Below, one piece after another: positions 1-59,240 of a stretch of 59,240 nucleotides of DNA. Each line of letters begins with the position of its first letter. Positions within the stretch are counted from its first letter, which is position 1. Below the pieces are notes generated by a model. That model made no database searches and was not told the DNA's origin. It saw only the letters and a program-made list of their open reading frames with translations. Both the position numbers and the translations under genes were made by a program. Source of the stretch: a virus (Duplodnaviria; Caudoviricetes); IMG/VR virus record IMGVR_UViG_3300036791_000126, positions 1-59,240 of that record; one strand, 5' to 3'.

Positions 1-106
1 ATCAAAGGGTGAAGAGGTTCCAGATGAAGTCAGAGTTATGGCAAATCTGGATTACAAACACGCTGTAACTGGCGACGAAGCACAAGCGGGTGATGCAAGT
101 GCTTGA
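1..106 (+). CDS. 3' end of a hypothetical protein, probably the same gene as 59004..59240 (partial)
   Basis: Frame 2 reads SKGEEVPDEVRVMANLDYKHAVTGDEAQAGDASA-stop (TGA 104-106); it plausibly continues the open ORF at the window end. Confidence 0.55.
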   Translation, partial: SKGEEVPDEVRVMANLDYKHAVTGDEAQAGDASA

Positions 107-797
107 CACAGCTAACCACCAAACCACATGGATTTGTGAAAAGTGGAGTGAAGAGGCTGTAGACTTCGCGCGTAAGAAGCTTGATAGTCGCGGATTCACA
201 CATATGCCAGGCCCACTTGCTCCTGTGCCGGTTTTTCTGAAAGGGGCGCGTTTTTCACAAGTCCAACCAGTCAGGCATGTGTTGGTTCCGAAGCCTGTGC
301 CTATTAAGGAAGGAATCTCTAGCTTCGTTCTACGTGCGATTGTGGGTGAAGCTGAGATAACCAAGGAAATCGTTGGAAACCTTCTGTTGAACGAGGGTAT
401 TCAGCGGTTGCAGGATATGACCATGATTGCAACTGTTCTGACAAACCAGACAAGCACAAACCCATGGTCAAATGCCAACGCTTTCACAGGAGTTGGCGAT
501 AGTAGCACAGCAGAAGCGGCTACGCAGACTGATCTTCAAGCTGCATCGAACCATTTCTACAAAGCGATGAATGCAACTTATCCATCGCGCTCAAATCAGA
601 CGGTAAGTTTTCAATCAGACTTCATTACGTCTGAGGCTAACTACGTTTGGGCAGAGTGGACGATTGCAGCTAGTGCAACTGTAGCATCTGGTGGTGGATT
701 CACAACTGGTACAACAAACCTAAACCGTAAAGTAGCTGCCCTCGGGACGAAGGCGTCGGGAACATGGACGCTAACCGCGCAGATAACCTTCTCGTGA
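90..797 (+). CDS. virion structural protein (fibre/appendage-associated)
   Basis: 235 aa ORF in the head-neck region; C-terminal part (NLLLNEG...GVGDSSTAEAATQTDL...EANYVWAEW...WTLTAQITFS) resembles small beta-rich phage structural proteins that precede fibre genes. Confidence 0.55.
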   Translation: MMQVLDTANHQTTWICEKWSEEAVDFARKKLDSRGFTHMPGPLAPVPVFLKGARFSQVQPVRHVLVPKPVPIKEGISSFVLRAIVGEAEITKEIVGNLLLNEGIQRLQDMTMIATVLTNQTSTNPWSNANAFTGVGDSSTAEAATQTDLQAASNHFYKAMNATYPSRSNQTVSFQSDFITSEANYVWAEWTIAASATVASGGGFTTGTTNLNRKVAALGTKASGTWTLTAQITFS

Positions 798-802
798 CAG
801 AC

Positions 803-850
803 GTGGGGGATTAGTCTTTCCCGCCGGAAGATTAATCCCCCACCTTTTTT
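803..850 (+). terminator. Rho-independent terminator
   Basis: GTGGGGGATTAGTCTT..CC / GGAAGATTAATCCCCCAC stem followed by a T6 tract. Confidence 0.8.
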
Positions 851-851
851 A

Positions 852-1142
852 ATGCCAACAACTGAAACCGAAATTTTCACTTACGAAGATGGCATATTCA
901 TCCGTACGGGTGAATGTTGTCGTTGTGGACAATGTTGTTGGGGTGATCCATTCCAAGGTGAAATGGGTGAACCGCCGATTGTTGGTGCGTGTCCATTGTT
1001 GGCATTGCTGCCAAACAATCAATTCCAATGTACCGACCGCCAACACTCGTACTATTTGAATGGCTGTAACGTGTGGCCTACGCATCCTGGTCAAATCACT
1101 GACAAACCTGGTTGCTCTTACAAATTCGAGCGTGTGAGCTGA
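852..1142 (+). CDS. YkgJ-like CxxCxxCC cysteine-cluster (Zn/Fe-S) protein
   Basis: GECCRCGQCC, CPLL, C..C..WP and GCSY motifs follow the YkgJ/CxxCxxCC pattern. Confidence 0.65.
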   Translation: MPTTETEIFTYEDGIFIRTGECCRCGQCCWGDPFQGEMGEPPIVGACPLLALLPNNQFQCTDRQHSYYLNGCNVWPTHPGQITDKPGCSYKFERVS

Positions 1143-1149
1143 TGAATTA

Positions 1150-4100
1150 ATGGCATTTCCTAGTACAGCAGTATTCGAGAATGCCAACCGGGCAAATGCG
1201 TCGTCGCTTGGTTCTGATTGGTCTGCACCAACGTTCTCGACAGATATCAGTCCGTCCATTATTAGCAATGCAATCGGACTGACGGCGACTACTGCTTCTG
1301 GCGATGCTGTCAACACATTGCTCGGTTCACTGACTGGGCCAATCGAGGCATTTTGTACATATGCGGCTACTGGTGGTAATGCTGGTGTTGAATATTTCGT
1401 TACTGGCTATGGCACCGCTACGCCCAACGGTTATCGTCTCTATTATAACGTTAGCACTACTGAACTTCGGATCGCAAAATATACGGCGGGCGGTTCATTC
1501 ACAACCATCCTTGCGGTGACACAGGCATTAGCGGCAGGAGATGCATTTGGTGTCTCTGTTACTGCCGCAGGTGTTCATCAAATTCAGTATAAGGCTGCGG
1601 CGGCTGTCAACTTCTCGGCGGTCGGTGGAACAATTACAGATACCACTTGGACGAGTGGATATATTGGCATCTTCATTTCGAGCACAAGCACAGCAACACG
1701 GCTCGACGATGTTGGCGGTGGAATTGCATCGCCCAAGACTTATACGGTCACCACCGGGGTGATAAGTGGTGGCGGTGGCGCCGCACTCGCTGACGGCGTA
1801 GACCAGACGGCAGCGACTCGTGCAGACGGCTGGACGGTTGCAAAAGTTGCGTCTACGAACATGTCGCAATACGCAGTAGGAACCAAGCTTGGTTCGGGCA
1901 CTTTCAGTACAACGCCTGTACCTGCTACGGCTCTGGGCAACGATTCGTTTGAAATACCTGCATCTCTGAACGGCACGTTTGCGGCTGCACCGTGGGTATT
2001 CACGTTTGCTGTCAGGGCGACCACGGCATCAGCACAGGCGGGCCGAATGCGTATGCGTGTATTCAAGTCCACAAGTGCGTTTTCAGGCCCTTACACTGAA
2101 CTGACGAGTGCCATTATAGTTGGATCGACGAGTGCTGCTCTTTCAACTACGGCTGACGTGACTTCCGTTATCACCTGGAATCCCGGTACACCGATCACAC
2201 TCAACAACGAGTATCTGTTCTTTGCTCTTGCTTGGGAAATTACAACGGCGGGAGGCAGTAACAACTCAGATGTTCAGATTCGCACCGGACAAGCAGCTGG
2301 TGGTAGTCGTCTTGCAACTCCTACTTTCACGCCTACCGTTAATACACCAATTTCAGATACCGATGCCAATAGCACGACAACTGAAAGTGGAAGTATTGTA
2401 GCATCGACACTCGTTTCGGGAACGGATAGCGGATCGTCGGTTGAAAATCTGACAACCGCTATCTCCGCTATAGGTGATCCAAATGGTGCTACTACCGAAG
2501 CAACAACTAGCGTTGCTAAAGTTTCAAACACAGATGTAAATAGCACAACGACCGAGAGTGCCAGTGTCAGCGGTGCAGCTACTCCTATTTCAGCGAGCGA
2601 TACGAATGGAACAGTTACCGAGTCAGCTGCACTAATTCCGGTAACGGGGTTGGCAGTTTGGCTTGACGCTTCTCAACTTGGATTAGGTAACGGGGCAAGC
2701 GTAAGCTCATGGACGAATCTAGCGAATGCTGCTGTACCGGGAACTGTGCTTGGAACCCCGTCGCCGACATATGTGACGCCTGGATTGCAAGGAAAAGGTG
2801 TTGTGCGTTTCCTAGCTGGTCAGGGCGCTATACGATTGAATGGTACGGGTGCATCGTCTCCGTTCACGTTGTTGTACGTAGCACACATGACTTCGACGGG
2901 TGCAAATGCACAACGAATTGGCGCTGCTGTTTTCCCGGAGAACCTACTGTTTGGCTGGTGGACTGGTCAGCAGGATTGTCTGTTTGATGGTGCGTGGGCT
3001 GCTGGACAACCAACGAGTTGTCCTCCTGTAACTACTGATTGGAAACTGTATTCGTTCGATAAAACTGGCACGAATCCAGTGCGAATGTTTTCGGATGGAA
3101 CATTTCTGACAAATGGTGGTAGTGGCTCGCAGGATTTGGGTGGAACATTCGGATTGAGCGGTTACGATGTATCTCCCGGAACTGAGACGAGTGATTGCGA
3201 GGTTGCCGAAGTCCTGATCTACAATCGTGTGCTCACTGATACGGAGCGTCAACAAGCCGAAAGTTACCTGCGGAACAAATGGTTCGTAACCTCGACACCT
3301 ATTTCAGCTACAGATGTCAACGGAACAACAACTGATGTTGCAACGTCTGTCGCAAAATTGAATGGTATTGATGTCGATGGTGTTCTTACTGAATCAGCCC
3401 CGCTTACTTCTCAGATTGGTAGTAGTGATGTAGACGGTGCAACAACTGAAACGCTTTCATTAATTAATAAACCCGCTCTGATTGATGTAAATAGCACAAC
3501 AACTGAGACAGCAGCTTTCGCGTTTAACCAGTTAACGCCTGACACGAATGGTGTAACGACCGAAACAGCATCGGTAATCGTTACAAATCTAATAGCTACC
3601 GACGTATATGGAACTACAACTGAAGCCACTTCTACCGTTGGGATCGCTCAAACATCGGATGTAGGAACTATCGCAGATACCGCTTCGATTGGAACAGGTA
3701 CTCCAATTCCCGCAACTGACACAAGCGGAACTGTAACTGAAACAGCGGGAGTTCCCACATTCAATCCACAGTCGGCTGATACGAGTGGAGCAACAACCGA
3801 AGCTCCTGCGATTGTTGCAAAACCAATCAGCTCAGACACAGACGGTGTACCAGTCGAAGCTAGTGTTTTTGTAGCGTCAATCATAATTAGTGACGCCAAT
3901 GGTTTAACTGAAACTTCTACGCCCAAGACGATTGTCACGGGTACCGATGCAAACGGGACAACGACAGAAGCGGGTAGTAACGCGACATTCAATCAGGTCG
4001 CCGCTAGTGACACAAATAGCACGGTCACTGAAATATCTCTGCTTGTAGCGCCGATCACGTTTACTGATAGTAACGGCAGCACAGCAGAAACGGCGACCAA

Positions 4101-4635
4101 CACAAATGCCACAGTCACCACCACCGACGCAAACAGTGCTACAGCCGAAACAACGGCTTCGATCCTTGTTACGATTGGTGACACGAACACTAGTACAGTT
4201 GAGGCATTTGCACTTGTCGCACAGATTATCTCTGACGGTGGTAGCACGTTCATCAGTGAAATCGGTAGCATTGGCACAAGCAAGGTTGGACTCGATGCCA
4301 ATAGTACAACGACAGAAACCGTCAGCTACCAGTTTGCTCAGGCAACCATCGATCAGAATGGTGTCGTCAATGAGGCGGTTGTTTATCACATCGTACTCGG
4401 TTCACTCGATATCGTCATTACGTTCGATTCGTCTGCTGTGCGGGTTTTTGAGCGGGGGGCCGATTTCTTCACAGGTTATGATGATGGGGTTGCTAAGATC
4501 GCCGGACTCCTTACTGGTAAACCGGGTAAGATCGTACATATGACACGCGGCGACATTTATGTGGTAGGTGCGGGTAAAGCAATTCACACGACTCGTGGAC
4601 GGATAGTACCGAGGGCAACAGGGAGGATCAGATGA
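1150..4635 (+). CDS. large Thr/Ser-rich virion fibre/appendage protein with lectin-like (ConA/LamG) domains
   Basis: 1161 aa; many ~21-aa D-x-N-x-T-T-T-E-x-A repeats; LAVWLDAS...EVAEVLIYNRVLTDTERQQAESYLRNKW is typical of LamG-like domains. Confidence 0.6.
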   Translation: MAFPSTAVFENANRANASSLGSDWSAPTFSTDISPSIISNAIGLTATTASGDAVNTLLGSLTGPIEAFCTYAATGGNAGVEYFVTGYGTATPNGYRLYYNVSTTELRIAKYTAGGSFTTILAVTQALAAGDAFGVSVTAAGVHQIQYKAAAAVNFSAVGGTITDTTWTSGYIGIFISSTSTATRLDDVGGGIASPKTYTVTTGVISGGGGAALADGVDQTAATRADGWTVAKVASTNMSQYAVGTKLGSGTFSTTPVPATALGNDSFEIPASLNGTFAAAPWVFTFAVRATTASAQAGRMRMRVFKSTSAFSGPYTELTSAIIVGSTSAALSTTADVTSVITWNPGTPITLNNEYLFFALAWEITTAGGSNNSDVQIRTGQAAGGSRLATPTFTPTVNTPISDTDANSTTTESGSIVASTLVSGTDSGSSVENLTTAISAIGDPNGATTEATTSVAKVSNTDVNSTTTESASVSGAATPISASDTNGTVTESAALIPVTGLAVWLDASQLGLGNGASVSSWTNLANAAVPGTVLGTPSPTYVTPGLQGKGVVRFLAGQGAIRLNGTGASSPFTLLYVAHMTSTGANAQRIGAAVFPENLLFGWWTGQQDCLFDGAWAAGQPTSCPPVTTDWKLYSFDKTGTNPVRMFSDGTFLTNGGSGSQDLGGTFGLSGYDVSPGTETSDCEVAEVLIYNRVLTDTERQQAESYLRNKWFVTSTPISATDVNGTTTDVATSVAKLNGIDVDGVLTESAPLTSQIGSSDVDGATTETLSLINKPALIDVNSTTTETAAFAFNQLTPDTNGVTTETASVIVTNLIATDVYGTTTEATSTVGIAQTSDVGTIADTASIGTGTPIPATDTSGTVTETAGVPTFNPQSADTSGATTEAPAIVAKPISSDTDGVPVEASVFVASIIISDANGLTETSTPKTIVTGTDANGTTTEAGSNATFNQVAASDTNSTVTEISLLVAPITFTDSNGSTAETATNTNATVTTTDANSATAETTASILVTIGDTNTSTVEAFALVAQIISDGGSTFISEIGSIGTSKVGLDANSTTTETVSYQFAQATIDQNGVVNEAVVYHIVLGSLDIVITFDSSAVRVFERGADFFTGYDDGVAKIAGLLTGKPGKIVHMTRGDIYVVGAGKAIHTTRGRIVPRATGRIR

Positions 4636-5363
4636 TCGTATCGTTTAGAAACTATGAGCTGATTCCGAGATACGATGGAAAGCACTGGAATCAGCTAAAG
4701 ATCAACGAGTCCACCTCTGATATGGGGCCGTGGAATCTGATTGATTCGCAGGCTATCGCAGTTCTTGCGATTGATCCCGCTGATCCTGAGCCTCTCTACT
4801 TTACCACTGAAAAGGCGACTCTCGATGTCGGCATCGGTTGGTATCGGGTTGATCTTGTCGATGAAGATGGAAACGTCGAGCAGACAGAGCCAGTATTCAA
4901 CGCAGCGCCTATCGAGATTATGGCGACGCTTGATGATGTTAATGCTCACCTGGACGGCGATGTTATCGAGGCTACTGCGGATAACACAGATTTGATTCAA
5001 GTCTCAGCGGCTCGCATCGTTCGAGCGTATCTCAGTCGAGTAGTCGATCAGGTAACACTGATGTCATGGCAGACTCCCACCACGACGCCTGACACTATTC
5101 GTGAGATAGCCTCGATGCTGATTGCCGCTAGTCTTTACTTTCAGCTTTCAGCTAGAACGTCGCTGATTATCGATAATCAAAACTTCGCACAGCGGTTGTA
5201 CGATCAAGCAATTGCCATGCTACAGGCTATCGTTGAAGGAACTATGGTTATCGAGGGTGGCGTGGGTACAACCCCAGGCCCCTCGGTAGATGATCTTGAA
5301 GCTGTAGACTTCTTCCCGGTGGATGACACAGATAGAGCATTCACCCTCAGTATGATTCTCTAG
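4632..5363 (+). CDS. head-tail adaptor/connector (Mu gp36-like C-terminal half)
   Basis: MATLDDV...AARIVRAYL...TPDTIREIASMLIAA..Y...YDQAIAMLQAI pattern; position before the morphogenesis gene. Confidence 0.65.
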   Translation: MIVSFRNYELIPRYDGKHWNQLKINESTSDMGPWNLIDSQAIAVLAIDPADPEPLYFTTEKATLDVGIGWYRVDLVDEDGNVEQTEPVFNAAPIEIMATLDDVNAHLDGDVIEATADNTDLIQVSAARIVRAYLSRVVDQVTLMSWQTPTTTPDTIREIASMLIAASLYFQLSARTSLIIDNQNFAQRLYDQAIAMLQAIVEGTMVIEGGVGTTPGPSVDDLEAVDFFPVDDTDRAFTLSMIL

Positions 5364-5371
5364 GTGATTAC

Positions 5372-5881
5372 ATGGCAATGGTTCTCCACATAACGGACTA
5401 TGGGACGCCAAAGATCGTGGCTGACCGTATGGTCGATAGCGGTAAGAGGGCTGTGGATCTTGGGCCGGTCAAGTATGAAATAGCCCTAGATATGATGGAA
5501 ATTGTAAACCAAGTCTTTATCAGTGAAGGTCGTAGAGGTGGCGGATCGTGGAAACGTCTGGCTCCGAGTACAATTGAGAAAAAAGGCCATTCGGCGATTC
5601 TCATCGATACCGGACAGCTGATTGAATCTCTCACAGTTCCCGGTGCAGAGCATCAAGTTCTAACCATAGATGAGAGTCCAGTAGGATTTGAGTTTGGTAC
5701 TGATAGACCCTGGGCCTTCGTGCATCAATATGGCTCCGAGAATCTTGTGCATGAAATTCCTGCACGTCCGTTTCTCAAGTTTCGTGAGAAGGACGAACAG
5801 AATTGGCGCGATATGATTGCCACTCATATTTTGCAGCCTTTCGATAGAACAGGCTTCCACGATGAAAGCATTCCGTTCTAG
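5372..5881 (+). CDS. phage virion morphogenesis protein (Mu gpG/tail completion-like)
   Basis: WKRLAPST...ILIDTGQL..S...GTDRPWAFVHQYG...IPARPFL signature. Confidence 0.85.
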   Translation: MAMVLHITDYGTPKIVADRMVDSGKRAVDLGPVKYEIALDMMEIVNQVFISEGRRGGGSWKRLAPSTIEKKGHSAILIDTGQLIESLTVPGAEHQVLTIDESPVGFEFGTDRPWAFVHQYGSENLVHEIPARPFLKFREKDEQNWRDMIATHILQPFDRTGFHDESIPF

Positions 5882-5905
5882 GGCGACGTAGCGGGGCGAT
5901 TACTT

Positions 5906-6571
5906 GTGACTAACGTAGTCCCACCAGTAATACCGACAACTGGCGCAACCGGCACCATTAGTGCTGTTTTCGGGAGGATGCTGTCTGCTTCGCAAATCGA
6001 GGAAGCCGTGACAGCTACGCTACAGAAATGGTTCCCGACATATCTCGCAGAGATTGCTCGTCAGTTGGGAGTGTCAAAAAATCTTTTCCCACACCCAGAG
6101 AATTACACGACTCGCAATAGTTTCGAGGCTGAGCCGGGAGAGAAGATTCCCAAGGTTGTAGTGATATCCCCTGGTTGGATGAGTCCACCAGTAAAAACTG
6201 GTGATGGATCATATCGAGTGGTCTGGAGATTAGGAGTCGGCGTAGCCACTGGCGCAAAAGATGAACAGTCAGCAAATCTGCGTGTCAAGGGTTACGGTGC
6301 TGCGGTGAGAGCCATGCTTGCACAGCAAGCTGATCTTGGCGGAGAAATCTATGGGATTCGGGAAATCTATCCGATCGAAGAAACATACGTCAATCTGCCT
6401 ATCACGAATCAGCATCAATTGTATAAGGCCGCAAGCCTCTGGTTTAGCGTGGATATCCAAGATATCATGAATCAGTGGGCTGGCCCGGATACTCCGATTA
6501 TCACGGCCCCGCCCGATTACCCAGAGGTCGAAGAGGTTATCATCGAAATCGATCAATTGCCAGACAGCTAG
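5906..6571 (+). CDS. tail terminator/completion protein (putative)
   Basis: 221 aa ORF between the morphogenesis gene and the sheath; synteny only. Confidence 0.5.
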   Translation: MTNVVPPVIPTTGATGTISAVFGRMLSASQIEEAVTATLQKWFPTYLAEIARQLGVSKNLFPHPENYTTRNSFEAEPGEKIPKVVVISPGWMSPPVKTGDGSYRVVWRLGVGVATGAKDEQSANLRVKGYGAAVRAMLAQQADLGGEIYGIREIYPIEETYVNLPITNQHQLYKAASLWFSVDIQDIMNQWAGPDTPIITAPPDYPEVEEVIIEIDQLPDS

Positions 6572-6583
6572 GAGGTGAAATAA

Positions 6584-6862
6584 ATGGCAGACACTAAAGC
6601 AAAATCAGTGACTCCCACGAAGTACAGGTTCGTCGGTAATCACGCACACGAAATCTTCAAGGCAGATGGCACTTGTCCCTGGGTTGCGCCAGGAGACTAC
6701 ATCGACATGACTGACGAAGATTTGGCTGCTGCTGGTAACGAGGAGCTTTCTGGTAATCTCATCGATGCCACAGGTGTCGTGCTCGAAACTGAGAACGCAC
6801 CTCAACCTGAAGTTGAGCCTGCAAATACAACTAGCACGGTTGGAGAGGAGGTTAAGACCTAA
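6584..6862 (+). CDS. hypothetical protein (small pre-sheath protein)
   Basis: GGAGGTG RBS, 92 aa, stop overlaps the sheath start. Confidence 0.7.
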   Translation: MADTKAKSVTPTKYRFVGNHAHEIFKADGTCPWVAPGDYIDMTDEDLAAAGNEELSGNLIDATGVVLETENAPQPEVEPANTTSTVGEEVKT

Positions 6863-8298
6863 TGCCGGGTAGACCAGGTGTACTCGTAAGTCTGCTAGAT
6901 GTAGCTACACCAGTCTCAATTTCGGTTGACACTGGTACTTGGTTTGCGACAGGAACTACGGATCGTGGGCCTGCAAACGTAGCTATGCTGATGCAGAGTC
7001 TCACTCAGTTCAATACCGTGTACGGTGCAAGACAGTCTTACAGCGTACTGAGTGATGCTGTAGAAACTTTCTTCCGCGAGGGTGGACAAAATGTCTACAT
7101 CGGAAGAGTGGTTGGCCCAGGAGCTACAAGCGGATTCCTTAACTTGAATGACGCGGGTGCCGCTATCAGCTTGGTTGCTACAGCTTTCGGGCCTGGTGCA
7201 TGGTCGAACCAATACAAGGTTGGTGTGGTTGCCGGTGGTGCAAGCGGCTCATTCCAAATCCAGGTAACCGATATCAACAACGTCGTTCTTGAACAGTCTA
7301 GCGATCTGCTAACTCAGGGAGCGGCTGTTTCTTGGAGTCAGTACAGTAACTACATCAGAATCACGCTTGGCGCAAGTGCAAATAACCCGGCGAACGTCGC
7401 GCCTGCCGCGATGTCTGCTGGTAACGATCAAAGGGCGACTATCACTGATAACGAATGGGCCGTTGCACTTGCTTTGTTTTCACCAAGTCTCGGGCCGGGT
7501 CAGGTTTCTGAGCCTGGTAGGACAAGCTCGGTGGCTCACAACCAACTCAAGACTCACGCGGAAGCGAATAACAGGGTGTATCTCGCTGATCTACCTGATT
7601 CGCCCACGCAAGCAACACTTCTGTCAAGTGCTGCTGATTCAGTGAGTCGAATGGGTGCGGCGTTCTCACCATGGGTTATCATTCCAGGTGTTACAGTTGG
7701 AACGGTGAGAGCAATTCCTCCGTGTGCATACATCGCTGGCATGATTGCCGGTAATGATCCTGCTTACGGAGCTAACATGCCTGCCGCAGGTAACTTGGGT
7801 CAGGCATCATTCGTGACTGACTTGACTCAGCCTGATTTCACGGATGCGGTTAGAACCGCGCTCAACGCTGGTAGCGTGAATATCATCCGCAGACTGTATG
7901 GCGGTATCAGGAACTACGGATGGCGTTCACTCACAAATGCAGCGAGTGATCCTTCCTGGGTTGATTTCGGGAATGCGCGGCTTTTCATTGATCTGGCTGC
8001 TGAGTTGAATCTCGTGGGCGAGAACTTCATGTTCGATATGATCGACGGCCAGAACGGAAGTACGATCAACGCATTCGACGATGCTCTAGTTGGTCAGCTC
8101 ATGCTTCATTACAGTGCTGGTGAATTCTTCGGTGATACACCCGCACAGGCGTTTGCTGTCGATACAGGCCCCGATGTGAATACTCTCTCGACAATTGCAA
8201 ACAACGAGCTTCACGCAGTTTGCAGAGTCAAGATGGCACCGTTCGCCGAGGCGGTTATCATCCAGATCGTGAAGCGCCAGATCACTCAGACGCTGTAA
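6862..8298 (+). CDS. tail sheath protein
   Basis: RPGVLV start, GTTDRGP, FFREGG..VYIGRV, PPCAYIAGMIA, LNAGSVNII, YGWRSL, APFAEAVII: sheath family motifs. Confidence 0.92.
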   Translation: MPGRPGVLVSLLDVATPVSISVDTGTWFATGTTDRGPANVAMLMQSLTQFNTVYGARQSYSVLSDAVETFFREGGQNVYIGRVVGPGATSGFLNLNDAGAAISLVATAFGPGAWSNQYKVGVVAGGASGSFQIQVTDINNVVLEQSSDLLTQGAAVSWSQYSNYIRITLGASANNPANVAPAAMSAGNDQRATITDNEWAVALALFSPSLGPGQVSEPGRTSSVAHNQLKTHAEANNRVYLADLPDSPTQATLLSSAADSVSRMGAAFSPWVIIPGVTVGTVRAIPPCAYIAGMIAGNDPAYGANMPAAGNLGQASFVTDLTQPDFTDAVRTALNAGSVNIIRRLYGGIRNYGWRSLTNAASDPSWVDFGNARLFIDLAAELNLVGENFMFDMIDGQNGSTINAFDDALVGQLMLHYSAGEFFGDTPAQAFAVDTGPDVNTLSTIANNELHAVCRVKMAPFAEAVIIQIVKRQITQTL

Positions 8299-8325
8299 TT
8301 CAATTTGGTGGGAGGAGGTTAATAA

Positions 8326-8775
8326 ATGGCTGCTACTCAGATTCCAAAGCGTACACACGGTCTACGCCAGGATACGTGGGTTATACGTGTAACGCTGCTG
8401 GGAAATTCACTCGGAATTTGGGACAAGAAAACCGGCGGTGAGTTGGATTCGGATGAAGTGAAGTATTACCCCGGAGGAATGAACGATCAGATTTCTCTAG
8501 GTGGTAGAGTAACTCCTGCCAACGTCGTGCTACAGAGATTGTACGATGGCGTTGACGATCACCAGGACATCAATGTCATATTGGGAGCTGTGGGTCACGG
8601 TGTTGTCACAGTCTCACAGACTCCGATGGATCAGAATGGACACCCTTACGGTGACTCGATCTTCTGGCATGGCATTCTCAAGCGAGTCCTAGTTCCCGAT
8701 GTTGACTCGGAAGCCACAGCTGCCGCAATGATCGAAATTGAAGTGTCAACCGACAGTCCTCCACACGCAGCATAA
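8326..8775 (+). CDS. tail tube protein
   Basis: 149 aa immediately after the sheath; GGELDS..KYYPGG..LGGRVTPANVVLQR pattern. Confidence 0.8.
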   Translation: MAATQIPKRTHGLRQDTWVIRVTLLGNSLGIWDKKTGGELDSDEVKYYPGGMNDQISLGGRVTPANVVLQRLYDGVDDHQDINVILGAVGHGVVTVSQTPMDQNGHPYGDSIFWHGILKRVLVPDVDSEATAAAMIEIEVSTDSPPHAA

Positions 8776-8960
8776 TGGTTCATCTAATTCTCATCGTAGG
8801 AGCGATAGTTAGCTTCGCCGTCGCGGTACTAATCTCTACAAGTGTGTTCGATTCAGGAAATGCGTTCGCCTGGTTGGCTGGCGGGCTACTGTCATTCGCT
8901 CTAAGTCTCATCGACTTCGACGCAATTATACTAGCCAGAAGGCCCCCGGTGAATCGGTAA
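8775..8960 (+). CDS. small membrane protein (2 TM)
   Basis: 61 aa with two hydrophobic stretches; TAATG coupling to the tube gene. Confidence 0.6.
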   Translation: MVHLILIVGAIVSFAVAVLISTSVFDSGNAFAWLAGGLLSFALSLIDFDAIILARRPPVNR

Positions 8961-9000
8961 TTAGAGTCTGAATTAGCAACCGCCATGGAAAGGAGAGAGC

Positions 9001-9633
9001 ATGGCAGACGAATACACGAACAAAATCGGTGATGAAACACTTGGGGTTGAAGCTTCAGATGAAGATGTAAGCGCTCAAGGTGAACACACTGAACTAGACG
9101 ACACTATCGTCTCGGGGCCTGTGCTGTCTTTTCAACCGGGGGCCGATTTTTCGCTTATCGATGTTTTCAGGGAAGAGCTACGTGAGCTAAGCGAAACACG
9201 AGATGTATACATTCCCATAAAGGGATACGAGCGAATTGGTCTGCAAGTTCGATATCATATGCCTAACAATGGCAAGGAGCTTGCAGTAATAGCTCAAAAG
9301 GTTCAGCGTGAAGTAAAAGACGTTTGGTCGCGGAACCTCTTTACAGCGATGGACACTATGATCTATCTCTGCGATGGATTGTATGTCCAACCCGAGGACG
9401 TACCTGAACCTGTGATGCTTGATCCACAGGAAACAGGTATGCCTATGATGTTCGATCCACGGTTAGCTGAAATGATGAATCTGAATGGAGAAGTAAGAAG
9501 TGCTCGTCAAGTGGTAAGAAAGTTGTTCGGTGGAAACGACATGGCTGTCATCAATCACGCTGAACGTCTACAGCGGTGGTTGCAAAACACGAAGGCTGAT
9601 CTTGAAGCAGAATTGTGGCAACTGGGGGAATAG
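9001..9633 (+). CDS. tail assembly chaperone (gpG-like)
   Basis: AAGGAG RBS; lies between tube and tape measure; ends in the GGGGGAA slippery site. Confidence 0.75.
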   Translation: MADEYTNKIGDETLGVEASDEDVSAQGEHTELDDTIVSGPVLSFQPGADFSLIDVFREELRELSETRDVYIPIKGYERIGLQVRYHMPNNGKELAVIAQKVQREVKDVWSRNLFTAMDTMIYLCDGLYVQPEDVPEPVMLDPQETGMPMMFDPRLAEMMNLNGEVRSARQVVRKLFGGNDMAVINHAERLQRWLQNTKADLEAELWQLGE

Positions 9634-9830
9634 ATACTGAGAGTATCAAAACTGCTGGACAGTTGGGTGCTCTCGGGTTAGATCCCATGAGATTCCTTGA
9701 AACTACTGATGGTCTGGAGCGAGCTATTATGTTGCTAGTAGCTCAAGAAGTAGTGAATGTGAGAACTAAGCTGGATCATAGTTTGGCTGTGGATATCGCT
9801 AATCAAGTCGGCAAGCTATTCAAGCGTTAG
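9624..9830 (+). CDS. tail assembly chaperone -1 frameshift extension (gpGT-like)
   Basis: CTG GGG GAA TAG with the -1 frame open to 9830. Confidence 0.75.
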   Translation, partial: GGIDTESIKTAGQLGALGLDPMRFLETTDGLERAIMLLVAQEVVNVRTKLDHSLAVDIANQVGKLFKR

Positions 9831-9838
9831 GGTGACAA

Positions 9839-11998
9839 GTGGCATTTAGTTCACTTAGTGGTGCACAACAGATTCTAGTCAGACTCTACATGACAGGCGG
9901 GCCTGAGTACGAGGCTCAGATGATTAAAGCCGGTCTTGCTACTAGGTCTATGTCTAGAGATACTGTCGCGCTCGATAAAGCCATGAAAGGTGCTACGGCA
10001 CGTTCGTTTGCGATGAACCAAGCATTGTTCATGGCTAGACGTTTCCTGTTTTACGGTACTCTCGGTATTGTTGGTGCAACGACTGAGTTGTTCAAGATGG
10101 GCTTCGCGTTTAACAGTGTGATGCAGAATGCTCAGGTCGCATTCAAGGGATTTATCCCAACTGCCGCAGGTGTCAAGAAAGAGCTTAATGGTCTGTATAT
10201 CATAGCAGCGAAAACTCCATTCCAGTTCCCCGATATTGTGCAGGCGACTCAGCATTTGTTGCCATTCACTAAAAATCTCAAAGAAACAAATGGTGTTATA
10301 ATGGCTATTGCCAACTCTTTGTCGGCAATGGGTGTTACTTCGGGAGCGGCGTTCCAAAGAGCTTCGCTTGCTATGGCTCACATGTTTGATATCGGAAGAT
10401 TGACTGGTCAGCTTTTGTATCAGATGGGCAAAGACAACATTCCGATGGTTCAAGCGTTGGAAGCTGCATTCCACACAACGGGTATAGTAATCAGACAAGA
10501 AGTATCTGCTGGTCTGATTGACGCAAATACCGCAGCGCAAGCTTTTATTAAATTTACTAATACAAATAAGGGCTTTGCGGGCGCTGCTACGCGATTGTCT
10601 ACGAGTACGTTCTCCGGTGCATGGTCGACGTTCAAAGATATTCTGCGATTCGGTTCTGGTCATGCATCGCTTGGGCTTTTCAACAAATTGACTGACGCGC
10701 TTGGAGGAATTGATAAAGCCCTGCTGGGTGAGTTGAGCAAAACGAATGCACCTGTAACGCTTACTGCTATTGCAGAAGCGATGGATAAGCGGTTGACTCC
10801 CGCTTCACATGCTCTTCTTAACACGTTTATGTTTCTTGATGGTTTCATGAAGGGACTTATCGGATCATTTCTTTTCCTGTACAAAGTTGTCAATTATGTA
10901 TTTTGGCCAATAGATAAATTGACCAACGCATTCGGTGCTGGACGTATTGCAGCTGAAACACTCGGAATTGCTGTAGGCGTTCTCACAACTTTGTTTTTCA
11001 TCCAAAAAGGTGCGCTCCTTGCGGCAAGTGTTGCCATGGATCTATATGGACTTTCGCTAGCTCCTGTTAAGGGAGCGCTCATCTTGCTTACCGATCTTGA
11101 AAAATCGCAAATTGAAGCGATGGGAGCAAGGGGCCTTTATGGTGAGCTACGCAAATTGATTCCTGCATGGATTGCATGGGCTTTTGCGATGAAAGAAGCA
11201 GAAAAAATTGGTGGTTTGAGCGGTTGGTATAAAGCATCTAAGGATTTTGAGAGAAGTGGAATTCTTGCGAGATTATCCAGACAGTTTTTAGGTCTTTTTG
11301 GTATAGAATCAGCAGCGGCTGGTGCAGAAGGAGCGGGTGCAGCTTTGGCTCTTTGGCCTGTTGCTCTAGCAGCTGGTATAGTAATTGTGATAGGTTTGTT
11401 GGTATATTTGTATTTCCATTGGAAGAAGTTCCACGATTTGGTGCAGACTACGTGGAAATGGATTGTAAATCATTCACAACAATTGAGTCAAGCTTTGATA
11501 AACGGCTTTGGGCCGTTCGGTGTTGTACCAGGTCTGCTACTCGAAATTGTTACAAACATGAAAGCGGTAGAGAAAGAAGTTCAGGGTTTGATTGGTTGGT
11601 TTGGCAAGTTGTGGAAGAGTATTCCGCCTTGGTTGAGACATGGTATTACCAGTGTTTTAAGCGGTGGAATTGGTTCATATGCACGTACTATGATTCCGGG
11701 CAGGCAGGTTACTGCTGCTCCTCATGGAGGTGGCGGAGGCCACTTTGGACAGGTCTTGCATGATATATTTCATCTCGGAGATTTTATTCCCTTCAAATTC
11801 CAGGGTGGAGGAACTGTACCTGGGCCTACGGGATCGCCTCAACTGATTATGGCTCATGGTGGAGAAAGCGTGAATCCCATAGGCAGCTTCGCAAATATGG
11901 GAAGTGATAGACCAGTTCACGTACAAATCATGCTAGACCGCAAAGTTCTAGCCGAAGCAGTAGCGAGGGCAAACCAAGATTATGCCGCTAGACGTTAG
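9839..11998 (+). CDS. tape measure protein
   Basis: 719 aa, Ala/Gly/Leu-rich; tape-measure core (AAKTPFQFPDIVQA...STFSGAWSTFKD), hydrophobic segments, C-terminal FQGGGTVPG...IMAHGGE. Confidence 0.9.
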   Translation: MAFSSLSGAQQILVRLYMTGGPEYEAQMIKAGLATRSMSRDTVALDKAMKGATARSFAMNQALFMARRFLFYGTLGIVGATTELFKMGFAFNSVMQNAQVAFKGFIPTAAGVKKELNGLYIIAAKTPFQFPDIVQATQHLLPFTKNLKETNGVIMAIANSLSAMGVTSGAAFQRASLAMAHMFDIGRLTGQLLYQMGKDNIPMVQALEAAFHTTGIVIRQEVSAGLIDANTAAQAFIKFTNTNKGFAGAATRLSTSTFSGAWSTFKDILRFGSGHASLGLFNKLTDALGGIDKALLGELSKTNAPVTLTAIAEAMDKRLTPASHALLNTFMFLDGFMKGLIGSFLFLYKVVNYVFWPIDKLTNAFGAGRIAAETLGIAVGVLTTLFFIQKGALLAASVAMDLYGLSLAPVKGALILLTDLEKSQIEAMGARGLYGELRKLIPAWIAWAFAMKEAEKIGGLSGWYKASKDFERSGILARLSRQFLGLFGIESAAAGAEGAGAALALWPVALAAGIVIVIGLLVYLYFHWKKFHDLVQTTWKWIVNHSQQLSQALINGFGPFGVVPGLLLEIVTNMKAVEKEVQGLIGWFGKLWKSIPPWLRHGITSVLSGGIGSYARTMIPGRQVTAAPHGGGGGHFGQVLHDIFHLGDFIPFKFQGGGTVPGPTGSPQLIMAHGGESVNPIGSFANMGSDRPVHVQIMLDRKVLAEAVARANQDYAARR

Positions 11999-12737
11999 TA
12001 ATTATTATCTCATTCGGTGTCTGCCTAACGGGCCGAATATCATGGTTAGACGCGGAGAAGCGCCTCCTGTGATTACGGGTGGTGGAGCGCGCTACAATCT
12101 AGTTGAGCGTCCGCGTAGAACCTCAGCCGTTCAGTGGGTTGGTGTAGATCCGTGGAGAATGGATCTATCTATAATGTTCGATGGATGGGTTGATAATGTG
12201 AGTGTGGAAAGAGACATTCAAGAACTCAATCGAATGTTTCTTTCTAACGCTGATCTTACGCCTCCTAGAACAATCATGATTGATGGGCCTACTCCAGTTA
12301 AAGGAGCTAAGTGGGTTATCGAAGGAATTGATTGGGGAACGAGAACCATTTGGAGGTCTGGTAAAGGTTGGACAAAAGGCGAGCGTTTGAGGCAAGACGC
12401 AACCGTTCACCTTCTACAAATAGTTCCCGAAACCGTGTTGAAAAAATTGTCTCCGACTACAGGACTTACGATACACACCGTTAAATCGGGAGAGACTGTG
12501 CGGAAGATTGCTGCGAAACATGGTGTGTCAGTTGCAGCCATCAAGAAAGCCAACAAAATTCGTGATCCTAAAACTGTCAAAACTGGTCAAACAATCAAAG
12601 TTCCACCTAGCACTTCTGGGTCTACATATTCCAATGTACTTCCGGTGCCTAAGGGAATGGCATTCTCGAAAGAAACAGCGGATAACCGGCCCGATACAAG
12701 TGGACGTGTTCCACCAATTCACTGGAATCCTAGGTAA
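11982..12737 (+). CDS. LysM-domain tail tube initiator/baseplate protein
   Basis: HTVKSGETVRKIAAKHGVSVAAIKKANKIRDPKTVKTGQTIKVP is a LysM repeat; follows the tape measure gene. Confidence 0.85.
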   Translation: MPLDVSNYYLIRCLPNGPNIMVRRGEAPPVITGGGARYNLVERPRRTSAVQWVGVDPWRMDLSIMFDGWVDNVSVERDIQELNRMFLSNADLTPPRTIMIDGPTPVKGAKWVIEGIDWGTRTIWRSGKGWTKGERLRQDATVHLLQIVPETVLKKLSPTTGLTIHTVKSGETVRKIAAKHGVSVAAIKKANKIRDPKTVKTGQTIKVPPSTSGSTYSNVLPVPKGMAFSKETADNRPDTSGRVPPIHWNPR

Positions 12738-12746
12738 CAGTTAACC

Positions 12747-15014
12747 ATGGCACAACCGTCTAAGAGCATACCAGCGATTCGTAAGCTAGAGCTTTCGCAG
12801 ATCGATCCTGCTGCCGTACAACGTGAGTTGATGGGTGAAGATGTCGGGATTCAAGCATTCATGCTGTATTTTTCTAGCAAAATACAGTTCGATGTTTCTG
12901 ATAGAATCGTGGACGCCACCATAGATCGTTCGATTGAAGCATCGTCCGCGCTTACCGTGGTCATCAATGACTACGATAGAGCTGTGCTGTCTAGTGGTCA
13001 GCTGACCAACAAGTTGGACGTACAGGTCGATGGTCTGTGGTTTAGACTCGCGGGACTCGATAAGTCGGGTGATGAGTTGACTCTCACGTTTGAGGATCGA
13101 GAGATTGCTGTGTTGAGAGAATATACCAAGTGGAAGAAGGTTAATCGCACAAACGCTACGAGAGCTGAGTTCGTTCTCAACCTGATTCGTGAGGTTAAGG
13201 AGTTTCACATTCCAGTAGTAATTCCTGAGCTTCGCACAATTCAGCCCGAAGAACGGTTCCCTGGTGATTTGATTGGCACAGACAAATTCATCAACAAGCA
13301 AATGGGAATCAACGTAGCCGCTTTCAACGCTAAGAGTGGACATCTCACTCCTGCCCAAAAATCTCAGATTCCCGCTTGGGCGCAAACTTATTATAAGAAT
13401 TTCATACCTACCGCAGGATTGACAGTCAAAGGTGTGCCTATCACCGACGATCAAAAAACTAATGCTGGTATAATAATCGGAGTCGGTAAAAGATTGGGTG
13501 CTACTCGCAAATGTATTGTAACCGCCGTGGCGACAGCAATCCAAGAAAGCACTCTGCAAAATATTGATTACGGTGATAAAGCAGGCCCAGATAGCCGTGG
13601 ACTATTCCAGCAGCGTTCGAGCTGGGGATCGCTAGTGGATCGTATGAATCCTGAAACGTCCTCAGCAATGTTTTACGGATCGCCCGGTCATGCTATACAA
13701 TATGATATAGATCATCCAGGTATTCCGGATTGGGAATTGTCTTATAACGTCCAGCACTGTGCTGCTCAAGATAAATACTTGCCTCAACAGTGGGTTCCCG
13801 AAGCGAACAATCTCGTAAATGCGTATGGCATGGTGGCGGCCGATAAGAGTGGAAACACTGAAGGTCTTGCTTCTCTCGCGAATGGAATGTTTACAGGTGT
13901 TTCAAATGCAATAAACAGTGGATTAGGAATCCAAACTCCTGGAGTAAGTACTAATGGCGGAGCATATTACTTTTTCCGCGGTAATATTGTAGGTCGTGGA
14001 AACAAGCGAGTACGCTTGGCGGAAAATAGTTGGAGTTGTATTCAACGTCTAGCGGGTGAAGTGAACTTTTCAGCTTTCTTTGTCAGTGGAACTTTCTACT
14101 GGATCAGTGAGGATCTACTTCTCAAGCAGCAGCCGCAATACAATCTCACTGAGTTCATGGATGGAATCATGGGCATAGATGGTTCCTACAAGCATCTGTC
14201 AAAAGCCGCACAGCTGACAGTTACCGCAGACGTTGGTAGATGGATGGCACCTCCGGGAACGTGTGTAGTCATTCAGAATATGGGGCCGTGGAATGGTCGC
14301 TGGATTGTGACTGAGTACAGTCGTTCTTTGTTTGATCTACAAGCCACCATCACACTCAAGAAACCGCGTCCTGTACTGCCTGAACCGCTAACGGGCAACG
14401 AAAGCGAACTAAAAACATGGTTGCCTGTATCCGGCCCTCCGGTGGTAAACCCGCACAGTGGCAAACCCATAGATCCAAACATAGGCATTGCAACAGGCGA
14501 TCTACCAGAGATTGCCAATCAGCTGTATAAAATGAATTTGCTTGGAAAATATCATGCCGATAATCCTGGTGACTTGACTGACATCACAGCAACGATGCGC
14601 GGCCAGAAAGTAAACTCACAATGTGGTGGACAAGTAACAATGGATACTCGCGTGTTCCAAATAATTCTTTGGCTAATCGGAAATGGCTACCGCATTGGAA
14701 CGTTTGCTTTCTGTTCGGATCACCATTGTGATAGCATGACTGGTCACGCGGGTGGACACGCAGTAGATATTTCATCAATTAATGGAATATCAATTAACCA
14801 AAATACACCACAGGCTAAGAACTTGGTTTTGCAGATCGACGATTTGTTGCATCATACTCCATCCGAACTCGCACCAAGACAGTTGATTACAGCAGGCTAC
14901 GGAAATCATAGAGATCCTCAATGTTTGGCTTACTGTATTCCCAACAACCCCGAAACCTACTACGGCGAAGCAACACTTAATGAACACTGTAATCACATTC
15001 ACGTAGGTTATTGA
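12747..15014 (+). CDS. baseplate hub (gpD-like) with lysozyme-like and putative Zn-peptidase domains
   Basis: Hub-like N-terminal and middle regions; [20 protein letters not shown] (lysozyme-like); H..GHAVDI...H.NHIHVGY (M15/extensin-like). Confidence 0.75.
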
Positions 15015-17848
15015 GGCGACACAACATTATGCCATTTCTTTACGAAGATACCGAGTCTCAGCTTAACATCGATCGGGTGTGGGCTGCAACTATCGCCTCG
15101 GACGCGACGGATTTCCTCGATACCGTAGATGTCATTATTCCCAATCTTGATTCTAGTACGAGATGGGAAGATTGTCCGTGGCAAACGAGAGACAATTACG
15201 CTCTCCCAAAGAGAGGCGATGAATGTGTCGTTGTAATGGACAACGACATGAGAGTAACTGTCGTCGCTTGGTGGCCTCCCACACGTTCGCCAAAAATCAC
15301 GACATCACCATACTCCGGTGGTACACCGGCTAGCCCAATAGATATGGATATCTGGATTGGCGAGGATGCCGATGTTAACCACAACAGTTTCATGTTCCAG
15401 TATGATGCTGAGGATAGTCATTGGGCACAAATCGGTGCTGCTGGTAGTGGCCCTGCTGGCCCACCAGGCCCTACTGGCCCAGCTGGCCCCACAGGTGCAA
15501 CAGGTGCAACAGGCCCACAAGGCCCAACAGGTGCAACAGGTGCTAATAGTACAGTACCAGGGCCACCTGGATCAACAGGTGCTACAGGAGCAACAGGCCC
15601 ACAAGGCCCTATTGGTAATACTGGCGCTACTGGCCCACAAGGCCCCATTGGTAACACAGGCGCCACAGGCGCACAAGGCCCCATCGGTAATACAGGCCCA
15701 ACAGGAGCTACAGGCCCCGCGGGTGCTACACCAGGAGTTTCTGGTACACGTGTTTTTCGTTCAACTGCTCAGTCGATTCCTGCGAGCGCTTACACATCTC
15801 TGTCATTTGACACTGAGCGCTATGATGTTGACAATCTCTGGGTTGTCGGTTCACCAACGCGATTCACAATTGTCAAAGCTGGAACCTATGTCATAACGGG
15901 GCACATAACGTTTGCCGCGTCTACGTCGGGCACAACTCGCACAGCACGCATCTTGCAGAATGGCACTAACATTCTCGCCGAGGGTGGAATGGTTGGTGCA
16001 ACACTCGCAAGCGTCGCTGTCACAATCCCGATCAGTACAGTGGTGCAATTGGCTGTCAATGATTACGTTGAGTTACAAGCATTCCACACAGCAACTGCCG
16101 CCCTCAACGTTGGCCCCTCTACTGCGACAACCAATCGTGATGGTGCTGATTTCTCAATTGGACTCGTCGGTGTTCTAAGCGACCCACTCAAAGTTGATAA
16201 AGATGCTGTCAACACAGCTGCAACCCGTCTCGTTCAGAACATGCTCGTTGCAGGCGACGCGCAACCCGCATTCAAGATCGGTGGCGACGGAACAATCAGT
16301 TGGGGTGTAGGGGGTGCAACTGCACCCGATACGTCGCTCTATCGGAACGGCGCAAACTCGTTGTTGACAAGTAGCGAGTTTATCGTTTACAACAACGCAT
16401 TCACGTCGCTCCGCAATGACAACGGTGCCGCGCTGACCGCAGCTGCGCAGGGTGCTGGTCATTACAACTTCGTACTTGGTAACGATGGCTCGATGGAGTG
16501 GGGATCACCGACTACTGCTGCGGACGTGAACTTGTATCGCTCGGCTGCAAGCGTAATCAATATAAATGATCTTTCTGGTGGTGGCGGCCAGTTTAGTTTT
16601 GATACATCTGGTGGTGGTGGTTATCCAAGTTTTTATATCGCGGCCCCAGCGGGATCGGCGGGCCAGACCGGCGCGTGGCTTGATTTCAATGGTGGTAATG
16701 CAGCGTCTCATTGGGCACTCTTTACCGAAAACGACATTGAAGGTATCTGGTTCTGGGGACAGACTCCCGGCGTTGTCGCGGCACTGACATCAACCGAACT
16801 TGGATTCTTCAAGGCTAGCAACGACGGTGAGTATGTGTTTCAGATTGGGAAGGTAGATGGCAAGCTGAGCTGGGGGCCTGGTGGAGGAGCTGTAACAGAC
16901 ACATTCATGTACCGCAACGGGGCACGAGCACTCGGATCAAATGCGTCATTCAGTAACACGAATGCGTCTGTTAGTACCTTTGCTTTTACGTCGGTTGTTG
17001 ATGGCGATACGAACTACCGTTGGTACATGCAGGCGAACGGCAGCATGGGTTGGGGGCCAGGTAACGCAGGAGCTGATACGATCATGTATCGCTGGTACTC
17101 AAACGCGCTCTACACAAATGGTGACTTTGGTGTTGGCAAGGCGTTCCGCGCTTATCATGGCTCTCTCGATACCGCCTTCTATACGACTATAGGCGGTGAT
17201 GCATTTGGTTACCGCTTCGCAACGGACACGAATGGAAAAATGTCATGGAGTAGTGGTGCTGTTGGCGCCGACTTGAATCTCTATCGTGCAGCTGCCGGTG
17301 TACTCAAAACAGATTACTCATTTGCAACTGGCGCATATGGTACGAGTCTGCCTGCATCTCCTGTCGATGGTCAGGTTTATACGCTCGTTGACTCGACCAC
17401 CAACCCGACATACCAATGGACGTTCCGCTACAACGCAAGTTCAACCTCGGCGTACAAGTGGGAATACATTGGTGGTACTCCGGTACACGCATACGCGCTT
17501 GCGCAAGAAGGGATCGGCGCCTCGACGGGTTGGCAGGATAGCGCGACGATTCTTCATTTCATCGTGCCGCGAGCGGGCGAGTACGAGGTGATCGGGAACG
17601 CTCGCGCGTATGCCAATCCTGCATCACTCGTGCACATGGGGATCGCGATTGGGGCCGCGTCGCCCAATCCCCCCTATGCTTCGATCCTTATTAGTGGAGC
17701 GGGTGGTTACGGGCCACTCGTCCAAACAGTCGCTCTCGCCGGTCTTGCGGCAGGCAACGAGATTCGGATGCGTTACGCACAGGACGTAGGGAGTGCATTG
17801 TTGATTGACTCCCGCTCATTGATCGTTACGCCGAGAAGAGTGTCATAA
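15011..17848 (+). CDS. baseplate spike (gpV-like N-terminus) fused to collagen repeat, C1q-like domain and fibre repeats
   Basis: [13 protein letters not shown] (gpV OB-fold), GPTGATG collagen, SLSFDTE.YD...[13 protein letters not shown]...[10 protein letters not shown] (C1q/TNF-like), five DG..xWG..DT.LYR repeats. Confidence 0.7.
15446..15730 (+). repeat. collagen-like Gly-X-Y coding repeats
   Basis: Repeated GGCCCA/ACAGGT/GCAACA units encoding [10 protein letters not shown]. Confidence 0.9.
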
Positions 17849-17856
17849 GGAGGAAC

Positions 17857-18090
17857 ATGCCAGTCGAAGAAACGACGAACACCAAAATTGTTTGTGACAA
17901 TCCTGACTGTCCGGGGAATGAACTTGATCCAGCTAACCGATACGGTTGGTTGTTTGTAACTCACGAAATCTACGGCGAACCGACGCAGAGCCACGTATTC
18001 TGTTCATCGGATTGCGTGAGCGCTGTAACAAGAGACGCTACCAATGCTATCAAGATGGGATTCAGTTCAATTAAGTCGAACGGAGAATAA
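17857..18090 (+). CDS. small Cys-containing hypothetical protein
   Basis: AAGGAGG RBS; CDNPDC and FCSSDC pairs suggest Zn binding. Confidence 0.65.
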   Translation: MPVEETTNTKIVCDNPDCPGNELDPANRYGWLFVTHEIYGEPTQSHVFCSSDCVSAVTRDATNAIKMGFSSIKSNGE

Positions 18091-19055
18091 TGACTGTTCA
18101 TGACACAATTACGTTAGCGCCAGGAGACAGCATTACTATCCAAGCACAGACTAGTGACGTGCCTATCGAACCGCCCACAGAACCGCCAACTGAACCACCG
18201 TCAGGACTACCACTACAGGGATTCAGCATCGACAGCCAGTTCAAGAATCTCTCGCCGTCTGACCAACAGTTCGTGCTCAACAGTATGAAGGATCTCTCAA
18301 ACGGTCATTCATCGTGGTCACGTGTTGATTGGTGGCCTGCCACACCTGGCTCGGATCAGGCGATCCAGGACAACAAAAATGCAGGCTTCGTCGTGATGGG
18401 ATTGTGGAATCTACCTTATAACAAGCGAGAAGATCAAGCCTTGTATGCCCAACACGCTGCACAGTTGGCTGGAATTGTTGATCTTGTGAACGTACATAAC
18501 GAGCCTGATATGAGTGGCTGGCCTGCCGCAACGGCGGCACAGTACGCACTCGCATCATACAAGGCGATCAAAGCAGCTAACTCGAAATGCGTCGTCTGTG
18601 GCCCATCATTGTGGAAAACCAGTACGCAAAAGGTGAAAGACGGTTACGACTACGCAAAAGCAATGCTTGCCGCTACAAATGGTGAGCGCTTCTATGATCT
18701 GTGGGACGAACATCTCTATGATGATCCGAATTTGGTTGATCCCAGCTGGAACAAATGGGACTGGGTGTTCCGTAACAATGGAACCAACGTCCGTGCGCTG
18801 CTCGATAGTTATCCCAACTGGAAGGGCACGCCAATTATTGCAACAGAAGCCGGTGGCAATGCTGACAGAGATGGAGACGCCTATCAGAATGATTGCGTTG
18901 CTCATGGAATGGATGCACGCGCCAGCCTTGGCCTTGCCAGCTTCGGCGTCTACACAATCCTCAACATCGGCGTTAGTGCACCAGGATTCGGGCTATTCAA
19001 CAACAATCGCAACAAGCGGGCTGCGTATGAAAGCTTCAAGTCTAGGTCGCGGTAA
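18090..19055 (+). CDS. glycoside hydrolase, clan GH-A TIM barrel (GH5/GH39-like)
   Basis: NVHNEPD (acid/base), YKAIKAAN, DEHLY, PIIATEAG (nucleophile), NKRAAY; Pro-rich N-terminal linker. Confidence 0.75.
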   Translation: MTVHDTITLAPGDSITIQAQTSDVPIEPPTEPPTEPPSGLPLQGFSIDSQFKNLSPSDQQFVLNSMKDLSNGHSSWSRVDWWPATPGSDQAIQDNKNAGFVVMGLWNLPYNKREDQALYAQHAAQLAGIVDLVNVHNEPDMSGWPAATAAQYALASYKAIKAANSKCVVCGPSLWKTSTQKVKDGYDYAKAMLAATNGERFYDLWDEHLYDDPNLVDPSWNKWDWVFRNNGTNVRALLDSYPNWKGTPIIATEAGGNADRDGDAYQNDCVAHGMDARASLGLASFGVYTILNIGVSAPGFGLFNNNRNKRAAYESFKSRSR

Positions 19056-19057
19056 CG

Positions 19058-19303
19058 ATGATTGAACCATTCAAATACATGATCCAGCCAATCGCTATCG
19101 AACGTGACGCGGATGGCAACATCGTCAGAGAAATTCCCGCTGAGATAGTCTCAGCTTACAGCCTCGCTCAAGCAGCTGAATTGATTGGCAAGTTTGAGGA
19201 ACAACTTAAAGCCTCACAGAATGGTGGTGTGTCGTTGCCACCGTCATCGATGAGGTCTATGAGCGACATCATTATGAGTAAGAAAGAAAAGGCCGAACCA
19301 TGA
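19058..19303 (+). CDS. hypothetical protein
   Basis: 81 aa ORF tightly packed in the operon. Confidence 0.55.
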   Translation: MIEPFKYMIQPIAIERDADGNIVREIPAEIVSAYSLAQAAELIGKFEEQLKASQNGGVSLPPSSMRSMSDIIMSKKEKAEP

Positions 19304-19620
19304 GTAACATAGAAGTAGACAATCCGCACTTCGACATTCCGTTCAATTTGCAACCTGCGGGAACGCCTGTAACGGAGCAAGACACGTTCGCTGAGATTGC
19401 TAACTGTATCGAAGTAATCATTCGTACTCCATACGGATTCAGAGATGATACACCAGACTTCGGATTTGAAGATGTGCTATTCCGTAATCAGCCTGTTCTC
19501 AGTGCAGAGATTCAAGACATTGTAGACGCGCAGGAACCACGAGCCAACATCGTTCTAACAGAACAGCCTGATTTCTATGACGTTCTGCTCGATAGGATTA
19601 CGGTGGAGGTGAGCCAGTAA
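19300..19620 (+). CDS. baseplate wedge protein (gp25/GPW-like)
   Basis: IIRTPYG.R.D.PDFG...QEPRA motif; precedes baseplate J. Confidence 0.85.
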   Translation: MSNIEVDNPHFDIPFNLQPAGTPVTEQDTFAEIANCIEVIIRTPYGFRDDTPDFGFEDVLFRNQPVLSAEIQDIVDAQEPRANIVLTEQPDFYDVLLDRITVEVSQ

Positions 19621-19623
19621 CAA

Positions 19624-20790
19624 ATGGCATACATCAGAATTCCTCTAGTCACTGATCCAGAGTCATTAAGCCAGTCCGTCTTTCAGTATATTATAAACCT
19701 GGCTCCTAACTGGACGCCTAGTGACGGGAATCTTGATGTCTGGATCATTCGTGCTGTAGCCGCACTTGCAGCAGAGAACCGTGATATTGCTAGTGACGTG
19801 CAAGACGATATCTTCCGGTATTACGGCTCTCTGGTTGGTGTGCCGCCTTTGGATGCTATCAGCGCCACAGGCTCAACTACATGGGTTATGCGAGATTCAG
19901 CGGGTTACTTGATTCCGCAGGGAACGAACGTCGGAATCCAAGACAGCACAGGAGCAATGCAAACATTTCAAACTACTGCTGACACAATTATCCCAGCTGG
20001 TCAAACAGCCACAGCAGCGGGTGCAGTAACTATTTCCGCGCTTGTGCCCGGAGCAGCTGGTACCGGCATTGGATTGGCTAACTCGGTAATCCAGTTGATC
20101 GATGTTCTCGATTACGTACAGAGTGTTACGCTAATCAATCCTACCGTTGGTGGAGCTGATGCTGAAACTGACGACGCTTATCTCGGTAGACTATCTACGA
20201 GAATGCAGCAGCTATCTCAGCGTCCAATCCTTCCAGCAGATTTCGCAGCTATGGCATTAACCGCTGATCCTGTAATTGCTAGAACTGTCGCGATCGATGG
20301 ATACAACCCGTCAGACAGTTCCTACAATAATCAGCGAATGGTTGCAGTAGCCGCAGTTGACGCAAATGGCGCTGCTGTCAGTACAACGGTAAAGAACGAG
20401 ATTAACTCGCTATTACAGAGCAACAGGGAAGTGAACTTTATCGTGAATGTCATTGATCCACATTATACGACAATCACCGTTGTAGCAAGTGTTCACTTGG
20501 TTCCGGGTTTTGATCCTACTGCGACAAATTCCGCGATTACGACAGCACTTCAAAATTTTCTCAGTCCTGCTACGTGGGGCACAGATCCAACTGTTCAACA
20601 AGGTTCATCGTCGAATAGTTGGGTTGAAACTCCGACTCTCTTTTACAACGATGTAATCACGGTTATCACTAATGTCACTGGAGTCGATCACGTAATCAGC
20701 CTCACGGTGAACGGCGGCACAGCCAATGTCTCACTGACAACTCCAGCAGCTCTTACTCAAGCTGGAACAATCACGGTCACCAATGCCTGA
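19624..20790 (+). CDS. baseplate J-like protein
   Basis: LIPQGT, A..PG..G, GGADAETDDAYLGRL, VITNVTGVDHV motifs. Confidence 0.92.
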   Translation: MAYIRIPLVTDPESLSQSVFQYIINLAPNWTPSDGNLDVWIIRAVAALAAENRDIASDVQDDIFRYYGSLVGVPPLDAISATGSTTWVMRDSAGYLIPQGTNVGIQDSTGAMQTFQTTADTIIPAGQTATAAGAVTISALVPGAAGTGIGLANSVIQLIDVLDYVQSVTLINPTVGGADAETDDAYLGRLSTRMQQLSQRPILPADFAAMALTADPVIARTVAIDGYNPSDSSYNNQRMVAVAAVDANGAAVSTTVKNEINSLLQSNREVNFIVNVIDPHYTTITVVASVHLVPGFDPTATNSAITTALQNFLSPATWGTDPTVQQGSSSNSWVETPTLFYNDVITVITNVTGVDHVISLTVNGGTANVSLTTPAALTQAGTITVTNA

Positions 20791-21358
20791 GACATTTAAA
20801 CAATCACTGGTAGACCTGCTTGAGCCGATGTTCTATGCTGATCTACAAAACAACAACTCGCTAAACATCTATCTTAGTGGGCTAAGCGATCCGTTGTTTC
20901 AGGACGTGGAAGATTGGGCTAGCGATACCGACGATGGCAAGCCTGGTTACTCGATTCTTATTGACATCACTAGAACGCCGGATGAGGCGCTTCCGTGGCT
21001 AGCTCAGTTTGTCGGAGCTAAGCTAACAGTCGGGCTTTCGCCAGACCAACAACGTCAACAGATAATCGGGCTTGGCAACTGGAAACGTGGAACGGTGGCT
21101 GCACTACAAGCTGCGCCACTCCAGTATCTCACTGGAACTCAAACAGTCGTGGTTCACGAACGAGATACCAGTCCTTATCATTTCCTGGTTTACACATTGG
21201 CAAGTGAAACGCCTAACTCTGCCGCTGTGCTAGCTGCTCTGTTGGCTAATAAGCCTGCCGGACTTCAAATGACTTACACTGTCTATTCGGGTCAGCACGC
21301 TTGGACTGTGCGCGGATCTACAATGCGTGGAGCTGATGTTCTGAGGTTCTCGCTATAA
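20783..21358 (+). CDS. tail protein (P2 gpI-like baseplate wedge)
   Basis: PDEALPWLAQFVG...KRGTVAAL...NKPAGL; follows baseplate J. Confidence 0.85.
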   Translation: MPETFKQSLVDLLEPMFYADLQNNNSLNIYLSGLSDPLFQDVEDWASDTDDGKPGYSILIDITRTPDEALPWLAQFVGAKLTVGLSPDQQRQQIIGLGNWKRGTVAALQAAPLQYLTGTQTVVVHERDTSPYHFLVYTLASETPNSAAVLAALLANKPAGLQMTYTVYSGQHAWTVRGSTMRGADVLRFSL

Positions 21359-21368
21359 AGGAGAGAGA

Positions 21369-22406
21369 ATGGCATTCAACATTCCTAATGCAGCGGATGC
21401 CGAAGATCCAAGTCAAGCGCAAGCTGACTCAAGAGACTTCGGAGACATTCTTGTCCCCGCATTCGCTGGAACAGGCGTAGTCACTGGTTGTGCTGTAACT
21501 GCACAGGCTACGCCTAACATGACTGTCGCTGTAGCCGCAGGAACCGTAGCTGTCGCAGGAACGCAGGTAGCGGTTACTGGTGGTAACGTCACTATCACAA
21601 CCGCTAATGCTACAAATCCCCGCTTTGATCTTATTTGTGTTGACAATACAGGGCTTAAATCTGCTGTTGCTGGTACTCCTGCTAGTAACCCTGTATTTCC
21701 TGCTGCGGCGGGGAAAGTAGTTCTCGCTGCTGTGCGGGTTCCCGCTGGGGCGGCGTCAATCAATGGCCCTAAGATTACCGATAAACGTGTTGCTCCTGTA
21801 GTTGTCCCACAAGCTATTCCTTCAGGAGCAATCACACAATTCGCGGGAACTGTAGCTCCGACAGGTTGGCTACTGTGCGATGGATCACCAGTTAGCAGAG
21901 CAACATACGCAACTCTATTTGCTCTAGTCGGAACGTCATTCGGAGCAGGAGATGGCTCAACGACATTCAACGTGCCAGACATGCGTGGACGTGTTCCTGT
22001 GGGTTTGGGTACTCACGCAGATGTTTCTACTATCGGTAACAACGATGGTGCTGCCCTAGCTACTCGCAGACCTAGACACGCTCACACAAATGGTATAACT
22101 GCTACTCACACTCTTACTCTACCAAACCACGGTCATGCCGTCGGTGATCCTGGACACGGACATTCCTACTATCACTGGAATGGTGGTAACCCCGGTGGTA
22201 TTGGAACAATTCGCGATGACCAGGCGACAGATGGTACGGATACGCGCAGCGTTGGTATTCTCAATGCTGCCACAGGAATCTCAGTTGGTAACCCGACTTC
22301 GTTGCCAGGTATTAGTGGTGCTGTAGCTATTGGTGGTACTATCGGACAAGCTGGTATGCTCGATTCTTCTGCGTATTTGGTGGTCAACTACCTAATCAAG
22401 ACTTAG
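21369..22406 (+). CDS. tail fibre with tail-collar domain
   Basis: PSGAITQFAG..APTGWLLCDG..VSRATYATLF..GTSFGAGDGSTTFNVPDMRGR; ends YLVVNYLIKT. Confidence 0.9.
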   Translation: MAFNIPNAADAEDPSQAQADSRDFGDILVPAFAGTGVVTGCAVTAQATPNMTVAVAAGTVAVAGTQVAVTGGNVTITTANATNPRFDLICVDNTGLKSAVAGTPASNPVFPAAAGKVVLAAVRVPAGAASINGPKITDKRVAPVVVPQAIPSGAITQFAGTVAPTGWLLCDGSPVSRATYATLFALVGTSFGAGDGSTTFNVPDMRGRVPVGLGTHADVSTIGNNDGAALATRRPRHAHTNGITATHTLTLPNHGHAVGDPGHGHSYYHWNGGNPGGIGTIRDDQATDGTDTRSVGILNAATGISVGNPTSLPGISGAVAIGGTIGQAGMLDSSAYLVVNYLIKT

Positions 22407-22424
22407 GGTAATTGCGTATTTAGG

Positions 22425-22475
22425 CATAAAGAAGCCCCCCACACTTATCCTGCCGCGTTAGATAGTGTGGGGGGC
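22425..22475 (-). terminator. terminator hairpin at the convergence of the two arms (ends leftward transcription)
   Basis: GCCCCCCACACT.ATC / GATAGTGTGGGGGGC stem; TTCTTTA follows on the - strand. Confidence 0.7.
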
Positions 22476-22479
22476 GTTA

Positions 22480-22551
22480 TGTTAGAAGGGGTGCGCTCGT
22501 GAGTGTAACTCTCTCCACACGCACAGGGCTGCGCCCCTTCTAACACTTTTT
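22480..22551 (+). terminator. terminator-like long hairpin ending the late operon
   Basis: TGTTAGAAGGGGTGC / GCGCCCCTTCTAACA stem followed by CTTTTT. Confidence 0.6.
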
Positions 22552-22570
22552 AGCGGCTGTTAATTTTTAC

Positions 22571-22942
22571 TTAATAGCCACAACCCGGTGGTTCGTAGTT
22601 CAACCACGGACCGAATCCTGCCACGCTATAGTATGCGTAGGCTGCTTTGGCTTGTGCCCAAATGTTGTTTCCATCTCCATACGTGGCTCTTTCCTGTGAT
22701 CCCATTTGAAAGATACCATGATGCTGTCCGTTGGTTGCCCAGGGAGTATTGTAAGATCCTCCCGTTTCACAATTCACGATCCTCATTGCTGTAGTACATA
22801 ATTTACCCTTGAAGTAATGGCACACCGCACGTTGCACTATCTGCTGTGCGCTTTGATCTGCTTGGGCTGCTTGTCCTACTGTGCCTCCCAGCACAGCAGA
22901 GGCTACAATAGTTGTGACAATAAGTTGCAGCTTACGCATCAT
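22571..22942 (-). CDS. secreted lytic transglycosylase (SLT/Rpf-like)
   Basis: Signal peptide; IVNCETGG...GIFQM...AQAKAAY..Y...GFGPW lysozyme-like motifs. Confidence 0.75.
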   Translation of the reverse strand: MMRKLQLIVTTIVASAVLGGTVGQAAQADQSAQQIVQRAVCHYFKGKLCTTAMRIVNCETGGSYNTPWATNGQHHGIFQMGSQERATYGDGNNIWAQAKAAYAYYSVAGFGPWLNYEPPGCGY

Positions 22943-23069
22943 GAGGGACGGCTCCTTGATTAGTTTACTAGATGCTGCCGAGTATATGCGGCAGTATTTC
23001 TAGTTGTTCAGCTTTATCACCCCTCTCGGTTACGTAGTGTAACAAGTATAACCCAGTATAACACTGTAT

Positions 23070-23116
23070 AAAAAGGTAATGGGGGCTTAGCAGGGTCAGC
23101 TGGCTAAGCCCCCATT
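23070..23116 (-). terminator. Rho-independent terminator
   Basis: AATGGGGGCTTAGC / GCTAAGCCCCCATT perfect 14-bp stem; ACCTTTTT follows on the - strand. Confidence 0.8.
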
Positions 23117-23125
23117 CTTGTGGAA

Positions 23126-23653
23126 CTAGTTGATTGTGGTCGTGGCTTCGAGGTATCCATCCTTACCAACAACCTGGATGGTAACCTGACCCGTGAAGTC
23201 CTGCGGATACGTCACAGACGACGTACCATCATTCGCAACCGTGCGAACCGTGATGGGATCTGTGTCGCTATCGCCAGCCTTGATATCAACTACAGCCGAC
23301 GAATCGAACGATGAATCCCAATTGATGCCCAGCGTCTTACGCTGGTAAAATGTCGGCGCACCAACAGGCTCTGTACTTCCGCCACCATCAGGAGGATTGG
23401 GAAGCACGATAGGGTGCGTCGGCTTCAAATCATCGCCCCAGCTAGGATCACCAGGAAGCACGATCGGATGTGACACCTCAGGAGCATTCGGATCCACCGG
23501 AGTACCTGGATCAGGGATCACGATGGGATGCTCGGGAGTCAAGCCGCTATCTGGTGGTGTGTCAGGCGGCAACACAATCGGATGCTCGGGATGCGGCATT
23601 TCTTCAGCCGACGTGGGCTGGACAATCCAGACCGGGCCTACTGTCCTTGTCAT
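23126..23653 (-). CDS. Pro-rich protein with four HPIV(L/I)P repeats
   Basis: GAGGAG RBS before ATG 23653; repeats PEHPIVLP, PEHPIVIP, VSHPIVLP, PTHPIVLP. Confidence 0.7.
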   Translation of the reverse strand: MTRTVGPVWIVQPTSAEEMPHPEHPIVLPPDTPPDSGLTPEHPIVIPDPGTPVDPNAPEVSHPIVLPGDPSWGDDLKPTHPIVLPNPPDGGGSTEPVGAPTFYQRKTLGINWDSSFDSSAVVDIKAGDSDTDPITVRTVANDGTSSVTYPQDFTGQVTIQVVGKDGYLEATTTIN

Positions 23654-23702
23654 CTTATTCTCCTCTTCGCTTGGGTTGGTACATTTTGTGACCCCGGTAA
23701 AT

Positions 23703-23891
23703 TTATTTGTGATTGCCGTTGTTACCATTCTCAGGCAATGACACAACCATAACCGCGATTCCACCGATTATGGCACCTGCGGCCAGCAAATCAATATCAA
23801 GACTATGACTGGTTACCCAAACAATAATCGCAACCACGAGTAACAATACTGCGAGGATCACGAGAATTGCCTGCCGTTTGGCTCGCCTCAC
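23703..23891 (-). CDS. holin-like 2-TM protein
   Basis: 62 aa, two TM helices, basic N-terminus, adjacent to the endolysin. Confidence 0.6.
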   Translation of the reverse strand: MRRAKRQAILVILAVLLLVVAIIVWVTSHSLDIDLLAAGAIIGGIAVMVVSLPENGNNGNHK

Positions 23892-23907
23892 AATTCATTC
23901 CTTGATT

Positions 23908-24771
23908 TTACAATGGACGCTCAGCATCCAACTGCGCTCCAATCAACGGTGCTCCGTGCGTGTAGTTCGTGTGATGAGTCATCTGTTGGTCTGCGCCCCA
24001 AAGACGTTCAACGTTGATTCCAGTGTGAACATGCGGAGCCTCGGGATGCGGAGCGACTGTACCAACGACATCTCCTTTGGTGAAGCGTCGTCCGACTGAT
24101 GGTGGTGAAGTCAAATGTCCAAACCACCAACGTAATCCAGAATCTCCATCAGCATAGAAGGCAGTACCATGTGATGCACCACCAGTACGAGTTACAGTCA
24201 ATGACTCAGGTGCAAGAATACCTCGACCCGAATACCAGACAGAATCGAATGCTGGATAGAGTGGGATACCACTAGTTGCGTGTGTAAGATCATACTCACG
24301 CACACTTGGGCCACCTTGTTCAATTGGGCCAAGATTGATCTTCGACATTTCTTTGCCATTGAACATTTTGTATGCTTCATTAATCAGTTCAACCGCGCGA
24401 ACGTCCATCGCCATCTCGCCAGCGTGAGGTAGCCCCTCGGGAATTTTAATCGAACGTAACGTGTTGAAGGTATTTTGGCCGACGTAGCCAGTATCAGGTT
24501 TTATGTTCTGCTGGCGTTGGATTCCTGCAACACCTGAATCGATCACGTTCGACCCTTTACCATGACTAAATCCGTTCGAGAACTTCTCATCGAATACTTG
24601 CCATTGCCAGCGGCCAGCACGGCTTACGGTACGCTTGTAAGCCTCGACATCAGGGCCATCGACACTAGGCGTATGATCTGGTGCAGCATCAAGCGGATAC
24701 AATGGACGTGGAAAACCATCCACCTTAACCATTGGCCCGCCGGGATACGGTTTCTCGTACCACTCAGGCAT
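23908..24771 (-). CDS. endolysin (M23-like peptidase with N-terminal PG-binding-like region)
   Basis: WWFGHL...KGDVVGTV...PHVHTG (M23 HxH); GIQRQQNIKPDTGYVGQNTFNTL resembles a PG_binding_1 repeat. Confidence 0.7.
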   Translation of the reverse strand: MPEWYEKPYPGGPMVKVDGFPRPLYPLDAAPDHTPSVDGPDVEAYKRTVSRAGRWQWQVFDEKFSNGFSHGKGSNVIDSGVAGIQRQQNIKPDTGYVGQNTFNTLRSIKIPEGLPHAGEMAMDVRAVELINEAYKMFNGKEMSKINLGPIEQGGPSVREYDLTHATSGIPLYPAFDSVWYSGRGILAPESLTVTRTGGASHGTAFYADGDSGLRWWFGHLTSPPSVGRRFTKGDVVGTVAPHPEAPHVHTGINVERLWGADQQMTHHTNYTHGAPLIGAQLDAERPL

Positions 24772-24997
24772 TATCCACCGTCTCCTTTTTAGGAAGCCAC
24801 ATTCTCATTCGCATGTTATGTTCATATTCAAAAATTGGACTTTCTGGATGGGGTCTGTCAAACTGTCGAGGACTGGAAATAAATAAATCCTCATCAGAAA
24901 TAGATTCTGGGGGCTTGTTCGGCGTACCAGGCCAAAGGATATAAATATCTCCTAACTTACACTGAACCGCCTCAACACTATCAGCATCAGCCATCAT
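24764..24997 (-). CDS. hypothetical protein
   Basis: ATGA overlap with the resolvase stop. Confidence 0.5.
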   Translation of the reverse strand: MMADADSVEAVQCKLGDIYILWPGTPNKPPESISDEDLFISSPRQFDRPHPESPIFEYEHNMRMRMWLPKKETVDNA

Positions 24998-25458
24998 GTA
25001 TTCCATTTGTCTAGTAGAACTGCGAAGTCGTCGTCCTTTGCGATGAATCGATTGCCTGCTCCGAACGTTAGCCATTGCAACAGATGTCGGAGAGCATCCA
25101 TGCCGTGAGGCACTCCACGTTTGTAGAGTTTCTTGGCTTTCAACGTGGGGTCGGTGTAGTAGCTCTTACCGTAGGATGGTTTTTGCAGGTATACTGCAAC
25201 CTGATCCAAACTCATTATCTCGTACAGACGTGCTACTCCTATGAGTTGCACAGGAAATAGATTCAGACCAGTTGAGGCTCGACTCCTAAACTCGAAATCT
25301 TCCATGACTATGTATCGTGGTTTGAAATCAACGAGCCTGCGATACAAGTCGTCTACGTCATCCGTCATCTGAAACGGAAAGCATTGAGCTTTACCATCTT
25401 CAACATCAGCGTAGACGTATCCAGTCATCACACCTGGATCGATGGCAATTACTCTCAT
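24994..25458 (-). CDS. RuvC-like Holliday junction resolvase
   Basis: VIAIDPG.MTG, IVMEDF, HGMDALRH catalytic motifs. Confidence 0.85.
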   Translation of the reverse strand: MRVIAIDPGVMTGYVYADVEDGKAQCFPFQMTDDVDDLYRRLVDFKPRYIVMEDFEFRSRASTGLNLFPVQLIGVARLYEIMSLDQVAVYLQKPSYGKSYYTDPTLKAKKLYKRGVPHGMDALRHLLQWLTFGAGNRFIAKDDDFAVLLDKWNT

Positions 25459-25748
25459 TTAACTGGTGGCTTGGGCGGCGCAACAGTTGGAACATCAGTT
25501 TCTTTTGGTGGGATCGGCCAAGGTGCTGTCTCTGTAACTGCGCTATACGATGCCGTGCCCTGTGCCTGCCCCTGTGCGGGTTTTTCAACCAGGGGCGCGT
25601 TTTCGATGGGAATGTTGTATTCGTAGCGAATGCGAGTTAGCTCGCGGTAGATGTATCTGGAGCTAAGCCACAAACCCCAGCAGATCACGACGGTCACACA
25701 GATGATCGCTGTCATTACAACGATGCCTGTATTGGTCATCGCAATCAT
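25455..25748 (-). CDS. membrane-anchored hypothetical protein
   Basis: N-terminal TM helix, Pro-rich tail; ATGA overlaps on both sides. Confidence 0.6.
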   Translation of the reverse strand: MIAMTNTGIVVMTAIICVTVVICWGLWLSSRYIYRELTRIRYEYNIPIENAPLVEKPAQGQAQGTASYSAVTETAPWPIPPKETDVPTVAPPKPPVK

Positions 25749-28276
25749 GCCGCTGCTGCCTCAAGTAGATCAATCTCATGTAGCGATCCCCAATTCGGGC
25801 CGGTACTGACATCTGCTTTATAAGGAAAGTCCCACCCTATAGCTCGTTGCGGTGCCATTTCGAGGAACTCTTTCAGTTTATTCCCAAAGAACATTGCTTC
25901 GCTTTCCTCGACGTTTATAAGGATTGAGTCGTGTACTGTAATTCGTGGCTGACAGATGTCCCAAAAATCATTGACGACCAACCATTCTGTGAAGTCACAC
26001 AAAGCCCAGAGGGTAATGTTGGCTGCGATGTTCTGAGGCAGGAAGTTGATTCCCTGTTTGACTGTGTGAATACGTCCAGACTCATCAGCAGGAATGACAT
26101 AGAACCTTCGTTTGTGTCCGAACGGAGATTGAATCTCTCCGACCTCCATCACCTGTTTTTCCATCGCTTTCGTCCATTCCCACACTTTGGGAAAACGTTC
26201 CCACCAAAAGTCAATGTACCGCTGAGCTTCATCCTGTGGCATGTTATACATCTGCGCGAATGAGAACGCGCTCTGCCAGTATGCCACACCGAAGTTGATA
26301 TTCTTCGCTCTCACGTACTGCTCGTAGGTAAAGCCATCTCCGTAGAATTCAGCGGCCACTTCTTTGTGAAGCGAGCGCGAAGTGTCCCTATAGATAGATT
26401 GGAGGTTTTCATCGCCGGAAAGAACGGCAATTGTGCGTAGCTCTGCTTGCGATAAGTCGGCCGACACAAAGACGCATCCAGGATCAGGAACAAATGTAGC
26501 TCGTATGTTAGGGAGTCCTTCTTTAGTCCTGGTGATATTCTGCAAGTTAGGATTGGATGATGATACGCGTCCAGATTCCGTCCCGTGTATTTTAAAGTCA
26601 GTGTAAATTCTGCCATTTGGTTGTCTCCTGAGAACCAACCCTTCTAGGTAAGTTCCTCTCTGCTTATCCAGTTCCTTGAAATCATCGAGAATCTGGACGA
26701 ACTGATTGATTCCCTCTCGATAAGTTTCATCGGTACATGAGTACAAACCGAGCAGAATCTTTTCTCTGACCCATTGATCCGTCGAACGCTTACCAAGCCG
26801 CTCAATCTTCGGACGCATCAGATCATGCGTAACTCCCCAATCATCGTAAAGCAGTTTCTCTAGTTGCTTCGGTGAGTTTGGATTAAGATTGCGTTTGCTG
26901 ATTTGTTGCAACGTTTGGGTTTGTCTACGCAGTTTGGGCCACACTTCTCGTTCGAGAAGATCACAGGCTCTATCCACGTCATGCAGATTACCCTCTAATT
27001 CTATTCGTGTGAACGTCTCCGAAAGACGGATAAGCAGCGAACGATAAGGCTTTTCCCAAACGTTATCGTTTTGGGCACGATGCTTGAGAACCTCAAAAAG
27101 GGCCAAAGAGCCAGCAGTATCAAACCCGTTATACTGGTATAGCTCACGGCGCGCTCGATTCTGTGCAGCGATATCATCGTCTGCACCGTAGTAATCGAAC
27201 CTTCCCGTTCTCTTGAAATGCTTGACAGACGGTGGTTCGTACTTAGGCCAGCCAAGTTCATCCTTTAACAGCCATTCAAGTGAATGCCCACCTGCGCCGC
27301 TTTCAGGATCGCCCGGTCTTTCATCGAGACACCACGAAAGCAACATAGTATCTTCATCCACATGAGCATTGATTCCGTGGGTACGCAACACTTTCACGTC
27401 GTACTTGCCATTGTGCCACAAATACCTGACCCCACGCAATTCCCACAACTCACGCAAATGCTCGATTAAGAACGTCTTATCACTAACCACGGTTTCACCG
27501 AAAACTACCGCGCGTTCGCCCCTTATTGAAAAACCAGCACAGGCCAAAGTTGAACGATGGCTCAGTCCTGTGCTGCCTTTGTAATCACCAGGGCCGCGCG
27601 CCTCAATATCGCTACTCAGAATAACATCGTTGCCACCTGATGCAGCTGCAGCAATCATTTGCTTCATTTGTTCGATTGCTTCCTTGGCTTCGTCAAGATT
27701 ATCGATAGCTCTAACAATAGGCATAACAGGCTCAGGAAGAGGATCGAGAGCCAGTCTAAAGTCCCGAACCAACTCAGGATAATTAGCATCATCACGTAGC
27801 ACCACAGCCGGATTGCTCGTAACGATGATTCGCTGGATTTTATCAGTCGCAGGGTTAACCTCCTTATGAACGTAGCCGCGATTGGAAGCGATATTAGTCG
27901 CTCCAATGATTCCCCACGCGGCCTCACGACCACAGGCGATAACGGTTTCCACCGACTCAAGCTCGTTCATTAGACGTGGCTCACAGCAGGATTGTGCGGT
28001 GGCAAATCCAGCCTCGGTTCCATCCGATTGGCAGAGAACCACGTTCGTAGCGATCACGTCGTCTCGCGACGTACCATGCACTTGAAGCAAATGATCGAGT
28101 ACCTTGCCACTCGGCCCGCTAAACGACTTACCAGCGAGAGCCTCGTAATGTCCTGGACTACGAGACACCACGGCTACCCTAGCATCGGTGGGGCCAGTAG
28201 TGAGAGCCACGGATCTATTCACAAACGGACATTTGTGGCAAAGCGCAAAGGGTGCTTTAGGTTCCATTTCAGTCAT
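25745..28276 (-). CDS. polA: family A DNA polymerase with N-terminal uracil-DNA-glycosylase-like domain and 3'-5' exonuclease
   Basis: CxxCP/SPG/F.GPSG/TNVVLC (family-4 UDG-like); DIE, HNGKYD, YNGFD (exo); SGRVSSSNPNLQNI, ADLSQAELR, AKNINFG, TVHDS (PolA motifs). Confidence 0.95.
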   Translation of the reverse strand: MTEMEPKAPFALCHKCPFVNRSVALTTGPTDARVAVVSRSPGHYEALAGKSFSGPSGKVLDHLLQVHGTSRDDVIATNVVLCQSDGTEAGFATAQSCCEPRLMNELESVETVIACGREAAWGIIGATNIASNRGYVHKEVNPATDKIQRIIVTSNPAVVLRDDANYPELVRDFRLALDPLPEPVMPIVRAIDNLDEAKEAIEQMKQMIAAAASGGNDVILSSDIEARGPGDYKGSTGLSHRSTLACAGFSIRGERAVVFGETVVSDKTFLIEHLRELWELRGVRYLWHNGKYDVKVLRTHGINAHVDEDTMLLSWCLDERPGDPESGAGGHSLEWLLKDELGWPKYEPPSVKHFKRTGRFDYYGADDDIAAQNRARRELYQYNGFDTAGSLALFEVLKHRAQNDNVWEKPYRSLLIRLSETFTRIELEGNLHDVDRACDLLEREVWPKLRRQTQTLQQISKRNLNPNSPKQLEKLLYDDWGVTHDLMRPKIERLGKRSTDQWVREKILLGLYSCTDETYREGINQFVQILDDFKELDKQRGTYLEGLVLRRQPNGRIYTDFKIHGTESGRVSSSNPNLQNITRTKEGLPNIRATFVPDPGCVFVSADLSQAELRTIAVLSGDENLQSIYRDTSRSLHKEVAAEFYGDGFTYEQYVRAKNINFGVAYWQSAFSFAQMYNMPQDEAQRYIDFWWERFPKVWEWTKAMEKQVMEVGEIQSPFGHKRRFYVIPADESGRIHTVKQGINFLPQNIAANITLWALCDFTEWLVVNDFWDICQPRITVHDSILINVEESEAMFFGNKLKEFLEMAPQRAIGWDFPYKADVSTGPNWGSLHEIDLLEAAAA

Positions 28277-28289
28277 TACTTGCTCCCGT

Positions 28290-28604
28290 TTAGTAACCTA
28301 GCAAACGTAGTTGTTGTTCTTCGAGTTGGACTTGTGCCATGCGTGCTTTCTTCAACCGTTCGTGGGTTCGCTTGATACTACGATCTTCTTTGCGCCGGTG
28401 TTCAAGCGCAATCAAAATTTTAGTTGCAGTTCCCAATTGAACAGAACAATGAACTCCACTCAAAATGCGGCGAAGCGTCATATGACCGACGAACGCATAT
28501 TCAGCCGCAGCTTCAAACGAGCCACACCTATCAACCAGTTCCCTGGTATGCGGCTTGATCTTGATGCAATCGACTAGCGATTTATGATACTTCTCGTAAG
28601 CCAT
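28290..28604 (-). CDS. hypothetical protein, possible HTH DNA-binding
   Basis: GSFEAAAEYAFVGHMTLRRILSG resembles an XRE-type HTH. Confidence 0.5.
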   Translation of the reverse strand: MAYEKYHKSLVDCIKIKPHTRELVDRCGSFEAAAEYAFVGHMTLRRILSGVHCSVQLGTATKILIALEHRRKEDRSIKRTHERLKKARMAQVQLEEQQLRLLGY

Positions 28605-28607
28605 TGT

Positions 28608-29192
28608 TCAGCGCAAGTTCATCGCTTGTCCGATAAAGACGAGGACTGTCTCGATGTTATCGTAAAGTTCTTCAAGATCCCCGTCGTTGTAAATCTTGAA
28701 ATCAAATTCAAAGTCCTGTTGTTCAGAGACATGATTATCCTCGCTCGAACTTGATCTGTCGCGCACGACTCTGATATTGAATCCACCTAGCTCGTTTACG
28801 CGAGCCGCTTCATTTGCAAATCTTACGTCAGTTACGACAATCGCGCGCCCCGGATAGTAACCCTGCACAGGCAAGGTCTGATCTACCCAAAAGTCTTTAC
28901 CGAAAATCTCGCGATGCGACTCGGTACCATAACGTTGAAGAAATTCACGGAATGACAAAACCTTTGTCCATGCTTCATAACTCTCCTGCGTGAAATTATA
29001 TCCCAAAGCTACTTCACACGTGTCATCGTTTTTGAACTTATCAATTTCAGAGAATGGAATATCGAACAAAGCTGCGATGGATTTTTTCATGGGATCGGCA
29101 AACGCCTTGCGCTCAAACCCGTGAGTTTTCACGAGATAAGCAGCAACAGTGTCTTTGCCTGATCCCTTCAAACCTGATAGACCCAATATCAT
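28608..29192 (-). CDS. deoxynucleoside monophosphate kinase
   Basis: MILGLSGLKGSGKDTVA, AFADPMK, REFLQRYGTE, VTDVRFANE, HVSE; GAAAGG RBS at the 29192 start. Confidence 0.9.
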   Translation of the reverse strand: MILGLSGLKGSGKDTVAAYLVKTHGFERKAFADPMKKSIAALFDIPFSEIDKFKNDDTCEVALGYNFTQESYEAWTKVLSFREFLQRYGTESHREIFGKDFWVDQTLPVQGYYPGRAIVVTDVRFANEAARVNELGGFNIRVVRDRSSSSEDNHVSEQQDFEFDFKIYNDGDLEELYDNIETVLVFIGQAMNLR

Positions 29193-29205
29193 TGGTTGCC
29201 TTTCG

Positions 29206-31353
29206 TTACCTAGTCCAGTAGGCCCAGCCATTACCACGCTTTTCTTTACGAATAAGGTCACGCTCTTCGAGTGTTTGCAAGTGATTAGCTGCTCCCTTTG
29301 CATCCAAATGGAAACGTAGCATAACTACACTCTTCAAAGCACCTGGATTGTTTTCGATGAATGTAAAAATCTTTTCGAGTGTTTTCTCGTTTGTTCCTTT
29401 GCCTGCATTGAGCATAAGATGGATTGCATTCTCTCCCCATTTCTGAGCATACCATGCAGCGTTTATGACGTTCGATTCTTTGACTGTAACTATTCCGTTC
29501 TTCGGCTTTTGTTCCAAACATGCGAGAATTGTCGCCATCTTCAAGATGCTTCGGCTAAGTCTGTCAAGTGTAGGAAGTGCTAAATCTTTGACTGAACTTT
29601 TCAAAGCTGTTTCTATTAAAATGGTTTCAAATTCGGCATTTTTAGCCCAAGCCTCGGGAGTAAGCTTAGCGATGTACCTCGGAGGCATCAAAACCTTTTG
29701 TCCACCAATTCTTGTTTCAACATCGATTCCATAAGTTTCGTAAACATCTGCAAACTTGTTGAAGATTTCAGGCCGACCACCGATACCTGCTTCTGTGGGA
29801 GGCCCAAGAGCCTTTATCAATTTTCCTTGTGATTCACCAGTTGAAATTAAGAATCTCGGTAGAAAGCCTGAAAAAACAAATGATTCACTAACTGTATTCA
29901 GAATTCTATCGGGCACACCACCCCCGAGAAATATAAACACCGGAGATTCAACGATAATATCTCTATTCGCAAGTCTTTTCTTGTAGTACGGTGGTGAATC
30001 ATACAAAGCCGTGAGAGTTTCCTGCATTCCAGCCATGTAATCTTTACGCATCATGCTATCAAACAACATGGAAACTTCGTCTTTATGGTAGACCGAACTT
30101 TTGTTGGGACGTACAGACATTGCCTGCAACAATCCTTCAGCTGTTCCATCTGTAGCTGCTACCAACTCTTTATCCATGCCTGTGAGAAACTCTACTACCA
30201 AACGCATAGCGGTAGTCTTGCGAGTAATCGTACTGTCACCTATAAGCAGGCCCCAAAGATTTGGAACCAGCGCACCTACAGAAGTTTCGATTCTCACTGA
30301 ATTGGAGACAAGAGCACTGAATGCTATAAACGCACAAAGATTATGAAAGTCTGGCGAAGCATCAGTGAGCACTTTGGCCCAATTCCTGTATGTATCGATG
30401 AATGTCTCAGAGTAAGGTTCCTCCACGAGGACAGGCATCTCAATTAATGCACTGAGTTTTGCAGACAAATAATGTTCTGCCGCTTTTAGAACATCTCGCC
30501 AAAGATGTTCTGGCGGTCTACCGTCACGTTCATATTTATTACATTTTGCATGACGTGCTACGGTAAATACTTCTTCTGCTGTCATTCCCACTCTGAAACA
30601 AATATGGAGTAATCTCCATAAAATACTAGACCAATCTTTTTCTGGTTCTTGTGTGAAGTATGCACCAAAATCAGTGTAGTCCAAAGCATTTTTGAACTTG
30701 TATAGAATCATCTCAATGTTGAGTTCAGATGATTCTACAGGCATTGGATCTATGGCTACACGATGTTCAACGTCCGGTGGAATGGCATCAAACAGTAGAG
30801 GAGGAGCCTGAGTCTCCAAGAGACGCTCAAGCTCAATGTATGCCGGAGGATCATACTTGAAATTCAACGTTAGAGGAACACGTAAAAGCTGTGTTAGATC
30901 CCAACCGGATCGATCAGCTCCCACGAGATATCCAATCTTGCGTGAGTATTCCTCCGCCTGATATGCAGGAACCGGCACAGTCAAACGCCAAATCGCCTGC
31001 CATCTACCATAAGAACTAGCCCAAAAAATGGGTGGCGGAATCTCCTCAATAAGTTCAGGCTCAACACCATCCAAATCCGCCCACACAATACTTCCAGGCA
31101 AACAGTTTTCTTTCTTACGGGATTCGTTTCTTAAAAGATTCACGCAGAAATATACGTTTCTATTTTCTTCGACCGTGAGAATGAAGTTCTCAATCTTCAA
31201 TGCCTCATTCGGCCATTCAAAGAAATATTGTGAGAAATCACTGGTGATTGAGTTCTTACCAGATGTGGCTATGCAGAGATAGCCCTGTGTAGTTCCGAAC
31301 AGAAGCTCGAAGAACTTCACACGGATATCGCTCTTAGATTCTATCGTTGCCAT
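29206..31353 (-). CDS. primase-helicase (RepB-like primase, PriCT-like and DUF3987-like domains)
   Basis: VWADLD, SS.GRWQAIWRL, DLTQLLRVP...NFKY (RepB/AEP primase); PNLWGLLIGDST..RKTT, DEVS, SGFLPRF. Confidence 0.8.
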   Translation of the reverse strand: MATIESKSDIRVKFFELLFGTTQGYLCIATSGKNSITSDFSQYFFEWPNEALKIENFILTVEENRNVYFCVNLLRNESRKKENCLPGSIVWADLDGVEPELIEEIPPPIFWASSYGRWQAIWRLTVPVPAYQAEEYSRKIGYLVGADRSGWDLTQLLRVPLTLNFKYDPPAYIELERLLETQAPPLLFDAIPPDVEHRVAIDPMPVESSELNIEMILYKFKNALDYTDFGAYFTQEPEKDWSSILWRLLHICFRVGMTAEEVFTVARHAKCNKYERDGRPPEHLWRDVLKAAEHYLSAKLSALIEMPVLVEEPYSETFIDTYRNWAKVLTDASPDFHNLCAFIAFSALVSNSVRIETSVGALVPNLWGLLIGDSTITRKTTAMRLVVEFLTGMDKELVAATDGTAEGLLQAMSVRPNKSSVYHKDEVSMLFDSMMRKDYMAGMQETLTALYDSPPYYKKRLANRDIIVESPVFIFLGGGVPDRILNTVSESFVFSGFLPRFLISTGESQGKLIKALGPPTEAGIGGRPEIFNKFADVYETYGIDVETRIGGQKVLMPPRYIAKLTPEAWAKNAEFETILIETALKSSVKDLALPTLDRLSRSILKMATILACLEQKPKNGIVTVKESNVINAAWYAQKWGENAIHLMLNAGKGTNEKTLEKIFTFIENNPGALKSVVMLRFHLDAKGAANHLQTLEERDLIRKEKRGNGWAYWTR

Positions 31354-31476
31354 ATATTAGTTTACTTGCGAATCAAAATGTTGGCTGAGGCCAGTGGTGC
31401 CAGGGTATGCGACACTCAACTGCTTACGTGTTGGGACAACCTCAGCCAACTTTTTGAGCCAGCTGCTAGTTAACCG

Positions 31477-31980
31477 TTACAGCAGCCCGCTCGATGCGCC
31501 AGTCACGATAGAACCGGCAGGCTTGATACCCTTGACAGGATTGTTCCACTCACCGTCAACGGTATTACCCTCACGATCCTTGCGAGGTTCCTTACCGAGA
31601 ACCACGACAACGGGCCGACCCTTGTAATCCTCGAAATCAGGATCGAAATGCTCACCCAGCACAACTTCCTCAGCATCGCCAGTTGCGATAAAGAAGCGAG
31701 CAAGCATTCCCTTCATCTTAGACGCCTTCGCCTTATCATACTCAGGCGGCGGAATCACGAACTGAGTAAACACTCGCCGATTCTCAAGCGACTCAATCTC
31801 GTTATTGGTGAGCTTGAACTGTACCTTCACCATCGGAGTCCCTGCGGGCATTTTACCCGTGCCCGACGTATTCTTCACAGCGTCCATCGTAATCTCGAAA
31901 ACCTCTGCGTTATACCTACCAGGCTCAAGCGGTTCAAATCCAGCAAGATCAGCGTCCGACAGATTCAGTGGGCCTGACAT
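31477..31980 (-). CDS. putative single-stranded DNA-binding protein (DUF669-like)
   Basis: FEPLEPGRYNAEV...PMVKVQF...NRRVF...N.VK; next to the AAA ATPase. Confidence 0.7.
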   Translation of the reverse strand: MSGPLNLSDADLAGFEPLEPGRYNAEVFEITMDAVKNTSGTGKMPAGTPMVKVQFKLTNNEIESLENRRVFTQFVIPPPEYDKAKASKMKGMLARFFIATGDAEEVVLGEHFDPDFEDYKGRPVVVVLGKEPRKDREGNTVDGEWNNPVKGIKPAGSIVTGASSGLL

Positions 31981-31989
31981 CTCTCTCCT

Positions 31990-32901
31990 TTACTCGGTTG
32001 TTTGATTTTGAGTTGGGTTGTTGATGTTGTTGTCGTGTGCCTGAATCAAGTCCCAGAACTTTGTCATTGAGGGATCGATAATCAAATCACCCAAGGCAGA
32101 GGTTCTATCCTTAGCCACGACTCTACGTGTGCCCTGGAACTGCACCCTCCGTTCCAAAACACCCGTGGTTGTATCGTTTGACATGTACCCGACGATATCA
32201 CAGAAACCAGGGACTTCCTGCTTGAGCTTTCCGGCGAAACCAGGGAAAAACTTCGGAGGCATGTTCTCCTCATGTTCGGTTCCCACATGAGCTGTAAAGA
32301 TTGTGTGACAAGGAAGATCCCTGAAAGCACGTATAATCTTTCGAACATGAGAACGATTGATTCCCCATTCTCTAGGACTCGGAACGTCGATATCGACTTT
32401 ATCGGGATTCCTTGCATACGCCGCCTTCATTATGAATCGCATATCCAAGTCAGCTAGCTCGGTTACCGTGTCGATAGCAACCGTCTTGTAGTACATTCTA
32501 GGTGTACCATCATCATCCACTTTGATCGATGCGTAGAGTTTGTTGTACTTCTCTTCCAACTCAACGATCGATCTGATCGGAATAACGTCGATATTGTCCA
32601 TGTGCCTGAGAGTCGTAGTTCCGCCCTCGGCGTCAAAAAGCAGCACAGGAGCAAGTCGAGGATCATTAGCACACGTACCGATCTGATACGTCTTACCTAT
32701 GCCTGGATCAGCATAGAGAAGTACATTCAACCACTCTACAACCTCAGAGGGTGCCCTGACTTGCAAAACCTCACGTAGATTATCAGAGTGTTCCGGTATC
32801 GGTGAGGTATTCGGTACTGGTTGTTCCATCGATTCCAACGGCGTCACTTGTTCCATCGTCCCCTGTGCTGCCGTTTGATTCGGTAGTTCCGTGGTTGCCA
32901 T
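31990..32901 (-). CDS. AAA-family ATPase (Sak4/AAA_24-like recombination protein)
   Basis: YADPGIGKT Walker A, DAEGG, VAIDTVTEL, IFTAH, CDIVGY, AKDR. Confidence 0.85.
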   Translation of the reverse strand: MATTELPNQTAAQGTMEQVTPLESMEQPVPNTSPIPEHSDNLREVLQVRAPSEVVEWLNVLLYADPGIGKTYQIGTCANDPRLAPVLLFDAEGGTTTLRHMDNIDVIPIRSIVELEEKYNKLYASIKVDDDGTPRMYYKTVAIDTVTELADLDMRFIMKAAYARNPDKVDIDVPSPREWGINRSHVRKIIRAFRDLPCHTIFTAHVGTEHEENMPPKFFPGFAGKLKQEVPGFCDIVGYMSNDTTTGVLERRVQFQGTRRVVAKDRTSALGDLIIDPSMTKFWDLIQAHDNNINNPTQNQTTE

Positions 32902-33187
32902 TTGTCAACCTCTCGCTTAGCAAGATAATCAAATGAATCTGGCAATATGGAATGCCTTTGTACTTGTAACTCGTTGGTGCTGAGCAGCCGCGAGAGGCGC
33001 AACGTAAACTCTTATTAGGAGAAAACGTGTCGTGCCATGTTACAGGGCCATTACTCGGCAGCTTAGGATATTGTGTGTTTAGTCGGATTTGTCTAGTGAA
33101 CTTTGCTTGTTCAGCGGGTTGGGTTTGTGCTTTGGGTTGAGTTTTCCTTTGGTATAAAGCTTGGATCTGTTCGTCAGTCAGTGGCAC
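32783..33187 (-). CDS. hypothetical Zn-finger protein with MPL N-terminal tag
   Basis: CASRGC...YCQIH; starts MPLTDEQIQALY. Confidence 0.6.
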   Translation of the reverse strand: MPLTDEQIQALYQRKTQPKAQTQPAEQAKFTRQIRLNTQYPKLPSNGPVTWHDTFSPNKSLRCASRGCSAPTSYKYKGIPYCQIHLIILLSERLTNGNHGTTESNGSTGDDGTSDAVGIDGTTSTEYLTDTGTL

Positions 33188-33398
33188 AATATTCCCAAAT
33201 CGTTTCGGGATTATGACATGCGGCTGAGGTGTGATAGCGCATGGGATCTTCGCCTCTGTAAATCAAGCCGTAGGCGACTCCACCATTCCACTGATTGTTG
33301 TATCGAACGATCTTGATTACAGGGTACATATCATCGCCAGGATAGATACCGTCATTGGCGATGATTACATCAACAATTCTACGAGTAACTGTTGCCAT
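33174..33398 (-). CDS. hypothetical protein
   Basis: AACGGGAG RBS; 74 aa. Confidence 0.65.
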   Translation of the reverse strand: MATVTRRIVDVIIANDGIYPGDDMYPVIKIVRYNNQWNGGVAYGLIYRGEDPMRYHTSAACHNPETIWEYCATD

Positions 33399-33411
33399 TA
33401 TGTTCTCCCGT

Positions 33412-33585
33412 TTAAGCCACGTCTAACGTTACCTGAATGACGCCATCCTCAAGTATGACATCAGTCATTATAAGCTTGGTGACAGCCTCTTCCCCAACCA
33501 ACGTGAAGCTTACTGGAGTTGCGGGGGCTTCATCCAACTGAGCGATCAGCTCGTCCATCCAATCCTCTTGAGTCATTTCACTCAT
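33412..33585 (-). CDS. small acidic hypothetical protein (57 aa, absent from the ORF track)
   Basis: MSEMTQEDWMDELIAQLDE...TLDVA; AACGGGAGG RBS; fills the gap exactly. Confidence 0.6.
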   Translation of the reverse strand: MSEMTQEDWMDELIAQLDEAPATPVSFTLVGEEAVTKLIMTDVILEDGVIQVTLDVA

Positions 33586-33597
33586 GTTTCCTCCCGT

Positions 33598-34887
33598 TTA
33601 CCTATCTTTTGCGACAACATAATTGTCACGGAGCATCTGCTTGTAATCGCTTCCATCTTCTTGAGCGAGGCAAGGTGCGCGAAACGCGCAACGCAAGCAC
33701 TGAAAATCGTTACGGAGATTAGGATAGATACGCAGGTTGGGATCGAGCATATCCATCGCTTCGAGATACATGCGGTAACCTGCGTTCCTTAGTTGGTGTC
33801 TGTTACGACGTACCAACTTTCTGATGAAGAATGCTTCATCACCGGCATCCCGCACATACGAGATGTAGTTCTGATGTTTTTCATCGAGCGATTGAACGTC
33901 GATCCCGTTCTCTTGGATGAATGCCATAAGCATTTCGTAGGTTGGGGATTCATTCTGTCGGTCAACACTGAACAATCCTCCTCTAACCATTGTTGGGGGT
34001 TTCGGATACGTCTTTCGCATGACATTATAGATTACCTCCGAGAACTTTTCATTCTTGGAAGGAAGGTCATAATACTGTGCCTCGACTTCGGCAGCGTGCA
34101 AATAAGACGTACACTGTTCATCGGATTCTAGCTTCTCAAAGAATTCCTCATCGATTCTACTGCTTGTCTTGTGATCGATGATTCCGAATCTCTCTGACGG
34201 CGTGACGTATTGAGCATCCGTTCGACCACGCGAATGGACTTCAAGAGTCTTGCCATAATTAGGAGATTGCTCGCGTAGATCGACAGCTTTGAGAATACAA
34301 TCGTTTTCAAAATCCCAAATCGGAATTGAGAACGTGTGCTCCGTTAGGAGTATCTCAAAAGCGTCGCGCGGCTTAGCATAATCTTTGTAAGCGGTCATCA
34401 TCTGTACGCCAAGCTCTCGAAGCTCGTCGTACTTATCGCCATCCGCGTCAGGCAAAATATCCTCAAGCCCGCGCACCACGTACATAGGTGGTGCGTCTGC
34501 TACTAAAGCATGTTCGCTAGGAACGGGGCGAGGATTCAAGTCATACACACGGTCGAGCCATTCTTCTGTGACCGTGCCACCTCTCCATTGTACGTTGAAC
34601 CAAGTGAGCCAAGATTCTACAGGATCACGCCTAAAGCTCGGAGAGTAGTATTGTTCCAAAGCATAGTGGATGCCCGTTCCGAACCACAAATCTGTATTGA
34701 CGCCGTGAATATCGGCGCGCACCATAAGATTGTGGCGAGCAGGACTTGACCAATCGAAAAATCTGCGACAACGTTTGAAGTTAGCGCGGTCGGAATTATG
34801 AACGGGGATCACTTCATACTTGTCAGGTATCTCAGGTACCTTATAAGCAGCTACGACGGCGCTAGAAGTTTGTTCTTGCAAACTCAC
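33598..34887 (-). CDS. PD-(D/E)XK (Cas4/RecB-like) exonuclease
   Basis: SDRANFKRCRR, FGTGIHYALE, GRTD..IIDHKT, Q...Y, C..CAFR.PC; probable GTG start 34887 after AAGGAGG. Confidence 0.85.
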   Translation of the reverse strand: MSLQEQTSSAVVAAYKVPEIPDKYEVIPVHNSDRANFKRCRRFFDWSSPARHNLMVRADIHGVNTDLWFGTGIHYALEQYYSPSFRRDPVESWLTWFNVQWRGGTVTEEWLDRVYDLNPRPVPSEHALVADAPPMYVVRGLEDILPDADGDKYDELRELGVQMMTAYKDYAKPRDAFEILLTEHTFSIPIWDFENDCILKAVDLREQSPNYGKTLEVHSRGRTDAQYVTPSERFGIIDHKTSSRIDEEFFEKLESDEQCTSYLHAAEVEAQYYDLPSKNEKFSEVIYNVMRKTYPKPPTMVRGGLFSVDRQNESPTYEMLMAFIQENGIDVQSLDEKHQNYISYVRDAGDEAFFIRKLVRRNRHQLRNAGYRMYLEAMDMLDPNLRIYPNLRNDFQCLRCAFRAPCLAQEDGSDYKQMLRDNYVVAKDR

Positions 34888-35386
34888 TCCAAGCCTCCTT
34901 TGCTGCCTTGTCGTAAGCTCTCGCCGCATCTTCTTCGTCAACGAATGAACCCAAATAGCGATGTTTTCCATCTACCTTAATTTGTGCCATCCACTTTTTA
35001 TTACGATTAAGCCATGTAACACCTTTGAACCGTGAGGAAGTATCGGATTGTTTCTTTTGATTAGCCATTTGTTGTGAGCGTGTGGCAAGACGCATATTAC
35101 TACGTCTGCAATCAAGACCGTTTCTATCAATATGATCTATCTCAGGATCACTGGAATTAAGATCGAGAATAAATCTATGAAGATAGGTCAGCTTACTTTG
35201 TACCACTCCTACTGCATACCATTTTCCACGCTGTAGGGAGGCTACCCATATATGTTTGAGTACGCGCTCTAAATCGTCATCATCGACGAGAGCGACTTTT
35301 CCTTGCGTCAGCGGTATTTCGGCGTAAGACGCCGTTTGAGGCTGAACCGCCGATTGCGCGGTTTGTGGCGTTCCCACCAGTTCCAT
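34862..35386 (-). mobile_element. HNH-AP2 homing endonuclease
   Basis: IPLTQGKVALVDD, YLHRFIL, IDHIDRNGLDCRRSNMR, SRFKGV, YLGSF..EEDAARAYD. Confidence 0.9.
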
Positions 35387-35427
35387 GAAGCTCCCGTTTT
35401 GTGGTGGTCGCTAGGGGCGAAGGGAGG

Positions 35428-35456
35428 AGTCTAGCATAAACCGATCCCATTGTCAA
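35428..35456 (-). promoter_or_regulatory. sigma70/HrdB-type promoter for the recombination-replication genes
   Basis: TTGACA-17 nt-TAGACT with extended -10 TG. Confidence 0.8.
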
Positions 35457-35524
35457 TACCCAGTTTTGCGACATCTGTGGTTTCCATTTGGCAACGAGTT
35501 ATCCACAGGCTAACGAGTTGTGTT

Positions 35525-35809
35525 TTAGTCGTTAGGAACTGGATAAATATAAAGTTCCCACTCTTCTCCTGCGCCTTCTGAACTCCACTCTATCTCGAAT
35601 GGTGCTGATGTAATCTCAAACACATCAGTCTTATAGAACAATTCCCAACCGACTTCATGGATATCTTCTTGGATACCACACATATCCTTCGTACAAATGG
35701 GTGAATCACTTTCCTCAATACCCACAAACGGACAAATGGAGACTGGTGTACAAGCCCCACTTTCCACTATAACTCTTATCCTATGACCGTCTCTGTGTTT
35801 CACACTCAT
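35525..35809 (-). CDS. hypothetical protein
   Basis: ACGGGAG RBS before ATG 35809. Confidence 0.6.
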   Translation of the reverse strand: MSVKHRDGHRIRVIVESGACTPVSICPFVGIEESDSPICTKDMCGIQEDIHEVGWELFYKTDVFEITSAPFEIEWSSEGAGEEWELYIYPVPND

Positions 35810-36006
35810 CGTTGCTCCCGTCTCCATTCCCAGATGAAACTTCCCGTTATCATCGTGCGCGACATAGCACGGCGCTCAACATGTTCAAGCCATGCCCAAT
35901 CTCCATCATTGAGATGGTGTGGTATGAATGCAAAGACACGATGCCAATAACGAAACTTACGTTCAATAGCATCACGTTCCTCTTGTGTCTGACCGCGCCA
36001 TCTCAC
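35806..36006 (-). CDS. hypothetical protein
   Basis: 66 aa; WHRVFAFIP...WAWLEHVERR pattern seen in small phage proteins; 4-nt overlaps. Confidence 0.6.
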   Translation of the reverse strand: MRWRGQTQEERDAIERKFRYWHRVFAFIPHHLNDGDWAWLEHVERRAMSRTMITGSFIWEWRREQR

Positions 36007-36353
36007 GGCGTGCTCTTAGTTGTATTTAGAACCTCGCGAGCAGTATGAAAATACCACAGATCACGTCCTTCTTCGGCTGTTTTCTTGATTAGTTCAAGTG
36101 TATCGCGAAGCGCGTCCCGCTCACGTTCGATCTTCACCATATCTTCAATTGCCATTGCATAAGAATTATGCAGCATGGCTTTATCTTCATAAGCTGTGTT
36201 ACGTTGTCGGCGTAAGTTGGTTAGTTCGGCCTTTAAATCACTGAGCGCGGCCATCCCATAATCAACGTATTCTTGTGTATTATCGGTGCGCGACCATGAT
36301 GCGAGTACAGTAATCGTCTCGCGGATCTGTGCGATGTGTGGGTTATCATTCAT
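36003..36353 (-). CDS. hypothetical coiled-coil protein
   Basis: 116 aa abutting the helicase stop. Confidence 0.6.
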   Translation of the reverse strand: MNDNPHIAQIRETITVLASWSRTDNTQEYVDYGMAALSDLKAELTNLRRQRNTAYEDKAMLHNSYAMAIEDMVKIERERDALRDTLELIKKTAEEGRDLWYFHTAREVLNTTKSTP

Positions 36354-37997
36354 TTAATCCTCTTCAACGCCAAAGATCTGCTTGAACCAACCGTGTTTCG
36401 TGTTGACGGATTCGAGGACGCGATAGTCTACCGTGCCCTGAGCACGAATGTAGATTAGCTGGCAAGCCTCGGTCTGACCAGGACGATACACACGACCAAT
36501 CGCCTGCTTATTCTTAGCGGGCGACCAGTGCTGATCGAGAAAGATTGCCCTGTGTGCGCTAGTCAAGTTGATAGACTCAGCGCCAAGATCAAGCGTAGAC
36601 AAGAACACTTGGTGTTTCTTCTGAGGCCAGATTTCATGCCAGTATTCGTAACGCTGTTTCTCATTCATCTTAGCCTGTAAGTGCAAGTAGGTGATACCCT
36701 TTTTATCAAGCCTTGCTTTGAGCAGTTCGAGCGGCTGCTTGAAGTTAGAGAATACGACGATTTGATCGTGCCTATCCTCGTCCCATTCCAGACCCTCGAT
36801 AACCTCCATCGCTGCATCAAGCTTTGAGCTAGGCTCAGTCAGCTTGACTTCTATAACACGACGCTCCAAATCTTCATTCCAAGCATCGCCGATTACCTCA
36901 GGCGTAGCTACCGCGATCTGTCTACAACGATTCAACATAGACAGAACCGTAGGACTGTGAAGCGGAACGCCCTTTGCATCCAGAGTATGCAGATACTCTA
37001 CAATCTCCGCATACATCTTTCTTTGGATCGGACTCAGCTCAACAGGAATCACAGTCTCGATAGGCTCTGCGATATCAGGGAAGCATTCGATCATTGTCCG
37101 ACGAACGCCTACCTGATTGACAAGCTCCTTAAACTGAGTTTCCGTCTCAGGCTTGATTCCCACGATCTTTCTGTATCCACCAACATCGTCCTGTTCACAG
37201 AAGTGATCGCGGAATTGCCAATAACCAGTTCCACCCACGATATTCGCGTGAGGACTACCTTGCTTGCCTGAGTACAGGAAGTCCAGCAGACTCCAAATCT
37301 CCGATGGATTATTGACGAACCCTGTACCAGTCATGATGTGCTTGTAAGCTGTCTTGATCTTCTTGATGTTGCGTGTCCACTGAGTGTCAGGATTCTTCAT
37401 CCTGTGAGCCTCATCCACGACAACCATATCCCAATGCTTAGTGAGAAGCGCCTTACACTTGGGATCAGTCATCTTATAGAGGCCCGTCTCCTCATCGAAT
37501 ACGGACATCTTGATCTTCTTACCAGTCACTTCATTCACGACAGTCTCTTTGACCTGCTGTGGAATGCAAGCCTTATTGGTGAAGCAGTTGTAATGTGCGA
37601 GCACTACAACCGGCCTCATATGCAGCGGATTAGGAAGCTGCACGTCCCAGGGAGTCACCTTACTACCGAGAACCAACTGAGTCTTCGTAGTAGAGACAGT
37701 AAAGATATCCCATTCAGGCAACGTCTCCCAGATGCTTTCGAGGTACGGCCCTTTACCAGTTTTAGTAGAAATTACCAAGACACGTGGATTCGGGATATGC
37801 TTTGTCTTTAGTTCCCAAAGCCACTCAGCAGTCGAAGTCTTAAAGCTACCCATCTCCGACCAGTTAGCCGAACCGTGAGGAATCTCGGACATATACGAAA
37901 TGTCCTCCATTTGAAAACTCCGCTTCACAAACTTGCCACTGGGCTTCGCCTTAATCAGCGGCTTACGCACCGGAATCTTGCTTGCGGTTTCAGTCAT
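36354..37997 (-). CDS. SNF2-family DEAH-box helicase
   Basis: EMGSFKT, VVVDEAHRMKN, MTGT, SSKLDA, GAESINLT, QAIGRVYRPGQ. Confidence 0.92.
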   Translation of the reverse strand: MTETASKIPVRKPLIKAKPSGKFVKRSFQMEDISYMSEIPHGSANWSEMGSFKTSTAEWLWELKTKHIPNPRVLVISTKTGKGPYLESIWETLPEWDIFTVSTTKTQLVLGSKVTPWDVQLPNPLHMRPVVVLAHYNCFTNKACIPQQVKETVVNEVTGKKIKMSVFDEETGLYKMTDPKCKALLTKHWDMVVVDEAHRMKNPDTQWTRNIKKIKTAYKHIMTGTGFVNNPSEIWSLLDFLYSGKQGSPHANIVGGTGYWQFRDHFCEQDDVGGYRKIVGIKPETETQFKELVNQVGVRRTMIECFPDIAEPIETVIPVELSPIQRKMYAEIVEYLHTLDAKGVPLHSPTVLSMLNRCRQIAVATPEVIGDAWNEDLERRVIEVKLTEPSSKLDAAMEVIEGLEWDEDRHDQIVVFSNFKQPLELLKARLDKKGITYLHLQAKMNEKQRYEYWHEIWPQKKHQVFLSTLDLGAESINLTSAHRAIFLDQHWSPAKNKQAIGRVYRPGQTEACQLIYIRAQGTVDYRVLESVNTKHGWFKQIFGVEED

Positions 37998-38167
37998 GTC
38001 ACCTCCCCATTTCTAGTATACAGCCGTTTGTTGGTACAATCTCTGTTCATGCAGCCAAACAATCTACGTGTTTTCAGTTCACCACGATTTTGGTTACCAA
38101 CCACAACCATGTCATGCCCGCACTGAGGGCAGGCCGGAACTGGTTTGATTGGTTTTGTCTTAAACAT
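37994..38167 (-). CDS. small Zn-ribbon protein
   Basis: CPQCG...FGCMNRDC. Confidence 0.55.
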   Translation of the reverse strand: MFKTKPIKPVPACPQCGHDMVVVGNQNRGELKTRRLFGCMNRDCTNKRLYTRNGEVT

Positions 38168-38381
38168 CGTGTTCAGTAAGACCCAACAGTTGAGAACATT
38201 TAGCACAAAACCGAGGATCTTTCAACTTACGCATTTCTCTGCCATCAAGCAGAACCATGTTTGTAAGTGGTTGACCACATTGTGTAGTACCACTTCGTCT
38301 AGGCGCAGGAAAGCTACCAACCAAATGAATCATGCCGGTTGTGCTTTTGTAGTGACTGGGTTTCTTAGCTGTCGCACGCAT
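38160..38381 (-). CDS. hypothetical Zn-binding protein
   Basis: H...TQCG...CAKC; AACGGGAG RBS. Confidence 0.6.
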   Translation of the reverse strand: MRATAKKPSHYKSTTGMIHLVGSFPAPRRSGTTQCGQPLTNMVLLDGREMRKLKDPRFCAKCSQLLGLTEHDV

Positions 38382-38382
38382 G

Positions 38383-38874
38383 TCACTCTCCCGTTAGATC
38401 AATGAAAATTTGAGCGAGAGCTTGTACCTTCGTCATGCCTCGCTCCCGATACAAATAAACATACCGACGTGAGTAACGTCGGCATTCTTTGTTACGACGG
38501 CAGAATATGGAATTGCGTGGTGAACGAGTGATTCGCTCACCACACACGATACAAACAGGTCTATCAGATTGTGCAAGCTTTAATGCTTTCCAGACATTTC
38601 CTGCAACCACCTTGCCATTCATTCTGCCATAGACCATGTAATACTCTATTGCGTCTGCATTAGCCGCAAGAGATGTTTCAAGTTTTACTTTGCTCAAAGC
38701 CCTCAGTTGTTCATCCGATGGCGAGCACGTAAAACAAAACCCCGTTACGGGGTTAATTTCATCGTAATCTACAAAGTCACCACAGTCAGGACATACCTCA
38801 ACTGCTGTGGTTGTGTTTAAAGTTTCGTGAGATGGGGTAGCGCCAGAAACCCACCGATCCGACGCATACCCCAT
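38383..38874 (-). CDS. hypothetical Cys-rich protein
   Basis: CPDCG, CFTC, CIVCG, FCRRNKEC; the start lies inside a hairpin and is uncertain. Confidence 0.6.
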   Translation of the reverse strand: MGYASDRWVSGATPSHETLNTTTAVEVCPDCGDFVDYDEINPVTGFCFTCSPSDEQLRALSKVKLETSLAANADAIEYYMVYGRMNGKVVAGNVWKALKLAQSDRPVCIVCGERITRSPRNSIFCRRNKECRRYSRRYVYLYRERGMTKVQALAQIFIDLTGE

Positions 38875-38935
38875 CTCACTTATGGGCGCAAGTTCCTACC
38901 ATCAAACGGGAGCAAGATGGCAGGACGCAGCCGTA
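38822..38935 (-). ncRNA. candidate small regulatory RNA or structured leader with an anti-RBS loop
   Basis: Starts just after a consensus promoter; 10-bp stem with loop UUGCUCCCGUUU, then a 13-bp stem (38827-38879). Confidence 0.5.
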
Positions 38936-38940
38936 CCCCA

Positions 38941-38969
38941 ATACTAGCACATGCAGGGGCATTTGTCAA
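38941..38969 (-). promoter_or_regulatory. sigma70/HrdB-type promoter
   Basis: TTGACA-17 nt-TAGTAT with extended -10 TG. Confidence 0.8.
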
Positions 38970-39160
38970 GCCCTTGATTCAAGTGGTCTGTGCGGCTCAA
39001 GTGAACCGTGGGTAATGCTCGGGACAACCCAGCTCCACTTTTCGCGGCCCTCACTTGAAACAACCAGCACAGGACTAAACCCGAGGTCGATCAGGTTGAA
39101 GATATAATCCTCACCCCAAGTTGCAACCTCACGATCAATGAACTGTTCAAGTGTCATCAT
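38966..39160 (-). CDS. hypothetical protein
   Basis: AGGAGG RBS; 64 aa. Confidence 0.6.
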   Translation of the reverse strand: MMTLEQFIDREVATWGEDYIFNLIDLGFSPVLVVSSEGREKWSWVVPSITHGSLEPHRPLESRA

Positions 39161-39285
39161 AACCTCCTAAGCTCTAGGCTTAGTCAGACTAGTGAGGACA
39201 CCCCCTAAGGTACTCACTAGCCTGACTAAGCCTCGTCTGATTTTCACAGACGAGGCTTAGTGTGGCTACCGTTAGCTAGGTGTGG

Positions 39286-39684
39286 CTAGCTAACCGCCGA
39301 CTCGACAGCCTGAGGAGCATTAGCCTCAGAACCATTTGCCGAATTCTCAAGCGGCTGTAGACCCTCGGTGACCATCTTGTTGATGAGATAGACCTCATCC
39401 TCATCAACGATCACATCGATATGCTCCGAACCATTCGGCGCACCCTTACGATCCTTAGCATTCTCGAAACCCTGCTTGAGAGTCGTAGCGGTCTTACCCT
39501 TGGTGGACTTACCCTCTGCATCATCTGGGGAATCTGCATTCCACGCAAACTCAGCGTTCCACTGTTCACGAACAGAGATACCAGCATCTCCACTCGTCAT
39601 AAACTCGACAAGCTTCTCGTCGTAACCACCCTTCGTCCGACGCTTTGCATAAATCGAACGAATCTTATCAGGATCAAGCGGCAT
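39286..39684 (-). CDS. hypothetical protein, MPL-tag family, paralogue of 47074..47496
   Basis: AAGGAG RBS; aligns with 47074..47496 along its length. Confidence 0.75.
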   Translation of the reverse strand: MPLDPDKIRSIYAKRRTKGGYDEKLVEFMTSGDAGISVREQWNAEFAWNADSPDDAEGKSTKGKTATTLKQGFENAKDRKGAPNGSEHIDVIVDEDEVYLINKMVTEGLQPLENSANGSEANAPQAVESAVS

Positions 39685-39710
39685 TTGTGAATCTCCTTTT
39701 GTTTTGTGAT

Positions 39711-40241
39711 TTACTCTACTGCCTCGGATTGCTCAGTCAACTCGACTTTGCTCTCTCCATCCGGGGCATTCTCTTGTGTTCTACTACCCATTTGATCGTC
39801 GTGTATGTCTCGTGTAAACTTCTCTAGCCGATACAACCGGCTCTCGTGCTCTCTGAGTGCCTCCGAGAGATTCGGCGGGAGACTTTGCCGCCATCCCTCT
39901 AGCGTCTCTAGGCGTCTCTCAAGCTCTTGAATCAGTGTAGCATGGCGCCGCGCGTTTGTCAAGCCCTCATCGGCGAAAGCTTCCGAGGTCGGAGCGGCCC
40001 GGAGCAGGACGATTGACGGCTGATGGGCGGTACCCCTTTGTAAAATCTCGATTGACTCGGATCGGACAAGTAATCGCTTTACTCGACTGTACAAGCTTAA
40101 TGAGATACCGAGATGATTAAACACTTCAAGCACGCTTCCCACGAATACCGTGTTACCCTCGTCATCCGTGGTAGACCGCTCTTTCATCTCGTTATAGAAA
40201 GCCATTGTGTGACCCTCTAACTGGCTGTTTCTCTTACCCAA
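39711..40241 (-). CDS. hypothetical protein (possible winged helix plus coiled coil)
   Basis: LGISLSLYSRVKRLL...IEILQRG followed by heptad repeats. Confidence 0.6.
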   Translation of the reverse strand: MGKRNSQLEGHTMAFYNEMKERSTTDDEGNTVFVGSVLEVFNHLGISLSLYSRVKRLLVRSESIEILQRGTAHQPSIVLLRAAPTSEAFADEGLTNARRHATLIQELERRLETLEGWRQSLPPNLSEALREHESRLYRLEKFTRDIHDDQMGSRTQENAPDGESKVELTEQSEAVE

Positions 40242-40250
40242 AATGCAACC

Positions 40251-40574
40251 TTAGGGATTAATCGACAACTGGTTAGAGTTGCTCAACAACCAACCGCCAA
40301 TGAAACAATGACGACAAAGCTTACTCCCGTTTATCTCGACAACGATCTGACCGTACTGTTTGTCACCGGGACAACTAGGATTGTCACAATACACCATTTC
40401 ATTGGTGTCGTGATCGATCATCAGATGATTCAAAGTAAACCAAGCTTGGTAACTTCTATCATTGGGATCGATCTTCTTACCCGATGCAGTTCTCGGGCCA
40501 CCACCTCTACTCGTCCGTGCCTTTTGTTCCTTCTTAGCATAGATTTCCTTGATCTTATCAGGATCAAGTGGCAC
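40251..40574 (-). CDS. hypothetical Zn-finger protein with MPL N-terminal tag
   Basis: MPLDPDKIKEIYAK; CDNPSC...LCRHC. Confidence 0.7.
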   Translation of the reverse strand: MPLDPDKIKEIYAKKEQKARTSRGGGPRTASGKKIDPNDRSYQAWFTLNHLMIDHDTNEMVYCDNPSCPGDKQYGQIVVEINGSKLCRHCFIGGWLLSNSNQLSINP

Positions 40575-40576
40575 GA

Positions 40577-40963
40577 TTAATCACCCCATACACTAGGGGA
40601 CGGTACCGGATTAACTGGTTGTGCAGGCTCAGGCTCAACTGGTTGTACAGGTACAATCGGAACAACTTGAGCAGGAACAGTTGTAAGCGCTGCACCAGGC
40701 AAATCCATGTTAACAGCCATCCGCTGTGCAACTGGTTGTTCAGTCGGAGCAGTTGGCGCGTCAACTGCACGCGGAGGAACTACTTTGTACGACTCGGCTA
40801 CAGCAGCCTCGATAAGCTCAATAGCCTTTTCGAGTGCTTCACCCACGATAGCCATTGAAGGCAACTCACGACCATCGATTGTGAGTCCCAGCTCACACTG
40901 GACTTTCGTATACTTGTTGCGAGTCTCCATATCGAAGCTCTCGCGCAATGTGATCTTAGGCAC
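40577..40963 (-). CDS. hypothetical protein
   Basis: 128 aa, Pro/Val-rich C-terminus; AGGGAG RBS. Confidence 0.65.
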   Translation of the reverse strand: MPKITLRESFDMETRNKYTKVQCELGLTIDGRELPSMAIVGEALEKAIELIEAAVAESYKVVPPRAVDAPTAPTEQPVAQRMAVNMDLPGAALTTVPAQVVPIVPVQPVEPEPAQPVNPVPSPSVWGD

Positions 40964-41127
40964 TATGACCAGTGCTCCCTTCTGATTATTCTTGAAATCT
41001 GCATCTGAGATACATCAAACTCACGAGCCAGCTCACGTTGAGTTATTTTTTCATTCAAGTAACGCAACCTGATCTCATCAACTTGCTCTTTTGTTAGTTT
41101 GTTAGTTCCGGCTTTCCAGCTAAACAT
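40963..41127 (-). CDS. small HTH DNA-binding protein
   Basis: KLTKEQVDEIR...TQRELAREFDVSQMQISRII (HTH of the type found C-terminal to HNH endonucleases). Confidence 0.65.
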   Translation of the reverse strand: MFSWKAGTNKLTKEQVDEIRLRYLNEKITQRELAREFDVSQMQISRIIRREHWS

Positions 41128-41365
41128 CTTCACTTGTGTTTTCATCCTCAATTGGGGCCTCAAATGGATTATCTGTGTGAGTCCACGTAAGGATTGAAAC
41201 CATTTTGTTCTCAGGCATCCATCTGACTTGAGCATGAATGCCATTGTTCTCGATGTCGATAGTTTGCTCGGGATACACAGTTACGGTATCGTGCGCTCTA
41301 ATCACCGAATCCCAGAACGTATCGACATGGCGCTTGCCACCACCAGTGCTCACGATGTGACCCAA
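41120..41365 (-). CDS. hypothetical protein
   Basis: 81 aa in a tightly packed operon. Confidence 0.5.
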   Translation of the reverse strand: MGHIVSTGGGKRHVDTFWDSVIRAHDTVTVYPEQTIDIENNGIHAQVRWMPENKMVSILTWTHTDNPFEAPIEDENTSEDV

Positions 41366-41841
41366 TCATTAGCAAGGACTTTGTCGATTACGAACCAACC
41401 GGCGGGAGCGAATCCCTTTTCAGGACTCACCCAAACTTCACCACGCTTGGCACCCGTCTTATAATCCAGCTTAAACTTCTTGCCATTTCTGAGAGTCATC
41501 TCAGTTTTCCTGGCTTTGATAGTTCTCTGCCAGATCATTCGATTGAGTGGATTCAACCACTCGCCTCTATTCACAGGCGATCCCATTGGCCTCCTTAGAA
41601 AGATGAGGATTTCCTGTGCATCCTCGACACTTACAGGATCATCCCATTCATCACACATGTTATTTTGCAACTCTTCTGAGGTGGGCAGTCGCTTGTGACG
41701 ATTCCACCACAAAATGATTGCCATGCTCCAAACATGCTCGTCGTGCTTCTCTTGGGGAATCTTGTTCAGCGAGAACCCATTCTTCACAAGCTCGCTTTCG
41801 ATGGCTTGGATCTGTGACTTTGTTTGCTCAACTTCAGCCAT
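41350..41841 (-). CDS. hypothetical protein
   Basis: GGGAG RBS before ATG 41841. Confidence 0.65.
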   Translation of the reverse strand: MAEVEQTKSQIQAIESELVKNGFSLNKIPQEKHDEHVWSMAIILWWNRHKRLPTSEELQNNMCDEWDDPVSVEDAQEILIFLRRPMGSPVNRGEWLNPLNRMIWQRTIKARKTEMTLRNGKKFKLDYKTGAKRGEVWVSPEKGFAPAGWFVIDKVLANDWVTS

Positions 41842-42172
41842 CGTGCTCCCAGGTTTCATCCGGTATGTTTGTGTCTACACCGTTTTTCTTGTAATCTTCC
41901 CACACTTCGCCAAGAGGAAACTCCTCAATGTTAGGCGAGCAGTTATTCATGAACAGCACAGGATCAAAGTCCTCGTTGTCTGCCAGAAATCTTGTAGCGA
42001 GACTCAGCTCAAGACCAATGAGTGTGCTTCGTGAAGTCATTACATGATTCCACATCTCTTCATCTTCATCACGATCAGGCGTGTAAGTCGGAAACGCCTC
42101 GCGAAGTTGCTTAGCGAGAATCATCCAATGTCCACGATGAAACACCTTCTTGTTGATATCAGTTTCTCTCAT
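41834..42172 (-). CDS. hypothetical protein
   Basis: 112 aa; LATRFLADNEDFDPVLF resembles a small phage protein family; overlaps neighbours. Confidence 0.65.
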   Translation of the reverse strand: MRETDINKKVFHRGHWMILAKQLREAFPTYTPDRDEDEEMWNHVMTSRSTLIGLELSLATRFLADNEDFDPVLFMNNCSPNIEEFPLGEVWEDYKKNGVDTNIPDETWEHDG

Positions 42173-42636
42173 GATTCACCTACTTTCCCTTTCGGTCTAA
42201 CGCCAAGCTCATCAGCGCAATGCTTGCATAGTGAGCCAAACTCACCACTGAAATGAGCCTCCCGTTTATGACAGTTGGTACAGAGAGTGGGCCTTCTTGG
42301 TAGAGGTTTAGGAGCCGTAAGACGTTGACTCTCTTTGACAATCTGCTTACCAAGCTTGTTTATCATTCGGACTAGTTCGTCCAAATCACCAGTCTCTTGC
42401 TGCAATAGATTGATATAATCAGAGAAGTCTTTGTCTATCGGACTTCCAGCCTGAGCAGACAATCTCTTTATCTTGAACAACTGAGCCACGATTAGTTTCT
42501 TAGAAACGTTGTTATCCTCGAAATGCTCAGTTACCCATTGTGCTATTCCCATTGCTTCGGCTAGACATGCTTGTCGTCTCTGAACTTGAGCTAACCTACG
42601 AGACAAATGTTGGCGATCTTTCTTGGACAGAGCCAT
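42169..42636 (-). CDS. hypothetical protein with C-terminal Zn finger
   Basis: CTNC...LCKHC. Confidence 0.65.
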   Translation of the reverse strand: MALSKKDRQHLSRRLAQVQRRQACLAEAMGIAQWVTEHFEDNNVSKKLIVAQLFKIKRLSAQAGSPIDKDFSDYINLLQQETGDLDELVRMINKLGKQIVKESQRLTAPKPLPRRPTLCTNCHKREAHFSGEFGSLCKHCADELGVRPKGKVGES

Positions 42637-42747
42637 TTAGTAACCTCTGTGATCTTCGCCCCAACGTTTCCTGATCTGACGTTTACCCCACAACAGAATC
42701 AGGAACACCCAAAAGAAAACGAGGAAAATAGCTAGTACTTCACCCAT
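42637..42747 (-). CDS. small single-TM peptide (36 aa, absent from the ORF track)
   Basis: MGEVLAIFLVFFWVFLILLWGKRQIRKRWGEDHRGY fills the gap between neighbours. Confidence 0.5.
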   Translation of the reverse strand: MGEVLAIFLVFFWVFLILLWGKRQIRKRWGEDHRGY

Positions 42748-42907
42748 TGTCGTCACCAGTGACAACCAATGTTTGGGTCGTGTCGAAGCCGAAAGCTGAG
42801 AGATTTACGATTTTTGTGAAAGTATCAGCGAGAGCCTCGAAGTAAACATTCACATCTTCTTCATTCTCGGTGTCTTTCACTTTAATCGTGAACACCATAT
42901 ATTGCAT
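42740..42907 (-). CDS. hypothetical protein
   Basis: AACGGGAG RBS before ATG 42907. Confidence 0.6.
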   Translation of the reverse strand: MQYMVFTIKVKDTENEEDVNVYFEALADTFTKIVNLSAFGFDTTQTLVVTGDDNG

Positions 42908-43072
42908 GTTTCTCCCGTTGGTCTGGCTGTGCGGCCGTTGGTTTGATCGGTACGGGGTTGCCAAAAGTCAACGCGTGGGCAACTTGACGAAAGGCAGCAC
43001 AGGAGCAGCCTGAGTAGTGGTTTGTGGGTTACGTGATTCAGCGGGGCTGTACTTCTCCCGGTCACTTGGCAC

Positions 43073-43101
43073 AGTGTAGCACAGATCCCGCGTTATGTCA
43101 A
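43073..43101 (-). promoter_or_regulatory. sigma70/HrdB-type promoter
   Basis: TTGACA-17 nt-TACACT with extended -10 TG. Confidence 0.8.
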
Positions 43102-43114
43102 GAGTGCTATGTGA

Positions 43115-43321
43115 TTAGTATATCAGGCTGAGTAAGCCTTCACACGCAGGACACTTGGCAACTGCGAGGATTGTGGACTTTGTATCAGCGTGGGCATTCT
43201 CCGCTTGCTCGAAAGCGTGGTCAACGTCGTCTGCCTGGTAAAACTCGATATAACAGGTTTGACCCGTGACTACCACGTCAAGCAGAGCTTCATCCTGAAT
43301 CGCGACAGCATAGGTGTCCAT
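43115..43321 (-). CDS. hypothetical protein
   Basis: FYQADDVDHAFEQAENA motif; start inferred. Confidence 0.5.
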   Translation of the reverse strand: MDTYAVAIQDEALLDVVVTGQTCYIEFYQADDVDHAFEQAENAHADTKSTILAVAKCPACEGLLSLIY

Positions 43322-43343
43322 GATTATTAGTTGCCTTTTGACA

Positions 43344-43688
43344 TCATCGGTTCCATTCACCCACGACAGTTTTGAGGCTGAACCAGATGATCGGTAGACC
43401 ACGGAATACCGGCCTATCCACCCAATCCAGCAAAATACCGTGATCCATCCATTGCGTCACAAACTTGCGCTCGTTACCGTTTTTATCTACCTTCATACGC
43501 GCAATCATGATGCAATCGAAGTTAGCGGAATACTCTCGGCGTGGCATTGTCCAGCCATCAATGAAAACGGCTTTGTTAGTGCAAACCTCGAAGCTTGCAA
43601 CTTCTTTACAGTGACGCAGCAGCCATCTGAGGTTAGCCACCTCTTTATGCTTAGCGTCGCTGTTACTTGACTCAACTACGTAGCTCAT
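43344..43688 (-). CDS. hypothetical protein
   Basis: 114 aa ORF in the early region. Confidence 0.6.
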   Translation of the reverse strand: MSYVVESSNSDAKHKEVANLRWLLRHCKEVASFEVCTNKAVFIDGWTMPRREYSANFDCIMIARMKVDKNGNERKFVTQWMDHGILLDWVDRPVFRGLPIIWFSLKTVVGEWNR

Positions 43689-43719
43689 GTTTCCGATTCA
43701 CTTTCTTCCGCAGTTGTTG

Positions 43720-43971
43720 TTAGATTCCCAAATCCTTAACTACACTCTTCAAAGCGGTATCCAAATGCGTGTCGTTCATGTATGGGTAGAGTGTTTCGCA
43801 CACCCACTTATTGAGTCCTGCTCGATACATGAGATCCCATCGAAATCTCTTATCAAGATCCTTTACTCTGGGATCGCTAAGGAGAGCCTTTTTGTGTTGT
43901 GAGACTTCATCGCTCGGTAGCATTGAAATCTCATTACGCAAAATCTTGTAGTGTTCTTGCGTGATCTTCAT
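43720..43971 (-). CDS. hypothetical protein
   Basis: 83 aa; RFRWDL...LYPYMNDTHLDTALK. Confidence 0.65.
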   Translation of the reverse strand: MKITQEHYKILRNEISMLPSDEVSQHKKALLSDPRVKDLDKRFRWDLMYRAGLNKWVCETLYPYMNDTHLDTALKSVVKDLGI

Positions 43972-43977
43972 TTTGTG

Positions 43978-44688
43978 TTAGTTGTCCTCCTTTACGAATC
44001 CCAATCTTCTGAGCAGGCTTTCCTGATCGGGTGTGGGGCCTAGGCGGGCAGCACAGATTGGGCCGATACCACGTAGAATGGAGTGACGATCGGTTAGTGT
44101 ACGGTTACATACACCACACCTACCGAGCTTTAGACCATAGTTATTCATGGCCTGGATAGGATCTTCCATAATCTTAGCGAAGATTTTCTCACGTCGGTTG
44201 GCATCTTTGATTGGGTAGAAGTAATCCGATGCTTGCACCTTGAGAAATGCGTAACCCTCCCAACGTGTGCCTTCCTTACCGTGACTCACGTTAAAAAACT
44301 TCCCCCGCTTTAGTGGATCGGGTTCGGTAGGATCTTCAATGTAGAAGTATCCTTCACGACAGGGTGGGACATTGGGGGTTGTTGGTGTGGGTTGAGTGGG
44401 CAACTCACTTGTCTGTGTTGCACCCTGAGGCAAGCTTTGTGGGACAGTGGGTTGTGGCTTAGGCTTAGCAGGACAAGCGAGCAAAGCTTGGATGCAGTTG
44501 CTAGCTTGCTTGGTAGACATGCTATCCAGGATACTTGGCTTATCAGGATCATCAGGCTGTTCTTCATCGACTACCTTGAGAAAGTCTACTTGCTGAGCCG
44601 GTAGACCAGACCAATCCTTCTGATTCAGTAGACTTCTGATGAACTTCATCTGTGGCTCAGAAATCTGCCTAAACTGTGGTGTTGACAA
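43978..44688 (-). CDS. DUF6011-like Zn-ribbon protein
   Basis: GRCGVCNRTLTD..SILRGIGPICA; N-terminal SEPQMKFIRSLL...STKQASNCIQAL; AGGAGGTG RBS. Confidence 0.75.
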   Translation of the reverse strand: MSTPQFRQISEPQMKFIRSLLNQKDWSGLPAQQVDFLKVVDEEQPDDPDKPSILDSMSTKQASNCIQALLACPAKPKPQPTVPQSLPQGATQTSELPTQPTPTTPNVPPCREGYFYIEDPTEPDPLKRGKFFNVSHGKEGTRWEGYAFLKVQASDYFYPIKDANRREKIFAKIMEDPIQAMNNYGLKLGRCGVCNRTLTDRHSILRGIGPICAARLGPTPDQESLLRRLGFVKEDN

Positions 44689-44741
44689 GGATTTTCACCT
44701 CCTTAGTTTTTAGTTGTGATTAGTGTTACTATGAGTAGCGA

Positions 44742-44801
44742 TGAGCCAGCGTCGGACTCGAACCGACACACCTTGATATCAGGGGTAACCTTTCCGGCTC
44801 A
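44742..44801 (-). ncRNA. tRNA-like element 1 (acceptor-like stem plus T-arm, no proper D stem or anticodon loop)
   Basis: GAGCCGG-AAAGGUUAC-short hairpin-UGUCGG UUCGAGU CCGACG-CUGGCUC. Confidence 0.55.
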
Positions 44802-44831
44802 CTCCCGTTGGGAAGTGTTAGACTTGTGTTG

Positions 44832-45122
44832 TTACTTGATACAACGAACTGCGAGAGCGATGACTCTAGAATCTTTCATGATACGTGCCGGAGTTTTATC
44901 ACTCACGACTATAGCGATCACCTGAGTAACCGTATAACGCTTCTCCGCCTGATTGACGAAACAGTTACAATAACTTATGTTATTGCTGCTGTAATCATTG
45001 CCAATACAACCCTTGACGATGGCTGCACGAACGCCATTCGGATATGAATAAGCTGACGCACTTGCAGCCATGGTTGCGGCAATGACAACAGCAGCACTTG
45101 TGGCTGCAATAGAAAGCTTCAT
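44832..45122 (-). CDS. secreted Cys-containing protein
   Basis: Signal peptide ending ASA; GC...YCNC...C; AAGGAGGTG RBS. Confidence 0.7.
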   Translation of the reverse strand: MKLSIAATSAAVVIAATMAASASAYSYPNGVRAAIVKGCIGNDYSSNNISYCNCFVNQAEKRYTVTQVIAIVVSDKTPARIMKDSRVIALAVRCIK

Positions 45123-45157
45123 GTGGTTTGTTTGACACCTCCTTTCTTTGAAGGATA

Positions 45158-45199
45158 TAGTCCGCTAACGAGTCGAACGTTAGATATCCACTCGGACTA
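45158..45199 (-). ncRNA. tRNA-like element 2 (minimal acceptor plus T-arm)
   Basis: UAGUCCG-AGUGGAUAU-CUAACG UUCGACU CGUUAG-CGGACUA. Confidence 0.55.
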
Positions 45200-45204
45200 A
45201 CTTG

Positions 45205-45489
45205 TTACGCTACCTGAGCGGTCTGATCGGTTGTCGCGAGCTGCTTCATCAGATACGCTTCCTTAGGGAAACGCATCTTGGAAACCTCAAGCTTCATCGG
45301 ATCATACTGATACTTCTCACGTGCCCACTTGGACGTAGGCTTGCCAATGCGACAAGCCGCAATCACAATGAGCGGTGAACAGATCAGCCATCCGATAACA
45401 GCCATCGTTGTCCGACCTTTCTGGACAGCAATGACAGTACACCAGATTAGACCACCTAAGTAAGCGAGTAGAAAAATAACTGCACCCAC
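45205..45489 (-). CDS. membrane protein
   Basis: Two TM segments, KGR..MAVIG...A.RIGKP.S.WAR..Y; AACGGGAG RBS. Confidence 0.7.
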   Translation of the reverse strand: MGAVIFLLAYLGGLIWCTVIAVQKGRTTMAVIGWLICSPLIVIAACRIGKPTSKWAREKYQYDPMKLEVSKMRFPKEAYLMKQLATTDQTAQVA

Positions 45490-45524
45490 TTAAGTTTTCT
45501 CCCGTTGTTTGTTGTTGGTTTGTG

Positions 45525-45701
45525 TTACGTTACAGCAGCGGTAATCTCTTGTCTTAGCATATCAGCTTCATCGGTAGTTACGTCCATCGACATAGCCAAA
45601 TCTTCGGCCATATCACTGATAGACATATCCGTACAACTATCGAACTCCGTTACGTACTTGTGCATGAGACGGAGTAGTGCAACACACTCTTCGTCAGTCA
45701 T
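45525..45701 (-). CDS. small acidic hypothetical protein (58 aa, absent from the ORF track)
   Basis: MTDEECVALLRLMHKY...EITAAVT; AACGGGAG upstream. Confidence 0.55.
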   Translation of the reverse strand: MTDEECVALLRLMHKYVTEFDSCTDMSISDMAEDLAMSMDVTTDEADMLRQEITAAVT

Positions 45702-45731
45702 TTTAGTTGGACGCTCCCGTTGTTTGTGTGG

Positions 45732-45830
45732 TAGTTCAATAAGACAGTGACTTATTCGCTTAGGCGGGCCGCCTGGTTTAGGTGCGAACCTAGAGAGACA
45801 CTAGGACTTTGTCACTGTCTTATTCAACTA
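45732..45830 (-). ncRNA. structured intergenic RNA A (20-bp closing stem, multi-hairpin interior)
   Basis: TAGTTCAATAAGACAGTGAC / GTCACTGTCTTATTCAACTA inverted repeat; shares an internal motif with RNA B. Confidence 0.5.
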
Positions 45831-46021
45831 TTTGGTAAACAGTGGTTTGAGTGATTCGGTGTTAACTTTTGACAACTCCGAGCCTCTCGTTTGAAAGGCT
45901 GCACAGGAGCAGAGTGGAACGATTGGTGGAAACTTAGCTATCTGGCTGGCCGCTTCACTAAGTTTTACCCCTGTCCACTTCTCTCACCGTACCAGTAGAT
46001 AACAGGGAACCACCGTGTTAC

Positions 46022-46588
46022 TTAGTCGTTGGGAGCAGGTTCACCGAGGAAGCTTACCTTCCTACAATCCCAATCATAAACTTCACGAGTGGTTGCAGGG
46101 ACAGCAGGGACTTCCTCGACACCAACGACCTTCTTTTCGCACACGACGTTACGAGAAGCAACGTAACGCGCTTTGGGACTCCGATACCAAGCATACTCGC
46201 CGGGCTTACCGGGGGTGGGAGCAGGCTTACCATCCAAGTACACGGTGACAACAAACTCATCACCCTTGTAGTCTTTGGTTACACCATGACCCAGCTTGCG
46301 AGCATGACGGACGATGCAACGGAGAATATCCTCCGTGGCCTCGACATCAACCTTGTCGTAATCAGTCGTGAGGCTTCCGTCTTCATTGACCTTCTTCGCC
46401 TGGACGGTAACGTACTCCGTCTGAGTCGAAGGATCATACGGAAGCGAGACTTCACCGTTAGTTGCGCGGTACAAGCTTTCCGCCCAAACCATGCGGATGT
46501 TAGTCTCACGATTACGCTTGGCGATGTCGTTATGCCAATCGTCCAGCTTGGAATCGAGGTCAACCGAAGTTGTGACCTCAGTTTCCAT
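46022..46588 (-). CDS. hypothetical protein
   Basis: GAAAGGA RBS before ATG 46588; RNVVCEKKVVGVEEVPAVPA...WDC. Confidence 0.7.
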   Translation of the reverse strand: METEVTTSVDLDSKLDDWHNDIAKRNRETNIRMVWAESLYRATNGEVSLPYDPSTQTEYVTVQAKKVNEDGSLTTDYDKVDVEATEDILRCIVRHARKLGHGVTKDYKGDEFVVTVYLDGKPAPTPGKPGEYAWYRSPKARYVASRNVVCEKKVVGVEEVPAVPATTREVYDWDCRKVSFLGEPAPND

Positions 46589-46616
46589 TACTTGTGGTTC
46601 CTTTCTGTGGGTTGTA

Positions 46617-46728
46617 GGGTTAGTGAAGTGTAGTGAGGTTACTAGAGAGTCGCAGCTTGCCATTTAGGCAACCTAGCGCGTTCCGGCTAGGACTTCATCC
46701 CGTTCGGGTCACTACACTTCACTAGCCC
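46617..46728 (-). ncRNA. structured intergenic RNA B (20-bp closing stem, multi-hairpin interior)
   Basis: GGGTTAGTGAAGTGTAGTGA / TCACTACACTTCACTAGCCC inverted repeat. Confidence 0.5.
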
Positions 46729-46752
46729 TACTTACCGCGTAGGGGCTAGTTG

Positions 46753-46953
46753 TTACACCAACATAACACACTTGACTTGCTCGTGGCTGTATCGAGGATC
46801 AGGCTTGGTGAGTCTTTCCTCATGAGTGAGGTATTTGCTGTACGTTGATTCATACACCATATCAACCAAGCTTGAAGTGTCGTACTCCATATGAGCGACA
46901 GGCAAGTCTTGCGGCAACTTGCTCAGTTGCTCGATAAGCTCCTTGACGGTCAT
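46753..46953 (-). CDS. hypothetical protein
   Basis: MTVKELIEQLSKLPQDLPV is a common small phage protein N-terminus. Confidence 0.7.
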   Translation of the reverse strand: MTVKELIEQLSKLPQDLPVAHMEYDTSSLVDMVYESTYSKYLTHEERLTKPDPRYSHEQVKCVMLV

Positions 46954-47018
46954 TTGTACCTTTGTGGGTTGTGGGGGTTTGTGATTGACTTTTGTTGACG
47001 TTTGGGCCGCTGTCCCTT

Positions 47019-47047
47019 ATCTTAGCAGACAGCGACCCATTTGTCAA
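47019..47047 (-). promoter_or_regulatory. sigma70/HrdB-type promoter
   Basis: TTGACA-17 nt-TAAGAT with extended -10 TG. Confidence 0.8.
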
Positions 47048-47073
47048 GTTACTACGTGAGGCTTGTGAGTTTG

Positions 47074-47496
47074 TTACTCGCTATCGGTGTCCGTGGTGGA
47101 CTCGGAAACCTCCGTGGGGTGGTTTCCATTCGAGCTTGCAACCGGAGCAGCGAGGAGACAACGCGACTTGATGAGCACGAACACGGAACCCTCTCTTTGC
47201 ACGACATCAACGTCGTCTGCAATACCCATCTTTTCAGCGGCATTGCGGAAACCCTGGTAAACACTCGTCGGTGACTTGCGCGTGGTTACCTGGTCAAACT
47301 CGCCCGTGGGCTGATTTGTGTCTGGGTTCAGCTTAGGAACCATGACCGTGGGAGCAAACTCCATCGGCCAATCCTCGTAAGGATCGAAACCCAACTCATC
47401 GGAGTTATGATAGACTTCGGTGAGCTTCTCCTCAAACAGACCCTTGACGCGACGATTCGCATACAGTTGTGCGATCTTATCCTGAGTAAGCGGCAT
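47074..47496 (-). CDS. hypothetical protein, MPL-tag family, paralogue of 39286..39684
   Basis: GAGGGGGTG RBS before ATG 47496; MPLTQDKIAQLYANRR. Confidence 0.75.
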   Translation of the reverse strand: MPLTQDKIAQLYANRRVKGLFEEKLTEVYHNSDELGFDPYEDWPMEFAPTVMVPKLNPDTNQPTGEFDQVTTRKSPTSVYQGFRNAAEKMGIADDVDVVQREGSVFVLIKSRCLLAAPVASSNGNHPTEVSESTTDTDSE

Positions 47497-47521
47497 ATTT
47501 TTCACCCCCTCTCGGGGTGGG

Positions 47522-47839
47522 TTAGTGGTGAACTTTGTAATGACATTTCGAACACAACCACGTTACATCAAGATCGTTCGAATAGTCATTGTGGTGAATG
47601 TACAATCTTGTTTTGGAGGCACAACCTTCACATGAGCCATCAGCGGGAGGCTTGATTTCACCTCTTTTTACGGCTGCCCTCGTTCTTCTGCGTACTGCCT
47701 CTTTGTGGGTTTTCAGCGGAAGTTGCTTACTCTTTAGCTGTGAGAGAGGCGGCCTTTCATACGCTCCAGGCGGAACCTTCACTTCAGCTTTAGCCGCGAT
47801 TGCCATTATTTCAGCGATCTTATCGGGAGTAAGTGGCAT
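47522..47839 (-). CDS. HNH-like Zn-finger protein with MPL tag (probably leaderless)
   Basis: CEGC...HHNDYS.DLDVTWLCSKCH..H; -10 TAGAAT lies 6 nt upstream of the ATG. Confidence 0.7.
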   Translation of the reverse strand: MPLTPDKIAEIMAIAAKAEVKVPPGAYERPPLSQLKSKQLPLKTHKEAVRRRTRAAVKRGEIKPPADGSCEGCASKTRLYIHHNDYSNDLDVTWLCSKCHYKVHH

Positions 47840-47864
47840 CCCCTGATTCTAGCACATGCCGGGG

Positions 47865-47878
47865 CGAACATGCGTTCT
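47865..47878. promoter_or_regulatory. LexA (Cheo-type) SOS box over the -35 position of the 47839 promoter
   Basis: CGAAC-ATGC-GTTCT, one mismatch to CGAAC-N4-GTTCG. Confidence 0.55.
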
Positions 47879-47892
47879 TACGACGCTCCGAC

Positions 47893-47925
47893 AGGTAATC
47901 TAAGCCGGTCGGACTTAGATTACCT
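47893..47925. terminator. 12-bp hairpin between the two SOS boxes
   Basis: AGGTAATCTAAG / CTTAGATTACCT perfect inverted repeat. Confidence 0.5.
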
Positions 47926-47940
47926 CTACCCGAGCTTCGT

Positions 47941-47954
47941 CGAACGTATGTTCG
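47941..47954. promoter_or_regulatory. LexA (Cheo-type) SOS box
   Basis: Perfect CGAAC-GTAT-GTTCG preceded by T. Confidence 0.65.
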
Positions 47955-48182
47955 TATTCCCGAGTTTTACTAAACTACTTACTTATACTACTACTAATCT
48001 ATAATATAGAAGAATATTGACGTGTTCACAGTGAGCGAACGGTAAAGCTTACACTTTCCTTACAACTCTCTCATAATCCCTGCAAATCGGGCGATTTCAT
48101 CACGCAACTCACCCGAGGAACTTATACACGCTCATATATCCTAAGCGTCCGACACTCAAGGCATTTGTGGATTTCCACGAAC

Positions 48183-48482
48183 CTACAGTTTGTACCAGGA
48201 CACCTCATCTTTGGTGACCGTCCCGTCTGCGTGAAACCGGAGGGTTCCATCACCACCGGGGTAATACTTGCGAGTACCGTTAGGCAGACGGGTAGTTCTA
48301 CCCTTACGACTACGTCTTACAGTACCTTGCTTGCCTTCGAACTTACCCACGACATCAGCACTCGGCTTACCGAACTGGATCACTCCATCGGAGTCACAGT
48401 AGCGTTGATTACCTTGTCCTGTGCCGGTTTTTGAGCCGGAGGCCGTGAGCAGACTCATTACTTGCGAGTTACTCAATGGCAT
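48183..48482 (-). CDS. hypothetical basic protein
   Basis: AGGAGGTG RBS; MPLSNSQVMSLL. Confidence 0.7.
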   Translation of the reverse strand: MPLSNSQVMSLLTASGSKTGTGQGNQRYCDSDGVIQFGKPSADVVGKFEGKQGTVRRSRKGRTTRLPNGTRKYYPGGDGTLRFHADGTVTKDEVSWYKL

Positions 48483-48571
48483 GTTTTCTCACCTCCTCTC
48501 TCACTCGATTCAGTTGCATTCACTCAATCCACTGTAGCAGCGTAGTTGTAAAGGACTTTGTCTTGGAGCGA

Positions 48572-48868
48572 GCAAGTTTGCCAAGTTTGGCACTTTTGTA
48601 GCTTGCCAAGTTTGCCAAGTTTGTAGCTTGCGCAACTTGCTACTGAGCACAGCGTACCCCACTAGTTGTAATGAATCCGTGAGGTCACCTCACCTGCTCA
48701 CCTGCTCAGCTGCTCAGCTGACATCATCTCAGCATCTCAGCATCTCATCATCTCTGATGATGTCTACTGAGCATACCAGTATAAGGGATTCAATCACAAC
48801 GATTGAACGTGCCAACCATTGAATCTCACACTGGTATGCTACGTGCTACGTGTTACGTGCTACGTGTC
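48572..48868. repeat. short tandem arrays (9-, 8- and 7-nt periods) around an inverted repeat at the strand-divergence point
   Basis: GCCAAGTTT-type, CA(C/G/T)C(T/A)(G/T)CT-type and GTGCTAC-type arrays; AGCATACCAGT..GATTCAAT / ATTGAATC..ACTGGTATGCT. Confidence 0.75.
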
Positions 48869-49047
48869 GCACACTGTGCGTCACAAGTGCGGCGCCGAGT
48901 GCGGCGCGACTCACAGACGGAAAGGTACGCCTGGACGTGTAACGATAATGTGTGCCAATCATAACACTCTGATAACACCTCTCGTGTCATACTGTGCATG
49001 CGCGCACAAGGCAAGCGCGCATCACCCCCATACCGAAAGGCTCAACC

Positions 49048-50151
49048 ATGAATCCATTCGTCGCCCACAGGAACCGCCTCGCAAGTGAAGCAGCCGCACG
49101 CGATGCAATCGTCGCACGTGTCAACTGCCACGCTCAACTGAGCAGCATGCGCAGCATGCCTGCAATCGCCCCGATCAATCTGCCGGGCCGCAAGTGTGAC
49201 AGTGGCATGACGCTAGACGCACAGTGTGAGCAGGCTCGCAAGGTGAGCGAGGCACGTGCCCAGCTGCGCACACACTGGAACGAAAGCAAGCTGATGGCGC
49301 GCTGTGGTCTGCGCGTGGAACGTCAGCACAGTGGCACCGAGGATGGCCACCTCTACTGCATCGTCGGCACCGAGGATGAGAACGGCTGGTATCTGTGGCC
49401 GGAACATGCTCGCATGGATGCACTCGCAATCGCGCACGACACACTAGACGCACCGATGCCTCTGGAAAGCGCTGTGCGGGCGCCTGTGCTCTCACGTGAG
49501 CAGCGACAGTATGGGAAGCTGATGCGCGACGCAATCGTCCGTGAGCGCGTCCTGACGCACGAGGAGCGTGAGCGCATGCAGAACGAGCAGAACGAGCAGA
49601 CTCATGCAAGCAAGGCAACCAAGCAGGCCGCGCGTGCTGCTGAACTGAATGGTGGGGTGATCCCCGCAAGCAAGGCCAAGCTGTCAAGCGTCACGCGGCG
49701 CCCGCGCCTGTACGGGAGTCTGACCGATGGTCTGGAAGTACGCGCGGCTGCACGTGGCGCATACGGGGATCGCAAGGTGCGCATCGTCCCTGGTCTGAAA
49801 GTCACGCAGCGCGATCACTACGCACCGCACAGCACGCTACGCCACGTGTACACAATCGGTGTGGCAACACACCCTGACGCCGATGGAGCGAACTACGCGC
49901 AAGCCATTGACCACGTCAGGCGTCACCCCTCACTAGCAGCCGTCACAGTGATCTACGCGGACGGCACGCGCATCGTCCGGCCCGTAAGCGACTACGTGAG
50001 CGCTGAGCAGGCCGCACGTGCTGAGGCGCGTAAGGCGCGTAAGGCTACTGCCGTGAGTCAGGCGCGTGAGGTGATGAGCGCGAGCCGTGCGGTGCATACG
50101 TCAGATGAACGGTTCGGTGCGCACGCCGAACTAGCCTCCGGGGCCGCGTGA
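49048..50151 (+). CDS. hypothetical Ala/Arg-rich protein
   Basis: GAAAGG RBS before ATG 49048; GC-rich and TT-depleted. Confidence 0.65.
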   Translation: MNPFVAHRNRLASEAAARDAIVARVNCHAQLSSMRSMPAIAPINLPGRKCDSGMTLDAQCEQARKVSEARAQLRTHWNESKLMARCGLRVERQHSGTEDGHLYCIVGTEDENGWYLWPEHARMDALAIAHDTLDAPMPLESAVRAPVLSREQRQYGKLMRDAIVRERVLTHEERERMQNEQNEQTHASKATKQAARAAELNGGVIPASKAKLSSVTRRPRLYGSLTDGLEVRAAARGAYGDRKVRIVPGLKVTQRDHYAPHSTLRHVYTIGVATHPDADGANYAQAIDHVRRHPSLAAVTVIYADGTRIVRPVSDYVSAEQAARAEARKARKATAVSQAREVMSASRAVHTSDERFGAHAELASGAA

Positions 50152-50177
50152 GGCTAGCGAACATCCGTCCGACCCAA

Positions 50178-50209
50178 GCGCGCCGAGGGACTGTAAACCC
50201 TCGGCGCGC
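50178..50209 (+). terminator. GC-rich hairpin after the 49048 gene
   Basis: GCGCGCCGAGGG / CCCTCGGCGCGC perfect 12-bp stem, no U tract. Confidence 0.55.
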
Positions 50210-50380
50210 AGAATATGAGGCGCTATCACCGTCTGTGTACGAAATCAAATCCCACTTCAAATTATTGATTTGCTCCTAACGCATGACCTGTGAGATTGCA
50301 CTGAGTAACGTGCTATCCTTCCTGGTGGGCCGAGCCATGCCCAAATCCCTAACCTGAAGCAACTGAAAGGAATCCATCAA

Positions 50381-50584
50381 ATGGCAGACGACCCACAAGC
50401 CTCTACCGTCGTGCTAGACCCACCTGTTTCAGGGACGAGGCAAATCAACCAAGCCCAGCTAATGTTTGAATTGCCCCACACCGCTACAACCACACTTGAA
50501 ACACCAACCACAGATCCACCTCCCACTGAGCCTCCTACTGATCCTGAACCAGATGATGATGGAGATGATGAGGATGAATCCTAA
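50381..50584 (+). CDS. small acidic Pro-rich protein
   Basis: GAAAGGA RBS; 67 aa. Confidence 0.55.
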   Translation: MADDPQASTVVLDPPVSGTRQINQAQLMFELPHTATTTLETPTTDPPPTEPPTDPEPDDDGDDEDES

Positions 50585-51041
50585 CGCAGACAACACACCC
50601 GCCGGCGACCCCACAGATCCAACTGATCCCACACCCGATAAACTCAACCTCAACGCAGACGACACCAACACATCCGACCACGAACCCGAAACCACTGGCA
50701 ATCACTCAGAATTGTTTGGCCCAAGTGACGATGCACTAGCGGCTGAATATGCTAAGTATGCAAAGTCGCTTAGAGAAGAGTTTGAGCGTAACCCCTCACC
50801 GGAAGATAGAGCTGCTGAGAACGTCGAAAGATTCACAAGAGATTTCTTCAAGAAACACATTGCAAGTGCAGCAGCTCAGATCGTGTGGCTCTCAGCCAAC
50901 TCCACTAGCGACTCGGTGCGTTTGCGCGCTTGCCAGGTAATCGTCAAGGAAGCGCTTGCTGATGCACGTGCAGATGGCGATGGTATCAAGGATCTTCTCA
51001 AAGATTTGATGATTGATCCTAATAGCCCGCAGTTCTCCTAA
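50574..51041 (+). CDS. putative terminase small subunit
   Basis: AAAQIVWLSANSTSDSVRLRACQVIV helical motif; lies upstream of the large terminase. Confidence 0.5.
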   Translation: MNPNADNTPAGDPTDPTDPTPDKLNLNADDTNTSDHEPETTGNHSELFGPSDDALAAEYAKYAKSLREEFERNPSPEDRAAENVERFTRDFFKKHIASAAAQIVWLSANSTSDSVRLRACQVIVKEALADARADGDGIKDLLKDLMIDPNSPQFS

Positions 51042-51064
51042 CCCCCAACACACAAGGAAAAAAG

Positions 51065-51274
51065 ATGAGTAGCTCAGAAGCCGATGACACTCAGCCCGAA
51101 GATGCAGCAGAAGAGGCTGAGGAGGCAGGCCAAATGGTTACCATCATCACGCACACTATCACCAGTACACCTGATAGCGATGGTGACTATGGTATCCCCA
51201 CCGTAGAAACCAGTGTCATTTCAGGCCCCATCGAAGATGTCGAAGAAGAGATGGAAGATAACGGCGACGACTGA
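51065..51274 (+). CDS. small acidic hypothetical protein
   Basis: AAGGA RBS; TGATG coupling to the terminase. Confidence 0.55.
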   Translation: MSSSEADDTQPEDAAEEAEEAGQMVTIITHTITSTPDSDGDYGIPTVETSVISGPIEDVEEEMEDNGDD

Positions 51275-52821
51275 TGTCACTGTTAGTTAATCCATCAGGT
51301 GTTGAGCCTGGCATATCTGCTGAAGCCCTGTATAAGAAAATAGGGTTTAAGTCGCATTCCCCTGGTCAGCACGATTACCTCCTTTCTAAAGCGCGGTTCA
51401 ACGTGCCCTGCTGCGGTAGACGCTATGGCAAGTCTATCGTGGCAGGGCATCGTATGACGCATAAATCATTTGTGCCCGATTCATGGAACTGGATCGTTGG
51501 CCCTACGTACAAGCTTGGTGAGAAAGAGTTTAGAGTCACCTACGACGACTATCGCAAGTTGGGCTTGCTCAAATATTGTCGCAAGGGTTACAGTGCAGCC
51601 CAAGGCACCATGTATATTAAAACACCATGGGGCGCAACAATCGAAGTCGTCTCAGCAGACAAGCCCGATTCACTACTTGGTGAGGGTTTGTCACACGCAA
51701 TTATGTCTGAGGCTGCACGTCACGATCAATCCACATGGGAGCAGTATGTCGAACCAGCTCTGTCTGACTTGCTTGGCAGTTGTGACTTCCCCAGTACCCC
51801 TAAAGGATACAACTGGTATCACGGCTTGTGGCTGCTTGGACAAGAAGCCGATCTATTCAATCTTCACGCCGCTAGCAACCGCGCAGCCACCACACCCCAG
51901 TCCAATCAACCCACACCTAACCCCAACAACATTGCCAACATAACCGCCCAACAACCTGAATTAGCCGCAGGAATGTCTCAATATCGTTCATGGTCGTTTC
52001 CTACTTGGGAAAATTCCGTAAGATTCCCAGGAGGTTTGCTAAACCCAGAAATACAGCGTGTTAAGCGGCTCGCAAGCAAGCATTGGTTCGATCAAGAGTA
52101 CGGTGCGAGCTTTACAACGATGGCCGGAACCATTTATGAAGAGTTTAATGACAAAACAATGGTCATTCGCACCCCAACTGACCCACTTCAGTGCTTCAAT
52201 CCTGCATGGGCCAACTACCTAGCCTTCGACTATGGATTTAGCAACCCATTTGTCTGTTTGGACATACAAGTAGACCAAGATGACACCTTCTACGTCTGGC
52301 GTGAGTACTACAAGTCCTACATCTCAACTCACGAACATGGCCTCTACTTGCTTAACCGCCCCCAACCCCAAGGCTATCATATCGATGCAATGTGGGGTGA
52401 CCCACGTGGCGCGGATCAGGCTGCTACCCTAGCTCTCACGATTGGCTACGTCAGCCAAGAAGATACTCCTTATACACTGGCTGTTGAGGAACTAAAGCGG
52501 CTGATGAAAGCCGATAAAGTCAGAATTCACCACAGTTGCACCAATCTTATCAGGCAGCTCACGCAGCTACACGTCAAAGAGCAGCTCCGTCGTACCAGTA
52601 ATACCCAGGACTTCAATGAATACTCGAACGAGGGTAATATCCAGCATAAGATAGATGACCACGCCGCTGACGCACTACGGTACTTCATTGGCCCGTACTA
52701 CGTGAACGGCGCAGGAATCAGTCTAGCCGACGTTTATGGTCAACAGTATAAAGGCTCTGAAAGCGAACAGTTCGTGCTAGCCCATAACGACCACATCACA
52801 TTGGGCACCACGCTCTATTAG
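51274..52821 (+). CDS. terL: terminase large subunit
   Basis: CGRRYGKS Walker A, IVGPTY, LLGEGL..AIMSEAA, STPKGYNW, QEYGASF, AFDYGFSNP, DDHAADALRY. Confidence 0.95.
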   Translation: MSLLVNPSGVEPGISAEALYKKIGFKSHSPGQHDYLLSKARFNVPCCGRRYGKSIVAGHRMTHKSFVPDSWNWIVGPTYKLGEKEFRVTYDDYRKLGLLKYCRKGYSAAQGTMYIKTPWGATIEVVSADKPDSLLGEGLSHAIMSEAARHDQSTWEQYVEPALSDLLGSCDFPSTPKGYNWYHGLWLLGQEADLFNLHAASNRAATTPQSNQPTPNPNNIANITAQQPELAAGMSQYRSWSFPTWENSVRFPGGLLNPEIQRVKRLASKHWFDQEYGASFTTMAGTIYEEFNDKTMVIRTPTDPLQCFNPAWANYLAFDYGFSNPFVCLDIQVDQDDTFYVWREYYKSYISTHEHGLYLLNRPQPQGYHIDAMWGDPRGADQAATLALTIGYVSQEDTPYTLAVEELKRLMKADKVRIHHSCTNLIRQLTQLHVKEQLRRTSNTQDFNEYSNEGNIQHKIDDHAADALRYFIGPYYVNGAGISLADVYGQQYKGSESEQFVLAHNDHITLGTTLY

Positions 52822-52909
52822 TTCACACCCAAATAACAGCCCAATCTGCTCCTGTGCGGCCTTTGTAAACCACGGCCCCGCTCGTTGCAAACAGCACTAA
52901 CTCACTCAC

Positions 52910-54478
52910 ATGGCACTTATACCCCGACGCAAATCAAGCAAGTCGCCCAAGAAGCCACAAGTCGCTGGTACCGCAGCGAAGAACATTCCGACTGGAACTA
53001 GTGGGCTTAACGCTGGCAATCAAGCATTAGGACAAATTCCACGGCCTGACTTGAATAGCGAGCTAGGCTCGTCTGTCCCCGTTGTAATCAGGGAGATCGT
53101 ACCTGATCTAGCGCCTGGTTACACATCTATCCTGACTTACTGGAAGATGATGCGGGACTCGACCGTGGATATGTCTGTGCGTGTCATGAAAACTCCTATC
53201 CTCGGTGCTGACTATTACGTCGAGCCTTACAGTAATGACCCCGCGGATCTATTGGTTGCCGAGTTCATTGAGAATAATCTCTTTGAGGGCATGACGGCCC
53301 CGTTCAACAACTCGCTTGAGGACATATTGCATTTTTGTGAAGATGGTTACTCAGTCGTCGAGAAAGTCTATGAGCAGCGTGAGTGGAGTGCCTCAGCAAA
53401 AGGCGCCAACACCAAGACGTATACGATGCTCAAGAAGCTCGGTGTGCGTCCAGCGCAAACGGTGCAAGAGATTGTCTACGATAACAACGGTGGCCCAACA
53501 CAAGTCGTTCAGGGCGCTATTCAGTCGGATGGCACTAGCAAGCAAGTCACCATAGATATCGCTAAGGTGATGGTTTTCTCGTGGAACAAGTCGGGCGGTA
53601 ACCTCCAGGGCAAGTCGATCCTCAGAACTGCCTACCCGCATTGGTTCTACAAGACACATATGTATAAGATGGATGCTATCCAGAAAGAACGGCACGCCAT
53701 TGGTATCCCGCGTGGCAAGGTTCTCCCTGGAGCCAAGGAAAGCGATAAGATTATGTTGCGCACCTTGTTGCGTAACTTGAGGTCGAACGAAGAAAGTTTC
53801 GTCATTCAGACGCCCACCATTGAAATCGACTTCATCGAGCCTTCGACACAACTCGTCGATGTCATTAAATCGGCGGAACATCATAACGCGGCGATCATGG
53901 CTAACGTCATGGGTCAGTTCCTTGTCATGGGAATGCAGGTCGCCGGTGGGAGCGGTGGAAGAAACACAGCTTCCACAGGAGCTGATATGTTCATGAAGGC
54001 GATGAAACACGTCGCTAACTACATCGCCCAAACAATCAACATGTATCTCATTCCCGAGCTTGTCGTGTGGAACTTTCCCACCAAGAACTTCCCACAACTC
54101 AAGTGTCGCAATATTGGCGAGACGCGCGACCTCCAAATGCTTGGCGCTGCGCTCGCCAATCTCTTTGCTCAGGGTGCATTGACGACTGACATGGATACCG
54201 AGAACTGGATCAGGGAGACGTTTGACATGCCCGACAAGCTTCCTGATGCACAACCCACAGTTCCAGTCACTCCCAAAGATGTCACCCCACTTACTCCCGA
54301 AGCAATCCTCGCTGCTGCCGCTGGTAAAGCCGCGCCCACACAAACCAATGGTACACAAACCACACCACCTACTAATGGCAAGGGCCCCAAGGCAGCAGTA
54401 GCTAACCAAAAAGGCAATGTCACTCCAGGAGCAGTTAAGACTGGTAATGTTGGAGTCCCACCAATGGGTGCTCACTAA
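52910..54478 (+). CDS. portal protein (DUF935/Mu gp29-like)
   Basis: GYSVVEKVY, GNLQGKSILRTAYPHW..K, ERHAIGIP, LIPELVVWNF; follows terL. Confidence 0.9.
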   Translation: MALIPRRKSSKSPKKPQVAGTAAKNIPTGTSGLNAGNQALGQIPRPDLNSELGSSVPVVIREIVPDLAPGYTSILTYWKMMRDSTVDMSVRVMKTPILGADYYVEPYSNDPADLLVAEFIENNLFEGMTAPFNNSLEDILHFCEDGYSVVEKVYEQREWSASAKGANTKTYTMLKKLGVRPAQTVQEIVYDNNGGPTQVVQGAIQSDGTSKQVTIDIAKVMVFSWNKSGGNLQGKSILRTAYPHWFYKTHMYKMDAIQKERHAIGIPRGKVLPGAKESDKIMLRTLLRNLRSNEESFVIQTPTIEIDFIEPSTQLVDVIKSAEHHNAAIMANVMGQFLVMGMQVAGGSGGRNTASTGADMFMKAMKHVANYIAQTINMYLIPELVVWNFPTKNFPQLKCRNIGETRDLQMLGAALANLFAQGALTTDMDTENWIRETFDMPDKLPDAQPTVPVTPKDVTPLTPEAILAAAAGKAAPTQTNGTQTTPPTNGKGPKAAVANQKGNVTPGAVKTGNVGVPPMGAH

Positions 54479-54744
54479 TGGCTCACAGTCATACCCGTGC
54501 AGTTGACGATGAAGTCACTGTTCCAATTCAGGACATGGCCTGTGCTGCTTTTGGAGCGGAGGCCGCCGCGTTGCCAAAAGTCAAACTCAACAGATACTTC
54601 GTCAAGAACGAACGGCTTTATTACATCAGAACTATTACACACGGTGTAAACTATTCGGCGTACTTCATCGAGAATTGCGAAACGGATTACACGATGTGGG
54701 TCAGTGGCTCATTTCTCACGGGAAAGGAGGTGACGTGGATCTAA
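54478..54744 (+). CDS. hypothetical protein
   Basis: TAATG coupling to the portal gene. Confidence 0.55.
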   Translation: MAHSHTRAVDDEVTVPIQDMACAAFGAEAAALPKVKLNRYFVKNERLYYIRTITHGVNYSAYFIENCETDYTMWVSGSFLTGKEVTWI

Positions 54745-54749
54745 ATCAA

Positions 54750-55247
54750 ATGATAGTTGAAATCCCTCTTTCACAAGATAAGACTGCATACATTAGTGCT
54801 CGACAATTTGAGAAAGTGTCGAAGCATAAATGGTTTGCATTCTGGAGTGGAAAAGGATGGTATGCGATTGCGAATATACACGGAAGGACTGTCCTTCTTC
54901 ATCGTTTCATTATGGATCGAAAAACGGGAGATGGAATGCAGATAGATCATATCGATGGAGATGGTTTAAACTGTGTAGACAGTAATCTCAGACTGGCGAC
55001 TAATCAACAGAATTCATTCAATCAGAAAAAAGCTGGTGGAATGACTTCCAAATATAAAGGTGTTTCATGGGATAACTGGAAATGTAAGTGGGTAGTATAC
55101 ATCAAAATAAACGGGAGAAATAAAAATTTGGGTCGTTTTAATTCTGAAGAAGAAGCAGCCAAAGCTTATGATAAAGCTGCTGTTGAATTCTTTGGGGAGT
55201 TTGCAAGACTCAATTTTCCGAGAGAGGGGGTGATTTTAAATAGATGA
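54750..55247 (+). mobile_element. HNH-AP2 homing endonuclease
   Basis: EIPLSQDK, LLHRFIM, IDHIDGDGLNCVDSNLR, SKYKGV, NLGRF.SEEEAAKAYD; AT-rich; start could be GTG 54735. Confidence 0.9.
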
Positions 55248-57097
55248 GAGAATTCGCCCTAGTTGATACACCGCAAATCGATGGCGGAAACGAAATCTGG
55301 ATTGAGGCGCTGCCTGCCAAGATTTTCCACACACCTCAGTACGGACAAGTTTCGATCACGTATGACAAGTTGAAGCGGTTTGTACAGAACTTCAACAGTC
55401 GTGTTCGTGGTCAAGACATCGCTACCGACTTCAATCACGGTATGGATCGTGCGAAGGGTAATCAGGCAAGCGGGTGGTTCAAGGAACTGGCTATTAAGCC
55501 GCATTCGCAAGATCCTACGCTTCCCAGCTTGTTTGCACGCATCGAGCTAACTGACGACGCACGTAAGGAGTTGGGTGAGAAGAAGTGGCGATACTTCTCA
55601 CTCGAATGGGAGGATTTGTGGACTGACAACAACGGAAAAGAATGGCAAGATGTCATTACTGGCGGAGGTTTCACGAATCGGCCGGTTGCCAAGAACATGA
55701 TGCCCATCAACTTCTCCGAGGCTATGTGGCAGGAGTTGGATTACGAGACAAAGAAACAGTTCGCTGTCTGGACGACTAAGACAGTAAACGATCTTCCCGA
55801 TAGTGCCTTCTTGTACGTGCAACCCGGTGGATCGAAAGACAGCGAGGGTAAAACTGTCCCCCGAAGCCTAAGGCACTTCCCGTATAAAGGCTCCGATGGC
55901 AAGATCGATTTGCCACACCTAAGAAATGCTATTGCTCGTATTCCTCAGGCTGGTAGTTGGCTGAGTGCCAGCATGAAGAATAGTCTGCAATCTCGTGCAC
56001 GAAAGATGTTGTCGAACGCGGGAGGTTCTCCCAGCATGGGTGAAACGTTAGAAGAAAATCTCAACATTATCGACCCCAATGCAATTAACCCCGAGATGCA
56101 GCAAGCGATTATCTCGGCTGCCAATCTGCTTGAACAGGCTGGTTATACCTTCAAAGAATCGAAGGAGTGGGAGCATTCTGAGCCTGGAACAGGTACACCG
56201 CCTGCGCCTAACTTGGGGCCTGAGTCAGGTATCACTGATCCCGCTATTGTGAATCAGTGGAGACGTGAGACGCCTCCTGGTGCATACGACGATCCCGTAA
56301 CTGGATTGCCTCAAGGCGGAACAACTCCCCCGATTCCAGCCAGCGCAACACCATCAACAACAATCAACATTGTACCTCCACAAGCCGGAAGTGCAACAGG
56401 TATACCACCGCTTACACCTACAACGCCCCCGACACCACCTACAACACCGCCGAGAGGAGGGAAGAAATTGTCTGAGGGAATGAGTGTAGAACAGGAGTAT
56501 GAACTGCGCAACATTCTGGGTATTACCTCGGATGGAGATGTTATCGAGGCTGCTCGACTTCAGCTTGGTGAACTGACTGAGTTGAAGCGTACCGTGGATG
56601 CTGCTTCTCAGGAGCGCAAGTTCGCTGAGGACTATCCCGCATTTTGGGGTGAGCACAACAAGCTCATGAATCGTGATCGTGAGAATAGCGCACGTCAGTT
56701 CAGTGAGTCTGTGTCTCGCGTGCGTAAGGCTGAGGGCTTTGGACTCAAGGAAACTGCAAAGGGTCTTAGCTCGATGTCGCTCAGCAAGGTTACGGAGCTT
56801 CACAAGCATTTCGCGGAAGGTACTGCTACTATCGAAGAGTTCGAGGATTGCATGAGAACCATCGTCAATGGTGGTATCGTGGAATTCGGCGAAATCGGTA
56901 GCAGCGCAACCGACGATATGCCTATCGTTGATACCAGCTCCGCGCCTGGTATCGCAACTGCCCGCAAGTTGTTCGCGGAAGTCGTTAGCAAGATCCAGAA
57001 GGACAATCCTGAAATGGATTACATGGCGGCAATCACTGAGGCTGGTAAGAGGCATCCCGATCTTGCCGAGGCTTACTCAGTTGCTCTGCCTGCCTAA
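55244..57097 (+). CDS. capsid maturation protease (Mu gpI-like) with fused scaffold
   Basis: IATDFNH, ASGWF, WRYFSLE, GGGFTNRP; Pro/Thr linker; coiled-coil C-terminus. Confidence 0.88.
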   Translation: MREFALVDTPQIDGGNEIWIEALPAKIFHTPQYGQVSITYDKLKRFVQNFNSRVRGQDIATDFNHGMDRAKGNQASGWFKELAIKPHSQDPTLPSLFARIELTDDARKELGEKKWRYFSLEWEDLWTDNNGKEWQDVITGGGFTNRPVAKNMMPINFSEAMWQELDYETKKQFAVWTTKTVNDLPDSAFLYVQPGGSKDSEGKTVPRSLRHFPYKGSDGKIDLPHLRNAIARIPQAGSWLSASMKNSLQSRARKMLSNAGGSPSMGETLEENLNIIDPNAINPEMQQAIISAANLLEQAGYTFKESKEWEHSEPGTGTPPAPNLGPESGITDPAIVNQWRRETPPGAYDDPVTGLPQGGTTPPIPASATPSTTINIVPPQAGSATGIPPLTPTTPPTPPTTPPRGGKKLSEGMSVEQEYELRNILGITSDGDVIEAARLQLGELTELKRTVDAASQERKFAEDYPAFWGEHNKLMNRDRENSARQFSESVSRVRKAEGFGLKETAKGLSSMSLSKVTELHKHFAEGTATIEEFEDCMRTIVNGGIVEFGEIGSSATDDMPIVDTSSAPGIATARKLFAEVVSKIQKDNPEMDYMAAITEAGKRHPDLAEAYSVALPA

Positions 57098-57128
57098 TCT
57101 AATTGCCCGAAAGGCGGTGAATTAATCA

Positions 57129-57530
57129 ATGGCTGGTGCACACGGTAACTTTGTTCTCGATAAGGGTTATCGCGCTGGTGCTGTTCTTACGAAGTATCGC
57201 GCTGTAAAGTTCCTGCCTGGTCAGACTGAAACGTCGGTGGTTCCAGTTGCTGCAATCACTGATGTTATCGCTGGTGTTGTACAGTTCGGAGTATCTGCCA
57301 CAGAGCTTCCGCGTGGTAAGGGTGCCTCTTGTCGCACGATGGGCGAGACGATCATGGAAGCTGCTGCCGCAATTCCACTTGGTTCGATCGTAGCTATCAA
57401 TGCGTCTGGTCAGGCTGTCGTTGCTACGACTGGCGCACGTGTTATCGGTACCTGCACGGGCGCCCCTGCTCTGAATCCTCTCGATCAGATCACTGTTCGT
57501 CTTGAGCCTTACGCAGGTTTGGCGCCGTAA
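57129..57530 (+). CDS. capsid decoration/cement protein (DUF2190-like)
   Basis: YRAVK...GVVQ...G...MEAAAAIPLGSIV.INASGQAV; lies between protease and capsid. Confidence 0.75.
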   Translation: MAGAHGNFVLDKGYRAGAVLTKYRAVKFLPGQTETSVVPVAAITDVIAGVVQFGVSATELPRGKGASCRTMGETIMEAAAAIPLGSIVAINASGQAVVATTGARVIGTCTGAPALNPLDQITVRLEPYAGLAP

Positions 57531-57565
57531 ACCCACAATTATTCGGAAGGTGGTGAGACTACTCA

Positions 57566-58573
57566 ATGTACGATCCAGGTACCCTTTACGTAGATCCTAT
57601 CCTGACCAACTTCTCTGTTGGTTTTAAGGATCAGGCTCTCTACGGAGATAGAATCTTCCCCCCTACTCCCGTAATGACTCAGTCGGGAAGGTACCGCGTA
57701 TTCGACAGAAGCAACTGGCTAGTGTTCGAGTCGGGACGCGAACCGGGAACGGTCGCAAATGAAATCTTGGGTGCGAAGTGGAGTGAGGATACATTCTACA
57801 CTCGCGAGCGTTCCCTACAAGTCCCGATTTACGATGAAGAGCGTCAGCAGCTCACGTCTCAGGGTGGTTATGCTAACCCCGTGTTCGGTGGCCCTATGCA
57901 GATCAACCCTGAGTTGGATGCTACTAACCTCGCTACGCGCTCACTGATGCTCGATCACGAATTGAAGGTCAGCACTCTCGTTCGTGATCCGTCTCAGTAT
58001 GGTACGAACAACAAGACAGTGTTGTCGGGTGCATCTCAGTGGGATAACTACACTGGTGGCACGACTTCTACGTCGAACCCGGTTAACGATATCCTCGTGG
58101 GTATGCGTGCTATTTATGCTGCCACGTACAGATATCCCAACACGCTTGTCATTCCTGCGCTGGGAATGTCGTACATCGAGAACCATCCTCGTGTGGTTGA
58201 TCGCTTCAAGACGTTCAGCCTGACGATGGCTAATGCGTTCCAGCTTCTGACTGGATTCGAGGGTCAGATTCTTACTGTGGACTCGGTGTATAACACGGCT
58301 AACAATATCGATGCCGCTAACGTTATTTCATCGTTCTGGGGTAAAGATGTGTGGCTCGGTATTGTCGATCCTAACCCTGGACTCCAGCAGATGACGTTCG
58401 GCAAGACGTTCAATCAGATCTATCCTGACGGCTCTATCCGGCCTACGGATCGTTGGCGTGAAGAGCCTCGCAAGGCTGACATCGTTCGTGTGTCAACCAA
58501 GTACGATCTTAAGATCGTGACTCCCGGTGCCGGTTATCTCATTCAGACGGCATTCTCGGCCACAGCATTCTAA
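57566..58573 (+). CDS. major capsid protein
   Basis: VDPILTNFSVG..., SQWD...SNPVNDI...YPNTLVI...NHP; HK97-fold capsid type of Mu-like head modules. Confidence 0.9.
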   Translation: MYDPGTLYVDPILTNFSVGFKDQALYGDRIFPPTPVMTQSGRYRVFDRSNWLVFESGREPGTVANEILGAKWSEDTFYTRERSLQVPIYDEERQQLTSQGGYANPVFGGPMQINPELDATNLATRSLMLDHELKVSTLVRDPSQYGTNNKTVLSGASQWDNYTGGTTSTSNPVNDILVGMRAIYAATYRYPNTLVIPALGMSYIENHPRVVDRFKTFSLTMANAFQLLTGFEGQILTVDSVYNTANNIDAANVISSFWGKDVWLGIVDPNPGLQQMTFGKTFNQIYPDGSIRPTDRWREEPRKADIVRVSTKYDLKIVTPGAGYLIQTAFSATAF

Positions 58574-58603
58574 TCATTGCCATTCATTAGGAGGTGGAAA
58601 AAC

Positions 58604-58990
58604 ATGGCGACGTTTTATGCGTGGAATAACTTCGATGTAGAAAGAGATGAGTGGGGTCGGTCTGTCAACAGAATCAATGTTGGCGAGGAGATTTCACAGA
58701 GCAAGCTCAAGATCAGTGATGAAGAGTGGCAGGAGCTTGTCGATATCGGTGCAGTTCGCGAGGACAAGTATCCTGAGGATCTTCCACCTGATAAGGCTCC
58801 CGCTGAATATGAGCGTGAGAAGTATGGCGAGGCAATGGCATCTGGTCAGGTTGTCGAAGCCATGAAGTACATGGAAGAGAATCCGCCCGATGAAAGTGAA
58901 ATCACTGGTGGCGAAAAGCAAATTGCACCCAAGACACCTGCACAGACACCACCATCGCAATCAACCACCACGACGACAACAACTAAGTAA
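58604..58990 (+). CDS. hypothetical head-associated protein
   Basis: AGGAGGTG RBS; VGEEISQ....SDEEWQELVDIGAV. Confidence 0.65.
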   Translation: MATFYAWNNFDVERDEWGRSVNRINVGEEISQSKLKISDEEWQELVDIGAVREDKYPEDLPPDKAPAEYEREKYGEAMASGQVVEAMKYMEENPPDESEITGGEKQIAPKTPAQTPPSQSTTTTTTTK

Positions 58991-59003
58991 GTGGGCGTGA
59001 GCC

Positions 59004-59240
59004 ATGTCGTATAAGGCATTGACACGTCTACATCTCCCGGTGATTGAGAAGGATTACGCTCCGGGTGAGTTGGTGTCCGACGATGATTTGAAGGCTGCTG
59101 GACAGGGTAAAGAGCAAATCGAGCAGTTGAAGGAAAACGGTGCTCTCGGTGGAGAGAATGCTGACTTGCATCCATCGAGTATCGTGCCTCGCCCTGATAT
59201 GCCTACCATCGAACGGGTAGTCATGGAAGCCAAGCAAATC
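59004..59240 (+). CDS. hypothetical head-associated protein (partial, runs off the window)
   Basis: MSYKALTRLHLP...YAPGELVSDDDL...QIEQLKENGAL; open to the end of the window. Confidence 0.65.
   Translation, partial: MSYKALTRLHLPVIEKDYAPGELVSDDDLKAAGQGKEQIEQLKENGALGGENADLHPSSIVPRPDMPTIERVVMEAKQI

Follow-up and report, generated by a model that had tools for sequence, protein, structure and literature searches.

Why a phage promoter should be followed at once by two hairpins, the first of which presents a loop complementary to a motif recurring ahead of start codons, is the question raised by this locus. The initial annotation had answered that the loop is an antisense to ribosome-binding sites (RBS), with one gene class carrying a private RBS and a single RNA acting on that class. 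We analyzed the whole stretch of DNA in which the locus lies, the 59,240-nucleotide record IMGVR_UViG_3300036791_000126 (referred to here as the window), together with related phage contigs. All of the elements named in the initial annotation were found in the window where it had placed them, and their coordinates are collected in Table 1.

The source is a soil phage. Blastn of the region against GenBank phages gave no match and the best polymerase matches were only 28% identical, so the phage appears to have no cultured relative. No sign of lysogeny genes was seen near the element. In the genome collection only one contig, of 1.5 kb, matched; it is binned with a Candidatus Saccharimonadales MAG, in which the motif discussed below is not enriched (10 copies vs. 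53 for the reversed control pattern). This match gives no host assignment, and Saccharimonadales as the host is unsupported.

Table 1. Positions of the promoter, hairpins, zinc-ribbon gene and motif sites in the window.
Feature	Position	Strand	Details
Sigma-70-type promoter, extended -10	38941..38969	-	TTGACA (38969-38964), 17-nt spacer ending TGC, TAGTAT (38946-38941)
H1 domain	38885..38932	-	Outer stem 38932-38926 with 38890-38885; inner 10-bp stem 38925-38916 with 38903-38894
H1 inner hairpin	38925-38894	-	UCCUGCCAUC (38925-38916), loop UUGCUCCCGUUU (38915-38904), GAUGGUAGGA (38903-38894)
H1 loop, candidate anti-RBS seed	38904..38915	-	UUGCUCCCGUUU; UCCCGUU invariant in family
H2 hairpin, 21 bp	38827..38879	-	Encloses zinc-ribbon start codon (38874); no U-tract after it
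Zinc-ribbon gene, 163 aa	38383..38874	-	CPxCG...GWCxxC...CxVCG...FCRR..CRRYSRRYVYLY
AACGGGAG site, DNA polymerase gene (start 28276)	28283..28290	-	Full 13-nt AAACGGGAGCAAG 28279-28291 complementary to loop
AACGGGAG site, start 33398 (74 aa)	33405..33412	-	
AACGGGAG site, start 33585 (57 aa)	33591..33598	-	
AACGGGAG site, start 35386 (174-aa HNH endonuclease)	35391..35398	-	First gene after promoter at 35456
GACGGGAG site, start 35809 (94 aa)	35815..35822	-	
AACGGGAG site, start 38381 (73 aa)	38388..38395	-	Same predicted transcript as H1, ~510 nt downstream
AACGGGAG site, start 42907 (55 aa)	42912..42919	-	
AACGGGAG site, start 45489 (94 aa)	45499..45506	-	
AACGGGAG site, start 45701 (58 aa)	45714..45721	-	
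AACGGGAG site, start 54936 (103-aa ORF)	54923..54930	+	Sole such site outside early block

The promoter and its two hairpins

The promoter had been described as TTGACA-17-TG.TAGTAT, and a promoter scan recovered it at the same coordinates with 10 of 12 consensus matches and the TG present, with transcription predicted to start at about 38934 on the - strand. Related phage contigs yielded 27 distinct promoter plus H1 sequences, and TTGAC-N15-TGnTAnnnT is found upstream of H1 in every one of them. The 10-bp hairpin (H1) reported earlier was confirmed on the - strand, and the reported 13-bp hairpin (H2) gained 8 further pairs for a total of 21. The inner stem of H1 contains a single G-U pair on the - strand in the window, which had been taken to favour the - strand RNA. 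This view holds, as the predicted fold of the - strand RNA is -62.2 kcal/mol (z -7.2) vs. -45.2 kcal/mol (z -4.2) for the + strand, an advantage of 17 kcal/mol, and 28 of 182 inner-stem pairs of the H1 family are G-U on the - strand.

Conservation of H1 was examined using an ungapped alignment anchored on the loop together with a covariance model. Compensatory change was found in 9 of 9 stem pairs, and 90.5% of cells were paired vs. 45.8% in shuffles, with 0 of 500 shuffles as high; when 14 distinct rows were used the values were 88.8% and 47.8%. RNAalifold predicted no structure from a MAFFT alignment of the H1 regions, in which the stems were out of register. At E below 0.05, the covariance model found a single strong match to H1 per genome or locus containing the H1 region. 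Pattern scanning of IMG/VR returned 72 stretches, mostly chance matches, with about 16 real family members, and a second pattern scan returned 49 stretches with 7 real loci, all on contigs already known through the helicase search. UCCCGUU is present in 27 of the 27 distinct loops and CUCCCGUU in 26; a variant loop, UUCCCGUUU, occurs in L176, where the flanking DNA is too short for motif comparison. Judged by this covariation and loop conservation, H1 is a real, selected RNA structure on the - strand. No Rfam family, including the C4 antisense RNA (P1/P7 c4 and P4 CI), reached its gathering score anywhere in the window, and lowering the threshold to E up to 10 for positions 38750-39000 gave two chance hits only, one to a model for a microRNA and one to a model for a snoRNA.

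H2 is kept as a structure and not as a sequence. Hairpins of 48-84 nt with 20-33 pairs were parsed in 14 of 15 elements, their sequences are unrelated, and the fifteenth element (L023) also shows an H2. A pseudoknot in which the H1 loop pairs with the G-rich 5′ arm of H2 was also considered; judged by eye, L023 and L103 have good complementarity for it, and the window, L005, and L008 have poor complementarity. A terminator scan made no call after H2 in the window, where the U-tract is absent, and the candidate RNA there forms the 5′ leader of the zinc-ribbon gene. With no U-tract behind H2 and with the next gene's start codon inside it, both in the window and in most near-clade relatives, the RNA may exist only as an mRNA leader. 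The second hairpin of L135, a distant relative, was called terminator-like (15 pairs, tail TCGTTTTATG), which fits a predicted stand-alone RNA of ~70 nt, and that of L134 received no terminator call. The element of the distant subclade farA stands apart from any coding region, with ~800 nt and another gene between it and the zinc-ribbon gene; the stem predicted there absorbs part of the complementary stretch, leaving a 6-nt loop.

The arginine-rich zinc-ribbon protein itself matches no Pfam family at E-values up to 0.01. A single-sequence search with it gave no matches, and homologues were reached through an alignment of zinc-ribbon proteins. These homologues adjoin the helicase even in relatives without H1.

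The complementary motif in the window

The motif AACGGGAG occurs 15 times in the window vs. 1.42 times expected, and none of 100 shuffles has as many as 15. The - strand has twelve of the copies and the + strand three. Nine of the 15 are 4-12 nt upstream of the start codon of an ORF of at least 55 aa, and the remaining six are not ahead of any start opening an ORF of at least 40 aa. Besides the polymerase site, the initial annotation had listed eight further starts with the motif; seven of these carry it, and the site at 35809 has GACGGGAG; the start at 54936 adds a ninth AACGGGAG start. The 103-aa ORF at 54936 begins MQIDHIDGDGLN and looks HNH-like by eye. Structural genes do use ordinary GGAGG sites as had been proposed, although these are not exclusive to them, with many early-block genes using GGAGG too.

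The exact 13-nt complement of the loop at the DNA polymerase RBS was likewise borne out, as AAACGGGAGCAAG is found exactly twice in the window, at the polymerase start (28279-28291, -) and across the H1 loop (38904-38916, +). The predicted duplex at the polymerase site has an energy of -23.1 kcal/mol and ranks first among 88 start regions, followed by the 35809 site at -20.8 kcal/mol. With the loop alone, a predicted pairing energy of -13.5 kcal/mol or better is obtained for 12 of the 88 start regions, and 11 of these belong to early-block genes; shuffled loops reach that energy at 2.1 ± 2.0 start regions, and 0 of 300 shuffles reach 12.

The promoter heads a - strand gene run of ~16 kb that contains five motif sites downstream of H1 in the same orientation (38395, 35398, 33598, 33412, and 28290). 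Such a layout would suit a purely cis-acting leader in which H1 is a 5′ stabiliser, H2 sequesters the zinc-ribbon start region, and any pairing takes place within the same long transcript with no diffusible RNA; the zinc-ribbon start codon within H2 in most near-clade elements, with no U-tract, would also agree with it. We consider this explanation unlikely, as six - strand copies are upstream of the promoter (45721, 45506, 44809, 42919, 42266, and 40331) and the 54923 site is on the other strand. Further points against a leader acting only in cis are the separation of the farA element from the zinc-ribbon gene, the terminator-like end of the L135 element, and the distance to the next downstream site, which varies from ~430 to >2000 nt among relatives.

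Loop and motif in related lineages

Across 14 near-clade loci, 141 sense vs. 16 antisense copies of the motif were counted, 89 of the 141 are at ribosome-site positions, and the spacing from motif to start peaks at 4-8 nt. Four relatives' records hold 10-15 copies of AACGGGAG each and a fifth holds 4, with 0-1 for the reversed control pattern, and ACGGGAG reaches 37 copies in one relative. The near-clade genome G005 has H1 present, yet contains only 4 AACGGGAG copies in 38 kb.

The initial annotation had itself raised the possibility that the + strand holds a real translated gene. Here the motif within H1 would be the RBS of a small ORF (ATG 38917, 32 aa), or else a DNA-level site usable in either orientation, and the window does have AAACGGGAGCAAG followed by an ATG on the + strand with a 4-nt spacer. 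In relatives the ORF is absent or reduced to 7 aa: G001, G003, and G004 have no start opening an ORF of at least 40 aa after the antisense motif, G002 has a 7-aa frame only (by eye), and L135 has no ATG there. Together with the G-U stem pairs, which would be A-C mismatches on the + strand, and the strong bias of the motif copies to the sense strand, this leaves the + strand reading with hardly any credibility.

Loop and motif were found to change together between lineages. The near clade pairs the loop CUCCCGUU with ACGGGAG sites, farA pairs CCUCCCUUGG with CCAAGGGAGG sites, and farB, the sister of farA, pairs CCUCCCUGG with CCAGGGAGG sites. Counted as sense copies per kb for ACGGGAG, AAGGGAG, and CAGGGAG, respectively, the near clade (loop CUCCCGU) has 0.527, 0.093, and 0.060, farA has 0.068, 0.492, and 0.109, and farB has 0.044, 0.132, and 0.439. 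Each of the three lineages is enriched, at ribosome-site positions, for the motif complementary to its own loop and not for the other two. The same is seen in single loci, with 10 copies of CAAGGGAG in L134 vs. 0.49 expected and 7 copies of CAGGGAGG in L145 vs. 0.36 expected, and in both the loop accounts for the sole antisense copy. Between farA and farB, the loop differs by one U and all the ribosome sites by one A. The seed reaches 2-4 nt past GGGAG, into lineage extensions of AAC, CAA or CA that are matched by GUU, UUG or UG in the loop. Covariation of loop and RBS in relatives had been proposed as a test, and with three loops and three matching enriched motifs its result is positive, which supports the anti-RBS interpretation.

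The extent of this covariation should be kept in mind. On the helicase tree the co-changes come down to just about two events, and no third or fourth loop/motif pair was found in the stretches examined from other distant lineages. Relatives without the hairpin in the stretches examined had no private motif there either. The loop flanks show no covariation, with an own-loop extension of 0.53 nt vs. 0.44 nt for the loops of other genomes, and the 13-nt polymerase match, which exceeds the conserved pairing core of 7-9 nt, may therefore be partly chance. The motif is also not kept at orthologous genes: the polymerase start has it in 1 of 9 genomes (the window only) and the helicase start in 3 of 10 (which do not include the window), so no essential target is conserved. 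Of the idea that one gene class has a private RBS, the private motif stands given its lineage-wise enrichment, while the fixed class does not, as orthologues, the polymerase included, lose the motif.

A fluid set of motif-bearing genes facing a fixed loop, and many sites facing one loop, could also point in the reverse direction, with many AACGGGAG mRNAs acting on the single H1 leader through cleavage or a change in H2. Such a leader would gauge how much early mRNA is present and adjust the zinc-ribbon/helicase/replication operon accordingly, and the hiding of the first gene's start codon by H2 is in keeping with this. An alternative fold coupling occupancy of the H1 loop to opening of H2 was looked for and not found, and the farA element is unfused to any coding region, making the reverse direction improbable.

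Promoter-proximal RNA sites of the nut/put type bring about antitermination by acting on the transcribing polymerase. Two adjoining hairpins ~10 nt past the strong promoter from which a long operon starts, with an arginine-rich zinc-ribbon protein encoded next, resemble this arrangement, and H1-H2 could be a protein- or polymerase-binding RNA whose RBS complementarity is incidental. That would account neither for the complementarity of the loop to the clade's multi-copy motif nor for the joint change of the two in three lineages, and the zinc-ribbon gene is also present in relatives without H1. We regard this possibility as very improbable.

Proposed action and known systems

The explanation we favour, and believe to be fairly probable from the sequence comparisons, is that early mRNAs carry an extended Shine-Dalgarno site private to the lineage and that a phage RNA base-pairs with it. 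The strong host-type promoter would drive an RNA opening with two hairpins, in which the 12-nt H1 loop exposes CUCCCGUUU, the Watson-Crick complement of (A)AACGGGAG. The latter would serve as an extended Shine-Dalgarno motif private to the phage clade, placed 4-8 nt ahead of about ten early-block start codons and often at the first gene behind an early promoter. The loop would form duplexes of 7-9 nt with these sites (13 nt for the polymerase), and this pairing would compete with the 30S subunit so that translation of the whole set falls as the RNA accumulates. The outcome would be an RNA counterpart of early-gene shut-off. Presumably the RNA is made, and we infer that it acts in trans, either as the leader or as a 93-135-nt piece that arises by processing or an early stop of transcription; its effect would probably be repression rather than activation or stabilisation.

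A bolder idea is that the lineage key-and-lock pairs (AAC/GUU, CAA/UUG, CA/UG) co-evolve because the RNA silences a co-infecting relative that shares its key, a form of RNA heteroimmunity among lytic phages. The RNA would still time the early genes of the phage that encodes it, a diverged key would be an escape from exclusion, and exclusion would act at translation initiation across the whole gene set. We hold this to be doubtful.

If base-pairing with early mRNAs is correct, this virus tags a group of genes with a private RBS extension and governs the group through one RNA loop, with this loop and dozens of sites having shifted in concert about twice. This would amount to a compact natural orthogonal code for translational control, a new means for phages of timing early genes or excluding relatives, and a source of matched seed/site pairs ready for synthetic biology. 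Such systems should be discoverable from sequence alone, as a multi-copy start-site motif whose sole antisense copy is in a covarying hairpin loop.

No description of a phage sRNA with a ribosome-site regulon was found in the literature searched, including the text of a 2025 review, supplements aside, in which the few phage examples of RNAs masking Shine-Dalgarno sites each control one gene or one operon (PMC12197685). PAK_P3 sRNA2 was considered as a regulator of many phage ribosome sites, and this is contradicted by the article describing it, where the sRNA has a stretch common to tRNA T-loops and single phage targets (PMC4933390).

Masking of the Shine-Dalgarno sequence by pairing RNAs is already known, and the H1 system is closest to the known C-rich-loop anti-Shine-Dalgarno sRNAs and to c4 of phages P1 and P7. 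The c4 RNA is cut from the leader of the operon that it controls, with processing by RNase P. Its loops present complements that pair around the mRNA RBS and block translation, and loop/target specificity differs among related phages, leading to heteroimmunity, as summarized in the review (PMC12197685). Like c4, the candidate RNA is phage-encoded and in a leader position, with a loop complementary to AACGGGAG sites 4-12 nt ahead of nine start codons. Unlike c4, which controls one operon (icd/ant) in temperate phages, one H1 loop has 10 to 37 matching sites, which are dispersed and together make up a genome-wide motif; it has no Rfam match, and no sign of lysogeny genes was seen near it.

In the Gram-positive UCCC-loop sRNAs (RsaE and the RNAIII hairpins), an unpaired UCCC is described as binding the Shine-Dalgarno sequence and preventing formation of the initiation complex, with variable stems, kept structure, and many targets reached via one seed (PMC2790875). 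H1 shares a feature of this RsaE class, a conserved C-rich loop with an unpaired UCCC on variable, covarying stems. However, those sRNAs are chromosomal and target the ordinary Shine-Dalgarno sequence of the host, whereas H1 is viral, is located at +10 of an early promoter, has no Rfam match, and has a seed that extends into a co-evolving lineage-private extension. Inactivation of early mRNAs as a group via a sequence in the Shine-Dalgarno region, as proposed here, is also the work of T4 RegB and RegA, and RegB cuts GGAG in a way that is reported to require a longer conserved context (PMC1702504). Unlike these two proteins, the proposed effector here would be an RNA, with recognition by base pairing.

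A hairpin leader in the early gene block

The window is a complete virus record of 59,240 bp (IMG/VR). By blastn the region of the element has no match among GenBank phages, and identity of the window's DNA polymerase to that of any GenBank phage does not exceed 28%; the window has no close cultured relative. Between a 64-aa gene and a zinc-ribbon gene lies a gap of 91 nt, which houses an element consisting of a promoter and a first hairpin (H1), which is followed by a longer hairpin (H2). The initial annotation had described this promoter, with its TG extension, and both hairpins, and all three were recovered at the same place. Transcription is predicted to start at ~38934 on the minus strand, and the minus-strand RNA folds at -62.2 kcal/mol (z -7.2) versus -45.2 kcal/mol (z -4.2) for the plus strand.

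Positions of the element, its neighbours and other features in the window
Feature	Position	Strand	Basis or remark
Structural genes	both ends of window	+	
Early and replication gene block	~22.5 to 48.5 kb	-	
HNH endonuclease gene, 174 aa	34862-35386	-	PHROGs; AACGGGAG site
70-aa protein	37994-38206	-	two genes past H1
Zinc-ribbon gene, 163 aa	38874-38383	-	downstream flank of element
Terminator-like hairpin, AACCCCGTAACGGGGTT then TTGTTTTACG	38738-38754	-	within zinc-ribbon coding region
H2, 21-bp hairpin, 5 nt past H1	38879-38827	-	fold
H1, outer stem and 10-bp inner stem, loop UUGCUCCCGUUU	38932-38885	-	fold
Promoter TTGACA-17-TAGTAT with TG extension	38969-38941	-	promoter scan, 10/12
64-aa gene	39160-38966	-	upstream flank of element
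103-aa ORF, late region	54936-55247	+	AACGGGAG site; HNH-like by eye

A pattern scan of IMG/VR, together with zinc-ribbon-anchored searches of IMG/VR and metagenome contigs, brought the set to 27 distinct promoter+H1 sequences. The promoter TTGAC-N15-TGnTAnnnT is present in all 27 while the stem sequences differ; the H1 loop is 10-14 nt long, with UCCCGUU in 27/27 and CUCCCGUU in 26/27. In an ungapped alignment of seven elements compensatory changes occur at 9/9 stem pairs, and 90.5% of cells are paired versus 45.8% when shuffled (0/500 shuffles as high; slid registers 32-54%). The corresponding values for 14 distinct rows are 88.8% and 47.8%, from an alignment made by covariance model that leans towards structure. 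Read on the sense strand, G-U makes up 28 of the 182 inner-stem pairs, and this fixes the strand of H1. The covariance model finds a single strong match (E < 0.05) per genome or locus holding the H1 region, and the weak matches that it gives on the opposite strand are the ribosome sites. An Rfam search of the window matched no family. Judged from these comparisons, H1 is a conserved structured RNA.

The second hairpin lies 0-5 nt past H1 and was parsed in 14/15 elements (48-84 nt, 20-33 pairs, unrelated sequences); it was also seen in the fifteenth, L023. No U-tract follows H2 in the near clade (the window and its close relatives), and the terminator scan calls nothing there. The zinc-ribbon start codon falls within H2, in the loop or an arm, in most elements, so the window element is at least a 5′ leader of that gene, from which a short RNA might be released through processing or premature termination. 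A Pfam search with the zinc-ribbon protein returned no family, and because the gene also adjoins the helicase gene in relatives without the leader, its function is not tied to H1. In five loci (L002, L004, L017, L032 and L066) the H2 3′ arm encodes an N-terminal extension of the zinc-ribbon protein whose PL(P/R)H peptide is kept despite differing H2 sequences, which places this arm under both coding and pairing constraint and may also be the reason why it resembles the H1 loop in being C-rich. The terminator-like hairpin within the zinc-ribbon gene lies ~180-195 nt from the predicted start. Were it used, the leader RNA would be ~195 nt long and contain both H1 and H2. The hairpin shares sequence with conserved VTG(W/F)C codons and may therefore be a coding by-product. 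The 70-aa protein has a weak Ogr/Delta-like zinc-finger match (E 0.003, under the curated cut-off) and may be a late-gene activator within the H1 operon.

A private motif at ribosome sites

The loop is complementary to an extended Shine-Dalgarno site, AACGGGAG, which we call the private motif and of which the window has 15 copies versus 1.42 expected (0/100 shuffles reach 15), 12 of them on the minus strand. Nine copies stand 4-12 nt ahead of the start codon of an ORF of at least 55 aa and a tenth start, 35809, has GACGGGAG instead, in agreement with the earlier proposal of a motif shared by about nine genes. The reported 13-nt complementarity also held: AAACGGGAGCAAG has exactly two occurrences, one ahead of the polymerase start and the other, in reverse orientation, within the H1 loop. 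The accompanying claim that structural genes use ordinary sites needs widening: AGGAGG(TGA) stands before many other genes, early ones as well as structural (rough gene list). Since so many genes carry such sites, the host reads a canonical Shine-Dalgarno, and AACGGGAG is an additional, extended form of GGGAG. Several other early promoters of the H1-promoter type lead directly into a first gene with a private site. Two bearers of the motif are the HNH endonuclease gene and the 103-aa ORF listed in the table; mobile genes seem to adopt, or spread, it.

In predicted pairing, the loop alone reaches -13.5 kcal/mol or lower at 12 of 88 start regions, 11 of them of early-block genes, versus 2.1 ± 2.0 for shuffled loops (12 attained by 0/300); a cut-off of -12 kcal/mol leaves no significant excess, as 23/300 shuffles attain the observed number. 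A leader that binds a protein or polymerase, for which nut/put sites are the comparison, accounts for none of this complementarity and is quite improbable.

Among relatives with SNF2 helicases of 64-73% identity, each of the 6/6 loci that extend far enough has precisely one sense-strand CTCCCGTT ahead of the helicase gene; their other copies are AACGGGAG, likewise in sense. In the records of four relatives AACGGGAG occurs 10-15 times each and in that of a fifth 4 times (reversed control 0-1); the genome G005 has H1 yet only 4 copies. The genome G007 (record of L104/L127) has 37 copies of ACGGGAG, 31 on one strand and 26 in the first 20 kb, and many of its early genes carry the private site, versus roughly a fifth in the window. 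Over 14 near-clade loci ACGGGAG occurs 141 times in sense and 16 times in antisense, with 89/141 at ribosome-site positions. Start codons most often follow the motif at a distance of 4-8 nt.

Orthologous genes do not retain the motif, which is found at the polymerase start in 1/9 genomes (the window only), at the helicase start in 3/10 (window excluded) and at the start of a 715-aa gene in 1/10, by our own, rough start calls. Small ORFs and HNH endonuclease genes account for many of the bearers. No covariation was seen in the loop flanks (extension 0.53 nt with a genome's own loop, 0.44 nt with other genomes' loops), and the conserved seed is thus 7-9 nt; the 13-nt polymerase match is specific to the window genome.

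The sole match in genome collections, L155, is a 1543-bp contig from this family of phages, binned in a Candidatus Saccharimonadales MAG. It carries the 3′ part of a zinc-ribbon gene, a AAACGGGAG site and, at 77% identity, the start of the helicase gene, and it is either an indication of the host or phage DNA binned in error. Elsewhere in this MAG the motif shows no enrichment (10 copies versus 53 for the control), and it is therefore private to these phages.

Loop and motif between lineages

An alignment-based helicase search gave 25 further distant loci (40-48% identity) in which a zinc-ribbon homologue adjoins the helicase. The promoter/H1/H2 leader is absent ahead of that homologue in these 25 loci, and ACGGGAG is not enriched (0-2 copies per locus). 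A k-mer census of start regions revealed that one distant subclade, farA, has an extended motif of its own, (A)CCAAGGGAGG, which occurs once per locus in antisense. The loci of farA are L134 (identical in sequence to L136), L135, L141 and L149. The antisense copy, CCUCCCUUGG, sits in a hairpin ~10 nt past a TTGACA-N14-TGCTAnnnT promoter. Covariation is seen in its stems (GUGUAC/GUACAC, CAGUAC/GUACUU, CGCUUGC/GUGAGCG), and a second hairpin follows, called terminator-like in L135 (15 pairs, tail TCGTTTTATG) and not called in L134. Far-clade promoters were identified by the pattern TTGACA-17-TGnTAnnnT; the scan left them uncalled because their -10 hexamers match TATAAT at only 3 positions. In farB (L144, L145) the loop, CCUCCCUGG, is one U shorter than in farA and the sites, CCAGGGAGG, one A shorter, with 7/7 copies in L145 preceding start codons. 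L134 has 10 copies of CAAGGGAG versus 0.49 expected (9 sense and the loop), and L145 has 7 of CAGGGAGG versus 0.36 (6 sense and the loop).

Motif variants by lineage, each given as ACGGGAG / AAGGGAG / CAGGGAG
Lineage	Loop	Sense copies per kb	Counts at ribosome-site positions
Near clade	CUCCCGU	0.527 / 0.093 / 0.060	89/13/6
farA	CCUCCCUUGG	0.068 / 0.492 / 0.109	0/27/0
farB	CCUCCCUGG	0.044 / 0.132 / 0.439	1/2/10
Other distant loci	no loop found	0.035 / 0.142 / 0.089	

Loop and complementary motif thus differ together across the three lineages, the covariation that the initial annotation had proposed as a check. The helicase tree groups the near clade in a single branch (SH-aLRT 99) and places farA and farB as sister lineages in a clade apart; the lineages between have neither loop nor motif in the stretches fetched. 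The earliest near-clade member, L123, lacks both. From this placement the co-changes are few, about two events, each involving one loop and many dispersed sites. In L123 (812-1101) the promoter, H1, H2 and motif are absent, and a hairpin and then a U-run (CGGAAG...CTTCCGTTATTTTTT) precede the zinc-ribbon gene. In L134, the zinc-ribbon gene is separated from the RNA element by a gene at 9093-9434 that has a transglycosylase-like domain (PF06737, E 3e-9); this domain is known from actinobacterial Rpf proteins and would hint weakly at the host.

A leader acting only in cis would fit the near-clade anatomy, but sites that lie ahead of the promoter or on the opposite strand speak against it, as does the detached farA element, and we consider it unlikely. 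Extremely improbable is a plus-strand reading, either as a 32-aa ORF from ATG 38917 or as a DNA-level site read either way. The ORF is not conserved: after the antisense motif, three relatives' records (G001, G003, G004) have no start opening an ORF of at least 40 aa, G002 has only a 7-aa frame by eye, and L135 is without an ATG at that place. A DNA-level site is at odds with the 141:16 strand bias and with covarying stems that contain G-U.

Proposed mode of action and known systems

The comparisons establish a hairpin close to the promoter that is conserved on the sense strand, with an invariant loop, a complementary multi-copy motif at Shine-Dalgarno spacing and covariation of the two between lineages. 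We propose that the RNA would be made early from a host-type promoter and that its H1 loop would pair with the extended site of early mRNAs. This 9-bp pairing, stronger than that of GGGAG with the 16S tail, would compete against 30S binding and thereby reduce translation of the marked genes while the stable two-hairpin RNA builds up. The effect is more likely to be repression, given the analogy to UCCC-loop sRNAs (PMC2790875), c4 RNA (PMC12197685) and the protein-based T4 RegB shut-off (PMC1702504); activation or stabilisation is a possible alternative.

A different conserved leader was observed in an unrelated group of 14 viral loci from IMG/VR (L011, L021, L027, L033, L035, L039, L042, L044, L049, L053, L059, L068, L075 and L081), in which a TTGACAGG...TGTTA promoter is followed by a TTAAGGAAT...TTCTTAA hairpin and that by CTCCCGTTAACCGAGACCTATGGGAGG, whose CUCCC is able to pair with the Shine-Dalgarno GGGAG. 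It looks like a leader that sequesters the Shine-Dalgarno site in cis. Searches of article full texts and the 2025 phage-sRNA review (PMC12197685) revealed no RNA of a phage that matches a private motif at ribosome sites across its genome. The pairing principle is known; a virus in which one loop co-evolves with many sites is not.
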